A stretch of DNA of 64,000 nucleotides from NCBI GenBank assembly GCA_038227875.1, contig JBBRPR010000028.1, forward strand, positions 40,559 through 104,558, read 5' to 3'. A model generated the notes under the pieces. The model did no database searches and was not told the origin of the DNA. It saw only the letters and a program-made list of their open reading frames with translations. This stretch comes from Planctomycetota bacterium (GTDB lineage Bacteria > Planctomycetota > SZUA-567 > H5-PLA8). Numbering within the stretch: the first letter of the stretch is position 1; each line of letters opens with the position of its first letter. A program made the position numbers and the translations under genes. This document shows positions 1-64,000 of the stretch, piece by piece.

Positions 1-406
1 TATGCGTCGGCGCCGGCGTGAGGTTGATGTTGACGAGCACCACGCCGGTGATCAGTAGCAGCACGCCGGCGATCGTGGCGATGCGGATTTTGCTCGACCC
101 CGCGCGCGGAGCGTTGCGGGCCCTGCGATGCGGACGCTCGTCTTCCGCTTCAGCTTCGACGGGCTCCGGCTCGGGCGGAGGCTGGACGGTATTTTTACCC
201 GTGGACTTGCGGCGCAAGCCTTTGCTCGACGGACGCACATTATCGGGTTGGACCAGCTTGGCCGCCTGCCGCGTGCGATCGGCCCGGTTTTCCTTCTTGA
301 GGCAGTCTTTGCAGTAAACAAGCGTGGTGGTGCTCAGACCCGTGACGTTGCCCAGGTCGGCCTTGGTGACGCGCGCGCCGCAGGATTGACAGAACCAGAT
401 CTGCAT
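1..406 (-). CDS. Partial (runs off left edge) zinc-ribbon plus transmembrane protein
   Basis: Manual translation from ATG at 406: MQIWFCQSCGARV…YCKDCLKK (two CxxC), a charged/Pro linker, then IATIAGVLLLITGVVLV (TM). Open to the window edge, so absent from the ORF track. Confidence 0.7.
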   Translation of the reverse strand, partial: MQIWFCQSCGARVTKADLGNVTGLSTTTLVYCKDCLKKENRADRTRQAAKLVQPDNVRPSSKGLRRKSTGKNTVQPPPEPEPVEAEAEDERPHRRARNAPRAGSSKIRIATIAGVLLLITGVVLVNINLTPAPTH

Positions 407-632
407 AGGTCCGGCTTTCGTCCAAGATTCCGTAACAAGTTTGCGCCGTTTTGTACACGAACACAAGTGCCGAGTGCCATACTGTCACAGCAGCCAGACT
501 CGATATTCCGGCTGGGACCTTAGTGACAGCTGTCGCTAAGGTGGCATTGCTTGACAAACTGGCATATGGCGCGAAGGTGGCAGCCCGCTTGACAGTCCTT
601 AGTGAATGTAATCGAGAGGAGACCTCCCGTCA

Positions 633-3200
633 ATGCACCTTGTGCGTTTAACCTGCTGTCTGGCACTAACCTTATGTATCACAACGTTTGCAGCGACAGA
701 TTTTAAAGTCGGACCGGACACCACGGTGGACAGTCTGGCCGTGTGCGCCGGGCAGACCAACTACCTCGTCAGTTGGCGCGACCTGCGCAATGGTCCGAGC
801 ACCCCGCGCATTACCGGCACGGTCGTCACCACCACCGGAACGCAGATTCCTGATTTTCCGATCTCCGATGTCGGCGGGCAGCCGGTCGCCGCGCCCGTTC
901 AGCGCGCGACGTCGGCGTTCGACAACGCCAACTATCTGGTGGTGTGGGCCGACAACCGTTCCGGCGGCGCGGGAATTCGCGGGGCGCTGGTCTCGCCGCA
1001 GGGTGTCGTGGCCGGCGGGCATGATTTTCTGATCGCGCCAGTCACCACGTTGAACAACAACAATCCGCAGGTCATCTTCGCCGCGGCCGATTATTGTGTC
1101 GCCTGGCAGGACACTCCGGCGGGAAGCTCCGGTGGCACCCAAATCTTCTACACGCGCATTTCGTTCGCCGGCGTGGTTCAGCCCGTGGTGGCACTGCCGC
1201 TGAATTCCGGCACCACGTCTTACAATCAGTCGCTGGAATTTCTCGTCCGCGGCCTCGATGCGGAAGTGCTGCTGGTCTACCAGGATCTCGCCGCCTCACC
1301 GGCCGCGTGCATGGGTGTGCGCATCGCTGCCGACAATACCATCGCCGCGACTGCGGGCGTCAGCCAGACGCTGCTGTTCAAGCGCGAGATTGCCGACAAC
1401 GGCTTCGGTGTGCCCGTCGCCGTGGGCTACGACGGCACGCAGTACATCGTGCTCAGTTCATTCGGCGCCCAGATTGATTCGACGATCTTCCAGACGCGTT
1501 TCCGCATCGACGGCACGGTGCTTCGCCCGGCCGGCAGTTTCGCCGAGATTGCGCAGGGCGCGACGGGTCTGGTCGAAGATGTGTTTCCGCGCGGGATTTA
1601 CAATCCGTCCGTCTCGAACGTGCAGATCACGCCGAGCATCGTCAACAACACCGCGACGAGCGAATGGCTGTTCCTGCGGAATATCAAAGCCAGCGACACC
1701 GCGTATCATATTTTCTTCGAACGCGTGCTCAACGACGGCACCAACCGCGACCTCAATCCGGTGATCCAGGACAGCGCGCAGCAGGGCATTTTGAACGGCG
1801 TCGTCGCCGCAGTGATTGGGACGCAGTACTTGATCGTCTGGCAGGACGGGCGCCGCCTGCCTTCGCAGCCCAGCGCCGGCGGCAACATCTACGGCGTGCT
1901 TTACGACGACACACAACTGGGCGACGTGACCAAGCCGTTTCTGAAAGCCATCGCGCGGGCTGGCCCGATCAGTGGTGTCGCGCCGCTGATCGTGCAGTTT
2001 GTCGGCGATTCCTCGAGCGGCGCGGTCGATTCGTTCGGCTGGGATTTTGGCGACGGGACGTCCGTCGCCACGCTGAGCCCCCAGCACACGTACACCGCCG
2101 ACGGCACGTACACGGCGGTGCTCTCGCTGCGGCGCTTCGGCTATCAGCTCCACGATTTCATTCGCATCGCCGTGGGCGGAACGCTGCTCGGCGGCGGCGG
2201 CGGTCCGGCGCAGTCGACAGCCGGAACGCTGGGAGCGAATAGCAGCGGCGTCAATCCGTATCTGCTGGTTTCGAACCTGGTGCTGGCGGCCGATTACAAG
2301 ACCGCCAACAGCGACCAGTTACGCTTCTTCGGCTATTTCGATCCCAGCAACCTGCCGATCTCGCTGAAGGGAACCAGCGGCGTGCTGAACATCGGAAGCA
2401 ACACCTACGCGTTCAGCATCGATTCGACTGGCAAGGTCGTGGTGCCCTCGACGGGTGCCAAGATTGTTTTCAACATCAACCTGACCTCCGGCGCGTTTGT
2501 CGTTTCCACCACCGCCGACAATCTGGCCCCGGTGCTCTCTGCGGTGGGCGCAAAAAACGAGACGGTGACCAAGCCGGGCAAGACGATCACGATTCCCGTC
2601 AGCTTCACGTTCGCGAATCTCAGCTACCAGGCCAACGTCACGGGCAATTACCTCGCGACGGCGGGCAAAAGTGGACGCTTCAATTATCAGTTCGCCGTGA
2701 AGGATCAAGGCGCGACGGACGCCGGGTTCATTCACATCAGCGGAGCGGCCGCGAAGGAAGGCGGAGCCTCACCCAACCGCACCGATTCATTTGGCGTCAC
2801 CGGTACCGTGGGCGTCGGCACGACGTACGGCGTGATCAAGGCCGCCAGCGGCAACTGGACCATTGCACTGGGCAATTACACGGAGTCGATCCCTGTCAAC
2901 CTGCTGACGACGACGAGCAAAGGAACGATCTACACCTACAAACCTCCGACGGGAAAGAAGACGGGCATCGTGGTCTTTCAGTACGACACCGCCAGCGGCC
3001 GCTTCGCGCTGCAGGTCAAAAATATCCCCGCCGAAGGCGACGCCGCGTGCGGTTTGCCGCTGACGACCGCGACCGCTAACCGAGCCGACATGGCGTTCTC
3101 GGTGACGTTCGCGTCGGCGACGGGCTCGGATTATCAGTCGAGCATCTACGTGCGACTGGCGCGCAAGAAGAGCGGGAGCAAGAGTTGGGTGCTGCGCTGA
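633..3200 (+). CDS. Secreted PKD-domain protein
   Basis: 855 aa with a signal peptide, repeated YLVxWxD beta-strand motifs and a PKD signature (SFGWDFGDGTS…HTYTADGTYTAVL). GAGG RBS upstream. Confidence 0.8.
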   Translation: MHLVRLTCCLALTLCITTFAATDFKVGPDTTVDSLAVCAGQTNYLVSWRDLRNGPSTPRITGTVVTTTGTQIPDFPISDVGGQPVAAPVQRATSAFDNANYLVVWADNRSGGAGIRGALVSPQGVVAGGHDFLIAPVTTLNNNNPQVIFAAADYCVAWQDTPAGSSGGTQIFYTRISFAGVVQPVVALPLNSGTTSYNQSLEFLVRGLDAEVLLVYQDLAASPAACMGVRIAADNTIAATAGVSQTLLFKREIADNGFGVPVAVGYDGTQYIVLSSFGAQIDSTIFQTRFRIDGTVLRPAGSFAEIAQGATGLVEDVFPRGIYNPSVSNVQITPSIVNNTATSEWLFLRNIKASDTAYHIFFERVLNDGTNRDLNPVIQDSAQQGILNGVVAAVIGTQYLIVWQDGRRLPSQPSAGGNIYGVLYDDTQLGDVTKPFLKAIARAGPISGVAPLIVQFVGDSSSGAVDSFGWDFGDGTSVATLSPQHTYTADGTYTAVLSLRRFGYQLHDFIRIAVGGTLLGGGGGPAQSTAGTLGANSSGVNPYLLVSNLVLAADYKTANSDQLRFFGYFDPSNLPISLKGTSGVLNIGSNTYAFSIDSTGKVVVPSTGAKIVFNINLTSGAFVVSTTADNLAPVLSAVGAKNETVTKPGKTITIPVSFTFANLSYQANVTGNYLATAGKSGRFNYQFAVKDQGATDAGFIHISGAAAKEGGASPNRTDSFGVTGTVGVGTTYGVIKAASGNWTIALGNYTESIPVNLLTTTSKGTIYTYKPPTGKKTGIVVFQYDTASGRFALQVKNIPAEGDAACGLPLTTATANRADMAFSVTFASATGSDYQSSIYVRLARKKSGSKSWVLR

Positions 3201-3201
3201 G

Positions 3202-3414
3202 TCAGCGTTTGGTGCTGAGCTTTTCTACCAGCTTTATGACCAGCACAATCCACAGCACTTGGAGTACGGCAAACGAGATCCACGCCAAAGGACCCCACGG
3301 GCAACCCGCACTCGTTTTATTATCGATCAGGCTACCGAAGACCGCCTGATTGACTAAGTAGGGAACCATCAGCCATTTGATGATGAACCACAACGCGCGC
3401 AGTCGAAAATACAT
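3202..3414 (-). CDS. Small hypothetical membrane protein in a low-GC patch
   Basis: 70 aa with two hydrophobic segments. GGAGG RBS upstream on the minus strand (cctcc at 3423-3427). Confidence 0.45.
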   Translation of the reverse strand: MYFRLRALWFIIKWLMVPYLVNQAVFGSLIDNKTSAGCPWGPLAWISFAVLQVLWIVLVIKLVEKLSTKR

Positions 3415-3588
3415 TTTTGATACCTCCGCTTATACTCGTCACGCAACATGAACGCGTAATCGAGCTGAAAGTGAAAATAGATCCTATAAAACATCTTAAC
3501 AGAAGTGTGAAAAGGCTATTTCAGTGCGAAGGGCTTTCAATACTTTTCCGAGGCAAAAAGTTACACATGTGACTGGCGGTGAATGCGT

Positions 3589-5187
3589 TTACAACTCTCG
3601 CTTCAACACCTTACCCGACGGATTGCGCGGCAGCTTCTCCATCAACTTGATCGTGCGCGGTTGTTTGAAACCGGCGACCCGGGTGCTCAGGAATACTTTT
3701 AACTCACGCTCGGTCAGCGTGAATCCCGGGCGCGCGACGACGGCTGCGTGGACGACTTCGCCCAGCGCGGCGTCGGGGCGACCGTAGACGGCGGCTTCCT
3801 GTACGCCAGCGTGTTCGCAGAGCGCGTTTTCGACTTCAATCGGGTAGACGTTTTCGCCGGCGACGATGATCATTTCCTTTTTGCGGCCGCGCAGGAAGAC
3901 GTAGCCTTCCGCGTCGATGAACGCCGTATCGCCCGTGTGAAACCAGCCATCGACGATCGCCTGAGCGGTCGCTTCCGAGCGTTTGAAGTAGCCCAAGAAG
4001 ACGCTCGGACCGCGGATGCACAGTTCGCCGATTTCCCCGGACGGCAGCGTCTTGTTCTTCTCATCCAAAATGCACAGTTCCAGTCCCGGCGGCGCGCGGC
4101 CGATCGATTCGCTGCGCGGAATCGCCTGGCTGTCTTCGAGCACCGTGGAGACCGACGTTGTCTCGGTCAGTCCGTAAAAATTATGGAGCTCTACGCCGGG
4201 GAACATCTCGCGCAGGCGCTGGATGGTCAGCGTCGACATCGGCGCGCCGGAGTAGCAGATCAAGCGCAGCGACGGCGCGGGACTTTCCTTCGCGCCGCCG
4301 GCCGGAAGCGCGTTAGCCAAGAGGTAAAACGTCGTCGGCACGCCGAAGAACGTCGTACATTTGAACGCGTTGATGGTGTGGAGTAGATCTTCCGGATCAA
4401 TGTTCGATGAGACGACGAGCACGCCACCCTGGCTCAGCGCCGTCGGCATGATCGTATTCAAGCCCGTGACGTGGAAGAGCGGCACGACCAGCAGGTGAAT
4501 ATCCGATTCCACCAGCCCGTGGCCGGCTTTTGTGGCCTCAATGTTGAAGAGCACGTTGCCGTGCGTGAGCATCGCGCCTTTGGGCTGGCCAGTGGTGCCG
4601 GAGGTATAGATGATCGCCGCGACGTCGCCGGGCGCTGTCAGCACGCCGGTGCTGGCGGAATCCAGTTCCGTCGGCAGCGGCGCGCGGTCGAGCAATTCCT
4701 GAAACGGAACCGTGCCCGGCGGCGGAGTATCAAATCCGACGGCGACGATCGGCTTGGTCCAGTTCAGCGCCGCGAGCGCCTCCTGCGCCGGTTTCCATGT
4801 GGCCGGGTGGACGAAGACGGCCTGCGCTTCGCAGTTGCCGAGGATGAATTTCAGTTCTTCAGCTTTCAGGCGCGCGTTGACCGGGACCGCGACGCGGCCG
4901 GCGCGCAGGATTCCGAAGTAGACCGGCAGCAGGTCGATGCAATTGGGCATCAGAATCGCAACGTTGGCGCGGCGTTCCGCCACGGAGAACGAATGGAATT
5001 CGCCTGAGATGTCCGCTCGCACCTTAAAGCGGTGAACCAGCGCGACCGCGACGCGCAACGCCGCCTGCTGCAGCCCGGCGAACGTGTATTCCGCATTCGA
5101 TTCTGCATCGACGGCAAAGCGCCGGTCCGGCCACTTTTCAGCGGCGGCGTTGAGCAGGACGGTCAGGTTTTTCGGCGTGGTTTGCAT
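3589..5187 (-). CDS. Long-chain fatty-acid--CoA ligase / AMP-binding enzyme
   Basis: YTSGTTGQPKG, YGLTET, GWFHTGD and LPRNPSGKVLK motifs. Start moved to MQTTPKNL because the longer ORF overlaps the next gene. Confidence 0.92.
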   Translation of the reverse strand: MQTTPKNLTVLLNAAAEKWPDRRFAVDAESNAEYTFAGLQQAALRVAVALVHRFKVRADISGEFHSFSVAERRANVAILMPNCIDLLPVYFGILRAGRVAVPVNARLKAEELKFILGNCEAQAVFVHPATWKPAQEALAALNWTKPIVAVGFDTPPPGTVPFQELLDRAPLPTELDSASTGVLTAPGDVAAIIYTSGTTGQPKGAMLTHGNVLFNIEATKAGHGLVESDIHLLVVPLFHVTGLNTIMPTALSQGGVLVVSSNIDPEDLLHTINAFKCTTFFGVPTTFYLLANALPAGGAKESPAPSLRLICYSGAPMSTLTIQRLREMFPGVELHNFYGLTETTSVSTVLEDSQAIPRSESIGRAPPGLELCILDEKNKTLPSGEIGELCIRGPSVFLGYFKRSEATAQAIVDGWFHTGDTAFIDAEGYVFLRGRKKEMIIVAGENVYPIEVENALCEHAGVQEAAVYGRPDAALGEVVHAAVVARPGFTLTERELKVFLSTRVAGFKQPRTIKLMEKLPRNPSGKVLKREL

Positions 5188-5196
5188 GGCTACAGC

Positions 5197-5218
5197 GTAC
5201 CGCAGGCTTCCAGCCTGC
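5197..5218. repeat. REP-like palindrome GTACC-GCAGGCT-TCC-AGCCTGC
   Basis: Perfect 7-bp stem in the divergent intergenic region. A related degenerate sequence lies at 63876-63896. Confidence 0.5.
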
Positions 5219-5323
5219 AAGTGCGTCTGCGTGAAAGCTTCTTGCGGTAAAAGACAATTCCTCTCAAACTCCCCTATCATTTCATTTTCATCGCCGAATT
5301 GTTCTTTGTGAGGAAGGATTTTC

Positions 5324-8221
5324 ATGAAGCAGAAACCGGTCTCGTTTGCCCAGGAAGCCGAACAGATCCTCGCGCTATCGATCGCGCACCGCGTCAGCAA
5401 GATCGGGGGCTACGGTCCCGCGGGCGAGGTGATATACGAAGGCCATCCCTTCGGCTGCCCTTCCACGCTGGTCACCAATCGGCGCAGCGCCAAGAGCACG
5501 TTCATGTCGAACGGTTCGCTGGGCTTTGAAGTCAAGTTGCCCAGCGGCATGGACATCCGCGTCCTGAGCGACAGTTTCGACGCGACCGAAAAACGCGAGA
5601 CCGGCGTGCCCTCGGCCAACGTCTGGCTCGACGTCTCAAGTGGAAAACTTCCCGTCATTACGTCGCTGATCAATCCGCGCTCCAATCTGAACTGCGAGCC
5701 TCAGGCGATCAAGATCGTCAAGCTCGGTGATCCCGGCCGCTCGATGTGGTACTGCGGCACGTTTGCGCCGGTCAAAGGCACTTCCTTCCAGACAGCCGTG
5801 AAGCTGTCGCTAGTGGACACGGCAAAAGGTCCGGCGCTGCTGCGCGAAGTCTTCGTCAAGAACACCGGCTCGCGTGTACTGAAGGGCAAACTCTGGGCCT
5901 TCTTCAATCTGCACGGCACGCAGCGCTTTGTGTACAACAAGGAAATCTGGTACGACTCCGGCCTGCCAGTTTCGCTGAATGAAATCGTGTCGGCGGCGAC
6001 CGTTCCGTACACCAATATCGTTCAGATCAAATACATCTCGAACGCCGCCACCGCCGGTCTCAAGGCCGTCGACGCGACCTGCGACTACTCGGCGTTTGTC
6101 GGCGACACCGCGGCGTTCGCCGCGCTGCCGCAGGCCGTTCGTGATGGCGCGCTGATCCCCGGCGCGGGCCAGCGTTTTAATCGTTTCACCATCGCCACGA
6201 TCTCCGCCAATCAGTTTGCGCTCTCGCTTGCGCCCGGCAAGAGTGCGCAGTTGACGCAGAGCCTCCTCTACATCACCGACGAAAAGTTGATGGAGTCCTT
6301 CCGTAAGAAGTCCGCCTGCCGCTACCCCGATTATACGCTCGTCGCGAAGGCGTTTGTCGACGCCGCCAAAGACGTGATCAAGAATTCGCCCGGCGCAGCG
6401 CGCATTTCCGCGGACACCCGCGCTGCCAAAAAGGAGCTGGAGCGCCCGGCCTTCGAGCTGACGCTGCCCAAGCAGCGCGTCGTCTCCGAGTACGCAAAGT
6501 CCGTCTGGACCGGGGTGCAGGAATTGTACGAGAACTGCCGCGCGCACGGCGCCAAGCTGGCCAACGGCATCGAACTCGGCACGCGCGATCGCGGTCAGGA
6601 CATGTGGCCAAAGATGAAGGAAGACGCTGGCCGCGTGCGCGCCGACCTGGTTCACGTCATGAGCCTGATGTGGGTGACCGTTGAGCCCGGCCACAAATGG
6701 AGCACGCCGCTGACCCGCGTCGAAAAACTGCATGGCATGTTCCCGCGTCAATACCCCAGCCGCTGGGACGATCGCACTCAGGAAGTGATGTGCGACAACC
6801 GCCCCTACTCCGACAGCCCGATCTGGCTGATCGATTCGTTGAACATGTACCTCCGCGAAACCGGGGACATCAGCATTCTCACTGAAAAAGTGAAGACCGT
6901 GCGCCTGACCAACCCCGATGCGCCGGAGCAGTCGGGCATCGTTGGCCACGATCGGGAACACACAGTCGCTGAAGTGATGCTGGAAATCTTCGAGTGCTTC
7001 CAGCGCCACATCGAAGATTCGCCTTACGGCATGACGCAGGTGATGTACGGCGACTGGTGCGATCCCATCGACATGTTCGGCACCTCAAAAATCGGCGACA
7101 GCACAACGCGCGGAAAGGGCAGGGGCTCGCACGTTCGTCTGAGCGCCCACATCTTCAACAGCATGATCGCCATGATCGATGCCTTTGAAGCCGGCAAGGT
7201 CAAGCAAGCGCTGAGTGGTCTGGCGCTCACGAAACGCATCGACAGCCTGAAGTCCGTCGCCAACCGTCTGCGGCAGAGCATTGTGCGCGTCGCATGGGAA
7301 GCCGGAACGCGCGGCGTCCCCGGCGCGTTCCTCAATGTCATTCACGAACTCCATCGCGACGGCACGCGGCCGGACTACGCGAAAGGCGAGATCGGCTACA
7401 CGATCGGCTCGATGCGCGGACGCGATTTTGACGGCATCAATCGTCGCGAACTGCTGACGCAGGCGCATTGTCTGCCGATGCTGCGCACGGTCCGCGCGTA
7501 CCTCGAGCCGATTCCCGACGCCGACGCGTTGATCAAGGACATCTTCGCGACCACGGACAAGGTACTTTACGACGACAAGCTGGGCCTGAAGTTGTTCGAG
7601 CCGCCGATCGCCAACAGCCAGCATTCGCGCGACTTGGTCGGCCGCATGGGAATTCTGCCCGCCGGTTGTGCCGAGAACGGCGAATACCACCACGCTCAGG
7701 TGATGATGCACCGCTTCCGCATGCAGGTGCCCGGCGAAGCCGACACCGCGTGGCGGCAGTTCACCCGCATCGTTTCGGCGATGCGCGACGAATCGATCGC
7801 CGGCCCGTTCGAAATGCCGTGCACGTCCTACGCCTCAGACTCCGCCGATCCGCATTTCGGCAAGGGCATGTACTTTGGTCTCTCCGGCTCGACGGACTGG
7901 ATTGTCGAAGTGCTTCAGGAAATCGCCGGCCTGCAGCTCAACCTGCACGACGATGCGCAGCCGGCCGTGAAGATCACGCCGCATCTGCCAAAGGATGTGG
8001 AAGAGACGCTGACGTTCCGGCGCCCGATCCACGTGGCTGAAGCTGGCGGCGTTTTCCGGAGCATCGTGCTGACCGTCGAAATCAACCGCGAAGGCAGCGG
8101 CGCGAAGCTGCTTGAGACGCGGATCCGGATCAACGGTAAACGCGCCGAAGCCGCGGAGATCGGCAGCCTGGAGGGCGTGAAGAAGCTCGACGTGGCCATC
8201 ACGTATGTGCGGGGGAAATAA
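5324..8221 (+). CDS. GH94-like glycoside phosphorylase (cellobiose/chitobiose phosphorylase superfamily)
   Basis: GTRDRGQD, GDWCD (catalytic Asp) and ENGEYHHA resemble the GH94 motifs GxRDxxQD, DWND and ENG…H. GLSGSTDW near the C-terminus. Confidence 0.75.
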   Translation: MKQKPVSFAQEAEQILALSIAHRVSKIGGYGPAGEVIYEGHPFGCPSTLVTNRRSAKSTFMSNGSLGFEVKLPSGMDIRVLSDSFDATEKRETGVPSANVWLDVSSGKLPVITSLINPRSNLNCEPQAIKIVKLGDPGRSMWYCGTFAPVKGTSFQTAVKLSLVDTAKGPALLREVFVKNTGSRVLKGKLWAFFNLHGTQRFVYNKEIWYDSGLPVSLNEIVSAATVPYTNIVQIKYISNAATAGLKAVDATCDYSAFVGDTAAFAALPQAVRDGALIPGAGQRFNRFTIATISANQFALSLAPGKSAQLTQSLLYITDEKLMESFRKKSACRYPDYTLVAKAFVDAAKDVIKNSPGAARISADTRAAKKELERPAFELTLPKQRVVSEYAKSVWTGVQELYENCRAHGAKLANGIELGTRDRGQDMWPKMKEDAGRVRADLVHVMSLMWVTVEPGHKWSTPLTRVEKLHGMFPRQYPSRWDDRTQEVMCDNRPYSDSPIWLIDSLNMYLRETGDISILTEKVKTVRLTNPDAPEQSGIVGHDREHTVAEVMLEIFECFQRHIEDSPYGMTQVMYGDWCDPIDMFGTSKIGDSTTRGKGRGSHVRLSAHIFNSMIAMIDAFEAGKVKQALSGLALTKRIDSLKSVANRLRQSIVRVAWEAGTRGVPGAFLNVIHELHRDGTRPDYAKGEIGYTIGSMRGRDFDGINRRELLTQAHCLPMLRTVRAYLEPIPDADALIKDIFATTDKVLYDDKLGLKLFEPPIANSQHSRDLVGRMGILPAGCAENGEYHHAQVMMHRFRMQVPGEADTAWRQFTRIVSAMRDESIAGPFEMPCTSYASDSADPHFGKGMYFGLSGSTDWIVEVLQEIAGLQLNLHDDAQPAVKITPHLPKDVEETLTFRRPIHVAEAGGVFRSIVLTVEINREGSGAKLLETRIRINGKRAEAAEIGSLEGVKKLDVAITYVRGK

Positions 8222-8229
8222 TCCACGCC

Positions 8230-8604
8230 ATGTCTGATACCATTTACGCGCGGCCGGTATTTCGCGTTCGGGACGTTGCGGCCAGCATTGCGTACTACGA
8301 GTCGAAGTTGGGCTTTGCCAAAGCGTGGGTTCATGGCGATCCGACACTGATCATCGCTCAAGTCGGACGCGATGGCTGCGATATTATTTTGGATTCCAGC
8401 AGCGTGCTCCCCAAGCCCGGCACGACTTCGGCGTTGAGCCTTTCGGTAAACAACCTCGGCACGTTATATCGCGAACTTAAAGATCGCCGAGCAACCATTG
8501 CCGCGCCGCCGTTTTCGACGGTGTGGCAGCGCAACGTGTATCAGTTCGATGTCATCGACTTGGATGGAAATGTGTTGATGTTCTGGGGGGACAAGAACGA
8601 ATAG
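8230..8604 (+). CDS. VOC/glyoxalase family protein
   Basis: 124 aa with VRDVAASIAYYESKLGF and FDVIDLDGNVLMF. Confidence 0.85.
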   Translation: MSDTIYARPVFRVRDVAASIAYYESKLGFAKAWVHGDPTLIIAQVGRDGCDIILDSSSVLPKPGTTSALSLSVNNLGTLYRELKDRRATIAAPPFSTVWQRNVYQFDVIDLDGNVLMFWGDKNE

Positions 8605-8765
8605 AAACGGTCAGGTTCTCGCCTCGGTCTCATCCCGGTTGGAAATCAGGATTCGCTCGGCTACTCCCATCTTATAAGCGGAGAGGGCATAAATTTTTCC
8701 ATTTTTTCCGCGTGATCGCGCCAATTCCTACGCAATAGTGGCAGACTCAAGAGGTGTGAGGGGCG

Positions 8766-9377
8766 ATGGAACAACTGGATACGACAGACTTTAAGACATT
8801 GCGGGCCGAGCTCGAAGCCGGGGTCAAAAACGGCGACGATACGGTCCTGCAGCGTTTTTATAATGAGTACTTCGACTTCGTGTACCGCTACGTGCTCTGC
8901 CGCGTGGAATACAACCACGCCGACGCGGAAGAGCTGGTCGAAGAGATCTTCTTTCAGACCTTCCGCGACATCAAGCAATACGATGGCGCCCAACCGCCGT
9001 GCCGCTGGATGCTCGGCATCGCGCGCAACCGCATTGTCGACCGCTACCGCCGCAAAGGCCGCAAGCCGGTCGTCGAGCTGCTCTTCAGCCAGTTCGACGA
9101 ACAGTTCGCGCGGCGGCTGTTCAATCTGGAAGCGCAGGAACTTCCCGATACGGAGATGGAACGCTCCGAGCTGGCGGTGATCGTCGAACTGATCCTTTCC
9201 CAACTGCCCAAAGATTACGAACGCGTGTTGCGCCTGCGTTATTTGGAAGACAAGCCGGTGAAGGAACTCGCCGCCGACTTGAACACCACACCGAAGGCCG
9301 CCGAAGCGCTGCTCTTCCGCGCGCGCAACACCTTCCGCGATGCCTTCCGCATCGCCGAGAAAAACCTCGCTTTCTAA
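8766..9377 (+). CDS. ECF RNA polymerase sigma factor
   Basis: Region 2 (DAEELVEEIF…WMLGIARNRIVDRYRR) and region 4 (LPKDYERVLRLRY…LFRAR). Confidence 0.92.
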   Translation: MEQLDTTDFKTLRAELEAGVKNGDDTVLQRFYNEYFDFVYRYVLCRVEYNHADAEELVEEIFFQTFRDIKQYDGAQPPCRWMLGIARNRIVDRYRRKGRKPVVELLFSQFDEQFARRLFNLEAQELPDTEMERSELAVIVELILSQLPKDYERVLRLRYLEDKPVKELAADLNTTPKAAEALLFRARNTFRDAFRIAEKNLAF

Positions 9378-9405
9378 AATTTGAATTCACGACTGGAGCT
9401 CGACC

Positions 9406-12400
9406 ATGGACGGACCGCACGAACCACAAGACCTTCTCGACAAGAACATCACCAAACTGGTGCGCGGCGCGAAACCCGTCGAACCGGCGCGCGCGGGCGC
9501 TCAGGAACGCGTCTTCGGAAATGTGATGAACCGCCTCGGCGCGTCGCAGCGTCGCCAGGCCAAATCGCAATTCTGGACCATCGCCGTCGCCTCCGCCGCG
9601 TGCCTGGCACTCGGCGCGCTGTTGTTTACGCAGTTTTTTGCGCGCAAGGACGATACGTACGGCGCAGTCCCGGTGAGAGCGCCGCGCAAACTGGCCGTTC
9701 AGACCGTGCCGGTGACGCCCACACCGAATCCGGCGCCGACGCCTGAACTCGCCTCGACAGCGCAGTCGATGCAGATCGAAACGCTCGAAGAGCAAACCGC
9801 TCAACGCAAGCTCAGCGACGGCAGCGTGCTCGACGTCGCGGCCAATAGCCGCGTCGAAGTGCTCACGCCCGTCGATCCCACGCAGCGCCCGGAAGTCCGC
9901 ATCCGTTCCGGCGAAGTGAGCTTCAACATTCCGCGCGGCAATGGACGCGTGCTGATTCACTCCTCCGCCGGCGATGTGCTAGTCAACAACGCGCAGCTGA
10001 AGGTGGCCGTGGCGAAGACTACCGCACCGGTGCTGGAGCAGAACTTCAACGGCCCGCCAACAATGGCGGCGCTGGCCTCATCGGCGCCGAAAGTCGCGAT
10101 GAACGTCGCGGTAATCCGCGGCGAAGCGATTCTGCGTGAAACGATCGGCAACGAAAAGCTGCTCGTCACCGGCGATACGTCCACCGTCGGTGGACAGAAC
10201 GAAACTGCGTCCGCGGGCGTCGAGCACTGCCGCAGCGGTTCGCTGGTGCCGAAGCTCGAAGACGGCACGCAGGGCCAGCCGTTGGAAGTGCGCCGGCACA
10301 TCGTCAAAGCTTCGATCACCGAACAGATTGCGCTCGTGGAGGTCGACGAGACCTTCTACAACCCGGGTAACCAGCGCATCGAAGGAACATTCGTTTTCCC
10401 GCTGCCCCACGATGCCACGATCTGCCGCCTGGCGATGTACGTCGGCGACAATCTGATGGAAGGCGAAATCGCCGAAGCGCAGCGCGCACGCCGTACATTT
10501 GAAGCGCTGAAAGTGCAGCAGGTCGATCCGGCGCTGCTGGAATGGGCTGGCGGCAATATGTTCAAGATGCGCATCTTCCCGATTGAACCGAAGAGCGAAA
10601 AGCGCGTCCTCATCAGCTACTACGAAGTGCTGAAGAAGGACCACGGCCGCATCAACTTCAGCTACCCGCTGGCGTCGGAAGCCACGCAGAAAAGCCCGGT
10701 CGGCGAAGTCAACGTTTCCGTCACGGTCGACTCGACGCCAGAGATTCAGAACCCGACCGTCCCCGGCTACGACACTGCTGTGCTCAAGGCTGCGGCCAAC
10801 CATCTCGATGTTTCGTACGTCGCCAAAGCAGTGACGCCCGACAAGGATTTTTCGCTGACCTACCAGACAGGCAAGAACGCGCCGCTGGTCACGGTGCCCT
10901 ACTGGCATGCCAAGCGGAACGAAGGTTACTTCGTGATGATCTTCTCTCCGGAACTGGAGCAGACGTCGTCGGAGAAACATCGCCCAAGCAACTTTGTCTT
11001 CGTCGTCGACAAGTCCGGCGGACTCGGCGCGCGCCAGCTGGCGCTTGCGGTGCGCACGGTCAAGGGCGCGCTCACCTACCTCACGCCCAACGATCACTTC
11101 AGCATCGTCGCCTACGACACCGCGGCGAAGAAATTTCAGAAGGAGCTCGTGACCGCGTCGCCGAAGTCCATCTCGGAAGCCAGCACGTGGCTCGACAGCC
11201 TGGAATCGTTCGGCGCCAGCGATCTGACGCAAGCCTGGAAGGCCGCGTCCGATTTGACCACTGGCGGCACGACGCAGATCGTCTACTGCGGCAGCGGGCT
11301 CAGCTCGCTGACCAGCACGCAATCCGGAAAACTGCTGGCCGATGCCGATGCCGCCTTCACGGGAAAAGACGTGCGCGTCCACTGCCTGCCGCTGGGGACG
11401 ATGCAGGACCTGACGTTTCTCAATGAACTCGCGAAGAAGTACAGCGGCACGGTGCGCCCGATTAAAGATGCCGACGACGCCACGACCGCGACCTCGGAAC
11501 TGCTCGAAGATTTCGCCTGGCCGCTCTACAAGAATGTGCAGCTGGCCTTCGACGGCATTTCCGTGGGCGAAGTGTATCCGCTGGCGCTGCCCAACGTGAC
11601 CGCCGGCCGCCAGTTGCTGGTCTTCGGAAAATACAAGAACGCCGCGAACGGCACGGTGAAGCTGACGGCCTCCCGCGACGGCGAACCGTTCACGCAGGAA
11701 TTGAAAGTGAATCTGGGCCTGGACGCGACGCACAACTTCGTGCCGAAACTCTGGGCGACTCAGCGCATCGCGCAGTTGCAGCTCGACGTGAGCAGCGCGG
11801 CGCCGGAGGACGCCAAGCAAATCGTCAATGATGTGGTCGAGACGTCCAAGCGCTACCGCGTGATGAGCCAGTACACGTCCTTTCTGGTGCTGGAGACGGC
11901 TGAGGACTATCTGCGCTACGGCATCGAACGCCGCCCCGACGAATTCGATCCCAATGCGACACAGGATATCATTGAAGAATTGTCGGAGTTCGCGGGCGCT
12001 GCCGCGCCGCCCAAGCCTGCCGCTGCCAACGGTGAGTTCGGTGGCCTCAGGCAGCAGCAACTCCAGGGCGGCAAGGCCGGCAATGCAAAGAACGATATGA
12101 AGGATGAGCCCCAATCGGATGAATCGGAACGCCGACAGTCCTCTGGCTCCGATCGATTCGCAGCCCAGGACGCGCTGAAACGCTTGTCGAGCAACGACGG
12201 TGTTGAAGCGGGAAAATTCAAACAAGCAAATCTCCATTCCGCACTGCGAGAGACGACAGAAAAAGAGGCCAAAGCACTGGAGTGGTCCGACAGCGACAAG
12301 TCGGCCAACCGTCTGGAAGGCGGCGACGATGCCAAAGCCGAGCGTCGCAAGAGTGCAGCGGCTCCGGCACAGGCACGTCGCGGGTTGGCGCTGCAGGACA

Positions 12401-13266
12401 TCGAGACGCTGTCGTGGGAACGGCAGGATCTCTTCCCGGTGATTGACCACGCCACGCTGCCGGCCTGGAATCAGCGGAATGCGCACAGCACCGAAAAGGC
12501 CATGAAGATCCTGAAAGGTCTGAGCAGCCGCTTTGACACGCTCTCGCTCTCGGTTACGGCCTACACGCTCGACGCGAAAAAGCAGGAAGTGAAGCAGGGC
12601 CGCGAACGCGCCATCGTGCTGGACCGCACGACCGGTGCGTTCAACAGCCGGTTCATGGGCGCGGATTTCGCCGACATCTGCGACGGCAAGATCTACTACC
12701 GCCTCTTCCCGCAACTCAAGTACGCGGTGCGCAGCGCGGCGACGGAGAACGATCTGTCCGCGCTGGGCAATCAGCTTCCGGGCTACCTGATGCCGTGGGC
12801 CGAAGCGCTCGATCAGCAGTTCACCGTCAGCGTCGATCAGGATACGGAAGAGGGCGTGATCCTGCGCCTGGTCGATCGCAGCAACATCAACCGCTACACG
12901 CTGGTTTACCTTACTTCGAAGACCGGCCCGTTGACGAAGATCGAAACGTTTGAACGCCGGCGCGTGAACAACGATTTCAAAGTCGTCAACACGCAGACGG
13001 TGCTGTGCGAAGACGTCCAGACGATCGGCGATTACAAAATGCCGCTGACCTTCCGGACCGTGCAGCATAACGACACGGATGTGGTCTCCGTGGTGCGGCT
13101 GACAAATGTGAAGATCAACGAGAAGCTGACCGCCGAATCGTTCAAGCCTGAACTTAGCGCCGACTGGGCCATCCGCGATCAGGACACCCGCCCGGCGCCC
13201 GGAGAACAGCGCAGTATCAGCCCGGCCGTAAACCCGTCGCCGAATTTCGGACCGCGGCGGAACTGA
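9406..13266 (+). CDS. Anti-sigma/FecR-VIT-vWA fusion with a C-terminal LolA-like domain
   Basis: Short cytoplasmic N-terminus, TM, FecR-like LSDGSVLDVAANSRV, VIT (ETFYNPGNQRIEGTFVFPLP), vWA (FVVDKSGG), LWATQRI and SQYTSFLVLE. Confidence 0.8.
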   Translation: MDGPHEPQDLLDKNITKLVRGAKPVEPARAGAQERVFGNVMNRLGASQRRQAKSQFWTIAVASAACLALGALLFTQFFARKDDTYGAVPVRAPRKLAVQTVPVTPTPNPAPTPELASTAQSMQIETLEEQTAQRKLSDGSVLDVAANSRVEVLTPVDPTQRPEVRIRSGEVSFNIPRGNGRVLIHSSAGDVLVNNAQLKVAVAKTTAPVLEQNFNGPPTMAALASSAPKVAMNVAVIRGEAILRETIGNEKLLVTGDTSTVGGQNETASAGVEHCRSGSLVPKLEDGTQGQPLEVRRHIVKASITEQIALVEVDETFYNPGNQRIEGTFVFPLPHDATICRLAMYVGDNLMEGEIAEAQRARRTFEALKVQQVDPALLEWAGGNMFKMRIFPIEPKSEKRVLISYYEVLKKDHGRINFSYPLASEATQKSPVGEVNVSVTVDSTPEIQNPTVPGYDTAVLKAAANHLDVSYVAKAVTPDKDFSLTYQTGKNAPLVTVPYWHAKRNEGYFVMIFSPELEQTSSEKHRPSNFVFVVDKSGGLGARQLALAVRTVKGALTYLTPNDHFSIVAYDTAAKKFQKELVTASPKSISEASTWLDSLESFGASDLTQAWKAASDLTTGGTTQIVYCGSGLSSLTSTQSGKLLADADAAFTGKDVRVHCLPLGTMQDLTFLNELAKKYSGTVRPIKDADDATTATSELLEDFAWPLYKNVQLAFDGISVGEVYPLALPNVTAGRQLLVFGKYKNAANGTVKLTASRDGEPFTQELKVNLGLDATHNFVPKLWATQRIAQLQLDVSSAAPEDAKQIVNDVVETSKRYRVMSQYTSFLVLETAEDYLRYGIERRPDEFDPNATQDIIEELSEFAGAAAPPKPAAANGEFGGLRQQQLQGGKAGNAKNDMKDEPQSDESERRQSSGSDRFAAQDALKRLSSNDGVEAGKFKQANLHSALRETTEKEAKALEWSDSDKSANRLEGGDDAKAERRKSAAAPAQARRGLALQDIETLSWERQDLFPVIDHATLPAWNQRNAHSTEKAMKILKGLSSRFDTLSLSVTAYTLDAKKQEVKQGRERAIVLDRTTGAFNSRFMGADFADICDGKIYYRLFPQLKYAVRSAATENDLSALGNQLPGYLMPWAEALDQQFTVSVDQDTEEGVILRLVDRSNINRYTLVYLTSKTGPLTKIETFERRRVNNDFKVVNTQTVLCEDVQTIGDYKMPLTFRTVQHNDTDVVSVVRLTNVKINEKLTAESFKPELSADWAIRDQDTRPAPGEQRSISPAVNPSPNFGPRRN

Positions 13267-13348
13267 AGTTGAGCGTGTATGAGCCGGCCGCGCGAACGGG
13301 TGTTAAGCACCCGTTTGCGCATGAACGAACACTCCACGAGGAACTGCG

Positions 13349-16300
13349 ATGCGAAGCCTGCGAATTCTACACCTGCTGTTTCTGATGAGTGGCGTCGCGC
13401 TGGCGTGCCCTCTCGCGCGTGCCGAATCGCAGGCCGGAGCACAGGCCAAGCTGGCCGATCCGGCGACGGAGGCCAATGCGCTCTTCTCGCTCACGTTCTT
13501 CTTCGAACAGGCCGGCCGGCCATTCTCGGCGTTGAAAGCCATTGAGAAAGCGATTGCGAAGGACGGCAATATTCCGGGTTACTATGCGCGGCAGGGCCAG
13601 TTGTTCTTGTCGCGCAAACGCACGCGCGAAGCGGCGGCGGCGTATGGCCGCGCCGCGGACATGGATCCGGCGACCAAATCGTTCCGCGCTGCGCAGGCGC
13701 GCGCGCTGGTGAGTTGCTCGATGTTTAAAGAAGCTGCGGCGGCATGGGATCAGCTGCTGCAGCCAGCGACCGATTCAAAGGAAATTCTCGACGCCGCGCG
13801 CAATGTCGCGGAATTGCGCCAGAAGACCGGCGACCTCAGCGCCGCTGAAAAGGCATGGCAGACCGCGTTTGAAAAATTGTCGAACTGGGACGAACGGCTC
13901 CAGGCCGCGGATGCCGAGGCCGCGATCCTGATGCTGGAACGGGCCGAAGATCGCGCCGTGGCGTTCTGGGGCGCATGGCAGGCCAGCGAGACCGACTGGC
14001 AGAAGCGCTCGACGTTAGCAGGAAAAATGGCCGCTTGCGCGCAAAGCGCCGCGTCCGCCGAATCGCGCGAGCACATCCGCGCGGCGTGGGCGGCGCTGCT
14101 GGCTTCCGCGCCCAATGCCGGCAACAAACAGGCGGCCGCCGGCGAGCTGGGCAGCCTGCTGCTTAAGGACAATCAAGCCGCGGAAGCGCTGAAACTCGTC
14201 ACGCCGCTGATCTACGGCCCGCCCGCTGTAGACCTGCGTCTGGCAGCCATTGCGGATGTGGCGCTGGCTGAACAGGGCGACACCGCCGCGCAGATCATGC
14301 TCTGGCGCGACTGCGTCGCCGCCAAACCCCCATACGCCGTGCGCAGCGAGGCCATCAACAGGCTCGTGCCGCTGTTGAAGGATCCCGTTGTCATCACTGC
14401 GCTGCGCCGGGAGGCTGTGGCTGCCTACCCCAACGATGCGCCGCCACAGTTGGACCTGGCGCAGGCGCTGACGACGGAGAAAAAATTCGCCGAAGCCGCC
14501 GACGTCACGTACGCGGTCTTTGCGCAGGCGAGATCCGGCAACAAAAATAACTCCCGCAATGAAATCCAATATTGGGACACCGTCGTCAATGCCTTCGCCA
14601 ACGCTCAGGATACGGCGCGGTTGGGTAAGGTAATTGGCGCGGAGTTCCAGGGCCTGGATATGTGGCGTGTCCAGAATTGGATGAGTTCAATTCAATCGAT
14701 TTGCGGAGAAACACCCGCAATCGCGCTGGCCGAGCAGCTCGCAACAGGGGCCAATGGCACGCATGGCATGGCGCGGCTGGGCGCAGCGCAGTACTTGCTC
14801 AACGTCTACCTCGACCACGCGCGCGTCCTGCTCGAAGCCATCGCCAGCGACACCCGCTTGCCCGTCGAAGACCGTCGCCAGGCGCTGGAACAGCTGGGAA
14901 ATTACGCCATGACACCGGGCGATCACGTGGCGTTGCTGCTGCGCTCGGTGAACCTCGGCGGTGATTTCTGGCGGCGCTGGAATTCCTACAATCAGCTCGG
15001 CATGTACATGGGCATGGATGGGCAGATCGCCGAAGGCATTGAGATGGTGCGCGGTGCGCGCAAGGTCGCCGAGAACAACCAGACGCCCGCCCCCCAGGCC
15101 TTGCGGGCGCTGGGCAGTGGGATTTTTCAGAATCAGGTAGTCGGGCGCGGGCTGCGCACGACGGAAGGCCTTTCTGCGGCCATCGACGCGACGATCAAGT
15201 TTTATCAGGAAGCGTCGGGCGATCCATACTACCAGGGCTGCTTCGACGATCTCTGCCGCAACCTTGCCGAACTGAAATCGCGCCGCGGCGACACGGCCGG
15301 CGCAATCGACCTGCTTCACACGCTCTGCGGCGCGCGCGAAAATCCGGCGCTGCGACTGGCTGCCGCCGACCTGATTTCACGCCGCAGCGTCAACAACACC
15401 GAGGCGCTCTGGGCCGAGTATCTCGCTTACATCGACGCGTCGCGCCATCTCTACGCCGAAAGCTTGCGCGCCAACAACCGCAATCACTACTTCACCAACT
15501 TCGACGATCGCGTCGTGAAGTTCATTGCCAAAGAGAAAAAAGAGAAAGCGCTGGCGGACCATTTTGACGCGGTCTTGAACGATAAGCAGAATGGTGAACG
15601 CGAAGCGGCCGCCGATGTGCTGCTCTCCTATCAGCGCAACAACAATGCGCCGGCCGACATGGTCGCCACGCTCGCGCGCCTGAAGACTCTGGGCATCACC
15701 GGGCCGTTTTACGATCAGCAGCGCCAGTGGGCCGACGCGGCAGTGAAACTCAACAACGCTGGCAGCCGCGCCGACGCGCAACGCCGCGAGCAGCTGTTGA
15801 AAGACGTCGACAATTGGAAAGGAATCTTCGCGGCCAATCCGGAGGATTACCAGGCGGCCTTCAACATCTACAAATCGCTGCAGTTGCTCGGCCGCACCAC
15901 CGACGGCCGGCCGTTCCTGGAACAGGCGCTGAAAGTCGCGCCCGGCGATCCGCTCGTACTGGAAATCCACGCGCGTGAGTTGATGCTCGACAAGGCCTAC
16001 GGCGACGCGGCGAAAGAGTTGAAGCTTGCGGCCACGACGGCCGGACGGATTGACGACGTCGAAGCGACCATCGCGTCGGCGTACGAATTGTCCGGACACT
16101 CCATCGAAGCGATCAAGCTCTCGCTCGATGCCTTGGAACGCGGCGTCAACAACGGCCAGGGCATCCGCTCGACGCAGGAGCTTCAGGATCTTGCCGAGCG
16201 CACCAACGCCCTCGATTTCCTCAAGACGGAATTGACGCAACGCCTGCAGGCGGCGAAGGAGCGCAAACAGGTTCCGTCCGAAATGATGGCGAACCTCGCG

Positions 16301-18538
16301 TTGAATGTCGCATGGGAGCGCAACGATACAGCGTTGGCGACGCTGGCCGTCGACGCGGTGCTCACACTGGCGTGGCAGCCCTCGTACGAGTGGCAGGCCG
16401 AATGGCAATGGCAGCAGTTGGCCCAGACAGCGCAGGAGCGTCGCCATTTGGAGGACGCCATTCGCATCCACCAGGCGTTGCAGACAGCCAAAACCAACCG
16501 GCACGAGCAGCCCAACGAATACGAGTACCGCAACCTCGCCACATTGATGCTGCAGGCCGGGCATGCCGAGGATGCCGCGGAGTTGATGTTCGGCGCACTG
16601 GCGCAGGCGTCGCGGCCGCCGGAAGCTTTCGGCGAACAGAGCGGGCAGCCCGTGCTGTGGAATGTGAAAGGAAACGTGCGTCGCGATGAAGGCCGCCGCT
16701 CGCAGCGCAGCCGGCCTGCACCGCATCAAGCGGGTTCCGATCGCCGCGTCTGGATTGCCGGAATTATTGAAATGGCCGCGCGCGAAGTGGACGGCGGCGC
16801 CGACACATTCCGCAAGGCCAGCGGCGATCGTTTCACCGCTCTGATCGACGAAGAACTGAAGGACATCGCCAACAGTGCGCTGGCCAACGTTCAGAACGCC
16901 GTGCCGCTGGGTCTGCGTGACCGCGTGGAGACGGCACTGCGCGACGCGAGCCAGGCACCCACGGCGACGGCCGATACGTTTGTCAGTCTCGCAACGTGGC
17001 GCATGATGCTGGCCGACTACGAAGCCGATCACAAACTACCGCGCGCGATCAAACTCGAGGACATCGTTCCGGTCGGCAAAGCCGCCATCGATCACGCCGC
17101 TGACAGGGAAAAAGTGCGTGTCAGCCTCGTGATTGCGAATCTGTATCAGGCCCAATTCAATCGCGCTTCCGAACTGCGCCTTCCCGGAATCACCGCGGAA
17201 TTGGTACTGAGCGCGTACGATGCCGCGCCGGGTCTTGAGACACTCCGTCCTGCGCTTCAGTTTGCGAAAAACGCCGGCCTCACCGCACGCCACCTGGCGT
17301 ATGCGCAACAGCTCCACGCCACGTTCCCGGAATCGTTCTCCGACGCCACGACCCTCGCCGACGCTCACCTTCTTATGGGCGATAGCGCCAGTGCTGCCGG
17401 CGTCCTCAAGCCTTACCTGGAGAGCCGCAATCAGGAGGCATCGTACACACAGGCCGCGCAATTGTTTCTCGTGCCGCGGGGCGACAAAGTCGACGCGGGC
17501 ACCTGGCCGGTTGCCGCCGAGTACTTCTCAAAGGCCATCGCGCTGCACCAGGCCGCCGTCGGCACGCAGTTGGACGCGCAGGGCAAAGTGCTACCCGACG
17601 CCGCGTGCGCGGAGCTGCAGAGCCAGCTCTGCACGGTGCTGGCGCACAGCGGAAAGTTTGATGCGGCGCTCACTACGCTCTCCGATGCCGCCGCCAACGA
17701 CGCCAACAATCCCTGGCGCCACGACCGCATCGTGACGCTCGCGGAGATCTTCAAGAAGGCCGGCAAGCTGAGCGATCTGGCTGCGGCGCTCGATACCAAC
17801 GTCTCCGCGCAGCCGCGCAACGTGGCGCTGCGTCTGGCGTGCGCGGATGTCGCGGAGATCTCCGGCGACGATGTTGCGGCGCTTGACGCGCTGAGCGTGG
17901 CCAAGGCGATTTCCCCGGACCTTTCCACCGTTAAACGCCTGATCGCACAGCAGCGCAAGATGGGCAAGAACGCCGACGCGCTGGCCGAATGCAAAGTCTG
18001 GTCGGCCAATTTCTCCAGCGATGAAGAAGCGCACCAGACGCTCGCCGCGATTTACAAGGACCTGCACGACGACGCCGGCGAACTCCAGGCGCTGACGATG
18101 CTGGTCGAAAGCGCGCCGCGCGAAGCCGTGCAGTGCCGCAAGGTCGCGGTGATGTTCGCCGCGCGCAATGATTACGTTCGCGCGCGTTCGTTGCTGGAAC
18201 GCGCCGTCGAACTGCGCTCGGAGGAACCCTACCGCGTGATCGATCTGGCCGAAGTCTGTTTCCTGGCTGGCGATTTCGCGCGCGCTGAACAGCTCTGCTC
18301 GGACGCCCTGGCCCGCGATTGGACGAAGGGACTCAGCCCCGCGCTGCTGGCGCGGATGCCGCGCTGGAAGGGTACGTTTGAGGACCGCGCGCATGCGATA
18401 CTCGCCGATGCGTACCAGGCGCAACAGCAGACCGACAAAGCCGCGCACGAGCGGATGCTGCTGCCGCCGAATTACCAGCGTCCGCCATTGGCGGATGCGG
18501 TGCCGGTGCTTGCGCGGAACGGCTTTGCGCCGCGCTGA
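13349..18538 (+). CDS. Large secreted TPR-repeat protein
   Basis: 1729 aa with a signal peptide and many Ala/Leu-rich TPR-like helical repeats. GAGG RBS. Confidence 0.8.
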   Translation: MRSLRILHLLFLMSGVALACPLARAESQAGAQAKLADPATEANALFSLTFFFEQAGRPFSALKAIEKAIAKDGNIPGYYARQGQLFLSRKRTREAAAAYGRAADMDPATKSFRAAQARALVSCSMFKEAAAAWDQLLQPATDSKEILDAARNVAELRQKTGDLSAAEKAWQTAFEKLSNWDERLQAADAEAAILMLERAEDRAVAFWGAWQASETDWQKRSTLAGKMAACAQSAASAESREHIRAAWAALLASAPNAGNKQAAAGELGSLLLKDNQAAEALKLVTPLIYGPPAVDLRLAAIADVALAEQGDTAAQIMLWRDCVAAKPPYAVRSEAINRLVPLLKDPVVITALRREAVAAYPNDAPPQLDLAQALTTEKKFAEAADVTYAVFAQARSGNKNNSRNEIQYWDTVVNAFANAQDTARLGKVIGAEFQGLDMWRVQNWMSSIQSICGETPAIALAEQLATGANGTHGMARLGAAQYLLNVYLDHARVLLEAIASDTRLPVEDRRQALEQLGNYAMTPGDHVALLLRSVNLGGDFWRRWNSYNQLGMYMGMDGQIAEGIEMVRGARKVAENNQTPAPQALRALGSGIFQNQVVGRGLRTTEGLSAAIDATIKFYQEASGDPYYQGCFDDLCRNLAELKSRRGDTAGAIDLLHTLCGARENPALRLAAADLISRRSVNNTEALWAEYLAYIDASRHLYAESLRANNRNHYFTNFDDRVVKFIAKEKKEKALADHFDAVLNDKQNGEREAAADVLLSYQRNNNAPADMVATLARLKTLGITGPFYDQQRQWADAAVKLNNAGSRADAQRREQLLKDVDNWKGIFAANPEDYQAAFNIYKSLQLLGRTTDGRPFLEQALKVAPGDPLVLEIHARELMLDKAYGDAAKELKLAATTAGRIDDVEATIASAYELSGHSIEAIKLSLDALERGVNNGQGIRSTQELQDLAERTNALDFLKTELTQRLQAAKERKQVPSEMMANLALNVAWERNDTALATLAVDAVLTLAWQPSYEWQAEWQWQQLAQTAQERRHLEDAIRIHQALQTAKTNRHEQPNEYEYRNLATLMLQAGHAEDAAELMFGALAQASRPPEAFGEQSGQPVLWNVKGNVRRDEGRRSQRSRPAPHQAGSDRRVWIAGIIEMAAREVDGGADTFRKASGDRFTALIDEELKDIANSALANVQNAVPLGLRDRVETALRDASQAPTATADTFVSLATWRMMLADYEADHKLPRAIKLEDIVPVGKAAIDHAADREKVRVSLVIANLYQAQFNRASELRLPGITAELVLSAYDAAPGLETLRPALQFAKNAGLTARHLAYAQQLHATFPESFSDATTLADAHLLMGDSASAAGVLKPYLESRNQEASYTQAAQLFLVPRGDKVDAGTWPVAAEYFSKAIALHQAAVGTQLDAQGKVLPDAACAELQSQLCTVLAHSGKFDAALTTLSDAAANDANNPWRHDRIVTLAEIFKKAGKLSDLAAALDTNVSAQPRNVALRLACADVAEISGDDVAALDALSVAKAISPDLSTVKRLIAQQRKMGKNADALAECKVWSANFSSDEEAHQTLAAIYKDLHDDAGELQALTMLVESAPREAVQCRKVAVMFAARNDYVRARSLLERAVELRSEEPYRVIDLAEVCFLAGDFARAEQLCSDALARDWTKGLSPALLARMPRWKGTFEDRAHAILADAYQAQQQTDKAAHERMLLPPNYQRPPLADAVPVLARNGFAPR

Positions 18539-18661
18539 GTGAATGAAAGCACATTTTAATAACGCAGCTTTATTTCGGGACCCTCCGGCAAATTTGCCGG
18601 AGGTAGAATCTACCACGCCGACCTTCGTTCAAATTTGACCGAAGTTCAACGCGTAACGCAG

Positions 18662-18760
18662 GGATGAATGAAGTTCTTCACTTACGCATAGAACTTCATG
18701 CATCCATGGCACCCTTGCCTTCCGCGTGCGTTTTTGAATTTTGAATTATTAATTTTGAAT
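18662..18760. repeat. Intergenic hairpin followed by TTTTGAA heptamer repeats
   Basis: ggatgaatgaagttct…agaacttcatgcatcc imperfect stem, then ttttgaattttgaattattaattttgaatt. The reverse-complement heptamer run recurs at 26361-26390. Confidence 0.5.
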
Positions 18761-18880
18761 TCGCCGCACGCGCACGTCTATCTGCAAAGTTCAACCTGCG
18801 CCGGGACTTGCGGCACGTCGCCGCGGCAATTACAGTCTTCAGCTCAGGTGCTTTTACACATAGCGGAGATCACCCCACGC

Positions 18881-20254
18881 ATGCCCGGTCGCACTGTCGT
18901 TCTGAAATCGATGGCTCTGGTTCTGATGCTGCTGGCCGTCGGCGCGCGCGCCGCGGATACGTCCGCGCCCTCGGCGACGCTCACCAGCGCCCCGAACGTG
19001 AACAATTCCAACGCGGCCAGCTACTCGTCCTCGCCTTACCTCTTTACGGTCACGTACTCTGACGACACCGCCATCGATGCGACGACGTTTGGCAACGATA
19101 ATATTCTCGTCTCCGGAGCCAAAGGCTCGACGACGCTGGCGACGTTCGTCTCCGCGACGCCGGCCGGCAACGGCACGCCGATCATCGCCACGTATCAGTT
19201 CTCGCCCCCCGGCGGCGTGACGAATTTCGGCAACGACGACGCGTACTCGATTTCCATTCAGCCCACGCAGGTGAAGGACACCTCCGCCAAACCCGTGCCC
19301 ACTGGCAAGCTCGGCGCATTCACGATCAGCATTCTCACCATCACCAGCGCGCCCACCGCAACCCCGATGACCGTACAGACCGGCCAGACGGTGCAGTTCG
19401 TCGCCGCCGCGTCCGGTCTGGGCAACCTGACCTATACGTGGGATTTCAGGGATGGCATCACGACTACCGGAACGCCGAGCCTGACGGGCACGACCAACAC
19501 CACCAGCCACGTCTATCTGGTGACCGGCACGTTTCCGGTCCAACTGACGGTCTCTGATGCGTTTGGCCAGAGCGTCACCGACACGGTGACGGTCACGGTG
19601 ACCACGAACACCGGCACCAATCCCGGCACGCCAGGAACGCCCGGGGTGCCCGTGGCTGGCGCGGAAGATCCCGATGCGGATGCCGACGCTGACGGCTTCA
19701 ACAACGGCATCGAAACCGCGCTGGGCAGCGACGCGCTGAACCCCGCCTCGACGCCATTTTCGCTGAAAGCCAACCCGTTGCCCAACGGCGTCTTCTACAT
19801 CAACCACCTGATCGTGAACCTGGTCTTCAACAAGGCCAGCAGCGACCAGATTTACATGACCGGAACGCTGCAGCGCACGAAACAATTCGTGTTCAATCAG
19901 ACCACGGTGATTGTGGACATCGGCCACGTGGTCCGCGCGTTTCAGCTCGATTCCGGCGGCTCGGCGGTGAATTCGGTTTTCTCCAACGGCCAGGTGAATT
20001 CGATCGACGACTCGCTGGTGTTGAAGCGGCAGAAGAACGGCAAGAAGGTGAATTTTCAACTGCGCATCGGCAACGGCAATTTCCAGAAGCAGTTTGCGTC
20101 TGAAAAGACACCCGACCAGGTCCTGACGCTCGACCCCGGCAAGACGCACATCCGCAATGTCCGCGCGACAATCTATATCAACAACTTCGTCTTCCAGACC
20201 ACCAACAAGGCGCGTTACTTCGTCAACGACATGCAGGGAAAATACGGGCGCTGA
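18881..20254 (+). CDS. Secreted PKD-domain protein with an acidic Ca-binding-like repeat
   Basis: Signal peptide (MALVLMLLAVGARAA), PKD (TYTWDFRDG…HVYLVTGTFPVQLTVSD) and DADADGFNNGIE…GSD. Start is 18881 or 18911. Confidence 0.8.
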   Translation: MPGRTVVLKSMALVLMLLAVGARAADTSAPSATLTSAPNVNNSNAASYSSSPYLFTVTYSDDTAIDATTFGNDNILVSGAKGSTTLATFVSATPAGNGTPIIATYQFSPPGGVTNFGNDDAYSISIQPTQVKDTSAKPVPTGKLGAFTISILTITSAPTATPMTVQTGQTVQFVAAASGLGNLTYTWDFRDGITTTGTPSLTGTTNTTSHVYLVTGTFPVQLTVSDAFGQSVTDTVTVTVTTNTGTNPGTPGTPGVPVAGAEDPDADADADGFNNGIETALGSDALNPASTPFSLKANPLPNGVFYINHLIVNLVFNKASSDQIYMTGTLQRTKQFVFNQTTVIVDIGHVVRAFQLDSGGSAVNSVFSNGQVNSIDDSLVLKRQKNGKKVNFQLRIGNGNFQKQFASEKTPDQVLTLDPGKTHIRNVRATIYINNFVFQTTNKARYFVNDMQGKYGR

Positions 20255-20273
20255 TATCAGCGCTCGCGTGGCC

Positions 20274-20960
20274 ATGATCCCGCACCGGTACTACACGCCG
20301 TCGCCTCCCGCTCCACCTCCGCCGCCCGACCGTTCACTGCAGACGTTCAATCTCGTTACGCGCATCGGCTTGGTGCTCCTGGCCGTCGGTTTTCTCTGGT
20401 TCGTCAAAGCATTCGTGTGGCCGGAAAGCCGGGTGCGCCACGCGCCGGGAATCCTCGTCGCCGCTGAGCCTGAACAGAAGGACGTGAAGCCGCCAAAATC
20501 GTGGGACGCCAACGGCTATCACATTACCGCGCTGGCGAGCTACTCCGTCGAAGCCGAAGTGCTCTCGAAAGCGCGTTACTACATGGGCCGAGAATGCGAT
20601 CTTTCGCCGGTGGATTTCGCACTGGGCTGGGGGCGCATGTCCGATCAGGCGCTGCTCGACAAGCTGGAGATTTCGCAGAGCGGCCGCTGGTACAACTACC
20701 ATTGGGACAGCGCGCCGCCGGCCGATCAGCAGGAGATCGTCCAGCACAGCGCCAATACGCACCTGCTTCCCGCCACGCCCGCGATCAGGGCGCAGTTGCT
20801 CGCCGTCCGGCCCGGCAGCATCGTGAAACTGCAGGGGTATCTGATTTCCGCGACCGGCAGTGATGGCTGGTCGTGGGCCAGTTCGCTCTCGCGCTACGAC
20901 ACCGGCAACGGCAGTTGCGAAGTGATGTGGGTCGAGAGCGTCAGCGCGCGGGATCAGTGA
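20274..20960 (+). CDS. Hypothetical membrane-anchored protein
   Basis: One TM, then a periplasmic domain with SPVDFALGWG, SANTHLLPA and WASSLSRYDTGNGSCE. Confidence 0.75.
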   Translation: MIPHRYYTPSPPAPPPPPDRSLQTFNLVTRIGLVLLAVGFLWFVKAFVWPESRVRHAPGILVAAEPEQKDVKPPKSWDANGYHITALASYSVEAEVLSKARYYMGRECDLSPVDFALGWGRMSDQALLDKLEISQSGRWYNYHWDSAPPADQQEIVQHSANTHLLPATPAIRAQLLAVRPGSIVKLQGYLISATGSDGWSWASSLSRYDTGNGSCEVMWVESVSARDQ

Positions 20961-20993
20961 CGGTAGCGTAGCGTAGGACCAATTGGTCGGACC

Positions 20994-21860
20994 CTAGCGC
21001 AAATTTGCGCCAGGGTTGCTCCCGCCGGTCAGGCTGCGCCGCACCCCTTCGCGATAGGCGCGGGGACTGACGCCGCAACGCTGCTTGAACAAGCGGCTGA
21101 AATGAAACACGTCGCGGTGCCCGACCCGTCCGGCGATCTCCTTGATCGGCGCGTCGGTTTCGAGCAGGAGCTGCTGCGCCGCCTGGATCCGCTGGCGCTG
21201 AACGTAATGCTGCGGCGCGAAGCCCGTGATCTGTTTGAAGACTGCGTGAAAACGCGATTCGGAAAGATGCATCGCGCGCGCCAGCCGAGCCAGGCTGATC
21301 GCGCCGTCGAGCTGCTCGCGGATCAGCGTCAGCGCCGGCATTAGCCGCTGGAGCGCGTCGAAGGCTTTGGCGCCCGACGGCGATTCCGTCGAGACTTCCA
21401 GCAGCGTCGCTAGCAATTCAAAACCGAGCGCTTTGCGCTGGATGCGCTGGCGGACATCCAGCGAGGGCAGAAACAGCGCCGCGAGGTCCGTGTTGATGCG
21501 CCCGATGCGCTCGGCCGCACTGCCGCGGATCAGCACGGGGACATCGAAGAGCGTCAACACGTCGATGCAGCCGAAGATCAGAAAATTCATGTGCGAGAAA
21601 CGGCTGTACCCGGCCGTGTTGCCTGCCAGGCCGACGTGATGTTCGACGCTCTGCCGCACGAACACCGCTGAACCCCTCGGCGTGCGTACCATCCTGTCGC
21701 GCAATTCCACGTAGGCCGGATAATCCGTCTGAGCGCAGACGGCGAACGGCAGCAGCCGCCAGCCCATCGAATGCGGCGGATGGACTAGCAGCACGCCGCC
21801 GCTGTGGTAGCTGAAGTTCAGCGTGCGTTCGAGCTCCTCCATCAGCTTGAGATCGGCCAT
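20994..21860 (-). CDS. AraC family transcriptional regulator
   Basis: C-terminal double HTH (LARAMHLSESRFHAVFK…FSRLFKQRCGVSPRAYR). Confidence 0.92.
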   Translation of the reverse strand: MADLKLMEELERTLNFSYHSGGVLLVHPPHSMGWRLLPFAVCAQTDYPAYVELRDRMVRTPRGSAVFVRQSVEHHVGLAGNTAGYSRFSHMNFLIFGCIDVLTLFDVPVLIRGSAAERIGRINTDLAALFLPSLDVRQRIQRKALGFELLATLLEVSTESPSGAKAFDALQRLMPALTLIREQLDGAISLARLARAMHLSESRFHAVFKQITGFAPQHYVQRQRIQAAQQLLLETDAPIKEIAGRVGHRDVFHFSRLFKQRCGVSPRAYREGVRRSLTGGSNPGANLR

Positions 21861-21998
21861 CTTAAAACCTCAATGCACCATCGGCAGTGGATTCCGACAT
21901 GCAGACAGTAATCGCCGCTATAGCTAAGCGTTCATTCTCGGAGTAAATATACACACGTCGTTCAGAAAACACATCTCAAACCGGAGACCGATGAAGTC

Positions 21999-22646
21999 AT
22001 GAAAACAGCACAGCACACGACGGAGATCATGGAACGCGGCTACTGCGCGCTCGAAGGTCTTTTCACGCCGGATGAACTTCAGGAAATGCGCGACCGGCTC
22101 GGCGCGTTCTACCGCGCGCAAGGCTCGCCGCCGATGAAGGGCTTTGGCTTCAATATCCATCCGCTGCTCCCGCGCATTCCGGAGTTGAAGCGCTTTCTGA
22201 TCAACCCAGTGCTGATGCAGACGCTCGACGACATTTTCGGCGAGGAGGCGGTGCTGAAACACGGCGGCGCGCGCATGTCCGACCAGAATTGCGACGCGGC
22301 GATCGGCTGGCACGATCATTACTCATGGGATCCGTCGCACATTCCGCAGCGCACCCGTTGCGAACGGCTGCTGGCTGGAATTTACGTCGACGGCTCGAAC
22401 GCGAAGTCCGGTCCGCTCACGGCCGTTCCGCGCCGCTTCAACGAACCGCTGGGCATCGCGCCCGTCGGCGACGACCCGCGCGAAGTCGCCGTCGATTGTC
22501 CGCCGGGCACAATGGTGATTTTCGACACGGCACTCTGGCACCGCGCCAAGCGCGGCAGCGCGCCGGCGATTCGCCATCTCTTCGGCGCGCATTACATGCC
22601 GCTGAGCGATAAGCGCGCGCATCCGGAAGACAACGACGTCGGGTAG
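21999..22646 (+). CDS. Phytanoyl-CoA dioxygenase (PhyH) family Fe/2OG enzyme
   Basis: GWHDH, and a distal His in PGTMVIFDTALWHRA followed by Arg. Confidence 0.8.
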   Translation: MKTAQHTTEIMERGYCALEGLFTPDELQEMRDRLGAFYRAQGSPPMKGFGFNIHPLLPRIPELKRFLINPVLMQTLDDIFGEEAVLKHGGARMSDQNCDAAIGWHDHYSWDPSHIPQRTRCERLLAGIYVDGSNAKSGPLTAVPRRFNEPLGIAPVGDDPREVAVDCPPGTMVIFDTALWHRAKRGSAPAIRHLFGAHYMPLSDKRAHPEDNDVG

Positions 22647-22672
22647 CGAATTGATCGACCAGCCTCGCGGCT

Positions 22673-23506
22673 CTACACAAACGCGCCTGCTGTCTGCGCG
22701 CGGTATTGCCGGGGGCTCAAGCCGCATTTCTTCTTGAAGATGCGGCTGAAAAACAGCGCGTCATGCTGGCCGACGCTCGCCGCGATTTCACCAATGGAAA
22801 GATCGGTACGGATCAGCAGTTCCTGAGCTTTGCGCATCCGCATGCGCAGGATGTACTGCTGCGGCGCGAGGCCCGTGCCTTCGCGGAAGACAGCGTGGAA
22901 GCGCGCGACGGACAGATGCGCGCGGCGCGCCAGGTCTTCGACACGGATGCGCTTGCCGGTGTTCTGATGAATGTAGGTCAGCACCGGCAGCAGGCGCTGC
23001 GTGTCGCGCACCAGCGGGTTGGTCTCACGCCACCGCGAGACGCTGGCGATGGTATCGAGCATCGAGAAGCCGAGAACTTTGCGGCGTGCGATCGGCTTTA
23101 GAGTCAGCGAGGACTCGCGCGCAAGCTGCGCGAGTTCCGTGTTGATTTCGCCCAACCGCGCAGCGGCAACGTCGTAGACCAGCAACGGCGTGTCGAGCAG
23201 CAGAAACAAATCGATGCCGCCGAAGACCGTGAAGGTCGTGCATGACCATCGGCTCACGCCGCGTTTGGACAACAGCGTGCAGTTGTGGTGAATGCCCGGC
23301 GCGACGCAGATCGCGCTGCTTTTGTGGCCCAACAGCTTGCCGCGCCCCGCGACTTCGAGCATGCCCTTCGAATCGGTACTCGCGGTGACGAGATACGGGA
23401 GCGTGCGCCAACCGGTTGTGTGCGGTGCGATCATCTCCGTCACGTCGCCGTGATGGTACGTGAATTCCAGCGTGCTCTCGATGATCTTGATCAACTCAGC
23501 GTGCAT
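22673..23506 (-). CDS. AraC family transcriptional regulator
   Basis: AraC HTH (LARRAHLSVARFHAVF…FSRIFKKKCGLSPRQYR). Clear paralog of 20994-21860. Confidence 0.9.
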   Translation of the reverse strand: MHAELIKIIESTLEFTYHHGDVTEMIAPHTTGWRTLPYLVTASTDSKGMLEVAGRGKLLGHKSSAICVAPGIHHNCTLLSKRGVSRWSCTTFTVFGGIDLFLLLDTPLLVYDVAAARLGEINTELAQLARESSLTLKPIARRKVLGFSMLDTIASVSRWRETNPLVRDTQRLLPVLTYIHQNTGKRIRVEDLARRAHLSVARFHAVFREGTGLAPQQYILRMRMRKAQELLIRTDLSIGEIAASVGQHDALFFSRIFKKKCGLSPRQYRAQTAGAFV

Positions 23507-23633
23507 GCGCTGCACCTCAAACAATAGAAAAGTCCATATACACACGAGTCCGCACCATAGCTAACATATTTTCGATGCGATATCTTATCTCCAGTACGTT
23601 CTCAACCAACAATTCTGTGGAGACTATCGAGAT

Positions 23634-24542
23634 ATGAGCTACGCCGCTGTCGAAGACGCGCCTGTTGCGCCTGCCCTCAAAGCCAAGCGCCATCCCTACG
23701 CATTGAACGAAGAACAATTGGCCTTCTTCGCCGCGAATGGATACCTGCATCTCCGCGGCGTATTGGAACCGGCCGAACTGGCGGCGGTGCGCGAGGCGGA
23801 AACGCGCGTCACAGGTCCGGCGATGACGCTGCCGCTGAAAAGTCCCGACTACAAATACCACACCGATCCGGAAACCGGCCGCCCGGTACTGTTTCGCGTC
23901 GAAGTACTGCAGCAGAAGGATCCGGTGATAATGAAGCTGCACGGCAACCCGCGCATCCTCGCGATCATGCAGTCGATTTTCGGAGCGGATTTTCTGCCCT
24001 TCAGTTTCAACATGGTTTTCAAAGCGCCGGGCTTCGGACCCAGCGTGCCGTGGCATCGCGACCCGGCGTACTGCCGGATCGATCACGGCATCAATTGCGG
24101 CATCTACCTCGACGACGCCGATGCGGAAAACGGCATGATCTCCGTAATGCCCGGCAGCCACAAACGTGCGTCGCGGATCCAATTGCAGGATGCCATCCAC
24201 GAGCACGGTTTCAATCTTCCCGGCGCGGTTCCCGTTCCCGCAAAGGCCGGCGATCTGGTCATCCACAACGAGAACGTGCTCCACGGTTCGCGCACCGTCC
24301 GCAGCCAGCGGCAGCGGCGGGTGATCTATTACGGCGCCCGCTCGATCCGCGAACAGCTCGCGCGCGGCCTGGACATAAATTGGTGCAAGAGCGTTGGCCG
24401 CATCGCGAAATTCACGACGCGCCTGCGCAGCCGCAGTCCGGAATTCGCGCACGAAATCCCGTTCGACTGGAAACCCGACCGCGAAGATTGCCGCGTCGCG
24501 ATTGGCGAAGACGAGTACGTGGAATTTCGGCTGATCGAGTAA
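23634..24542 (+). CDS. PhyH family dioxygenase
   Basis: PWHRD, PGSHK and KAGDLVIHNENVLHGS…RR. Confidence 0.9.
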   Translation: MSYAAVEDAPVAPALKAKRHPYALNEEQLAFFAANGYLHLRGVLEPAELAAVREAETRVTGPAMTLPLKSPDYKYHTDPETGRPVLFRVEVLQQKDPVIMKLHGNPRILAIMQSIFGADFLPFSFNMVFKAPGFGPSVPWHRDPAYCRIDHGINCGIYLDDADAENGMISVMPGSHKRASRIQLQDAIHEHGFNLPGAVPVPAKAGDLVIHNENVLHGSRTVRSQRQRRVIYYGARSIREQLARGLDINWCKSVGRIAKFTTRLRSRSPEFAHEIPFDWKPDREDCRVAIGEDEYVEFRLIE

Positions 24543-24548
24543 CGCGGC

Positions 24549-24736
24549 GCTTTTTGTAGTCCGGGCGTCTCGCCCGGTCTAACCTCGTCACATGCGAGTT
24601 GGAGAATTCGTTCGATGGACGTTGCTCTCTTGCGAAGCAACAGCCGGTTGCTCTCGCGGTGGAATACGCATTAATCGAGTAGGTCATTTATCTAACTTGG
24701 GTGAGGTTGGACCGGGCGGGACGCCCGGACTACAAA
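24549..24736. repeat. Inverted GTAG-type REP doublet (REPIN/MITE-like), family A copy 1
   Basis: tttgtagtccgggcgtctcgcccggtc … gaccgggcgggacgcccggactacaaa. Confidence 0.8.
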
Positions 24737-24826
24737 GGGCGCCCCACTACTTGCTTTGACCCATGATCTCCTTCGTATAGGCTGAAGTCCCTGAAGGCTC
24801 GGCCTCTCCGGAGATTTCATTCTATC

Positions 24827-26353
24827 ATGGCTGCAAACACCGCCCGTCCGCGCACCCTCGGCGAATTGAAAAAGACCGGCTATAAACACCAGACCGTGCG
24901 CCAGGAATTGCGCACCAATCTGCTCGCCGCGCTGCGCGAAAAGCGGCCGATTTTCCCGGGAATCATCGGCTTCGACAAGACTGTCATCCCGCAGGTCGTC
25001 AACGCCGTCCTCGCCAATCACGATTTCATTCTGCTCGGCCTGCGCGGCCAGGCCAAGACGCGCATGGCCCGCCAGCTCACCGATTTTCTCGACCCGGAAA
25101 TCCCCGTCCTCACCGGCTTCCCCCTGAATGAAGACCCGCTCGCGCCCATCACCAACAGCGCCAAGACGCACATCGCTGCCAACGGCGATCAGACCGAGAT
25201 CCACTGGCTGGCGCGCGACGAACGCTACCGCGAGAAACTCGCCACGCCCGACGTCACCATCGCCGACCTCATCGGCGACATCGATCCGATCAAGGCCGCC
25301 AACAAGCGCCTCGATTACGCCAGCGAAGAGGTGATCCACTACGGCATCATCCCGCGCACCAACCGCGGCATCTTCTGCATCAACGAACTGCCCGACCTGC
25401 CCGCGCGCATCCAGGTCGGTCTGCTCAACATCATGCAGGAACGCGACATTCAAATCCGCGGTTTTCCCGTGCGCCTGCCGATGGACCTGCTGATCGTTTA
25501 CACCGCCAACCCGGAAGACTACACCAACCGCGGCAGCATCATCACGCCGCTGAAGGACCGCATCGACAGCCAGATCATGACGCACTACCCGTCGGATCTG
25601 AAGGACGCGATGCGCATCACCGATCAGGAAGCGTGGATCCACCGCGGCACCGTGAAGGTATCCATTCCGCAATACCTGCGCGAAGCCGTCGAAGACGTCG
25701 CGTTCCAGGCGCGCAAAAGCGAGTTTCTCGATCAGAGCTCCGGCGTGAGCGCGCGGTTGTCGATCACGCTCCTGGAATCGGTCGTGAGCAGCGCCGAACG
25801 CCGCGCGGTGATCTGCGGCGAAGCGGAAGTCGCCGTGCGGCCCATCGATCTTCAGGCCGCCGTCAGCGCGGTGACCGGCAAGGTGGAACTCGTTTACGAA
25901 GGCGAACAGGAAGGCGCGCTCAATGTCGCGCGACATCTTATCGGCCGATCGTTGAAGAACGCCTTCGACCGCGCGCTACCCGACGCGTACAAGGCGACGA
26001 AAGAAGACGCGTCGTTCGGGCCGTACAAGACGATCATCAGTTATTTCGCGAAGGGCAAGAAGGTCGAGCTCGCCGACGACATGCCGACTCCCGCGGTGCT
26101 CAAAGCGCTGCGGCAGGTCGACGGGCTTGAAGAGCTGACCAAGCGCCACATCACCGCGCAGAGCGAGTCGCTCGACTTGGCCGCGGCGATGGAATTCGTG
26201 CTCGAAGGTCTCCATCAGTCACGCGTGCTGGCCAAGGACGAACTGGATGGCCACACGCATTACCGCGACATGCTCGGCAGCATGTTTGAGGGCATGGATC
26301 AGGGCAAGCCGCCGAAGCCGCCGCGCGAACGCGGCCGTCCGCGCGACGAATGA
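24827..26353 (+). CDS. Magnesium-chelatase subunit I-like AAA+ ATPase
   Basis: GLRGQAKT (Walker A variant), INELPDL (Walker B variant) and TANPEDYTNRGSIITPLKDR. Confidence 0.85.
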   Translation: MAANTARPRTLGELKKTGYKHQTVRQELRTNLLAALREKRPIFPGIIGFDKTVIPQVVNAVLANHDFILLGLRGQAKTRMARQLTDFLDPEIPVLTGFPLNEDPLAPITNSAKTHIAANGDQTEIHWLARDERYREKLATPDVTIADLIGDIDPIKAANKRLDYASEEVIHYGIIPRTNRGIFCINELPDLPARIQVGLLNIMQERDIQIRGFPVRLPMDLLIVYTANPEDYTNRGSIITPLKDRIDSQIMTHYPSDLKDAMRITDQEAWIHRGTVKVSIPQYLREAVEDVAFQARKSEFLDQSSGVSARLSITLLESVVSSAERRAVICGEAEVAVRPIDLQAAVSAVTGKVELVYEGEQEGALNVARHLIGRSLKNAFDRALPDAYKATKEDASFGPYKTIISYFAKGKKVELADDMPTPAVLKALRQVDGLEELTKRHITAQSESLDLAAAMEFVLEGLHQSRVLAKDELDGHTHYRDMLGSMFEGMDQGKPPKPPRERGRPRDE

Positions 26354-26421
26354 AGCGGCAAATTAAAATTCAAAAGTAAAAATTCAAAAACGCACGCGGC
26401 TGTCAGTGTGCCGCGGCAAAT

Positions 26422-26578
26422 GTGTGTCAGAAGCAAGCGGCCGTATGCTTGCTCCCTGCTGTTGTGCGCGTGATTTTCGCGCAAGCGGTTTCGGTTTCAC
26501 AATCGGAAAGCATGCTTTTGTTCAGTTGGATTGCACTTAGCAAGGAGCAAGCAAACGGCCGCTTGCTCCTTGGCACAC
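26422..26578. repeat. Inverted palindrome doublet, family B copy 1
   Basis: gtgtcagaagcaagcggccgtatgcttgctcc … ggagcaagcaaacggccgcttgctccttggcacac. Confidence 0.75.
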
Positions 26579-26594
26579 AGTTGCGCAAGCCGAG

Positions 26595-28463
26595 CTAGCG
26601 GCTGCGGCTTTTGGTGGTGTCTTTGGATTTGCCGGTGGTGGTGAGCGATTTGCCGTCGGAACCTTCTTTGTTGACATTCAGGTCTTCCTGCCAGAGCAGG
26701 ACGTGATCGTTGACGGCCACGGCGGTAGGGTTGTCACTTAGGTCCAGGTTGGCGACGACAGAATTCTTGGTCTTGGTCGACAGGTTGATCGTGGACTTGC
26801 CCTTGCGAACCACTCGGGCCGTGCCATCTACAACCAACACCTGCATCGTGCTGGTCAGCGCGTTGATGTTCACATCCACCAGGTCTCCGGAGCTCGCCTG
26901 CAGCGTGGTGGAATAATTCACGGTGACATTTCCGCCCTGCGGAGCGCGGTACGAGATCTCGCCGGAATCGAGCGTCAGGATCGTGTTCACGCCTTTGAGC
27001 TGCACGGTGACTTTCGTGCTCTTGTTGATCCACAAACGTCCGTCGCCGGGAAGTACCAGACCGAGACGCGTTCCGCCGGTGGTGATCGTCGTGTCGGTTG
27101 GCAGTTCGGCTTTCAACTGAAATGGCTGATCGGGCGGAAGCGACGGCGAAATGGTGACGTCATTGGGCTCGCGAATCACGCCCACCACCATTTTTCCATC
27201 GACGGCCGCGACGATGCTGTTGTCCACTGGCGGCGTGGGCGTCGGCGCGGGATCGGGCGTCTGGGTCGATGGAACAGCTGTAGGATTCACCGACTGCGTG
27301 CCCGGATTGATCGAGGTGGCTGCAACCTTTGGGCCTATCGCAACGTCGCCAGTGGTCGGCACGACCAGTGGTCCAGTTCCGTTCGGAATGGTGGGAACAA
27401 TCGGCGGTCCGCCATTCGACTTCGGCTTGGAGTTTTCGACGACGGTCTGCTGATCCGGTTCCACAATAGGAGCGGGAGCAGGTGCAGGCGTGACATCGGG
27501 TCCGTGTTTGGGTTCAACCGGTGCGGGCGGATACGGCTTGTGCTGTACCTTGGGCACGAACGGCGTCGGCACGGTTGCGGGCGCTGTGCTGCGTGGTTCG
27601 GTCGGCGTGACTGTGTTCGGATTCACCGCGCCATTGGGCGTCGGCGGCGCGGGCGGAACGTCGCTGGAAAGCGACGGCGCCGGCGGAGTCGGAACGACGC
27701 TCTGCGAATTCGGCGCGACCGGCGTAATAGGCGTGATGGGCGTTTCGTCAGGTGTGATCAGCGGCGCTTCGGGCGGATTCACCGGTGGCACGCGCGGCTG
27801 TGGTGGAACCTTGGCGGTGTTGGAGACGCCGTCGTTCAACGCTTTCAGGCCGAAAATCGTGCCTGCCGAAAAGACAATCGCCGCAGCAACAGCAACCGCC
27901 GCACGTAGGATGCGCTTGCGCCACGGGCTTTCCTGCGCGGCGTAAATGCGCACAGTCGGCGCGCTGGTGTGAAGCTTGATCGCGACGGTTTCATGAGCAC
28001 CCGGAAGCATCGGCGACAAGGCTTTCGCCGGCAGCTTGGCGCTCAAACGGTCGATGAGCTTCCGGCCGGCGTTCGCCGATGCGGACAGCTCCGCATTTTT
28101 CAAGAAGGAACTCATCGCCCGTAACGATGCCAGTTCGCGCCGCGCAGCCGGTTGTTCGGAAAGCAGTTGATCGACGGTGGCGCGTTCAACGGAATTCAGA
28201 TCGCCGGTAATGGAGGCCGCAAGCAGTTCGACCGGCTTGGGCATGGAGCCTTCGACGCGGCGCTTGAGTTCGGCCAGCATCGCGGGAGTGACGGGGCGCT
28301 GAGCCTGTTTTAGGATCGCGGCGAGCGACTGCAATTCCGCCAACTGGTTGCGCAGGGCCGGGTTATTGGCGAGGCGGTGCTCCACGGCCGCGCGCTCGGA
28401 GGGCGTAACATCGCCCGCCAGATATGCGGAGAGCAATTCATCGATGTGCACCTCGTTACTCAT
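26595..28463 (-). CDS. Anti-sigma factor with a duplicated anti-sigma domain, Pro-rich linker and FecR-like domain
   Basis: Two ELLxAxxxGDxxxxERAxV repeats, TM, a long P/T-rich linker and FecR-like LPGDGRLWINKSTKV…LDSGEI. Confidence 0.75.
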   Translation of the reverse strand: MSNEVHIDELLSAYLAGDVTPSERAAVEHRLANNPALRNQLAELQSLAAILKQAQRPVTPAMLAELKRRVEGSMPKPVELLAASITGDLNSVERATVDQLLSEQPAARRELASLRAMSSFLKNAELSASANAGRKLIDRLSAKLPAKALSPMLPGAHETVAIKLHTSAPTVRIYAAQESPWRKRILRAAVAVAAAIVFSAGTIFGLKALNDGVSNTAKVPPQPRVPPVNPPEAPLITPDETPITPITPVAPNSQSVVPTPPAPSLSSDVPPAPPTPNGAVNPNTVTPTEPRSTAPATVPTPFVPKVQHKPYPPAPVEPKHGPDVTPAPAPAPIVEPDQQTVVENSKPKSNGGPPIVPTIPNGTGPLVVPTTGDVAIGPKVAATSINPGTQSVNPTAVPSTQTPDPAPTPTPPVDNSIVAAVDGKMVVGVIREPNDVTISPSLPPDQPFQLKAELPTDTTITTGGTRLGLVLPGDGRLWINKSTKVTVQLKGVNTILTLDSGEISYRAPQGGNVTVNYSTTLQASSGDLVDVNINALTSTMQVLVVDGTARVVRKGKSTINLSTKTKNSVVANLDLSDNPTAVAVNDHVLLWQEDLNVNKEGSDGKSLTTTGKSKDTTKSRSR

Positions 28464-28715
28464 TGCTTTCCCGCCCACAGAGACACATATAGGTGCGTAA
28501 TGCCCCCAAGGGGATTACCACACCTTGGTCGGAACTCTCTAGATAGGACAGATTATTGGGCTTAGAGCGTCGAGAAAGTTTAAAAAGAAGGTCGAATATG
28601 AATGCACATGTGCAGGCCAGAAGGTGTCTGATTCTAACCAGGGAGCGAATTTGCTCCCGGGTCATGTGAGAAGCTTCGAGGTTGCAAGTCCATCAGGCTT
28701 GGTCAGAATGTCCGC

Positions 28716-28898
28716 ATGAATCCGGGACTCTGCGCCACCTGCCGCCACGTCAAGCGACTCGAGTCGCCGCGCTCGGTCTTCTATATGTGCCTGCGCGCGG
28801 AGACCGATCCGAAGTACCGGCGCTATCCTCCGCTGCCGGTGTTGAAATGTGACGGGTATGAGGCGGCGAAAGACACTCCAACCAAATCGTCAAGCTGA
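28716..28898 (+). CDS. Small Cys-rich hypothetical protein
   Basis: 60 aa: GLCATCRH…FYMC…YPPLPVLKCDGYE. Confidence 0.7.
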   Translation: MNPGLCATCRHVKRLESPRSVFYMCLRAETDPKYRRYPPLPVLKCDGYEAAKDTPTKSSS

Positions 28899-28900
28899 CG

Positions 28901-29650
28901 CTAAACCTGCGCCCCGCTCTCATCATCCGTCGGTTTCACATCGGCGCCGCAGGAAACGCAGAACGTGCGCCAGTAATCTTTTCCCGTCCCCAGTTGCAGT
29001 CCTTTAAGCGTCAGCGGACAGTACGGCATCCCGCAATGAACGCAGAAAGCGCGCGGACCCTCAGGCCTGCCGAGATTCTGTGCGCGTTCCGCCGTTTGCA
29101 GCACCTGCCAGTTCTCTTCCGAGATGCCGAAGACTTCGTGCGGCCGCTGCTTGGGCAGCAGCGCTTCCATGATCGAGTACACATAACGCCCGCCAGTGGC
29201 CGGAATCGCGACGAAGGATTCGGCATGCGCCCAGCAGCCGTACTGAATGGCCACGGTGTAATCGTCGCGATCTTCTTCGCCCAGGCGATAGTCTGTAAAA
29301 TTCACAGATCCCGCCATCATGCTCGCCATCAGCGGACTGACGTTTCCGGACATCACGGCCGTGGCGGCGCCGAGAACGTCCAGCATCATACGGCTGGCGT
29401 TGGGGCTTTTCTCGAAGACGCGCTGCCAGACGGCCGCGCGATCGCACTGGGGTGACGAGCACCCGCGGATTCGACCGGTGTCGTCGCGCAGAATTTCCGA
29501 GAGGCGGCGCTGGCGGAATTCCGCGATCGATTCGGGCGTGAAGCGGCCGGAGTCAACAAGTTGCTTGACGGCCGCGTCGCTCATGGCGGTGCTCAGCGTC
29601 GCGCCGTCTGATCCAATTCCGCAGGCGGTATCGAGCAGCAGATCATCCAT
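28901..29650 (-). CDS. Hypothetical protein with a C-terminal Zn-ribbon
   Basis: FCVHCGMPYC…FCVSCG. GGAG RBS. Confidence 0.65.
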   Translation of the reverse strand: MDDLLLDTACGIGSDGATLSTAMSDAAVKQLVDSGRFTPESIAEFRQRRLSEILRDDTGRIRGCSSPQCDRAAVWQRVFEKSPNASRMMLDVLGAATAVMSGNVSPLMASMMAGSVNFTDYRLGEEDRDDYTVAIQYGCWAHAESFVAIPATGGRYVYSIMEALLPKQRPHEVFGISEENWQVLQTAERAQNLGRPEGPRAFCVHCGMPYCPLTLKGLQLGTGKDYWRTFCVSCGADVKPTDDESGAQV

Positions 29651-29683
29651 GGAAGGTCTCCGCTCGATTGCTGCCGGGACGCG

Positions 29684-30463
29684 TTATCTCCGCTTCTCGT
29701 TCTTGGTGATCGCGATGACCTGGGCGTGGAGCGCGGCGTTGCTGGCGACGGCGTCCTTGCCCCAGATCGTCGGGGTGCCGTCCCAGGTCGTGAAGTGGCC
29801 GCCGGCTTCTTCGAAAATCGGGCCGAAGGGCGCGCAGTCCCACGGGTTCATTTCCGGGTCGATCATCACGTCGGCGCGGCCGGTGGCGACGAGGACATAG
29901 CCGTAGCAATCACCCCAGGTTCGCTGCAGTTTCGTGCGCGCGACGAGTTTCTCCCACGCATCCGAACGCGCGTTGGCGTGCGTGATCGAGGTGGAGAGCA
30001 GCGCGGCGTCTTCGAGTTTCGAAACCGTTGAGACGTGTGCGCGGCGACCGTTCCAGTAGCAGCCGTGGCCGAGAGCAGCGGTGACCATTTCGTCGAACGC
30101 GGGCAAATAACAAACGCCGACGGACGGCTTGCCGCGCACTTCGACGCCGATCAGCACGCCGTAAAACGGCACGCCGCAGATGAACGTCTTGGTGCCGTCG
30201 ATGGGATCGATGATCCAGCGGTAGTCGTTGTCGCCGGCCTTCGCGCCGCCTTCTTCGCCGAGGATGCCGTGCGTCGGGTAGGTCTTCAAAATCCGCGCGC
30301 GGATGATCTCCTCCGATTCGCGGTCGGCGCGCGTCACCGGGGTGTTGTCGGCCTTGGTTTCGACGGCCACGCCGGCGTTGAAGTAAGCCAGCGTCCGGCG
30401 GCCTCCGAGGTACGCGGCTTCAGTGGCGACGGCGAGAAGATCCTGCAGCGACGGTTCAGCCAT
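29684..30463 (-). CDS. hisN: Histidinol-phosphate phosphatase, inositol monophosphatase family
   Basis: KADNTPVTRADRESE, GEE, WIIDPIDGTKTF, WGDCYGY and WDCA. Confidence 0.8.
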   Translation of the reverse strand: MAEPSLQDLLAVATEAAYLGGRRTLAYFNAGVAVETKADNTPVTRADRESEEIIRARILKTYPTHGILGEEGGAKAGDNDYRWIIDPIDGTKTFICGVPFYGVLIGVEVRGKPSVGVCYLPAFDEMVTAALGHGCYWNGRRAHVSTVSKLEDAALLSTSITHANARSDAWEKLVARTKLQRTWGDCYGYVLVATGRADVMIDPEMNPWDCAPFGPIFEEAGGHFTTWDGTPTIWGKDAVASNAALHAQVIAITKNEKRR

Positions 30464-30521
30464 GATTTTTTGAGTCAACTCCTGATTGTTTTGAGACGGC
30501 CAGTGTCAAACGCACCGGGTG

Positions 30522-30676
30522 GTGTCAAGGAGCAAGCGGCCGTATGCTTGCTCCTTGCTGTTATGCTTGCGATTCACGCGCAAGCGGCTTGTAGAACGAT
30601 TCCGGGTGCGCGCGTTCAATTCTTGATGGGGCGCGTTGAGCAAGGAGCAAGCATACTGCCGCTTGCTCCTTGACAC
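30522..30676. repeat. Inverted palindrome doublet, family B copy 2
   Basis: gtgtcaaggagcaagcggccgtatgcttgctccttgc … gcaaggagcaagcatactgccgcttgctccttgacac (about 37-bp inverted repeat, 1 mismatch). Confidence 0.8.
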
Positions 30677-30689
30677 ACTGATCCACCGC

Positions 30690-31565
30690 CTACTTCCGCG
30701 CTGGACCGTGACCCCTGGCCCCCGCCCCCTGGGCGGCAGGTGCGGCGTGGCGGACCTGCGAAAACGCGGCTTCCCAGATGCGGTGAAAATCGCGGCGGCG
30801 TGTCATGCAGCCGCGGTTGGGATCGGTGACAGGATAGACCTGGCCCACGCGCAGCGCTTCGAAGAGAACCTTGCGGCCGTCGGCGAGTTCCGGCTTTACT
30901 TTCAGCGCAAATTGCAATTCGGCCTCGGTGATGCCCACCAGCAGCGCGACTTTGACCGCGTCCTGCAACTGATCGGCGATGAGCTGATCGGGCGGGCAGA
31001 TCAGCCAATGGGGCAGGGCGGCGATGCCGGGGTTCGGCGCTTTTTCGTCGCCTGCGGCGAGCACCGAGCCGTGGGTCAGCGGCGCGCCGGTTTCAATGGC
31101 GTAGCGCGCGGCGTGGGAGAGCAGCTTCACCGGCATCTTCGCGTCGCGCGCTCGCCAGTGGACGAGCAGTTCCGTGTGGCCGCCTTTGCCGTGCTCGGAT
31201 AGTCCGTGCGTCACCGAGACCCAGGTCATGCGGTCGGTGCGCGGCGAAAATTGGAGCACGCAGACGCCGTCATCGGCGGCGGCGGTGAGCGTCGGGCAGG
31301 TTTTTTCCTGGGCGTTGAGCGCCAGCTTGCCCAGCACCGCGCCGAAGATCTCGACGAACTTCTTTTCGCGCGCGGCGCCGTGGCTGGAGAGTTTCGCCGG
31401 CGCCTTTTTCGTCGCCGTCGCGGACTTCTTGCCCGGGGATTTGGCCGCGGACGAAGACGACGCGGCCGCCGAAACCTTGCCCTTCTTCACCGGTTTCGCG
31501 TGCTTGGCTGCCGGCTTGGCCGCCGGTTTGTTGCGCGTGCGGGAGCTCTTGGTCATCGTCGCCAT
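30690..31565 (-). CDS. Suppressor-of-fused (SUFU)-like domain protein with a Lys/Ala-rich N-terminal tail
   Basis: WVSVTHGLSE…ELLV and LLVGITEAELQFA resemble bacterial SUFU. Start at 31565 has GAGG upstream. Confidence 0.65.
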   Translation of the reverse strand: MATMTKSSRTRNKPAAKPAAKHAKPVKKGKVSAAASSSSAAKSPGKKSATATKKAPAKLSSHGAAREKKFVEIFGAVLGKLALNAQEKTCPTLTAAADDGVCVLQFSPRTDRMTWVSVTHGLSEHGKGGHTELLVHWRARDAKMPVKLLSHAARYAIETGAPLTHGSVLAAGDEKAPNPGIAALPHWLICPPDQLIADQLQDAVKVALLVGITEAELQFALKVKPELADGRKVLFEALRVGQVYPVTDPNRGCMTRRRDFHRIWEAAFSQVRHAAPAAQGAGARGHGPARK

Positions 31566-31566
31566 C

Positions 31567-33282
31567 TTATGCCTCGCCATTCTCCACGCTGTCGGCAGCC
31601 AACTCTTCTTCGGTGGCCAGTCCGTAGCGGGTCATTTTCCGGTGCAACGTTGAGCGATGGACGCCCAACCGCCGCGCGGCATCGGAGATGTTGCCTCCTG
31701 TAATCGACAGCGTGCGCAGGATGATGCGCTTTTCTTCCTGGTCCAGCGTCATGATTTCGCCGTCCTGCGGCGCACGGATCAACGCGGGGTCGATGTTCGA
31801 ATACGACGTAATCACTGGCGCGCCAGGAGCTCCGGCCACGCCAGGTTGTCCCGCGACCGGCGGTGCCGCGGGTGCAGGCACCCCGGGAAGCGGCTGGGCT
31901 TGAGCGGCGCCCGCCGTTTGAGGATTGGGCGGCGCAGAGGGCACGGGAATCGACGATGCCGACGGATTGCGTCCCGATACCGGCACGGCTCCCGCCGGCG
32001 GCGCCATCATCGCGCGGAATTGTTCACTGGTGTACGTCTCAGTCAGCTTCGGTGCGGGCACCGCCTGCGGTCCGAGCGTGAATTTCAAGATGTCCGGCGG
32101 CAGACTGTTGGGCGTGATGAACAGGCTATCTTCGAAAACCACCGCGCGTTCCACGGCGTTGCGCAGTTCGCGCACGTTGCCAGGCCACGGGTATTTCATC
32201 AGCACATCCAGCGCGGCCTGAGCAAAACCCTTTGCGCGGGTGTGGCCTTCCTTGCGGGCTTCGTCCAGGAAGTGCAGCGCCAGCGGCCCGACGTCTTCGG
32301 GGCGTTCGCGGAGCGTGGGCAGTTCCAGCACCAGGATGGCGAGGCGGTAATACAGGTCGATGCGGAACATGCTCGTCTTGATGTTCTGCTGAATGTTCTG
32401 ATTGGTCGCCGAGATCACGCGGGCGTTGACCTTGATCGTGCGGTCGCCGCCGACGCGCCGGATCTCGCGGTTTTCCAGCGCGCGGAGCAGACGCACCTGC
32501 ATGTCCGGCCGCATTTCGCCGATTTCGTCGAGGAACAGCGTGCCGCCATGCGCCTGTTCAAAGCAGCCCGCGCGCCGCCCGATGGCTCCGGTGAACGCAC
32601 CTTTTTCGTGGCCGAAAAGTTCGCTTTCGAGCAGGCTTTCGGGAATCGCGCCGCAGTTGATCGCCACAAACGGTCCGCTCTTGCGGCCCGAATTGAAATG
32701 CATCGCGCGCGCGAGCACTTCCTTGCCCGTACCGCTTTCGCCCAGGACCAGCACATCGGAGTCGCTGACGCTGGCGCGCCGTGCCTGGTCGAGCACCGCC
32801 TTCATCTGCGGCGAGTGGGCGATGATCTGGTCGAAGCCGTGAACCTTGACCAGCGCGCCTTCCAACTGCTGCACGCGCGCCTTCAGTTCGCGGAACTGCA
32901 AGGCGTTGCGCAGAATAGCCTGGAGACGGTCGAAGTCGAAGGGCTTGGTGAGAAAATCGTACGCGCCGCGCTTCATGCAGTCGACGGCCATCTCGACGCT
33001 GCCGGCAGCGGTCATCATGACGATGGGCAATTCTTTGTGGAGCGGATGAACTTCGCCCAGCAGCGCGCAGCCGTCGATGCCGGGGAGCATGATGTCCATG
33101 AGCACCACGTCGGGATCGATTTCCGCGAGCTTGGCCAGCGCTTCTTCGCCCGTGCGAATGATGAACGGCTCAAAGCCCTCGCGCTTCAATTGATAGCGGA
33201 GCAGCTCGCCGAAGCTGTTGTCGTCCTCCACCACCATGACGCGGCGGACGGCGGGGACTTCAGTGTGTTGCGCATCGCTCAT
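31567..33282 (-). CDS. Sigma-54-dependent response regulator (NtrC/AtoC family)
   Basis: Receiver domain (DIMLPG), [22 protein letters not shown] and a Fis-type HTH. Confidence 0.95.
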
Positions 33283-33309
33283 AGACTTAAGACTCGCGAA
33301 GGGCCCGTA

Positions 33310-34428
33310 TTATAGACTCATTCCGTAACTGTTGTCTACGCCGGACTTAAGCTCTGATGAGAATTCGTGGTCGCGGGGGAAGAAAGTCTCCACCACGTGC
33401 ACGAAATCGGCCGTCGTCACACAACGACTGGCGTGAGCCCGGAAGTCGCGCGCGCCTCTGCGCCCCTGGGCGTAGCAGCACGAGTACTTGCGCATCAGCA
33501 GGTTGCCCCGCTCTTCGCCAAACCGTTCGACGACCTTGGTCTGGTGGCGTAACAACAAGTCCCGCTGCTCAGCGAGAGTGGGATCGGGCATCGGCGTTTC
33601 GCCCTTCAAGGCCGCCGCAACCTGCTTGAACAGCCACGGCTTGCCCAATCCGGCGCGCGCGATCATTACGCCGTCGACGCCGTACTTCACGAACGCATTC
33701 ACCGCCTGGGCCGGAGAGGAAATGTCGCCGTTTCCGATCAGCGGGATGCGCTTCAATACGTTCTTGATCGCGGCGATGCGCTCCCAGTCGGCATGGCCGT
33801 GGAAGAAATCCTCGGCGACGCGACCATGGCAGGTCATCGCGGCGGCGCCGGCATCCTCGATGGCGCGCGCGACTTCCAGGGCCGTAATGCAGCTATGCGT
33901 GCAACCCAGGCGGATCTTGGCCGTCACCGGCACCGGTTCGCAGGCTTTGACGACGCGGGAAACAATCATGTTCACGCGGCTGGGGTCTTTGAGCAGGTAG
34001 CTGCCGCTCTGTGCTTTCTCGGAAACTTTGCGCACCGGGCAGCCGAAGTTCAAATCGACCACGGAAACTTTGTAATCGAACGCCAGCCGCTTGCCGACTT
34101 CCGCCAGCGTATCGGGATCGTTATCCCACATCTGAACGGCCAGCGGCCGCGGTTCGTCGCGCACGCCCCAGAGCCGTTCGACGGTGCCTTTCAGTCCGCC
34201 CACCAGATGTACAAAGCCTTCGGCCGAAATCATTTCCGTGGCCTGTAGACCCGCGCCGCCGAATTCGCGGACGATCTGCCGGTAGACGTAATTGGTGAAC
34301 CCCGCCATCGGCGCCTGGAGCACCGGCGGATCAACGACCAACGGACCGATCTTGAGCGGCTTGGCGACGATGGATGTCGTGGGCAGCTCGTGGGTCGCAT
34401 GATCGCTGGTGGGGATCGTGAAATTCAT
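33310..34428 (-). CDS. dus: tRNA-dihydrouridine synthase (DusB-like)
   Basis: QAPMAGFTN, DLNFGCP, VTAKIRLG, HGR, GNGDI and GVMIAR. Confidence 0.92.
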   Translation of the reverse strand: MNFTIPTSDHATHELPTTSIVAKPLKIGPLVVDPPVLQAPMAGFTNYVYRQIVREFGGAGLQATEMISAEGFVHLVGGLKGTVERLWGVRDEPRPLAVQMWDNDPDTLAEVGKRLAFDYKVSVVDLNFGCPVRKVSEKAQSGSYLLKDPSRVNMIVSRVVKACEPVPVTAKIRLGCTHSCITALEVARAIEDAGAAAMTCHGRVAEDFFHGHADWERIAAIKNVLKRIPLIGNGDISSPAQAVNAFVKYGVDGVMIARAGLGKPWLFKQVAAALKGETPMPDPTLAEQRDLLLRHQTKVVERFGEERGNLLMRKYSCCYAQGRRGARDFRAHASRCVTTADFVHVVETFFPRDHEFSSELKSGVDNSYGMSL

Positions 34429-34575
34429 GACTCGGAGTATATCGGCAATTTCTTCAATAGCGACGGAGGAATCGTAGACAGAATCCTGCTGCTCCGCGCG
34501 ACATATTTCTGCTGTTTTCCGGTAAAGGTCAACGGGTTGATTCGGAATATACGTTGTACGAACAGGGAGGCCAGG

Positions 34576-36447
34576 ATGAGCGACGCGGTGAAGCACGACG
34601 GACAACTCTTGGAGCAGTTTGCCTTATCTGGCGCGGAAGAGCCTTTCGCCGAGCTGGTACGTCGCCACGAGTCATTGGTCTTTGGCGCTTGCTACCGCGT
34701 GTTGGGACAGACGCACGACGCTGAAGATGCGGCTCAGGCCGTGTTCCTGACGCTGGCCCATCGCGCGAATGCACTGAGAGGTTACCGCTCCGTGGCCGGT
34801 TGGCTTCACACCGTGGCGTGGAACATTTCGCTGCGTGCGCGGGATGCGTCACGGGCTCGCCGCAACCGGGAACTGGAGGCAGGAAACATGGCGATGACGT
34901 CACGCGAAGAAGCACCGGGCCGTCCCGGCAACGAGGAGTGGGCGCAAGTGGGCCCGCTGCTCGATGCTGAACTGGCGTCGTTGCCTGAAAAGTACCGCAT
35001 CCCTCTCATTCTTCACCACGTTCAAGGCCACACGCAGCAGCAGATCGCGCAGCTGCTGGGTTGCACCGCCGGCGCGCTTTCCCGGCGGATGAGCCGCGCG
35101 GAAGAACTGCTCCGCGGACGGCTTTTGCGCCGCGGCATAGTGTTTTCGCCAGCCGTTTTGTTCCTGCTGATTTCAACGCACGCGCCCGCGTCGGCGCCTG
35201 CACATTTGATGGCATCGGTGGTACACGCAGCGCCTTTGATCTGGGCGGGGCATGCCGCGACGCCTCATCATTTTACGGCCCGGGCAAGGGCCTTATCCGA
35301 AGGAGCACTGAGAACCATGTACATCGCAAAATTGAAGATCGCGGCCGGAGTATTTGTTGCCGCCGGAATCCTGGGAGCGGCGGCGATCGCCATGTATCCG
35401 GCGTCGGCCGCGGAAGGGCCGGCCGTCCCTGTCGCTGCGCCGCTGGTCGCACGAACCGCTGTTCCGGTTTCTCCTGCCAAACGTGATCTGAAAGATTCAA
35501 ATCCCGTCGCGCCCGTTTTGCACGCTGCGCCTGCCGCACCTGTCGATCCGGAGATCGCGACGTGGATTCAGCAGTTGGCACATCAGGACGCGGAAGTCCG
35601 CCTGGCGGCGATGGAACACCTCCGCAAGTCTGGTGAGAAAGCCCGGACCGCACTCGAAGCTGCCGCCGCGAATGGACCCGACGACATCAAGAATCGGGCG
35701 GCGGTGTTATGTGGCGTCTTGAAAACCGCGCCGCTGGTTCAGACGATCGCGGCGCAATCGCAACAACTGAAGAGTTATCAGGCTGACCTGGATTTCAATT
35801 GGATCATGGGCGGCGTTCCGGTTGCCTTGAAAGGGCGAGTCAAAGCTCTCCCGGAGAAGCGCTTCTTTGTGACGGATCTGGCCATGACGTGGGGGATGAA
35901 CATCACCAGCCATTCCGTCTGCGATGGCAAAGCGGTCTGGGCGGAGTCCACGGTTCCAGGACCCGGCATGGCAACCCGCAAGCCGGTGCTCAAGACACTG
36001 CTGGACGATGCTGACGCCGATGCCAACCCGGCCAATTTTATGAGCTACGCCGGCAAAATCGATTTCACCGCCACGAAGGATGACGTGCTCGGCAACGTCG
36101 CGGTCCGCGTCTTGGACGGAGTCTTGCGGGACGACTATCGCAGTAAACAGCCCAAGGTGCTGGGACCGATTGGCGCGATTATGTCGGATCAGTACACCTC
36201 CGCCGCCCGCTGTACGTTGTGGGTGGGCAAGGATGACGGCCTGCCGCGAAAGCTGGAGATGAAAGACGAGCAGAACAACACGATTGTGACCAACACATTC
36301 ACCGGCATCGTCTTTGGAATAAAATTGGACGACGCGCAGTTTGTTTACTGTCCCCCGCCCAACACTGTGGTGACGGACCTCGACGCCGTCGAGCCGGCGG
36401 AGAAGCCGGCCGACAGCGGTGCCGCCAGCAAGGGCAAGGATTTCTAG
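34576..36447 (+). CDS. ECF sigma factor with a long C-terminal extension (TM, HEAT-like, LolA-like)
   Basis: FAELVRRH…DAEDAAQAVFL…WLHTVA and LPEKYRIPLILHH, then TM and LWVGKDDGLPRKLE…FVYCPP. GGGAGG RBS at 34565. Confidence 0.88.
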   Translation: MSDAVKHDGQLLEQFALSGAEEPFAELVRRHESLVFGACYRVLGQTHDAEDAAQAVFLTLAHRANALRGYRSVAGWLHTVAWNISLRARDASRARRNRELEAGNMAMTSREEAPGRPGNEEWAQVGPLLDAELASLPEKYRIPLILHHVQGHTQQQIAQLLGCTAGALSRRMSRAEELLRGRLLRRGIVFSPAVLFLLISTHAPASAPAHLMASVVHAAPLIWAGHAATPHHFTARARALSEGALRTMYIAKLKIAAGVFVAAGILGAAAIAMYPASAAEGPAVPVAAPLVARTAVPVSPAKRDLKDSNPVAPVLHAAPAAPVDPEIATWIQQLAHQDAEVRLAAMEHLRKSGEKARTALEAAAANGPDDIKNRAAVLCGVLKTAPLVQTIAAQSQQLKSYQADLDFNWIMGGVPVALKGRVKALPEKRFFVTDLAMTWGMNITSHSVCDGKAVWAESTVPGPGMATRKPVLKTLLDDADADANPANFMSYAGKIDFTATKDDVLGNVAVRVLDGVLRDDYRSKQPKVLGPIGAIMSDQYTSAARCTLWVGKDDGLPRKLEMKDEQNNTIVTNTFTGIVFGIKLDDAQFVYCPPPNTVVTDLDAVEPAEKPADSGAASKGKDF

Positions 36448-36525
36448 TCGCACGCGAAGTGCACGGTCTTACGGGATTCGGAATCCACGCGCGGATTCCG
36501 AATCTCGTTTCGCTGTATGTCAATG

Positions 36526-36853
36526 CTGAACACACTGCCAGCCGTGCGATACGAGCAGCCATTCGACAGCGTGATCGTCAGCGCGACGCCGCGGTCGTGC
36601 TTTGTGATTCCGATGATTCCATTTATTTGCCTCTGGTCGGGTGGATCACTGGGCGGGATCTACGGCTCGCAGATCATGAAGGGTCAATTCAATCCCGCCA
36701 TGTCGTTGTTCGGTCTGCCATTTCTGGCTGCACGGTGTTTCTCGTCGGCTACGTCTTGATGGGTATTTTCGGACGCGTGGAAATCCGCCTGCGCGGCGAC
36801 GACGGAGAAGTGTTCACGGCGTTGGTCTTATTGGCCGGACGAAGCGCTTTCAA
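36526..36853 (+). pseudogene. Frameshifted internal copy of gene 38357-39031
   Basis: Near-identical to 38528-38851, with 1-nt deletions (ctggctgcacg vs ctggcgggcacg; ttcacggcg vs ttcaccggcg). Confidence 0.88.
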
Positions 36854-36946
36854 CGCCGCCGAATTCGCGGACGATCTGCCGGTAGACGTAATTGGTGAAC
36901 CCCGCGATCGGCGCCTGAGCACCGGCGGATCGATGACCAATGGACC
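36854..36946 (-). pseudogene. Duplicated 5' fragment of dus
   Basis: Near-identical to 34254-34347 (GPLVVDPPVLQAPMAGFTNYVYRQIVREFGG codons), with a 1-nt deletion. Confidence 0.88.
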
Positions 36947-36958
36947 ACAGCTTCCGGA

Positions 36959-38233
36959 TTACTCCGTCCAAATGGCGGGTGGCGCAAGCCGTTCCCTTTG
37001 GCTGGCGCGCAGTCTAGCTTCCTGGCGCCGTTTGATAATGCGTTGACGCACAAATTCCGGCGTGAACTTCAGGCTGCTCTCCGGATCCTGATTGGCGATG
37101 TAAAAGACGAGGTAGACAACTAGGATGGTCAAGCAGATCACGGGAATGGCTTTCCATGAGCCGGGGAGCGAAAGCGTGAGGGCGACCAGTCCTGCGGTGC
37201 TCATCTGCACCAGGAACACGCCGCGCAGCGAAAATTTGCAGAAGCATACCGCCACCAGCAGCAATTGAAGGAGCGCCAGCGGTACCACTGCAATTAAGCT
37301 GCAGAAGGCGATCGGCAACGCTAATGTACTCAACGTTGCAATCCAGCTTGCGGCATACAGCCAGCCCGGAATAGCCCACAGCGGCTGCATGGCGTTTTCC
37401 AGAGCGACGCATCCGGCATAAATCATCAGCCACCCTATCGATCCGTACAGCACTGTTCCACTGAGGCGTCGAAGTCCCAGCACCCAGCGCCGCGAAGCCG
37501 GCGTGCCGGGCATCGGCTGTCCGGCTGGAGTTTTCGGCACGTCAACCACGGCTTCGATAAAGTCGAACAGATGCAGAACCATCAACGCCAGAGTGACGAT
37601 GTCCCAGAGGACAAATGCGCCACTGAAAAGGAAAAGAAAAACACTTCCGGCGACTTTGTGGATGGGCCTGAATTCGTCAAGATTTCCGTAGGTCATTTGC
37701 CCGAGAAAGAACATTGTCAGCAGTATGCCGGCGGCCGCCGCAGCCCCGGCAGCGCAGCGGATCAGCATGGCCTGCGGGAGCATGACAATCAGGTTGCAGC
37801 GCGGATTGCGTACGATCGCTTTTTGAGAGATGCCAATTTCCTTGTAGCACGCCGGCGACCTATACAGGATTCCGACACACAACTGGAAGATCTGCTTCAG
37901 CAACGAAACGCAGATGAAATACAAGGGGACGCACGGCAGCCAAACCGTGAGCGGGGTAATCCACGGCGGCAAAATGTATCCGCACAACAGCGCGACCATC
38001 GTCAGGATCGTCCACAACTTGATGTATCTTGACATCGGTGAAGGCGGCGGAGCGGGACGCGTACGTAAAGGAAGTTTCACACGCTGTCGCGCGGTAGTGG
38101 CGGGCGGCAGAGGGGACTGATTGGGAACCACCAATTCCGGTTCTGTCACCGGAGCGACGGCCTGCGCTTCAGAAACCGGACCCGGTGGGGAATCGCCAGC
38201 GGGAGATGGAACATCGGACTCGATATCGGCCAC
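36959..38233 (-). CDS. Multi-pass membrane protein
   Basis: 424 aa with many hydrophobic helices. GTG start with GGAG RBS. Confidence 0.75.
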   Translation of the reverse strand: MADIESDVPSPAGDSPPGPVSEAQAVAPVTEPELVVPNQSPLPPATTARQRVKLPLRTRPAPPPSPMSRYIKLWTILTMVALLCGYILPPWITPLTVWLPCVPLYFICVSLLKQIFQLCVGILYRSPACYKEIGISQKAIVRNPRCNLIVMLPQAMLIRCAAGAAAAAGILLTMFFLGQMTYGNLDEFRPIHKVAGSVFLFLFSGAFVLWDIVTLALMVLHLFDFIEAVVDVPKTPAGQPMPGTPASRRWVLGLRRLSGTVLYGSIGWLMIYAGCVALENAMQPLWAIPGWLYAASWIATLSTLALPIAFCSLIAVVPLALLQLLLVAVCFCKFSLRGVFLVQMSTAGLVALTLSLPGSWKAIPVICLTILVVYLVFYIANQDPESSLKFTPEFVRQRIIKRRQEARLRASQRERLAPPAIWTE

Positions 38234-38356
38234 GCGCGTTCTCCAATAATGTGTTTTTAACCAACCACCCGCCGCGGTTCAGGTCACCGGCTTCTGCACG
38301 GCACGTAATGACACCTGTCTCTGGCGTGGCTGTGTGGCATAGACTAAAACAGCCTC

Positions 38357-39031
38357 ATGACCGCACGCTGCCCCAAATGTTCCGGCGCGATTGCCGAGGG
38401 CGATTTGAACGTCTCCGCCAACATCGCACGCTGCGCGGCGTGTAATGAGGTGTTTCCGCTCTCGGAATTGGTGACGGATAAAACCAGCGAGGAACGCGCC
38501 TCGGTTCTGGCTCCCCCTGTGGTCGATCTGAACACACCGCCAGCCGGGGTGCGGTATGAGCAGACGTTCGACGGCGTGATCGTCAGCGCGACGACGCGGT
38601 CGTGCTTTGTGATTCCGATGATTCCATTTATTTGCCTCTGGTCGGGTGGATCGCTGAGCGGAATCTACGGTTCGCAGATCATGAAGGGCCAATTCAATCC
38701 CGCCATGTCGTTGTTCGGTCTGCCATTTCTGGCGGGCACGGTGTTTCTCGTCGGCTACGTCTTGATGGGTATTTTCGGACGCGTGGAAATCCGCCTGCGC
38801 GGCGACGACGGAGAAGTCTTCACCGGCGTTGGACCCATTGGCCGGACGAAGCATTTTCAACTGAGCGAAGTGACCGGCGTGCATATGGAAGTGACGAAAC
38901 GAAGTAAGGGCGGCATCACGAAACAGATTGTGATCGACGGCCCTACGCCGATCAAATTCGGTTCGATGCTCAATTACGCGCGTCAGGAATTTCTGCTGGC
39001 CGTCTTGAAGAAACTGACGGCCAAGCAGTGA
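38357..39031 (+). CDS. Zinc-ribbon membrane protein
   Basis: CPKC…CAAC at the N-terminus, two TM helices and a soluble C-terminal domain. Confidence 0.8.
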   Translation: MTARCPKCSGAIAEGDLNVSANIARCAACNEVFPLSELVTDKTSEERASVLAPPVVDLNTPPAGVRYEQTFDGVIVSATTRSCFVIPMIPFICLWSGGSLSGIYGSQIMKGQFNPAMSLFGLPFLAGTVFLVGYVLMGIFGRVEIRLRGDDGEVFTGVGPIGRTKHFQLSEVTGVHMEVTKRSKGGITKQIVIDGPTPIKFGSMLNYARQEFLLAVLKKLTAKQ

Positions 39032-39034
39032 CAC

Positions 39035-39706
39035 TCACGCCAGCTTGCCGTCTTTCAAGCGCACGGTCCGGCTTGCGATTTTGGCGGCGTCTTCCGAATG
39101 CGTGGCCATCACCAGCGTCGTCTGATGTTCCTTGACCAACTCTGAAATCAACTGCAGCACCACGACGCTGCTGGCGCTATCGAGATTCCCGGTCGGTTCG
39201 TCGGCCAGCAGCAAGACCGGACTGTTGATCAGCGCGCGGGCCAGCGCGATGCGCTGCTGTTCGCCGCCGCTCAAAATGTCCGGATGGCTCGTGGCGCGTG
39301 CACCGAGGCCCACGCGATCCAACAATTGCTTCGCGCGCTGTTGCAGTTCGCCTTCGGGCAATCCGGCGAGGCGGCCGGGCAGGACCACGTTTTCGATCAC
39401 GTTCAGCGTCGGCAGCAGGTGGAAGAACTGAAAGACGAAGCCGATCCGCGAGCGGCGAAAGTGCGAAAGCTCGGTGTCGTTGAGCTTCATCAGTTCGCGG
39501 CCGTCGACGTTAATCTCGCCGCTGGTCGGCAGATCGAGTCCGCCGAGCAGATGGAGCAGGGTGCTCTTTCCCGAGCCGCTGGCGCCCATCAACGCGACAG
39601 CTTCACCGCGCGCAACGTCGAGATCGACGCCGCTGAGCGCCTGAACGGCGGCCGCGGTGGGACCGGCGGCTTCAAAGCGCTTGGTAATGTTGCGGGCGCG
39701 GATCAT
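39035..39706 (-). CDS. ABC transporter ATP-binding protein (LolD/MacB-like)
   Basis: GASGSGKST, LSGGEQQR, LLADEPTGNLD and ATH. Confidence 0.92.
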   Translation of the reverse strand: MIRARNITKRFEAAGPTAAAVQALSGVDLDVARGEAVALMGASGSGKSTLLHLLGGLDLPTSGEINVDGRELMKLNDTELSHFRRSRIGFVFQFFHLLPTLNVIENVVLPGRLAGLPEGELQQRAKQLLDRVGLGARATSHPDILSGGEQQRIALARALINSPVLLLADEPTGNLDSASSVVVLQLISELVKEHQTTLVMATHSEDAAKIASRTVRLKDGKLA

Positions 39707-39715
39707 CAAGAAGCT

Positions 39716-41365
39716 TTATTGCTTGCCGAGTCGCGACAACGCTTCGCTCAGCCATTCCGACGGAATGGTGCCGCTGATCTTGATCTCATCCATGGCAATG
39801 CCGTCGCTGAGTCCCTGCAGCCAGAGCTGGCCGGGTTTCTCACCAAAGTTAGGCGGCAGCGTGTAGCCGGTGCTCTTCTCGTCGCGGGAGGACATCGAGG
39901 CGCGGTAGCCGCCGCGATCGGTCTTGATCTCCAGCCCGAGCTTCTCCGGCTTGTCGCTCTCTTTTCGCGCGGAAAGATTGGAACTGTGGGCGCGCGTGTT
40001 GTTCTCGCGCACCTGCATCACCGCGTCGCGGCTGACGTCGACGGACACTCCCCGCTCCGGCGAGTACAGCGCGCCAAAGGCGAGGCTCCGTTCCGCGCGG
40101 ACATCGCGGTTGAGCGTCAGCGTCATCGAAATCGGTCCGGCGAACGGGACGATGTGAGCGAAGCGCGCGTTGGGAACGGCAATCGCGCCGTCCGGGCGCT
40201 TGGAGAGCGTGGAGGGTCCGGCCGGTTCGGGCAACCAATCTTCCGTGAGTTGCTTGGTTTCGCGGCCGTAGGTCAGTTCCACTTCGACGCCCGACGACGA
40301 GCGGCTGCGCAGCTTCACGCGTCCGTTGAACAGGCGCTGCAGATCCGCCTCGGTGGCCAGTTCCACGCGCCAGCCGGGCACGCGCGCGCCGACAACCGAT
40401 TCGGTGCGGCCCTTGGGTTGACCGCTGCCTTCGAGGTACTTCGAGCCGGGGCCGAGCGTCGTGGTGACTTCCGTGCCCGCATGCCGCGAGACGACAATCG
40501 CGCTGCCGGAAACGACCAGCGCGCTGCCGTCGAAGGCGCTGCCGTTCTTGGTGACGTTGACGAACAACTGCGTGCCGGGATCGGGCAGGACCAATCCCAG
40601 GTCCGAATGGACGTCCCACTTCATCAGTCGCGGCGCGTTCTTGTCGGGGTTGGCCAGCGGCTTGTTGACGCCCAGTTCGCCGCTCTCCACGGAGATGCTG
40701 AACGCGTCTACGGAACTGGATTGCGGTTCCAGCGTCACGTGCGACGACGGGCCGATAAAGAGCGCCGTGCCGTCGTTGAGGTCGATGCGCGCGCGGCCGC
40801 CTTCGGGCGTGATCACCGTGTCGCCGGCGTAGATCGTCTCGCCTTCGTGCGCTGCGCGCGGTGAGCGGCCTTCGCTGGCGTTGCCGGTCTCAACCGCGCC
40901 GTTGACCAGCGAGAGCGCGCCGAGTTGCGTGTGCGGGTAGAGCAGACTGTTCTTGCCGGTAAAGAAAATCAGAATCAGTGCGGTGACGCCGATGATCAGC
41001 GCCAGCACCACGCCCCAGACGCGCGAACGGGAGACTTTTTCGCTGCGCTGACTGGCGAATTTGGTCAGTCGCGCGGCGCGGCGGGCTTCGACGCGCAGCC
41101 GTTTTTCCGGCGGCAGCGCGCGGATGATCTTGGCCGATTCCACCGACGCTTCCGCGCGCACCGCGCGCGAGAAATCCGGCGTGCCTTGAACGGGACGCAT
41201 CGCGGGGACGGCTTCCAGCATCTTCCCTGTGCCCTTCAATTCGCGATACGCTTTCATACACGCGGGGCAAAGGTTCAGGTGCTCCTGGATTAACACCGCT
41301 TCGGCTTCTGGAAGTTCATCCAGAAGGAAGTCGGCCAGATATTCGGTGCACTTTTCACAGTCCAT
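39716..41365 (-). CDS. zf-HC2 anti-sigma factor with a FecR domain
   Basis: MDCEKC…EHLNLCPAC (HxxxCxxC), TM and IDLNDGTALFIGPSS. Confidence 0.85.
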   Translation of the reverse strand: MDCEKCTEYLADFLLDELPEAEAVLIQEHLNLCPACMKAYRELKGTGKMLEAVPAMRPVQGTPDFSRAVRAEASVESAKIIRALPPEKRLRVEARRAARLTKFASQRSEKVSRSRVWGVVLALIIGVTALILIFFTGKNSLLYPHTQLGALSLVNGAVETGNASEGRSPRAAHEGETIYAGDTVITPEGGRARIDLNDGTALFIGPSSHVTLEPQSSSVDAFSISVESGELGVNKPLANPDKNAPRLMKWDVHSDLGLVLPDPGTQLFVNVTKNGSAFDGSALVVSGSAIVVSRHAGTEVTTTLGPGSKYLEGSGQPKGRTESVVGARVPGWRVELATEADLQRLFNGRVKLRSRSSSGVEVELTYGRETKQLTEDWLPEPAGPSTLSKRPDGAIAVPNARFAHIVPFAGPISMTLTLNRDVRAERSLAFGALYSPERGVSVDVSRDAVMQVRENNTRAHSSNLSARKESDKPEKLGLEIKTDRGGYRASMSSRDEKSTGYTLPPNFGEKPGQLWLQGLSDGIAMDEIKISGTIPSEWLSEALSRLGKQ

Positions 41366-41455
41366 AGTATTGGCTTCGCGGCTCACGAAAATGAGTGAGC
41401 GATCCCCTTTTTAACTACACCGTCACAGTACGGGTTTCAGCATCTTGTACTATTC

Positions 41456-42118
41456 TCACAAGTAATCCTTGATGGACTTCCGCAGGCGCTCCAGTGCAGA
41501 ATAGATACGCGCCCGCACCGTGCCCACGGGTACGCCGACGACCTCGGCGATCTCGCGGTACTTCAGGCCCTGAAAGCGGTTGAGGATAAGCACTTCACGT
41601 TCCGCTTCGGGCAGTGCTTCCAACGCTTTTTCCAGCCGCTGATCGCGTTCGCGGCTGACCATTTCGTCGAGCGGACTGGTGCCGGCCGATTGCAGGTAAT
41701 CGCCGACGCGCGCCGAGTCCTCCCCGCCGCCGTGCGATGACGAGAGGCTGTCTTCGATCGAGACCGTCGGATGGCGCGAACGCCAGCGCAGCTCGTTCTT
41801 GCAGAGGTTGCGGACGATGGTGTAAAACCACGTCGTGAAGCTGCGCGGGTACTGGTAGCTCTTGGCATCTTTGAAAATGCGCAAAAACGCTTCCTGCCCC
41901 AGCGCCTCGGTGCGGCTCTGGTCGCCGACGAGCCGGTTGATGAACGACAGCGCCTGGCCTTCGTAGCGCTGGAAGAGGACCTCAAACGCCGCTTCGTCGC
42001 CGTCCTGGCACAGATGCATCAGGTCTTCGTCGGACATCGAATCGACCGATTGGAGCTCATCGATTTCCGGAATTTCCGACGGCGCAGCGGCAGACTTGCT
42101 CGGAGTTTCTTCCGGCAC
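41456..42118 (-). CDS. ECF sigma factor (RpoE/SigW-like)
   Basis: GDEAAFEVLFQRY, FTTWFYTIVRNLCKNELR and GLKYREIAEVVGVPVGTVRARI. Confidence 0.93.
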   Translation of the reverse strand: MPEETPSKSAAAPSEIPEIDELQSVDSMSDEDLMHLCQDGDEAAFEVLFQRYEGQALSFINRLVGDQSRTEALGQEAFLRIFKDAKSYQYPRSFTTWFYTIVRNLCKNELRWRSRHPTVSIEDSLSSSHGGGEDSARVGDYLQSAGTSPLDEMVSRERDQRLEKALEALPEAEREVLILNRFQGLKYREIAEVVGVPVGTVRARIYSALERLRKSIKDYL

Positions 42119-42338
42119 GCCCGCGGTTTCAGCCGGAACGTCGGCCGCCGGCTCGGGCGGAGGTGTGGACGGAGGCGAAGATTTGTCAGCGTGCTTGCGT
42201 GCGATAGCCGGGTCACTCCTGGCGATGAAGGCGCTTTAGGATATCGGGAAAGCGCTGCGTTTGCAATGGGCGTCGGTGCCGCGTCGCTGAACAAGCGCAC
42301 TCGTGAGTCCAATTCCGTCCGGCTTGTGCGCGGGGTTT

Positions 42339-43400
42339 TTAACGCGCAGCGATTCGTTTCTGGACCAAGACTGCAATCAATTCGACGGCTGAATCCGGAA
42401 AGGGCGCAACGCTGCTGACGTTGATCTCGCACAGCACGTATGTATCCCGTCCGGACTCGTCACGTTTGCCGAGAAGGAAATCCGCATCCCAGAGGGCCGG
42501 AAGATCCTCTGTTGCGATGCCCAGGACGCGCTGCATGTCCGACACCCAGCGGCTTTCAAGCCGTTCCTTGAGCGCTTGAAACTCCGGCTTTGTCGGCGGG
42601 AAGTACAACCGGGGGCCCGGCTGAGGCGCGGCGCTTTCCGGCATACCCCGCGGCGCGGGATACAACGCGTTAATCTGCTGGTGTCCAAAGCCGGCCACCT
42701 GATTTCCCACCAGATAGCAGCGGATCATTCCGTCCTGCAGGCGCTCCTGAAACGGTTGATCGATCATGCGGCCCGTACCGGCGAAGTAGGGTTCGCAGGT
42801 CGCCAGGAATTCGTTCAACGTCATGAGCGTTTCGACACTACCACGTTTGGCATGGCGAACTCGAACGGGCAGAACTGTCCCGGAGGACGCCGGCCCCGGC
42901 GACTGTGCCTGAATTTTCCAGACGCCATCGCCGCCATTTCCGCGGTGTTGTTTGAGAACGCGGACTTCGCCGCGCGCCAGTCGGTCCGGCAATTGTCGGC
43001 GCAGTTCGTCCATGCTGCGGTACATCTGGGTGTCGCAGCCCCACTCCAGGCTGCGCGTTTCATACAACACTTCCTTCGTACCCATTTTTAGAATGACATC
43101 AGGATGAGCGCTGACGATCGTGCCGCGCGCCGCGATCTCGCGCAGCATCGCATCCAGTACCGAGCGATCGCGCCCACCTTCAATCGGATTGACCCAGACG
43201 AGGACAGCCTGCGCGCCCAGCAGCTGCGACTTGACGTCCGACACCCAGTCGTCGTGATAGACCACCGGTTCCGCGTCGATTCCAATCCCTGCCAGGGCGC
43301 GGAATATGGCGGCGAAGCGATTGTTCTCCGGAGTGGCCTCCTGCCTGACTTTCTGATCTCCAGGATAAAGGATCGCGACGCGATGTTTGGTGCTCATCAT
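42339..43400 (-). CDS. Cj0069-like ATP-grasp protein
   Basis: LVWVNP, HPDVILKMGTKEVL, RVLKQHRGNGGDGVW and WDADFL…YVLCEINVSSV. Confidence 0.75.
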   Translation of the reverse strand: MMSTKHRVAILYPGDQKVRQEATPENNRFAAIFRALAGIGIDAEPVVYHDDWVSDVKSQLLGAQAVLVWVNPIEGGRDRSVLDAMLREIAARGTIVSAHPDVILKMGTKEVLYETRSLEWGCDTQMYRSMDELRRQLPDRLARGEVRVLKQHRGNGGDGVWKIQAQSPGPASSGTVLPVRVRHAKRGSVETLMTLNEFLATCEPYFAGTGRMIDQPFQERLQDGMIRCYLVGNQVAGFGHQQINALYPAPRGMPESAAPQPGPRLYFPPTKPEFQALKERLESRWVSDMQRVLGIATEDLPALWDADFLLGKRDESGRDTYVLCEINVSSVAPFPDSAVELIAVLVQKRIAAR

Positions 43401-43417
43401 AATTTTGTCCTGAACCG

Positions 43418-44029
43418 TTACTTTCCGCTGTACGTGAAGTCGTCGAATAGCGTCACGCTGTCGGCCTTCGTCCATACGCCTACTGCGCCCGCGTCCGGGA
43501 AAGTCGCGTCCTCCGCTTCGATCACCACTGCGCCGTCGAAGGAAACTTTGAAACTGTTGCCGCTGAATTCCACTTTCAGCGTATGCCAGACCTGGGTCGC
43601 GACTTTCGTGTCGATGCTCTTGAAGGCGACGCGGGAGCCCTTCACGGTGTGATAAATGGTGACGTTGTCTTCCAGCGCATTGGCGCGGGCGATGTAATAA
43701 TTGTCGCCGTCTTTAAAGCGCCAGACCAGCCCGCCCGCCTGGTCTTCCTTGCCCGCCACGGGTTTGAATTTCACTTCCACCGTACCGTCCTTGACCGCCG
43801 CGTCTTTCAGCACGCAAAACGGATAACGGCCCTCGCCAGATTGTTTGAGCACATTGCCCTTGCTCGGCGCTGAGTCGTCGGCCACGACGCTCCATTTTGG
43901 CGTGCCGCCACCGGTGACACCCGCCATCCATCCGTTGGGCAAGTCGCCCACCTTCGTCGCATCAAAATTCTCAGACGCAGCATGAAGTGAGGACGTGACG
44001 ACAAGTAGTGCTAGTATGAAGTACCACAT
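43418..44029 (-). CDS. Secreted DUF1080/LamG-like beta-sandwich protein
   Basis: Signal peptide, DQAGGLVWRFKDGDNYY and GAVGVWTKADSVTLFDDF. AGGAG RBS. Confidence 0.8.
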   Translation of the reverse strand: MWYFILALLVVTSSLHAASENFDATKVGDLPNGWMAGVTGGGTPKWSVVADDSAPSKGNVLKQSGEGRYPFCVLKDAAVKDGTVEVKFKPVAGKEDQAGGLVWRFKDGDNYYIARANALEDNVTIYHTVKGSRVAFKSIDTKVATQVWHTLKVEFSGNSFKVSFDGAVVIEAEDATFPDAGAVGVWTKADSVTLFDDFTYSGK

Positions 44030-44052
44030 GGATATGTTCTCCTGCTGTCGCC

Positions 44053-44904
44053 TCAACGCTTCACCAACCGCATCGCATCCCCATGCCACAACGTCTCGAT
44101 CCCATCGATGCCCCATTTCTCAAGGCCGATGGACGGGTCGCCCATCTCGACGAGATTGTTCGGCAGAATGCGGCTGAAGAGCACCGAATGCGCCACGCCC
44201 GGCGTCCAGCCCCAGTTCTGTTCGTAGCGTACGTCGGTGCCGGGCTTCTTGTCGAGCCGGACACTCAGGATCAGCGGGCCTTTCAGCTTGCCGCTTTTCA
44301 GGTCGTCGACGGTGCCGCGGAGCACCTCCACGTCGTAGGGCGTGCCGGCGGTTTTCAGTTTCAGGCCGCGGTAGAGGCCATACCAGAGCGTCCCGTTGGT
44401 GCGCGTCAGGCAAAGGCGGATCATCTCCTGCTCGGTGGTCCGGATGCCGACAGTGCGCAGCAACGTCGCGGCGCAGGCGGCGCTGCAGCTGGAATCCGAC
44501 GACTGAATCGCGACGCCTTCGCGCGTCCAGTAATCGCCACCCTGCGGCACGGGTCCCACCAGCGGCGCGATCAGCGTGTAGGTGCAGGCGACGATCAGTA
44601 GCACGCAGTAGATCCCGCGGCGCAGGCGGCCGCCGGGGATGCGCTTGACCACCAGCCCTGTCAGCAGCCCGCCAAACAGGATCAGCCAGTTGCCGACGAT
44701 GATTGCGTTGGAGAACGGTAGCATCCGGATCAGCAGCGCCGATTCGCGCAAGAAAATGGCGTACAGAAAAAGCCCGACAATGGTCAGCGTGATCGCCGCC
44801 AGCGACGCGCGCTGAGATAGTCGCGCGTCGGCTTTCAGCCCCAAAAATAACAGGACCGCGGCCAGGCTGACCATGATGCCGAGTCCAATATAGATGTCGG
44901 CCAT
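44053..44904 (-). CDS. Membrane-bound peptidase C39-like protein
   Basis: Four N-terminal TM helices, then Q-x5-C (QSSDSSCSAACAATLL), HSV and MGDP. Confidence 0.75.
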   Translation of the reverse strand: MADIYIGLGIMVSLAAVLLFLGLKADARLSQRASLAAITLTIVGLFLYAIFLRESALLIRMLPFSNAIIVGNWLILFGGLLTGLVVKRIPGGRLRRGIYCVLLIVACTYTLIAPLVGPVPQGGDYWTREGVAIQSSDSSCSAACAATLLRTVGIRTTEQEMIRLCLTRTNGTLWYGLYRGLKLKTAGTPYDVEVLRGTVDDLKSGKLKGPLILSVRLDKKPGTDVRYEQNWGWTPGVAHSVLFSRILPNNLVEMGDPSIGLEKWGIDGIETLWHGDAMRLVKR

Positions 44905-45107
44905 CTTTAGCGTCTGCCTCTATAAAGCGGGAGATGAGCGAAACTTATAACGAATCTTGAGCACCGCAGCGATTCCGTTGCAAATCCAGTGTAATCAACT
45001 CAGCCCACGTGGCTCTTTATATCGGTTACGCGCCGCCAGCTCAACCAGTTCGGCGTGCAGAAGCTTCCGGATCTTACGACAGGTAGTGAACACGGGATGA
45101 AAAGACT

Positions 45108-45638
45108 TTGCTCCTGACTGCTGCCGGCCAATTTACGGCTGATGCCACCGAACGCGAGTTGGAAGGACTCTTCCAGCGCTACGCGCCAGGCCTGGGCAGC
45201 TATTTTCTGGCGCGGCTGCGCGATCCGGAGCTGGCTGAAGAGCTTACGGCGCGCGTGTTCGTCATGGCGGTGCAGAAGTTCGAGCAATGCCGCGGCAATC
45301 GCGCCGGCTGGCTGTGGGCGATTGCGCAGAGCGTCCTGTCGCGGTACGTGCGCGACCGCAATCGCGTGCCGCCGCCGCCGCTGAACGTGGCCGAACGCGA
45401 CCCGGGCGAGGCGGCCGAGCAGCGTGAATTGCAGGCGCGGCTGCCGGAGATCCTGAGCGAATTGAACGAGCAGCAGCATGAAGTGGTCTACCTGAAATAC
45501 TTTCAAGATTTGAGCAACACCGAGATTGCCGAAGCGACCGGCATGACGCCGGCGAACGTCGCGGTGGTGCTCCATCGAACGTTAAAGCGCCTGCGCGAGC
45601 TGATCGATGCGCCCGCGGCGCGGGAGAAAATGGCATGA
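45108..45638 (+). CDS. ECF sigma factor
   Basis: AEELTARVF…WLWAIAQ and LSNTEIAEATGMTPANVAVVLHRTLKRLR. Stop overlaps the next start (ATGA). Confidence 0.88.
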   Translation: MLLTAAGQFTADATERELEGLFQRYAPGLGSYFLARLRDPELAEELTARVFVMAVQKFEQCRGNRAGWLWAIAQSVLSRYVRDRNRVPPPPLNVAERDPGEAAEQRELQARLPEILSELNEQQHEVVYLKYFQDLSNTEIAEATGMTPANVAVVLHRTLKRLRELIDAPAAREKMA

Positions 45639-48600
45639 CCGACGGTGACCTGAATCCAGACGACGCGCGACTCGGCGCGCAATTGCGCGCCGCGCGACCG
45701 CAGCTTTCCGCGGCCGCGCTGGCGCGCGCGCATGCCGCGATGCGCCGCGAACTCAACATCCGTAACGAAACGCGCCGGAGCTTTCAGGATCGACGCCGCC
45801 CGCTGGTCGCCGCCATCGCGGCGCTCTTTGCCGTGGGATTGCTGATCGCGTGGTACGCCGTCACGGTGACGCCGCATGCCACGGAAATCGTGCAGGTGAA
45901 ATCGCCCGGCGAAGCCTTTCACGCGGCGGAGCTCGAACAACGGCGCCGCGAGGAACTCAAGGCGAAGTACGCCCTCGCCAAATCGCCGGCGGAGCAGGCG
46001 GCGCTGGCCGCGGAGCTGGCGAAGATCACGCCGGATAATCAGATTCCGCAGTGGATGCGCTTCGACGCGGCGATGGGCCTGGTGAATCCGCGGCTGAAGT
46101 GGCACGCAGCGGGATTCGCGTACGGGTCATACTTCCAATCAGCGGACCGCCTTAAACATGCGCGCGCCGACCAATACCGCTTCGAGGCACACAATGGCGA
46201 ACAGTGGATGCGGGACGCGATTCCGGCGAACGTCAAATTTGACCTCAAAACACATTCGAATGGCAGACTGGCACGGCAGGAAGCCCGGCTTCAGAGTGCA
46301 AACGAGCCGGAGTTTTTCTGGACCGTCGACGACCCGAAGTCTCCCGACGTGACGCGTGCCGTGGCGCTGCTGGGCAGCGTCCACGACGACGTCAGCGCAC
46401 GTTGGGTCGACGCGCTGCGGATCAACAACACTGTGCTGACGATGGATGTGCGCGGCGGGTATGCCTCCGGCAGCGCCGCGCCGATTGTGCTGGACGCGCG
46501 CGCCGCCGACGAGATCACGTTCAAGCTCTACCGCGTCGCCGACGCCGCGAAACTGCAGGCCGCGGCGCAGCGCATCGGCACCGATTACATCTTTGCCGAC
46601 CATGCTGAGATCAGAGCTGAGCAATTGGATATGGTGAAGTACGCCATACAGGATGAAGTCATGAAGGACCTTCGAAAAAAGCTCGATCCGCTGCCCGAAT
46701 TCTCGAACGCCGAGCTGGCGGGGTCCTGGCACGTCGCGGTCGGTGAGATGAAAGCGCTTCACATTCAGAAGTATGAGTTCCGGGACCGCTGGTGGGACGA
46801 CGCGGAAGAGAACGACGAGCCCGACGCCGCATACTTCGACGATGCTTGCTCGCAATTTGCCGCTCGGCTTCACCGTGAGTACTGGCCGGAGGAAGATGAA
46901 CTCAGTGCCTGGACCTGCGCCCGCAAGTTCGAGATCCCCGCCGCCTCGCTCCAGCCTGGCGCATACGTGCTGGTCGCCGAAGCCAACGGCACGCGAGCCT
47001 GCGCGCCGATCCTCGTCGATTCGCTCAGCCTGACCCTGCGCCGCTGCCGCGACGGCGTGATGGTTGTCGCCAGCGACAATCAGGGCGCCGCGCCGGTCGC
47101 AAGAGCTCGCGTGCTCGCCGACGGCATGCTGCAGCCCAGTTCCACCGATGCAAGCGGCGTGGCGTTCGCGCGCGTCTTCGCGGCCGGCGACAAACCGATT
47201 CTCGTCGAAAAGGACGGCCGCTTCGCCATCGGCGGTTTCGGAAAAGTCTTCGACGGGATCTACAACGGTCCGGAGGAATATCAACGCGAACGATGGGATC
47301 TCGCCCGCTCGAGTTTGCGCCAGGCCCGCGCGACGGAGCGCGATCTCGCCTCGGAAGACGCCGTCGGACAGGTGTTCGAAGACCGTCACGTCGCCGCCGC
47401 ATACACCGACCGGCCGACCTACCGGCCGGGCCAGGACGTTCAATTCAAGCTGATCGTGCGCACGCTCGGCCAGCCGCTGGATGTCGAAAAGTCCAGGGCC
47501 CCCGGTTTCCGCGATGAGGACTTCGACCGCGCCCGGCTGCTCCAATTGCCCAACCCCGGCACGACCGTGGCGTACGAAGCGCTCGACAAGAAAGGCCGCT
47601 CGATCGCCAGCGGCGCGATGGGCCTCAACGAATTCGGCACGGCCAGCGGCACGATCCATCTTTCCGACGAATGCGCGACCGGCGCCTGCGCGCTGCGCAT
47701 CAACCTCAATGGCACGGCGCGAATCCTGCCCGACATCTTCACGGTCAAGAATTACCGCCGTCCCAACTTCGAAGTCGCGCTCAAAGGCCTGCCGGAAAAC
47801 CTGACGAAGCTGGCTGGCCAGAAGCTCACGCTTGAGGTCTCCGCGAAGTACTACTTCGGCAAAACCGTCGCGGGCGGGACGGCTCACGTCCGGCTGGTTC
47901 ACGCCGACAGCTGGCGGCCCCTGGCGGAGAAAGACGTGGTGCTTTCGAACACTGGCGACACCGTCGCGGTGCTTCAACTTCCAGAGAAATTGATCGGCGG
48001 CGCGTACCACGTGATCTGCGCGGTCACCGACGACAGCAACCAGACCGTGACGCAGACGGCGGCAGCGAACGTCGACCTGCCGCCGGCGGTGAAAGCGGAC
48101 TCGCTGGCCGACCTCCCGCGCTTTGCTCCGGCCAGCGAAGTGCTGCACATTTCTGGTTTGTCCACGGAAGTCACGGCCAAGCACGGCGACGTCACCGCGC
48201 GCTTCACACCCGACGCGAAGGGCGTCGCCGAACTGAAACTGGGCACCGGTTGGTGGACGCTCAGCGCCGATGGCAAATCCGCATCGCTCTTCGTTTACGG
48301 CGAGGGCGCGTACATCTTCAGCAACTTGAATGATGAAGAAAAGGGCTTCGTCAACATCGCCAACTACGGCAGCGAAGAGAGCGGCATGACTTACGAATAC
48401 AACGGCCGCAAGCCGGAACTGTGGGCGCTCTTCGGCCGCCAGCACGCCGAGGTCGGCGGCACGATCAAGGTTCTGCTTTACGCTCCCAACGCGACGCGCG
48501 CGCTGCTGACGATGGAAGGCCGCACCGTGCTGGACTACGTGATCGTCCCGCTCGACGGCGCCAGTTCGTACCACGTTGTCGAGATTCCAATCCGCGAGCG

Positions 48601-51232
48601 CCACGTGCCGAATTTCTACCTGCAAGGCTGCGCGATCGGGCATCTGCCGGGCAATATGGCCGTTGCTAAAGAGGTGGATGAGCAGCAAAAGCTGGCCGAG
48701 GAATTGATCGGCAACGAGGGCGAAGACCCGAAGTGGTGCCGCGTCGACGTGCTCGATCCGCACGCGAAGCAGGGCGGCGAAAAGCTGAACGTCGAAGTGC
48801 GCTGCGATGCGGCCGAACACAAGCCCGGCGACGAGGTCGGTGTGACCGTTCGCGTCACGGGCCTTGACGGCAAGCCGCGCGAAGCGGAAGTGAGCCTCGC
48901 CGCCATCGACGCCAGTCTCTACGCCTTCGGCGAAGACCGCTCGGGCACACTCGCTCAAACATTCGCCGACGCGCGCCCGGACCGCCGCTTCCTGCCCAAG
49001 GCCTGGAAGATCAGCACCGGCAGATTGTTTCACGAACGGGAACGGCAGAAAAACATGGAGATGTTGCGGCAGGCAGACCAGGCGAAAGCCCAAGCGGCAA
49101 TGGCCATGGATGAGGCCTCGCAGAAGTTGGCGCAGAGCGCAAGGCTGGAGCGGGCGCTCGACCGCGCGCTGGAAGGCACGCCGTTGGGCAACCTGGGGGA
49201 GATGCCCGTCACGCAGATCCCGCTCACAGGCTGGCGCACCGACTTCCGCGAAACGGCCGCGTGGCTGCCGCAGTTGCGCACGGACGCTCAAGGCCGCGTC
49301 GCCGCGCATTTCAAGCTCCCCGATTCGCTGACGCGCTACCGCGTCAACGCCGTGGGCCTGACGCGCCAGACGGAAATCGGTTCGGGGCGCAGCGACTTCG
49401 TCGCCACGCTGCCGCTTTCGGTCCAGGTTTTCCTGCCGCGCTTCGCCGTCGAAGGCGACCGGCTGCAGGCCACGGGTTTGATTCACAACACGACGGGTAA
49501 GGACGTGACCGTGCCGTTCGCGTTTGAAATTCAGAACGCGACCTGCGCCGGGCCCGCCGCCGACACGGTGGCGCAGATGAGCTTCGATGGCGCGTCTACG
49601 CTCGTCCAAGGCAAGGTGCTCGTCGCCGCGCACGGTTCGGCGCATATCGGCGCGTGGCTCTCGATCGACAAGCTCGGTTCGGTCCGCGTGGGTTTGAGGG
49701 CCGGCGATAAGGACGCCGCCGACGCCGAGCAGCGCGACTTGCCCGTGATTCCCGACGGCCGGCCGCTGGACGTGGCGCTGAGCGGCGCGTCCAACGGCGA
49801 GATTCAACTGCCCATCGGTTACGTGCCGACCGATCTTCGCTTGAGCGTCTCGCGCAGCGTGCCGGCGGAAGCGTTGCAAGGTCTGGGGTATCTGATCGAT
49901 TATCCCTATGGCTGCGTCGAGCAGACGATGAGCCGCTTTCTTCCTTCGGTCATGGTCAAGCACGCCTGGCAGCAAGGCGTCTGCGAGGTTCCCGCCGACG
50001 TGATGAAGCGTGCGCCTGACGTCCTGCAGAAGGGCCTCGAGCGCCTCTACAATTTCCAGCACACCGACGGCGGCTGGGGCTGGTGGGAGCATGACGCGAC
50101 CAACGATGGCATGTCCGTGTACGTGGTCTACGGTCTGGCGCGCTGCAAAACCACTGGCACGCCGGTGAACGCCGACGTCTTCGCGCGCGGCTGCGCGTTC
50201 CTCAAGTCGCGCCTCAATGACGATAAGTTCGACCGCCAACTCTGGGCGCGCGGCTGGCAGGCTCTGGCGCTGGCCGGGACCGTTTCCGCCGACGAGTTGA
50301 AAGTGGCGCTGAAAAAAGTGGATGCCACGCTTCCGCCCGAGTCGCTGGCGTCGCTGGCGCTGGCCTGCAAGACGCTTGGTTTGGACGATGACGCAGCCGC
50401 CTTGCGCGCGAAGTTGCAAACCTGGGCGCCGCAATCCGCCGAGTCCCTCGCCATGAAGCTGAACGTCGAGACCGCGTTCGGCGACGTGGCTCCCGCCCGC
50501 ATCACCGCAGATGCGCTGATGGCGCAGCGCACCGGTTTGCGCTGGCTCAGCACCAAGGATACGTCGTGGGCCATCGAAGCGATGACCGGCCTGGTCACGC
50601 ATCTGCCGCCGCTGGGACCCGCGCGCGCTTTCAAATTGAGCATGGCCGGCCAGACGCTGATCGAAGCGACCACCGCCGCGCAGCTCACGAAGCGTGTCTT
50701 CGATCTGCACCTCACCGGCGCGCAGCTTCCGCTCGTGGAACGAGCGGTGCTGACGCTCAACGCGGACTTTCCCGAACCGCTCCACTACGCGCTGAATGCC
50801 ACGGGTTACCAGCATCTGCAGAAAGTTGAACCGACCGGCACCAGCGTACAGATGACGCGCAAGTACCTCACGACCGACGACAAGCCGCTGGCCACGACGA
50901 GCAAAGTCGGCGATTGCATCGCGGTGCATGTCACGGTCAAGCTGGAGCGCCGCCAGGAGTACGTAATGCTCGAAGACCGCCGCCCGGCCGGCTGGGAATT
51001 CGCCGCCGATGTCCTGCACGGTGAAGCCGCCGGACACGCCGCGAACACGGAGTTCCGCGACGACCGGTTGTGTGTCTTCTTCGATGCGCTGGAAGCCGGT
51101 GAGCATGAGCTGGTTTACTACCTTCGAGCAGAGACGCCGGGAGTGAGCCACGTGATTCCGGGCTGCACGTATCCGATGTATGGTGAGAAGACGCGCGGCG
51201 AGACGGGGGCGGATGTGTTGGAGATTAAGTAG
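45635..51232 (+). CDS. Anti-sigma-like N-terminus fused to bacterial alpha-2-macroglobulin
   Basis: N-terminal helix plus TM, MG2 motif YTDRPTYRPGQ, RTDFRETAAW…LPDSLTRY, intact thioester YPYGCVEQ, FQHTDGGWGWW and YYLRAETPG…PMY. Confidence 0.88.
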   Translation: MTDGDLNPDDARLGAQLRAARPQLSAAALARAHAAMRRELNIRNETRRSFQDRRRPLVAAIAALFAVGLLIAWYAVTVTPHATEIVQVKSPGEAFHAAELEQRRREELKAKYALAKSPAEQAALAAELAKITPDNQIPQWMRFDAAMGLVNPRLKWHAAGFAYGSYFQSADRLKHARADQYRFEAHNGEQWMRDAIPANVKFDLKTHSNGRLARQEARLQSANEPEFFWTVDDPKSPDVTRAVALLGSVHDDVSARWVDALRINNTVLTMDVRGGYASGSAAPIVLDARAADEITFKLYRVADAAKLQAAAQRIGTDYIFADHAEIRAEQLDMVKYAIQDEVMKDLRKKLDPLPEFSNAELAGSWHVAVGEMKALHIQKYEFRDRWWDDAEENDEPDAAYFDDACSQFAARLHREYWPEEDELSAWTCARKFEIPAASLQPGAYVLVAEANGTRACAPILVDSLSLTLRRCRDGVMVVASDNQGAAPVARARVLADGMLQPSSTDASGVAFARVFAAGDKPILVEKDGRFAIGGFGKVFDGIYNGPEEYQRERWDLARSSLRQARATERDLASEDAVGQVFEDRHVAAAYTDRPTYRPGQDVQFKLIVRTLGQPLDVEKSRAPGFRDEDFDRARLLQLPNPGTTVAYEALDKKGRSIASGAMGLNEFGTASGTIHLSDECATGACALRINLNGTARILPDIFTVKNYRRPNFEVALKGLPENLTKLAGQKLTLEVSAKYYFGKTVAGGTAHVRLVHADSWRPLAEKDVVLSNTGDTVAVLQLPEKLIGGAYHVICAVTDDSNQTVTQTAAANVDLPPAVKADSLADLPRFAPASEVLHISGLSTEVTAKHGDVTARFTPDAKGVAELKLGTGWWTLSADGKSASLFVYGEGAYIFSNLNDEEKGFVNIANYGSEESGMTYEYNGRKPELWALFGRQHAEVGGTIKVLLYAPNATRALLTMEGRTVLDYVIVPLDGASSYHVVEIPIRERHVPNFYLQGCAIGHLPGNMAVAKEVDEQQKLAEELIGNEGEDPKWCRVDVLDPHAKQGGEKLNVEVRCDAAEHKPGDEVGVTVRVTGLDGKPREAEVSLAAIDASLYAFGEDRSGTLAQTFADARPDRRFLPKAWKISTGRLFHERERQKNMEMLRQADQAKAQAAMAMDEASQKLAQSARLERALDRALEGTPLGNLGEMPVTQIPLTGWRTDFRETAAWLPQLRTDAQGRVAAHFKLPDSLTRYRVNAVGLTRQTEIGSGRSDFVATLPLSVQVFLPRFAVEGDRLQATGLIHNTTGKDVTVPFAFEIQNATCAGPAADTVAQMSFDGASTLVQGKVLVAAHGSAHIGAWLSIDKLGSVRVGLRAGDKDAADAEQRDLPVIPDGRPLDVALSGASNGEIQLPIGYVPTDLRLSVSRSVPAEALQGLGYLIDYPYGCVEQTMSRFLPSVMVKHAWQQGVCEVPADVMKRAPDVLQKGLERLYNFQHTDGGWGWWEHDATNDGMSVYVVYGLARCKTTGTPVNADVFARGCAFLKSRLNDDKFDRQLWARGWQALALAGTVSADELKVALKKVDATLPPESLASLALACKTLGLDDDAAALRAKLQTWAPQSAESLAMKLNVETAFGDVAPARITADALMAQRTGLRWLSTKDTSWAIEAMTGLVTHLPPLGPARAFKLSMAGQTLIEATTAAQLTKRVFDLHLTGAQLPLVERAVLTLNADFPEPLHYALNATGYQHLQKVEPTGTSVQMTRKYLTTDDKPLATTSKVGDCIAVHVTVKLERRQEYVMLEDRRPAGWEFAADVLHGEAAGHAANTEFRDDRLCVFFDALEAGEHELVYYLRAETPGVSHVIPGCTYPMYGEKTRGETGADVLEIK

Positions 51233-51263
51233 GGATTGCCTCTTTTCCGCGGCGAGCTGCCGG

Positions 51264-51447
51264 GCTTTTTGTAGTCCGGGCGTCTCGCCCGGAGTCGCAA
51301 GTATTCAGCACTAAAGATGAATTCGTTCGATAGCCACTTCATTTGCGAAGCACTAAAGCTGTCGCGGTAGACCACGAAACGTGACTGGCTTACCCAATTC
51401 GTGTCGCAGTTACTTTCTCCGGGCGAGACGCCCGGACTACAAAAAGC
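51264..51447. repeat. Inverted GTAG-type REP doublet, family A copy 2
   Basis: Perfect 31-bp inverted repeat gctttttgtagtccgggcgtctcgcccggag / ctccgggcgagacgcccggactacaaaaagc between convergent genes. Confidence 0.85.
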
Positions 51448-51468
51448 ACAGCGCGCCCGCCGAATGCA

Positions 51469-52725
51469 TTACTCCACTACATGACGCCGATACATGCGAC
51501 AAACAGGCACGATCATCACCAACCACAACGTCCCCGCCCCACACGCCAGCACCGAATACGTCAGGTCGTTCACCGCGAAGCCGCCCACTTTCATTAACGA
51601 GAGCAGCCAGCCGGTGCTCCCCTTGCTGAAGCGGTAACCCCAGACATCGATCAACTCCTTGGCACGAAAACGGACGTCGTACGAGAAAGGGATGTACAGA
51701 ATTTCCTTCCCGGCGCGGAAGACGGAGTAGTCCATCGTCTTGAACGCCAGCAGCGCCCACCACGCCGACGAGAGCGACGGATTTTTCCACGCGTAAAAAC
51801 AGATGCTTAAGTTCACCAGCGGCATGAGAACGTGGACGAGCGTCAGCGGGAGCAGGCGGAGCATCAGCGGGCTGAAAATGAATTGGCCGACAGCGGCGGC
51901 GATGTTGACGTGGTACCAGAAGTCGCCCTGATAGGCGTTCTGCGCATCGAGGTTGGGAATCGCGTCCTGCAGGCGTCCCTGGAACGAAAGATCGAGCACC
52001 GAGGCGAGCGTCTGCGTGGAGAGGATGACCAGCAGCATCAGGATCAGCATCGGATTGGATTTGAAGAGCGTCAGTCCCAGCGTGTCGACATGGCGCGCCG
52101 CTTCGGCGGGAGATTCCTGCGGCTCGCCGCAGCGGTGATAGGCCAGATCCGCCAGCAGCGCGGCGGGGATCACGGAGAGCGCGGCCAGGATCAGCAGATT
52201 GGCGGTGCCGAAGGTGCCGGAATATTCCGCGACCATCTTCGCGCCGACAATCGCGCCGGCCGATCCGAGCCCGCAGATCGGACCGTTCCAGTTCTTGGCC
52301 TGAAGCGTGCCGAGACGGCTATTCAGGAACGACCAGTATTGTTCGACCAGCAGCACGACGTAGGCTTCGCGCACAAGATAGAGCGCGCCACGCGCCGGCC
52401 GGAATCCGGAGCGGATGAGTACGTAACACGCGGCCATTCCCAATCCGGACAGCAGCGACGTCGCCAGCAGCGTTTTGCGCGGGCCCAGCCACGTCAGCAG
52501 ACGTCCGTAGCCATAAACGACCACCAGCACCGCCACCGGCACGAGCGCAATGGCGTAGGGCAACGCTTCTTTGCCGTAGCCCATCGGCGCGGCTTCTTTG
52601 AAGAGCGAGTTGGACGTCGTGCGGATGAATTCATAGCCACAGAACAGAAACCCCGCCGCGATGCCAATGGCAATCGCCGCAAACGGCGCATGATTGTCGC
52701 GTGGGCTGAGCGTGACTTCGGGCAC
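51469..52725 (-). CDS. TLC/Npt-like (ATP/ADP translocase family) MFS transporter
   Basis: Many TM helices, QYWSFLN and KTMDYSVFRAGKEILYIPFSYDVRFRAKELIDV. Confidence 0.75.
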   Translation of the reverse strand: MPEVTLSPRDNHAPFAAIAIGIAAGFLFCGYEFIRTTSNSLFKEAAPMGYGKEALPYAIALVPVAVLVVVYGYGRLLTWLGPRKTLLATSLLSGLGMAACYVLIRSGFRPARGALYLVREAYVVLLVEQYWSFLNSRLGTLQAKNWNGPICGLGSAGAIVGAKMVAEYSGTFGTANLLILAALSVIPAALLADLAYHRCGEPQESPAEAARHVDTLGLTLFKSNPMLILMLLVILSTQTLASVLDLSFQGRLQDAIPNLDAQNAYQGDFWYHVNIAAAVGQFIFSPLMLRLLPLTLVHVLMPLVNLSICFYAWKNPSLSSAWWALLAFKTMDYSVFRAGKEILYIPFSYDVRFRAKELIDVWGYRFSKGSTGWLLSLMKVGGFAVNDLTYSVLACGAGTLWLVMIVPVCRMYRRHVVE

Positions 52726-52756
52726 GGGATTCAGGTTCCTAAAGATGTTGCGTCCG

Positions 52757-52786
52757 TTGTAGTCCGGGCGTCCCGCCCGGTCTAAC
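52757..52786. repeat. Single family-A REP
   Basis: ttgtagtccgggcgtcccgcccggtctaac. Confidence 0.75.
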
Positions 52787-52867
52787 GCCTACCGTGGAAT
52801 TAAGCTGCTCTTGCTGGGCGCGGTTCGTATACTCGCGGCGTTCGCACCCTTACTGAGATCACTGACT

Positions 52868-54103
52868 ATGCAACATTCACTTCGATTATGTTCGATTCTT
52901 CTGCTGTCGCTGCTCTGCGCCCAACTGCGAGCGGAGAGTGCGCCGGTTTTCTTTCCTGAAGGGACGACGGAGACGACGGGGTGGACCGGCCGGCTCGTGC
53001 GCGTCGACGAACACCTCGCGATTTTGACGGTGCGGGGCGGCGCGCCCGAACGCGGCGTGGCTCACGGCAAGCTGCTTAAGGCCGAGGTCGCGCTGTTGGT
53101 CAAGAGTGTCCGCGCGTATCTGACCGGGACCGCGGCTGACGGCGCGGAACACTACAAGCAGTGTCTCGACGGCGCGCGGACGATGGGCAAGTTTCTCGAC
53201 GAAGACGTGATGACCGAACTGAAAGCCTGCGCCGCCGCGGCGGGCGTGGACAGCGACGAGCTGCTGCTGGCTCAGTTGTTCGGCGACGTCAATCGTGCCA
53301 AGGGATTCACCTCCTATTGTTCCTCGTTTGCAGCCTTTGGCGAGGCGACGGCCGGCGGCAAGCTGCTCGTGGGCCGCAATTTCGATTACGCCGGACACGG
53401 CTTGGAAGGCGGCGTGCCGTTGATTCTGCAGGAGATTCCTGATGGCAAAGGCGCCGGCCGGCCCTTCGTGACGCTCTGCTACGCCGGGATTCTCAATGGC
53501 TGGACGTCGATGAATGCCGATGGCCTCTGCGCGAGCAACAATACCTTGTTCGGTGGCAAGGGTTCGGATTCTCTCGAAGGAATCTCGACGTGCTTCCTGC
53601 TGCGCAAGATTGTCGAGCAGGCGACGACGGTCGAGGACGGCGTCGCGATCATCCAGAAATCCCCGCGCGCCTGTACGACCGGGATGCTCGTCGCCGGCAA
53701 GAACAAGCAGGGCGCGTGGGACGGCCGGTTCGTGGAATTTGATGCGAAGTCTGTCGTCGTCGTCGAGCCCAAGGACGGCATGGTGCTCGGTACGAACAAG
53801 CGGCAGATTCTCGCCGTGAACGGCATTGACCCTCCGAAAGTGGTGGAATGCGGGCGCTTTCAAGCGCTCAAGAAATACCTGACGGGACTGCACGGCAAAT
53901 TGTCCTTCGATGACAAAACGCAGAATCCGGTAGCTGAGAAGGACGTCACGCTGACGATCAACCTGCACTGCGCGCTGCTCGACCCGGTCGGCCAGCGCAT
54001 CCGCGCGGCGTTTGTCACGGGCGATTCCAAGCCCGCGGCGGAGAAGCCCTTTCGGGATTTTGAGGTGAAGAGCACGTCTGTGGTGCTGACCAAGAAGGAG
54101 TGA
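52868..54103 (+). CDS. Secreted C45 family autoproteolytic acyltransferase/hydrolase (Ntn fold)
   Basis: Signal peptide, RGVAHGKLL, YCSSFAAFG…LVGRNFDY and MNADGL. Confidence 0.85.
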   Translation: MQHSLRLCSILLLSLLCAQLRAESAPVFFPEGTTETTGWTGRLVRVDEHLAILTVRGGAPERGVAHGKLLKAEVALLVKSVRAYLTGTAADGAEHYKQCLDGARTMGKFLDEDVMTELKACAAAAGVDSDELLLAQLFGDVNRAKGFTSYCSSFAAFGEATAGGKLLVGRNFDYAGHGLEGGVPLILQEIPDGKGAGRPFVTLCYAGILNGWTSMNADGLCASNNTLFGGKGSDSLEGISTCFLLRKIVEQATTVEDGVAIIQKSPRACTTGMLVAGKNKQGAWDGRFVEFDAKSVVVVEPKDGMVLGTNKRQILAVNGIDPPKVVECGRFQALKKYLTGLHGKLSFDDKTQNPVAEKDVTLTINLHCALLDPVGQRIRAAFVTGDSKPAAEKPFRDFEVKSTSVVLTKKE

Positions 54104-54158
54104 GTCCAAGTGGCCCGGGACCGGACCACCTTTCGACGTTTCGACATTACATCAATCC

Positions 54159-54959
54159 TCATTGCGCCACGGCCAGCTCCGGAATTCGTTCGATCAAGTA
54201 GTCGGGGATGGCGATCATCTTGGTCAGGCGGTCGTACTTGTCCTGGCTTAGCGCACAGAGATCGAACGCGTTGCGCTTCAGCGTGTCAAGCGGGTGGCGG
54301 GGGACGAAGTTCATGTTCAAGCCCTTGCGCACCTGATCGCTGCAGTTCTTGGTGCTCGAATGCCACGTCTTGCCACTGTAGACAGCGGTGGTTCCCGCGG
54401 GTCCGACGTTGTATCCGGCGACGCGGCTCCAGCCCATGTGCTCGACTTTCAGTCCCGGGCGTTGCTGGAAGAATTCCCAGCCGATGTTGAATTTGTGCGT
54501 GCCCAGCGCCAGCGCGAAGGGGCCGTTTTCCATCTTGAGCTCTTCGAAGTTCACCCACACGCAGACGAATGTGTCGCGCGCCTGCGGGACGGGGACGTCG
54601 GAGTAGACGCAGTGATCGGTGTGAAACGGCGTCGTCTCGGGTGTCGTCACGACGTCTCCGTTGCGTGGCGTGGCGACGACGGAGTATCCGGCGAGCTGGA
54701 ATTCGCCGATCGTGTTCCGCACGATCTGTTGCACGACCGGATGCGTGGCGAGCTTCGCGAACGCAGGTTCGGTGTAGAGTTTGTGGTCGATGATGAAGCG
54801 CTGGTTTTCGAGCTTGATCGACGGGTCGGTGAAGAGGCGCTGCCAGGCGGCGAGCAGGTCGTCGAGTTCGGCGCGCGTGAGGTAGGGCGGCACGAATCCG
54901 GACTTCTCGCGCTCGATCACAGCGAGGGCTTGGTCGACTTCCGGAGAGAAGGTGGGCAT
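54159..54959 (-). CDS. PhyH family dioxygenase
   Basis: FHTD, ENGP…GTH and AGTTAVYSGKTWHSS…R. AAGGAG RBS. Confidence 0.85.
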   Translation of the reverse strand: MPTFSPEVDQALAVIEREKSGFVPPYLTRAELDDLLAAWQRLFTDPSIKLENQRFIIDHKLYTEPAFAKLATHPVVQQIVRNTIGEFQLAGYSVVATPRNGDVVTTPETTPFHTDHCVYSDVPVPQARDTFVCVWVNFEELKMENGPFALALGTHKFNIGWEFFQQRPGLKVEHMGWSRVAGYNVGPAGTTAVYSGKTWHSSTKNCSDQVRKGLNMNFVPRHPLDTLKRNAFDLCALSQDKYDRLTKMIAIPDYLIERIPELAVAQ

Positions 54960-55108
54960 GTAGGGCTCCTTGTTAAAAGATAACATTATTTATTTAAACT
55001 ATATTAAATATACACGATCGATTGAGCGTTGCCACGGTTATGATCGAAATTTTGGACTGTTCTTGTAACTATAATGATATCAATGTATTGCGGTAGAGTT
55101 TGAACCTT

Positions 55109-57091
55109 TCAGGTGAGAGCGTGGAACTCCTTGGAAAGTTCGGCGACGGCTTCGGGGCTTTCGGGGGCGCCGAAACGGACGTCGGCGTAGTGCTGGGCGA
55201 AGGCGGCGGCGGCCTCGGTTTTGAAGGGCAGCGTCGGGTGCGTTTTGGTCAACACGCGGAGGTGTTCCAGCCACGTGCGGTGGGCGGGGCAGGGGACCTG
55301 GTGGGTCCTCAACAAGCGCTCGAACTTGTCGCTCAACGCAGCCAGTTCAGCGCCGGGCGACGCGTAGGCGAAGATCACCGGCCTGGTCTTGGAGCGCGCA
55401 CGGAACGCGCGCAGCCATTGCAGGCCCACGACCAGCACCAGCAGGCTCAAGATGCCGGTCATAAGATTCGTGACGCTGATGTCGGCCATCCAATCGCGGA
55501 TGTCGGTCCACGTGTCTTCCAGCCATTCCGAAAAACGCGTGAGCCACGGCACGGCATCGACGTCCTCGTTGGGGCGGCTGGATTCCGGCGTCGCATCGAG
55601 CGTGATCCAGCCGGTGCCGTCGATCCAGCATTCGGCCCATGCGTGGGCGTCGCGCTGGCGGATGATGGCCTGCACCTTGCCGATGGCGCTGAAGGCCGAA
55701 TACCCCGTCACGTAGCGCGCGGGTAGTTTCGCCGCACGCAGCATCAACACGGCGGCGGAGGCGAAGTATTCGCAGTGCGCGGCCTTTTGCTTGAGGATGA
55801 AATTCGAGACCGGATCGCCGGTGCCCGGATCGGTGGTCAAACTGTAGGCGTTGTGCGTTTTGAGGTAGTCGATGATGGCGTCGGCGCGTTCGCGCGGTGT
55901 CGGGAGTCCGGCCACGATTGACTGCGACAGCGTGATGACTTTGGGGTCGACGTCCTTGGGCACCACCAGGCAGCGCCGCCTGTAATCTTCATTGGGCGGC
56001 TGGCAGAGCGGGCCCTGCCACTCGTCATCGCCGGAGAGCAGGACGTCGTGGCCCGAGGGTGCGGCAAGCCACAGCGCCGAGCGCAGCGGACCACCGTCTC
56101 CCATCGCCAATTCCATTGAACGCTTCGAGAGGACCACGCCGGAGCAGTGCAGCGGTGCGACGAGCAGGCGGGTGTCGTCGGTCAAACGCGTGATCTTGAC
56201 GCGGTTGCGCACCGCGCCCTTCACCAGGTCTGGCGCGGCCATGGTATCGAAATGACGCACGTCCAGCGGCGGACCCCAGACGCCGTGGCCATAGGTGTCG
56301 TAGGCCAGTCCGCGCAGGTAGGGCTCATTGAGGGCTCCGTCCAGGCGCAGTGCGCGCGCCGGCGAGAGGTGCAGGTTGGACGTGGGGCCCAGCACGGGAA
56401 TCTGGGAGATGCCCGCGCCTTCGCTCTTGCCCAGCGGCGCCATCACCCGGGTGAACCAGTTGGTCAGTTCGTAGTGCCACGACCAGATCGCCGTCGACGT
56501 CCCCAGCCCGATGCCCAGCACGAGGATAAAGGCGGCCAGGGCGGGGAGAACGCGGCGCATCGACCCACTACCCGGTGGATGGCGCGTGCGGTGCAGGGCG
56601 ATCATGAGCAGGACGAAGTAGAGCGGCGTGATCCAGGGGATGACCGTGCGCGCTTCGGTTTTCGCGGCGGCCACAAAGACCAGGCCGGAGAGGCTGGCGA
56701 TTACCGCGCCGCCGTGGCCGCCATACGGCGGTGACTGCCAGAATTGCAGCGCCATCTCCGTGGCCGTTAATTGGCCGAACAGGCCGATGTAGAGATCGAT
56801 GTACGCAAAGGTTCCCTGGCGGTCGGTCTCCGCCAGCCGCAGCAGTACCTGTGCGCCCATCACCAGCAGCCGCACTGCGCGCATCGGCAGCGCGCCTTTT
56901 TTCAGCCGCGCATCGGTCGCGTACGACCCCAGGATCGCGATCGCCAGCGTGGTGCTCAACCACGCCGAGCCGAGGCAGAGCGCAAAGGCCAGCAGCGCGA
57001 CCAGCGCGATCGCCAGCGCCGGCCACGGCAGCCGCGATTGCGGCTCAGCGGCCGTCGCTTCGGGAGTCAGTACCGCGGTCGTGACGCTCAC
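55109..57091 (-). CDS. Membrane-bound transglutaminase-like protein (TgpA/DUF3488 type)
   Basis: TM N-terminal half, HCEYFASAAVLMLR, ARYVTGY, DAHAWAE and LDATP. GTG start overlaps the DUF58 stop (GTGA). Confidence 0.88.
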   Translation of the reverse strand: MSVTTAVLTPEATAAEPQSRLPWPALAIALVALLAFALCLGSAWLSTTLAIAILGSYATDARLKKGALPMRAVRLLVMGAQVLLRLAETDRQGTFAYIDLYIGLFGQLTATEMALQFWQSPPYGGHGGAVIASLSGLVFVAAAKTEARTVIPWITPLYFVLLMIALHRTRHPPGSGSMRRVLPALAAFILVLGIGLGTSTAIWSWHYELTNWFTRVMAPLGKSEGAGISQIPVLGPTSNLHLSPARALRLDGALNEPYLRGLAYDTYGHGVWGPPLDVRHFDTMAAPDLVKGAVRNRVKITRLTDDTRLLVAPLHCSGVVLSKRSMELAMGDGGPLRSALWLAAPSGHDVLLSGDDEWQGPLCQPPNEDYRRRCLVVPKDVDPKVITLSQSIVAGLPTPRERADAIIDYLKTHNAYSLTTDPGTGDPVSNFILKQKAAHCEYFASAAVLMLRAAKLPARYVTGYSAFSAIGKVQAIIRQRDAHAWAECWIDGTGWITLDATPESSRPNEDVDAVPWLTRFSEWLEDTWTDIRDWMADISVTNLMTGILSLLVLVVGLQWLRAFRARSKTRPVIFAYASPGAELAALSDKFERLLRTHQVPCPAHRTWLEHLRVLTKTHPTLPFKTEAAAAFAQHYADVRFGAPESPEAVAELSKEFHALT

Positions 57092-58410
57092 AGTTCCGCC
57101 ACCCCCAGTTCCAGATCGGCGAGGGTCAGGACGGTGCCGACCAGCGGATCGAGGGCCGGCTTCAAGGTGTTGCGGCCGTCGTCGACGACGATCACTTTGA
57201 CGCCGACGCCCTGGTTGAGCAGCTTCTGGACGAACTCGCGCCGCGTCTCGGTCCAGTCGATGAAGACGCAGATGACGCTGGAGATCCGCGAGAGGGTCTC
57301 GCTCAGCTCCGGCTCGATGGTGGCGAAGGGTTCGTCCGGGTTCTCCTTCACGCAGGCGAGGATGTCGAGGATCTGGTCGAGGTAGGCGAGGCTGCGCCCG
57401 GCCATGAGATGGTAGAGGTTCGGACCCGCCGCGAAGAGGTCGACGATGTACTCCTGCCGCGCGAGGTAGTCGCCGACCGCCGCGCTGAGCGAGACGGCGT
57501 GTTCGAAGGCTTCGGCGCGCAGCACCGGCGCTTTCTTCGGAACGTGCGTGTCGAGGATCACCGCGACGCGCAGGAGGTACTCCTCCTTGTATTCGCGGAC
57601 GATGGGCGTGTTCAGGCGCGCGGTGGCGTGCCAGTCGATGTCGCGGATGTTGTCGCCTTCGCGGTATTCGCGGTTGCCGACGAAGTCGACCGAATCGCCG
57701 AGCACGGAGGCCAGCGCCACGCCGCCGGGCTGGTAGCGCCGGCCGGAGGCCAGTTCCATGCGCGTGAGCGGATGGAAGCGCGGGTAAACCAGCAGCGAGC
57801 GCGGCCGGGAGAAGATGCGGTACGTGCGGAAGATGCCGAAGGGGAAGTCGGTCTCGACGCGGTGGCCCTGCAGCACGTATTCGCCGCGGTACTGGCACTT
57901 GAGCGCCAGGCGCACGCGGTGTTTCTCACCCTTGCGCAGCAGCGGCAGGGCCGCGCCTTCGTCGGGGACGACGTCGATGCCCGGCGGCAGGCGGTGGGCG
58001 AGCACCGCCGCGTCGCGCAGCGCCCGACCGCTCTGGTTTTCGAATTCGAAATCCACCGGGAGCAGTTCTCCTGCGCAGACGCGGTCGGCCTGATGGACGG
58101 TGAGCGCACCTTTGGGGCAGTAGTAGATCCCGAAGATCAGGGCCACCAGCCAGACGCCGAAGACATAGGAGAGCGGGATGAAGGTCTGGAATTCCAGCGA
58201 CGCCGACGTGTACATCAGGAAGCCGAGCGTCGGCCAAACCAGCCAGCGCCCGGCCTGGGTGAGGCGCCAGACGTAGGCGCGCCAGACAAAGCGCATGACG
58301 ACGCTGCGAAACATGGGGTGTCCGCGGGTGTCGGCGGTGGCGGACATCGACGGGAAGCTCATGAAGGAGTTCGCGTCGCGGGTCAGCCGGGGTTTGGGGG
58401 GCGCGGGCAT
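57088..58410 (-). CDS. DUF58 family protein
   Basis: FPFGIF, LLVYP, REYREGDNIRDIDWHATAR and VILDT. Confidence 0.9.
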   Translation of the reverse strand: MPAPPKPRLTRDANSFMSFPSMSATADTRGHPMFRSVVMRFVWRAYVWRLTQAGRWLVWPTLGFLMYTSASLEFQTFIPLSYVFGVWLVALIFGIYYCPKGALTVHQADRVCAGELLPVDFEFENQSGRALRDAAVLAHRLPPGIDVVPDEGAALPLLRKGEKHRVRLALKCQYRGEYVLQGHRVETDFPFGIFRTYRIFSRPRSLLVYPRFHPLTRMELASGRRYQPGGVALASVLGDSVDFVGNREYREGDNIRDIDWHATARLNTPIVREYKEEYLLRVAVILDTHVPKKAPVLRAEAFEHAVSLSAAVGDYLARQEYIVDLFAAGPNLYHLMAGRSLAYLDQILDILACVKENPDEPFATIEPELSETLSRISSVICVFIDWTETRREFVQKLLNQGVGVKVIVVDDGRNTLKPALDPLVGTVLTLADLELGVAEL

Positions 58411-58554
58411 CGGTTCTCTCTAGTGCTGTGGTTCAAGAGTATACGTACAGGGTTGTGGGAGAGTTGCGTTAGTATTGCGGATTTCGGATTGCGGATTGGG
58501 TGGGGTCGCGTGCCTCCGGGAGTGTGGGTTGTGGGATGGGGTTGTACCTCGTGC

Positions 58555-58584
58555 AATGTTACGGAATGTTACCAAATGTTACAG
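58555..58584. repeat. 3 x 10-bp tandem repeat AATGTTACnn
   Basis: aatgttacgg aatgttacca aatgttacag. Confidence 0.7.
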
Positions 58585-59183
58585 GGGCGGGGTTCTCCTC
58601 TATAGGTGCACAAGATGCTTGAGGTATCTGCACGGCTCGGAAATCTCTGTCCGGCGAAAAGTTGTCGGTGGTCGGTGGGGGGCGTGCGGCGTGTGCATGG
58701 TGGTGTCCTTTAAAATGTTCGTGTGCGAGGTTGGGGTTGGAGTCTGGCTAAAAGTGGTCGGTACGACGGGTGGCGCTTCGTGCTGGCGGCAGAAATGAAC
58801 CGGGGACGGGCATAAACGACAGCATCGCATATTTTCCTATTGTATTAAGCAACTCTCGAACCCAAAAGTCAAGTGTTATTTTCTAGATTCGATATAAAGA
58901 TTTTATAATACAGGATGTGCAGCAGTGCACGGGGTGAAGCGTGGCAAGCTCGCTCGATTGGAAGAGTTCCAAATCTCACGCTAAGCCGCTAAGCCGCAAA
59001 GAACTGCCTACTGCTTATGGGCGGAAGGAATGGAGCCTCCTCTCTTTTGCGTTTTGTGGGCTGTGGCGAGGTCGCGGGGTTTCGCATGTGTTTGTCGTCG
59101 GGTTGAGATTTTGGCGGCGCCACAGGCTTCTGGAGTGCGAATGTGGGGCCACTTGCGAGAGGGCGCGTCGCGGGCTGGTGATT

Positions 59184-59265
59184 GCGCTCTTTCAGCGCTC
59201 TGTGGATCTCCGGGGGCTTTTCCAGGGGCGTTGCCCCTGGCTTTCACATTGCGCCCCTTTGGGGC
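59184..59265. repeat. Three-hairpin REP-like element (family C, diverged copy)
   Basis: gcgctctttcagcgc … ccaggggcgttgcccctgg … gcccctttggggc. Confidence 0.65.
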
Positions 59266-59530
59266 TACGGAACGGGCTTCATGCGAAATCGCGATTTTCC
59301 TATTATATCTATGCGGTCGAGAAATTCAAAAATCAAGTATAATCTTTAAAATTCATATGTAAAACTTAATTAATTTCGATCTTAAGGAGTTGTGAGAATT
59401 TGAGCGCTCGGGTTTTCATGGTGCAGTCTATTTCCATTTCCATTTCCAATGGGCTTGGAGTGCGGAGTGGTGATGAAGAGTGTCCATTTATAATAAGCGG
59501 TGATTGAACCCGAAAATCAAGGGAAATCTG

Positions 59531-59610
59531 GTGAATGAGCTAATTTGAGCTGAAATGAGCGTGTTTGAGCAGGAATGAGCGTAAACGAGCACGAATGAGC
59601 GTGAATGAGC
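59531..59610. repeat. 8 x 10-bp tandem repeat ending in (T/C)GAGC
   Basis: gtgaatgagc taatttgagc tgaaatgagc gtgtttgagc aggaatgagc gtaaacgagc acgaatgagc gtgaatgagc. Confidence 0.85.
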
Positions 59611-59695
59611 AGCTTTTGTGTTGGATGGCGCGTGGCACGAATTCTTAATTGAGTAGCACGCGATGGGATTTCTGGCGGGTTCAGGCAGTGCAATC

Positions 59696-59783
59696 GATAG
59701 TTCGGGCTTTCAGCCCTTAACCGCGATCCGGCGCTGGTTCCTGGGGCGTTGCCCCAGGCTGGTATGGCGGTGGGCCTTTGGCC
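59696..59783. repeat. 88-bp three-hairpin element (family C), direct repeat copy 1
   Basis: gggctttcagccc … cctggggcgttgccccagg … gggcctttggcc. Six mismatches to 60656-60743 by hand alignment. Confidence 0.85.
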
Positions 59784-59883
59784 CTTAAACTCCAGGCGGC
59801 GCGGCGCGGCGATTGGATGAATTTCTTCTCGAGATCAATGGTGCTCAACAACGGCCGGAAAGACCGGCTGTTTGGTACCGCGT

Positions 59884-60348
59884 CTATTTCTTTTCCATTG
59901 CTGCGAGGTCGCGCTGTAATTCCTGTGCAAGCGCTTTATCCGATTCGCCAATCGGGGCCTTTAGCCTGCTGATTGGAATGCGACCGTATGGATTGTTGAG
60001 CAGTTTCAGCACTTCGGCGGCATCTACTTCCTGATACCGGTAGAATTTTTCCTGGAAAAAGAGGGTTTGAGTACCAGCGCGGATCTCATCCTTTGCGATG
60101 GGCGCACGCTCGGACTTCAATTCCCAGATGGAATCGCGTTTGTAGGTAATAATGACGACTGCTTCATTGTCCGTTGCGCTGGTCAACGGCGTGCGCGTCA
60201 CAAGCAACGGAATGTAACTGGTCTCCTCGTACTTGTCGGCCGCCTTCACGGTTAAATAGTACGCGTGTCGCAGCGGCATTTCGTCCGCGCCCCGGAGGCT
60301 TGCCGTAAGTGAACTGCAACAACACAGGCCAAGAATCAGCACCCGCAT
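59884..60348 (-). CDS. Secreted hypothetical protein
   Basis: Signal-peptide-like MRVLILGLCCCSSLTASLRGA. GGAGG upstream. Confidence 0.6.
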   Translation of the reverse strand: MRVLILGLCCCSSLTASLRGADEMPLRHAYYLTVKAADKYEETSYIPLLVTRTPLTSATDNEAVVIITYKRDSIWELKSERAPIAKDEIRAGTQTLFFQEKFYRYQEVDAAEVLKLLNNPYGRIPISRLKAPIGESDKALAQELQRDLAAMEKK

Positions 60349-60655
60349 TCCGATCACCCTCCATACAGCGGGCCATTGTACTGGCGGACGGTAAGCGCAG
60401 GGTAACAACCTTGTCACGGGTTAGTGATCAGGAGCGGACGGAGAGAGGCGATTGAGGGCGCGTTTTTAAGTTGTCCCTTCAGGACAACTTCGAAATCGGG
60501 GCGCTCTTTCCAGGGCGGCGGAGCATGGACGCATGCGCGTCCGTGCTCCTTCGCCCTTCGCTGATGAAAGCGGACCCGTTGGGTCCAACATAGTTTTCAA
60601 GATGCGCGGAATCGCGGAAGGGGCGGCCAACGACATCGAATCGCGCGGTGAGGTT

Positions 60656-60743
60656 GATAGTTCGGGCTTTAAGCCCTTAACCGCGATTCGGCGCTTTTTC
60701 CTGGGGCGTTGCCCCAGGCTGGTATCGCGGCGGGCCTTTGGCC
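60656..60743. repeat. 88-bp three-hairpin element (family C), direct repeat copy 2
   Basis: Lies 960 bp from copy 1 in the same orientation. Confidence 0.85.
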
Positions 60744-60827
60744 ATTGGAGGTGCGACGCGAAGCGCGGCAAATGTAATGTGGTGTCGCCAGCTCTGCGAT
60801 TACAACGGCTGCGAGCAGTTGGGTTGG

Positions 60828-61097
60828 TCAGGACAGCCATCGGACGCTTGTTGTCCGTTCGACGTAGGCGATTGCATCCGTGATCGTCGGGAAATGGCCC
60901 GCTCGTCCGGAAAACTTTCCTTTCTCGGCGCTCGACTCCCATAAGACGTAGTAGCAGTCGATGAGGCGGTCTGTTTCGGTAGTTCCGTCGGGGTAATTCC
61001 AGTGATCGGCGGTATCGGACTTCACGATCCTGACTTCGCAGTCAACCGATCCGTCGTAGAGCCATGTACCGTGTCGGACGATGGGATTCGCGCTCAT
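60828..61097 (-). CDS. Small soluble hypothetical protein, last gene of the coupled array
   Basis: MSANPIVRHGTWLYDGSVDCEVRIVK… (89 aa). ATG overlaps the TGA of the upstream gene. Confidence 0.7.
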   Translation of the reverse strand: MSANPIVRHGTWLYDGSVDCEVRIVKSDTADHWNYPDGTTETDRLIDCYYVLWESSAEKGKFSGRAGHFPTITDAIAYVERTTSVRWLS

Positions 61098-61492
61098 GGC
61101 TTGCGGGCCTCGCGGCGGCGGAGGAGGAATTCGGTGATGGCGGCGACGGCGGCGAGGATGGCTATTCCTGAAATCGAATTCAGGATCATGGAGGTTTGGT
61201 TCCACGTGACTACGGGTGGCAAGATTATTGATTCAAAATAGGTTTCGTGCGTCGATACAGCGCGATAAAAGTCGAGCGGCCATCCCTGCACGGTTGATTC
61301 AACGATCTGTGTGTAGGCGGGGTGACCCGTTTCGCCGGGCGGGAGCGGAGGTACGGTCGCCGGAATTTTATTGTAGTCCACCTTTTCGACGCGCCGCATA
61401 TTCAACCCAATCAACCCGCCTGCCGTGAACATCAGCAGCACCGCGGTCAGGAGGTGGAAGCGAAGCCACTTGCGCGTGGAGGCATCACTCAT
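61094..61492 (-). CDS. Array member 7: two-TM protein (FHLLTAV…GWP…RRREARKP)
   Basis: 132 aa with conserved ends. ATGA overlaps on both sides. Confidence 0.85.
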   Translation of the reverse strand: MSDASTRKWLRFHLLTAVLLMFTAGGLIGLNMRRVEKVDYNKIPATVPPLPPGETGHPAYTQIVESTVQGWPLDFYRAVSTHETYFESIILPPVVTWNQTSMILNSISGIAILAAVAAITEFLLRRREARKP

Positions 61493-61917
61493 GGCTTGCG
61501 AGCCTCACGGCGGCGGATGAGGAACTCGGAGGCGACGGTGACGGCGGCGAGGATGGTTATTCCGGAAATCGAATTCAGGATCATGTAAGTTTGGTTCCAC
61601 GTGACTACGGGTGGCAGGACAGCGGTCATCTGCGGCTGCGCTGATTCAAAATAGGCGTCGTGCGCCGACGCAGCGCGATAAAAGTTGAGTGGCCATCCCT
61701 GTATGGATGATTCAACTACCTCTGTGTAGGCTGGGTGAAAATTATTGCAGAAATTCGTTCCGGCGGGCGGAAGCGGCGGTACGGTCGCTGGAATTTCCTT
61801 GTAATCCACCTTTTCGACGCGCCGCAGATTCAACCCAATCAACCCGCCCGCCGCGAACATCATCAGCACCGCCGTCAGCAGGTGGAAGCGGAACCATGAG
61901 CGAGGCGTGTCTGTCAT
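61489..61917 (-). CDS. Array member 6: two-TM protein, close paralog of member 7
   Basis: 142 aa: WFRFHLLTAVLMM…QGWPLNFY…SEFLIRRREARKP. Confidence 0.85.
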   Translation of the reverse strand: MTDTPRSWFRFHLLTAVLMMFAAGGLIGLNLRRVEKVDYKEIPATVPPLPPAGTNFCNNFHPAYTEVVESSIQGWPLNFYRAASAHDAYFESAQPQMTAVLPPVVTWNQTYMILNSISGITILAAVTVASEFLIRRREARKP

Positions 61918-61919
61918 GG

Positions 61920-62462
61920 TTAGAAGCGTTTCTTCGCAATCTCAGCGGGCTTCACTGGCTCTGGCTTCATTTCAATGCCCTTGGCCTTAAGGCTCGCGGC
62001 GGTTTGTTTCAACCGCGTTTGGAATTCGTCTTCGCTCATAAACACGTCGTCGGTCGAGCCGAGCAGCACGTTGCGGCCCGCTTTCGCTTGGGATTCTGGC
62101 GGGTTCTCATACAGCACGATATTGGAACTGTCGCCAGGAGTTGAGCCGGGGATGTAAATGTAACCTGCCTCCTGGCTCTCCCACCCCGGACGCACAAAAC
62201 ATCGGGTGTCTGCAACATAGTAGGGGTAAAGATCGCCGAGATGGACTGGATTAGAATTATTAAATGTCGGAACGTCTGCGTACATCAACATGGCCTTTCC
62301 AACCGCGTTCATAATTCGTCCGCTTTCGGACCTGTGCGCGGCCTCACGGGTGCGGCCGATTGCAGATATCGACCCAAGCAGTAAGGCCCCACCGACGACA
62401 AAGATAACTACAGCCGTTGATAAACGGAACTGGGACCACGAACGCTTGGGCTTCTCGCTCAT
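61920..62462 (-). CDS. Array member 5: array leader fused to a pseudopilin/DUF1559-like body
   Basis: MSEKPKRSWSQFRLSTAV leader, then GRTREAAHRS…VGKAMLMYAD…LYPYYV…GRNVLL. Lacks the RRREARKP tail. Confidence 0.7.
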   Translation of the reverse strand: MSEKPKRSWSQFRLSTAVVIFVVGGALLLGSISAIGRTREAAHRSESGRIMNAVGKAMLMYADVPTFNNSNPVHLGDLYPYYVADTRCFVRPGWESQEAGYIYIPGSTPGDSSNIVLYENPPESQAKAGRNVLLGSTDDVFMSEDEFQTRLKQTAASLKAKGIEMKPEPVKPAEIAKKRF

Positions 62463-62764
62463 GGCTTGCGGGCCTCACGGCGGCGGAGGACGGACTCGGA
62501 AATGAACGCCATAAATCCCATAGCCGACACGGCGATCCCGACATCGAGCAGCGCGACCAGTACTTCCGACGCCGCGCCTAATCGAGCATCGGCGTCATTG
62601 TCTCGTGTAGCCCAATAGAACTTTAGCGGCCATCCAACAATGAACACGGGGTCGGCATAAACATAATGTAAATTCTGAAAAATGAAGAACGTTGCAACGA
62701 ACATCATCAGCACCGCCGTCAGCAAGTGGAACCTGAACCATGGGCGCATGGGGCTGGAGCTCAT
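62459..62764 (-). CDS. Array member 4: two-TM protein
   Basis: MSSSPMRPWFRFHLLTAVLMM…VGWPLKFY…SESVLRRREARKP (101 aa). Confidence 0.85.
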   Translation of the reverse strand: MSSSPMRPWFRFHLLTAVLMMFVATFFIFQNLHYVYADPVFIVGWPLKFYWATRDNDADARLGAASEVLVALLDVGIAVSAMGFMAFISESVLRRREARKP

Positions 62765-63099
62765 AGCTTGCGGGCCTCGCGGCGGCGGATGAAGTATTCC
62801 GAGAGGACTCCAAGTATGACGACTATTCCGATTGCAATGACAGCATTCAGAGCAACTACCCGCCAATCGGTATTTGGGGAGACATACGGCACCGTATAAA
62901 CGTATTCATTGAACACTGTTCCGACAGGTTGCTTTACCTGAACAAGCGTTCGAAGAGGCCAGCCCCACTCGATGTGCCAACCGTTTGGTTCGTGCCAGTA
63001 GTCTCTTCTGGTGTTGATCCATAACATGGTTCCCGCCCCAACCATCATCAGCACCGCCGTCAGCAAGTGGAACCTGAACCATGGGCGCTTATCGTTCAT
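62761..63099 (-). CDS. Array member 3: two-TM protein
   Basis: MNDKRPWFRFHLLTAVLMM…WGWPLRT…SEYFIRRREARKL. Confidence 0.85.
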   Translation of the reverse strand: MNDKRPWFRFHLLTAVLMMVGAGTMLWINTRRDYWHEPNGWHIEWGWPLRTLVQVKQPVGTVFNEYVYTVPYVSPNTDWRVVALNAVIAIGIVVILGVLSEYFIRRREARKL

Positions 63100-63461
63100 G
63101 GTTTGCGGTCCTCGCGGCGGCGGAGGATGGACTCAACCAGAACTCCAGTAAAAATTGAACATCCAAGCGCAACGGCAATATCGATCAACAGTGCATAGCG
63201 GAGATTGATGGCAAAGTTTTGCCTTGTCCAAATGGTTTCGCGCAAATCATCAAACGGTCCACCGCCGTCAATTTCAAATTGGAGCGGCCAACCGCGCACA
63301 CGCAAACTGTCGTCCCAGGTGGTTGAGAGGCCCCACGTTCTAATTTCATGTTCCGCACGCGGTATTGTAAATAGGAGCAGGAGGAGTCCAAGCGTCGCCG
63401 ACGTTGCAATCGCCGTGCTGAGATGGAACTGCCAGAATTTTCGCTTCGGCTTTTCGCTCAT
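63096..63461 (-). CDS. Array member 2: two-TM protein
   Basis: MSEKPKRKFWQFHLSTAI…RGWPLQF…ESILRRREDRKP (121 aa). Confidence 0.85.
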   Translation of the reverse strand: MSEKPKRKFWQFHLSTAIATSATLGLLLLLFTIPRAEHEIRTWGLSTTWDDSLRVRGWPLQFEIDGGGPFDDLRETIWTRQNFAINLRYALLIDIAVALGCSIFTGVLVESILRRREDRKP

Positions 63462-63835
63462 GGCTGGCGGGCTTCGCGGCGGCGGAGGAGGGATTCGGAG
63501 ACGAGCGCGACGGCGGCCAGACCCAATGAGCCAATGCAAACGTCATAGATGAGGTGTTCCGTCACATATCCGCTTGCGTTGTATTTATCCATCGTCCCCA
63601 CCTCCAGCCCCAGGTTTCTCCCCAGCGGAGGATACTCGGTCTCGTATGCCGCAACCCACGGCCAGCCCCAATAGCGGTGGTGCATCACGCCCCTTTCGTT
63701 ATAAAACTCAACCGCTCGTGTGGGCCCTTCATATCCTCTCAAGTTCGCCCACATAATACCGCCCGCCGCCAGCATCATCAGCACCGCCGTCAGCAAGTGG
63801 AACCTGAACCACGGGCGCCTGGTGTTATCGCTCAT
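63458..63835 (-). CDS. Array member 1: two-TM protein
   Basis: MSDNTRRPWFRFHLLTAVLMM…WGWPWVA…SESLLRRREARQP. Confidence 0.85.
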   Translation of the reverse strand: MSDNTRRPWFRFHLLTAVLMMLAAGGIMWANLRGYEGPTRAVEFYNERGVMHHRYWGWPWVAAYETEYPPLGRNLGLEVGTMDKYNASGYVTEHLIYDVCIGSLGLAAVALVSESLLRRREARQP

Positions 63836-63875
63836 GGCTTGCGGCCCTCGCGGCGGCGGAGGAGGGATTCGGAGA
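63832..63875 (-). repeat. Orphan 3'-end half of the array junction repeat (encodes SESLLRRREGRKP*)
   Basis: Matches the gene-end repeat, but the in-frame upstream sequence has no TM helix or GWP motif and runs into a REP-like sequence. Confidence 0.7.
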
Positions 63876-63950
63876 GACAGGCAGGAAGCGTCCCACTGAT
63901 TGTTGAAAATTGAAGAGCGTCCCGTGCCGATGAAGAAAGGTATGGGAGCG

Positions 63951-64000
63951 ATGAAAATGGAAAGTGACGAGATAGTGGAAGAGGTTGGCAGGATGGGGCC
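63951..64000 (+). CDS. Possible start of a small divergent protein (MKMESDEIVEEVGRM…), truncated by the window edge
   Basis: GGAG 5' of the ATG. Only 16 codons are visible. Confidence 0.3.
   Translation, partial: MKMESDEIVEEVGRMG

Follow-up and report, generated by a model that had tools for sequence, protein, structure and literature searches.

A central question raised by this locus is how a row of small membrane-protein genes comes to have ends that are alike and middles that are unrelated, and what such a row may do for the cell. The window, by which we mean the whole stretch of 64,000 nucleotides that was analyzed, carries at 60828-63883 on the minus strand eight tightly coupled genes and a 5' remnant, as read from the sequence. 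The account that we favor by a narrow balance of probability, taken as a whole, is that of a tandem array of an expanded protein family combined with a guess at its function. Its two parts differ in strength and are considered in turn below.

The array and its protein family

The genes and the repeat that borders them are as follows, as read along the minus strand.

63884..64000, no strand given: end of a multicopy (IS-like) repeat, which ends the contig and truncates the upstream side of the array
63832..63883, minus strand: G0, remnant with the last 16-17 codons of a family unit, ..CLSESLLRRREGRKP and stop
63458..63835, minus strand: G1, family unit, 125 aa (HMM E 3e-37)
63096..63461, minus strand: G2, family unit, 121 aa, with the most divergent ends (FWQFHLSTAI ... 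ESILRRREDRKP)
62761..63099, minus strand: G3, family unit, 112 aa
62459..62764, minus strand: G4, family unit, 101 aa
61920..62462, minus strand: G5, 180 aa, apparent chimera with the family N-tail and TM1 (MSEKPKRSWSQFRLSTAV..) on a pseudopilin/DUF1559-like soluble body
61489..61917, minus strand: G6, family unit, 142 aa
61094..61492, minus strand: G7, family unit, 132 aa, recent tandem duplicate of G6
60828..61097, minus strand: G8, soluble protein of 89 aa with neither family end, its start overlapping the G7 stop as ATGA

The initial annotation had described eight consecutive minus-strand genes joined by ATGA stop/start overlaps with one exception, and this was borne out. The overlap is present at seven of the eight junctions, counting the one at which the G0 stop overlaps the G1 start, and the exception, G5/G6, reads TAACCATG. 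Genome-wide, 17 of 24 adjacent unit-ORF pairs overlap in the same way. G0 is a ninth piece that had not been separated earlier; it is cut by the multicopy repeat, and no TM2 is recognizable upstream of it. Seventeen other contigs of the same genome carry, ~23-140 nt from their ends, stretches that are 98-100% identical to the repeat over ~117-120 nt, and the end of one further contig matches it partially, over 60 nt. The summed contig depth within the repeat is 234-690 versus ~13 in the array (run X1).

Six of the eight genes (G1-G4, G6 and G7) encode two-helix membrane proteins with common ends and unrelated middles. Each has a basic N-tail, a TM1 containing ..[RQ]FHL[LS]TA[VI], a middle with the motif GWP, a TM2 and a tail of the form E..[LI]RRRE.R[KQ][PL]. 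All six genes thus fit the architecture first proposed for them, a fixed membrane hairpin with a highly variable outward-facing middle, except that the N-terminal motif departs slightly in G2 (FWQFHL) and G7 (WLRFHL). G5 keeps the N-end only and has neither TM2 nor the RRRE tail. The six units match the family profile with E-values of 5e-33 to 4e-51, and this match is not attributable to chance.

The family is very large, undescribed, lineage-restricted and massively expanded, and consists of small, putatively inner-membrane proteins. Its profile matches 5061 cluster representatives at E <= 1e-3, a number that falls to 2637 when the cut-off is tightened to E <= 1e-10. Counting copies with the HMM, a check proposed in the initial annotation, gave a total of 78 units for this genome, spread over 51 loci; the window array is the largest of these, and 35 of the 51 loci hold a single unit. 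There were 12-93 matches in each of 14 of the 16 other genomes of the same taxonomic family, none of them of the same genus, matches in one of 14 genomes outside that family, and matches in three of 150 other genomes sampled across the phylum, two of the three belonging to the same taxonomic family. Many of the 150 best-scoring representatives are fusions of 2-4 units, and one of them reads through the junction as ..RRREARKT-MSEPDKPKRKFWQ... The end types are genome-specific, with ..CEWLIRRRAARKGD in the relative G015 versus ..SE.L.RRREARKP here.

That the proteins belong to no named domain also held: none of G1-G8 reached a Pfam family cut-off (best scores of 10-16 bits versus cut-offs of 20-35, which is chance level), and none had a match above threshold in NCBIfam, PADLOC or PHROGs. 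Among 36 database relatives, none had a Pfam family above cut-off. A search with the G1 loop alone in an index of 5.8 billion proteins found no relatives, and G8 has only two relatives (82% and 67% identity), both without annotation.

Shared ends, divergent middles and the predicted fold

At the DNA level, the ~100-bp junction repeat noted initially was recovered as six copies of ~97 nt (repeat family D1). Their identity to the reference copy is 61-75%, so that the repeat is real and not invariant.

63786..63882, minus strand: junction repeat copy G0/G1
63412..63508, minus strand: junction repeat copy G1/G2
63050..63146, minus strand: junction repeat copy G2/G3
62715..62811, minus strand: junction repeat copy G3/G4
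62413..62509, minus strand: junction repeat copy G4/G5, the reference copy
61443..61539, minus strand: junction repeat copy G6/G7

Pairwise DNA identity between the N-ends of the array units is 0.56-0.86, and G1, G3 and G4 have an identical 39-nt N-end stretch in common. Global identity of the loop DNA is 0.50-0.52 (0.50 without the G6/G7 pair) versus 0.51 +/- 0.06 for shuffled loops, and BLASTP detected loop similarity in only five of 5253 unit pairs. The description of the loops as unalignable therefore stands for the array with the exception of G6/G7, a recent duplicate with 76% protein and 86-89% DNA identity over the whole unit. A unit of G010, a genome of another genus, matches the G2 loop with 54% identity over 39 aa. 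Loop lengths are 43-85 aa in the array and 38-110 aa genome-wide. A diversity-generating retroelement (DGR) works with a reverse transcriptase and a pair of template and variable repeats that differ at adenines, and is not known to yield loops that differ in length and cannot be aligned with one another. The loops are also richer in AT, as had been observed: GC3 in the array is 0.49-0.67 for loops and 0.71-0.89 for N-ends, and over the 52 full units of the genome it is 0.59 and 0.71, respectively (long ORFs, 0.736), with the loop below the N-end in 43 of 52 units (paired t test, p = 8e-10).

An AlphaFold2 model of G6 (pLDDT 86, pTM 0.71) has a helix at residues 13-31, four strands, the GWP motif at 74-76 and a second helix at 109-139. 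The same pattern of helix, four strands and helix appears twice in the model of a two-unit relative (pLDDT 83.5, pTM 0.62). The alignments from which the models were built match the loops to one another only around GWP. The variable loops are predicted to be one diverged fold, a small four-stranded sheet around the invariant GWP. Because the models give this one common sheet, the loops look like old diverged paralogues rather than swapped foreign inserts. Judging from the basic tails, both termini are probably cytoplasmic and the sheet periplasmic. This makes the extracytoplasmic "display" suggested initially doubtful, since the loops should face the periplasm and not the cell surface.

Both helices have conserved polar residues inside them or at their ends: TM1 has H, T and N, and TM2 has D/N and E. 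It is possible, if unlikely, that the units are subunits of one hetero-oligomeric membrane assembly in which the hairpins pack as a ring, pore or lattice and the loops decorate the periplasmic face; coupled genes and fused proteins would then be two routes to the provision of adjacent subunits. The conserved polar residues and the pTM of the two-unit model are in keeping with such an assembly, as is, by Rosetta-stone logic, the occurrence of the unit both in ATGA-coupled form and as fusions of 2-4 units. However, a fixed complex fits poorly with single units at 35/51 loci and with the range of 12-93 matches between related genomes, and a structural search returned no match beyond a generic helical hairpin (best Z 6.8).

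Probable recombination at the junctions

Homogenization of the ends was measured as codon identity at identical residues, for which 0.36-0.43 is expected from codon usage. In the window array without the G6/G7 pair, codon identity is 0.63 at the N-end and 0.70 at the C-end. A six-unit array of G015 has 0.92 and 0.70, respectively, and nine G015 units from four other contigs have 0.82 and 0.71. Units of the window's own genome that lie on different contigs are at 0.37 and 0.40, and the value between genomes is 0.38. In a small control of seven prepilin-like N-termini the value was 0.56, so that the window array shows a modest excess only, and the strong case for homogenized ends is that of G015. 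AGG, a rare codon that makes up 2% of Arg codons, is found at one shared position in G1, G3 and G4 and also in three dispersed copies.

An alternative explanation is that purifying selection suffices: arrays would be plain tandem duplicates whose ends stay alike because the protein needs them, and the junctions would not recombine. The dispersed copies at chance codon identity do indicate that the motif is maintained without homogenization of the DNA, and G6/G7 behave as normal diverging duplicates. Selection of this kind does not account for synonymous identities of 0.63-0.92 within arrays beside loops of random identity, as point mutation that randomizes loops should also saturate the synonymous sites of the ends. 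Nor does it account for end types that differ between G015 and this genome, and we regard it as quite improbable.

The dispersed copies of the same genome show no synonymous homogenization at all. Some of the signal seen within arrays could come from younger tandem duplication. Gene conversion as the only reading is weakened by the chance level of these copies, by the modest excess over the control and by the G6/G7 pair, in which dS is higher at the N-end (0.51) than in the loop (0.25). In this pair, the one that can be aligned, dN/dS is 0.46 overall and no positive selection was found; the idea of diversifying selection gained nothing from its loop, where the ratio is 0.54 and not above 1.

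Rearrangements have also left traces at the junctions. The body of G5 matches the C-terminus of an 810-aa DUF3352 protein of the same genome (BLASTP, 47% over 129 aa, E 7e-40), itself with a sub-threshold SBP_bac_10 match, and a protein with N_methyl and SBP_bac_10 domains (33% over 100 aa, E 3e-8). G5 thus appears from sequence to be a chimera of a family N-end and a pseudopilin-like body. Pfam gave nothing for G5 itself, N_methyl included. Classification of G5 by its N-end as a type IV pilin-like DUF1559 protein was rejected, as it lacks the prepilin motif GFTLIELL.. and starts with the tail and TM1 of the array family. A glycosyltransferase gene ending in ..KP and stop is joined by the same AAGCCATGAGCGAGAAGCCCAAGCG, and G8 too is joined exactly at the junction. 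Junction scars are present on C22 and C24, and G015 has an in-frame unit fusion in which EWLIRR runs directly into ARFQIHL.

These data support the view that the junctions have recombined in the course of evolution, because within-array homogenization of the ends coexists with loop DNA at random level and is accompanied by the chimera, scars, fusions and duplicate. This much of the initial proposal stands, but no dedicated shuffling mechanism was found. In a programmed diversifying cassette system, dedicated machinery would gain, lose and reshuffle units at the junctions and produce clonal variation of the loops. The junction-delimited units, chimeras and scars would suit such a system, as would homogenized ends with unrelated loops. 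Family loci are enriched near contig ends and IS-like repeats (15/51 versus 11.9% expected, p = 6e-4), an IS-like repeat cuts the window array, and IS110-like and IS200-like transposase genes adjoin family members elsewhere; the enrichment may only mean that repeats break assemblies.

However, no recombinase recurs beside the 51 loci of this genome or beside eight arrays of relatives. No inverted repeats of >= 20 nt were found in 60500-64000, none of eight junction strands folded better as ssDNA than shuffled sequences (z -1.69 to +0.77), and no trustworthy alternative joints were found in public contigs, which break at the junctions. One predicted fold with GWP across the loops, omega below 1 and the conservation of the G2 loop between genera likewise leave a dedicated diversifying mechanism unsupported. 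We give a programmed system only a small chance: with no recombinase, attC-like hairpin or positive selection found, a dedicated cassette shuffler is not supported, and the locus is better described as part of an evolving multigene family.

The anatomical and evolutionary part of the favored account, which we hold with considerable confidence, can be put as follows. The window would hold the downstream part of a tandem array organized like an operon. Its unit would comprise a short basic N-tail, TM1 (..HL[LS]TA..), a middle of 40-115 residues with a predicted beta sheet, TM2 and a basic RRR(E) tail, and units would either be coupled by ATGA overlaps or run together, two to four at a time, in one polypeptide. 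At the ~100-nt junctions, arrays would grow, shrink and gain odd members through duplication, deletion and illegitimate joining, and local gene conversion or repeated unequal crossing-over would keep the junction DNA alike within an array. The middles would be old, diverged past recognition and under relaxed purifying selection.

Possible function and comparison with known systems

What the arrays do is a more tentative matter. Our guess is that they constitute a polyimmunity-like repertoire, in which different periplasm-facing binding modules would be carried on one membrane anchor. In its most likely version, the repertoire would protect the cell from toxins that act in the periplasm or membrane, or from similar invaders. 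The guess is weakened by the lack of a recurring toxin neighbor, by the number of loci and by the lack of a PADLOC match. The initial annotation had proposed a look for a co-occurring recombinase or toxin, and neither kind of gene recurs at the 51 loci or the eight arrays of relatives; in a limited sample, the 58 ORFs flanking those eight arrays, no Pfam toxin domain was found.

The neighborhoods of the loci hint at another role, which we consider highly improbable, namely that the proteins work with ECF sigma factors, either as membrane sensors or as anti-sigma-like partners. Six of the 51 loci have ECF-sigma-like ORFs within 3 kb, in three cases directly downstream on the same strand. Yet the cytoplasmic tails are only ~8-12 residues long, no such neighbor is present at the window array, and genes for sigma factors, kinases and FGE-sulfatases are very numerous in such genomes. 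For FGE-sulfatase, with 32 matches in the genome, ~1.7 adjacencies are expected versus three seen.

A bolder version, which is decidedly doubtful, is that the family is a bacterial counterpart of the variant-receptor gene families of eukaryotes that evolved in one family-level lineage of Planctomycetota. If so, a fixed two-helix scaffold would have coding ends that double as recombination substrates, and new or rapidly turned-over periplasmic beta modules would be built in between these ends, as would, on occasion, parts of other genes, of which G5's pseudopilin body is an example. Each cell would then possess tens of different recognition modules, which would act as an innate repertoire encoded in the genome and directed at toxins that enter the periplasm, at parts of phages or at further ligands.

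Among known systems, polyimmunity loci are described as tandem same-orientation paralogues with minimal spacing that also occur as fused multi-domain forms, usually with one locus per organism (Zhang et al. 2012, PMC3482391). The genes of such a locus vary in number and type among strains of a species, and members of an immunity family are to be expected somewhere beside their cognate toxin genes. The logic of poly-immunity invoked in the initial annotation fits in part: the units here are tandem same-orientation paralogues with minimal spacing and no toxin genes between them, and multi-unit fusions are present. The present system differs in its 51 loci, in having no toxin partner that recurs, and in consisting of membrane hairpins with homogenized ends that match no Pfam Imm family. 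Imm17 and Imm-CdiI are listed as small immunity families with two TM helices, Imm17 with a WxW between them, and planctomycetes are not among the phyla given there for Imm17 (PMC3482391). The proteins described here have in common with these families the small size, the two TM helices and, in the segment that links the helices, a conserved aromatic motif (here GWP), but G1-G8 have no profile match to Imm17 or other named two-TM Pfam families, and their middle is a beta module of 40-115 residues with GWP.

Integron cassettes are small, mostly promoterless units on the same strand with attC sites, imperfect inverted repeats that fold as ssDNA, between them, and they adjoin an attI site and the gene for the tyrosine recombinase IntI. 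The arrays resemble them as tight same-strand rows of small units with a recurring junction element in between. Here, however, the junction encodes the C-tail and the N-tail of the proteins and is not an attC site, with no imperfect palindrome or stable ssDNA hairpin. No IntI integrase was seen beside the arrays of relatives; the upstream flank of the window array is lost behind the multicopy repeat.

The best structural matches, P2X receptors and CorA/Mrs2 channels, are also two-helix hairpins with an extracytoplasmic part in between. The matches are mostly helical, with Z of only 6.1-6.8 over 56-70 residues, which is under the tool's meaningful level. Kinship with these proteins, or a channel function, has no evidence in its favor, and the matches are consistent with alignment of helical hairpins.

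The two-TM superfamilies of Plasmodium carry a hypervariable stretch on a conserved scaffold. Among them, Rifin, Stevor and Pfmc-2TM are described as large multigene families of two-TM proteins (PMC1751529). They belong to a eukaryotic parasite and serve export to the host cell and immune evasion; there is no homology and there are no operon arrays, so that the analogy is one of logic only. The Bab outer-membrane paralogues of Helicobacter pylori, an example of concerted evolution of paralogue ends, reportedly recombine through conserved terminal segments while their central parts differ. The Bab proteins are outer-membrane adhesins of a pathogen with few copies, whereas the family described here consists of putative inner-membrane hairpins, and the free-living environmental bacteria that carry it have tens of copies.

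Anatomy of the array and range of the family

Eight open reading frames run head to tail on the minus strand, from 63835 down to 60828. The array of small membrane proteins with a common architecture that the initial annotation described is confirmed for six of them (G1 to G4, G6 and G7), each of which has a basic N-terminal tail, a first transmembrane helix, a middle or "loop" carrying a GWP motif, a second helix and a basic RRR(E) tail. The stop and start codons of neighbors overlap as ATGA at the array junctions; the exception is the G5/G6 junction, TAACCATG.

Features of the array, from high to low coordinates
63884 to the window end (64000): terminus of a multicopy repeat
63832-63883, minus strand: G0 remnant, the final 16-17 codons of another unit, ending in CLSESLLRRREGRKP and a stop
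63458-63835, minus strand: G1, family unit
63096-63461, minus strand: G2, family unit
62761-63099, minus strand: G3, family unit
62459-62764, minus strand: G4, family unit
61920-62462, minus strand: G5, only the N-tail and first helix of the family
61489-61917, minus strand: G6, family unit
61094-61492, minus strand: G7, family unit
60828-61097, minus strand: G8, soluble protein of 89 amino acids without either family end

The single surviving piece 5' of G1 is the C-terminal end of G0. The window's last base is also the last base of the contig. The repeat at 63884-64000 recurs, 98-100% identical over about 117-120 nt, on 17 other contigs of the assembly at about 23-140 nt from their ends, and a 60-nt partial match lies at the end of one more contig. 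In the public run that best covers the array, summed contig depth is 234-690 in the repeat versus about 13 in the array, or roughly 20-50 times higher. The repeat is probably the end of an IS-type element, and its depth and its copies at contig ends therefore indicate that an IS-like element cuts the array and accounts for the contig break.

Within the array, no promoter-like or terminator-like sites rose above shuffled sequences, which is compatible with a single transcript and proves nothing. The downstream genes encode DUF58, transglutaminase and alpha-2-macroglobulin proteins and look unrelated to the array. Several other features lie at lower coordinates than the array. A dispersed repeat of about 90 nt occurs at 60656-60746 and 59690-59780 (92% identity between copies), with about 15 further genome copies at 76-88%; its 45-nt core (60698-60743) recurs in numerous contigs from each of the four public runs. 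A 177-residue ORF whose N-terminus is hydrophobic and rich in cysteine (59884-60417, minus strand) matches neither Pfam nor NCBIfam, and the genome contains no paralogue of it. The largely ORF-poor stretch at 58.4-59.9 kb, where G+C drops to 0.25-0.50 between about 58.8 and 59.7 kb, includes a match to the Rfam Acido-Lenti-1 sRNA at 59222-59266 on the plus strand (36 bits, below the gathering score of 37; E = 2e-5).

The initial annotation could assign the family to no named domain, and this holds: G1 to G8 match nothing above threshold in Pfam, NCBIfam, PADLOC or PHROGs, and Pfam likewise assigns no family above cut-off to any of 36 database relatives. A word-index search with G6 returned 33 proteins, all "hypothetical" or without a name; those whose sequences were retrieved have near-identical ends and unrelated middles. 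The G1 loop alone matched only itself in the word-limited protein index. In the ESM Atlas, G6 and G8 found only clusters without a name, and the nearest clusters of the family are unnamed Planctomycetota proteins. A locus of a relative also carries planctomycete-specific Pfam domains. The exact N-end DNA pattern had no match in the genome contig collection and two in metagenome contigs. Literature searches on the motif strings and related word sets found no description of the family, which is new to the libraries searched.

A profile built from 43 members matched 5061 of 1.84 billion representatives of clusters at 50% identity at E <= 1e-3, 2637 at E <= 1e-10 and 39 at E <= 1e-30, and many of the best matches carry two to four units per polypeptide. 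Searching genomes with the profile, a check that the initial annotation had proposed for copy number and arraying, gave 78 units at 51 loci in this genome (a single unit at 35 of the 51; the array studied here is the largest) and tens of copies in related genomes, with 12-93 matches each in 14 of 16 others of the same family-level group. Elsewhere in the order and class, just one of 14 genomes belonging to other families had a match, a marginal one. When 150 other genomes were sampled evenly across the phylum and at most 30 candidates were scored in each, matches at E <= 1e-5 occurred only in the two genomes of the same family and one other.

Ends and middles of the units

The ends had been called invariant. 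The junction repeat behind this description is real and occurs six times, each copy about 97 nt long and 61-75% identical to a reference copy, but the ends are not invariant, since pairwise DNA identity in the array is 0.56-0.86 for N-ends and 0.62-0.86 for C-ends. The loops are unalignable between most members, as the initial annotation stated: leaving out the G6/G7 pair, loop DNA identity in global alignment is 0.50, versus 0.51 +/- 0.06 for shuffled loops, and BLASTP detects loop similarity in 5 of 5253 pairs among 103 full units. G6 and G7 (76% protein identity, 86-89% DNA identity) are a recent duplicate of a whole unit. The greater AT-richness of loops was likewise borne out at third codon positions. 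GC3 in the array is 0.49-0.67 for loops and 0.71-0.89 for N-ends; over 52 full units of the genome it is 0.59 versus 0.71, and 43 of the 52 have the lower value in the loop (p = 8e-10), while long ORFs of the genome have 0.736. The same trend is present in every other sampled genome.

How the ends came to resemble each other can be judged from codon identity, which is, among positions where two units have the same residue, the share that also have the same codon.

Codon identity in the ends of family units (G015, genome of a relative)
Expected from genome codon usage, range over four end segments: 0.36-0.43
Units of this genome on different contigs: N-end 0.37, C-end 0.40
Window array versus G015 array, both ends pooled: 0.38
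Window array without the G6/G7 pair: N-end 0.63, C-end 0.70
Six-unit G015 array: N-end 0.92, C-end 0.70
Nine G015 units from four other contigs: N-end 0.82, C-end 0.71

Single pairs of the window array reach higher values (13/15 for G1/G3, 11/13 for G3/G4), and at one N-end position G1, G3, G4 and three dispersed copies all carry AGG, a rare codon (2% of arginine codons). G015 has an end type of its own (RFQIHLSTAIVLMFVAGGLIWANV at one end and CEWLIRRRAARKGD at the other), together with loops at random-level DNA identity (0.51-0.52). Within arrays, the ends thus have a more recent common DNA ancestry than the loops, because point mutation sufficient to erase all likeness of the loops would be expected to saturate the synonymous sites of the neighboring ends as well. 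Such ancestry means gene conversion or repeated unequal crossing-over, either of them confined to the junctions. Three observations qualify homogenisation: dispersed copies in this genome carry no synonymous signal, a small control set of seven prepilin-like N-termini has a codon identity of 0.56, and dS between G6 and G7 is higher in the N-end (0.51) than in the loop (0.25).

The initial annotation also proposed loops that diversify. The dN/dS check speaks against this, as G6/G7, the only pair that can be aligned, is under relaxed purifying selection, with an omega of 0.46 for the whole unit and 0.54 for the loop. In addition, a loop from another genus matches that of G2 at 54% identity, and the array it belongs to likewise shows an RRREARKP/ATGA junction. 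An omega below 1 and a loop kept across genera argue against hypervariation of an arms-race type.

Rearrangements and neighbors at the junctions

Several joints in the array and its relatives fall at junctions. G5 is a family N-end joined to a different body, which has 47% identity over 129 residues to the C-terminus of an 810-residue protein of the same genome and 33% over 100 residues to a pilin-like N_methyl and SBP_bac_10 (DUF1559) protein, and the start of G8 falls exactly at a junction. Contig C61 carries a double GT4 glycosyltransferase gene that ends in IQKP and a stop and is ATGA-coupled to two units, and the DNA of this joint, AAGCCATGAGCGAGAAGCCCAAGCG, is identical to the G4/G5 junction. 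Two junction "scars" were found, a 12-codon mini-ORF (MRDIRRREGRRP) between two ATGA junctions (C24, about 480-520) and a collapsed unit whose N-end leads straight into a C-tail, with the N-tail stub of the next unit behind it (C22, about 770-880). Two units are fused in frame in G015 (EWLIRR/ARFQIHL, the slash marking the joint), and a database protein reads through from RRREARKT into MSEPDKPKRKFWQ. In this genome, 17 of 24 adjacent pairs of unit ORFs overlap as ATGA.

The initial annotation had inferred recombination at the junctions. The chimera, scars and fusions uphold turnover of arrays at these sites; a programmed cassette shuffler is not supported. The co-occurring recombinase or toxin that it suggested looking for did not recur in the 3-kb flanks of 51 loci of this genome or among 58 flanking ORFs of eight arrays in relatives. 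No inverted repeat was found at the junction, and as single-stranded DNA the junction folds no better than shuffles. All four public runs are Logan contigs rather than reads, the contigs break at junctions, and runs X2, X3 and X5 cover the array in part. Because the contig joints are flanked by short sequence only (18-45 nt) or are separated by unknown letters, they are unable to show rearrangement. Family loci lie near contig ends at 15 of 51 loci versus 11.9% expected (p = 6e-4), which may reflect IS-rich regions or only repeats breaking assemblies.

The recurring neighbors of the 51 loci are ECF-sigma-like proteins (six loci), Ser/Thr kinases (four), Gfo/Idh/MocA proteins (four) and FGE-sulfatases (three), all families that are abundant in these genomes. 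The FGE-sulfatase was considered as a partner. It has 32 matches in this genome, so that about 1.7 adjacencies are expected and the three in 51 loci do not rise above chance, and in G015 it lies directly upstream on the same strand at two of the eight arrays taken from relatives (L033:8596-9729 and L034:9258-11479); this support is too weak, and the candidate was set aside. At C61:24559-29569 (locus L046), an FGE-sulfatase gene precedes the 918-residue double GT4 glycosyltransferase gene and the two-unit array.

A junction mRNA hairpin was also considered and is not relied on, as RNAalifold gave only 1 of 17 pairs compensatory and a covariation term of +0.83. In the pairing, for example at 63780-63880 on the minus strand, RRR codons (GCCGCC) face T-A-V codons (GGCGGT) of the next gene, and at junctions the start ATG pairs with the CCATGG of P-W codons. 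Such a hairpin would bury each start codon and might be used in translational coupling.

Predicted fold and comparison with known systems

An AlphaFold2 model of G6 (43-row alignment; pLDDT 86, pTM 0.71) has a helix at 13-31, strands at 33-42, 64-73, 80-89 and 104-107 and a helix at 109-139, with the GWP motif at 74-76 directly after the second strand. The model of a natural two-unit protein shows helix-sheet-helix twice (pLDDT 83.5, pTM 0.62). In these models the "hypervariable loop" is therefore predicted to be a small beta module in which one motif is conserved and insertions vary. Both tails are likely cytoplasmic and the beta module periplasmic, because both tails carry basic residues and the positive-inside rule applies. 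Among solved structures nothing matched beyond a generic helical hairpin: Foldseek against the PDB gave no row at E <= 1e-3, and the best Z in a wide VIA-align search was 6.8, with top rows mostly of helical proteins, as would be consistent with alignment on the helical hairpin only.

The anatomy and evolutionary mode of the array family are well supported. The initial observation is confirmed, and its interpretation stands in part, in junction turnover rather than in a programmed shuffler. The units form a lineage-specific multigene family of two-helix inner-membrane proteins, in which arrays turn over at coding junctions, ends undergo local homogenisation and the middles have long since diverged.

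As to function, the main rival explanation is that the hairpins assemble with each other, and the occurrence of the same unit both as coupled genes and as fusions favors it. A complex prediction for G3 and G4 (72-row alignment each, without controls) scored 0.00 and bears neither way on assembly. Two-unit fused members, as well as ATGA-coupled pairs of two-unit genes, occur outside the window at 31785-32762 of the same contig (C28) and at locus L032; separate and fused forms thus coexist in one genome and on one contig.

This large family, with more than 5000 clusters at 50% identity and tens of copies per related genome, is absent from Pfam, NCBIfam, PADLOC and PHROGs. It combines ends homogenised at synonymous sites in arrays, dissimilar middles with one predicted fold, and coupled or fused units, and therefore offers a clean bacterial system for gene birth, death and chimerism driven by coding junctions. 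Should the units turn out to act in immunity or recognition, they would represent a polyimmunity-type defence in Planctomycetota, a phylum without extended polyimmunity loci in the lists of Zhang et al. 2012 (PMC3482391).

Polyimmunity loci and proteins are the closest published logic to these arrays that we can point to. In that paper (PMC3482391), polyimmunity loci are tight same-strand arrays of distantly related paralogues, polyimmunity proteins have the same domain fused in multi-domain proteins, and the immunity families Imm17 and Imm-CdiI have two transmembrane helices. By this account the family resembles polyimmunity in its tight same-strand paralogue arrays and in the fusion of the same unit; against membership, no toxin partner was found, its loci number 51 rather than one, and it matches no profile. 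The pattern of the array is akin to known kinds, namely multigene families with recombining ends and polyimmunity-like arrays.
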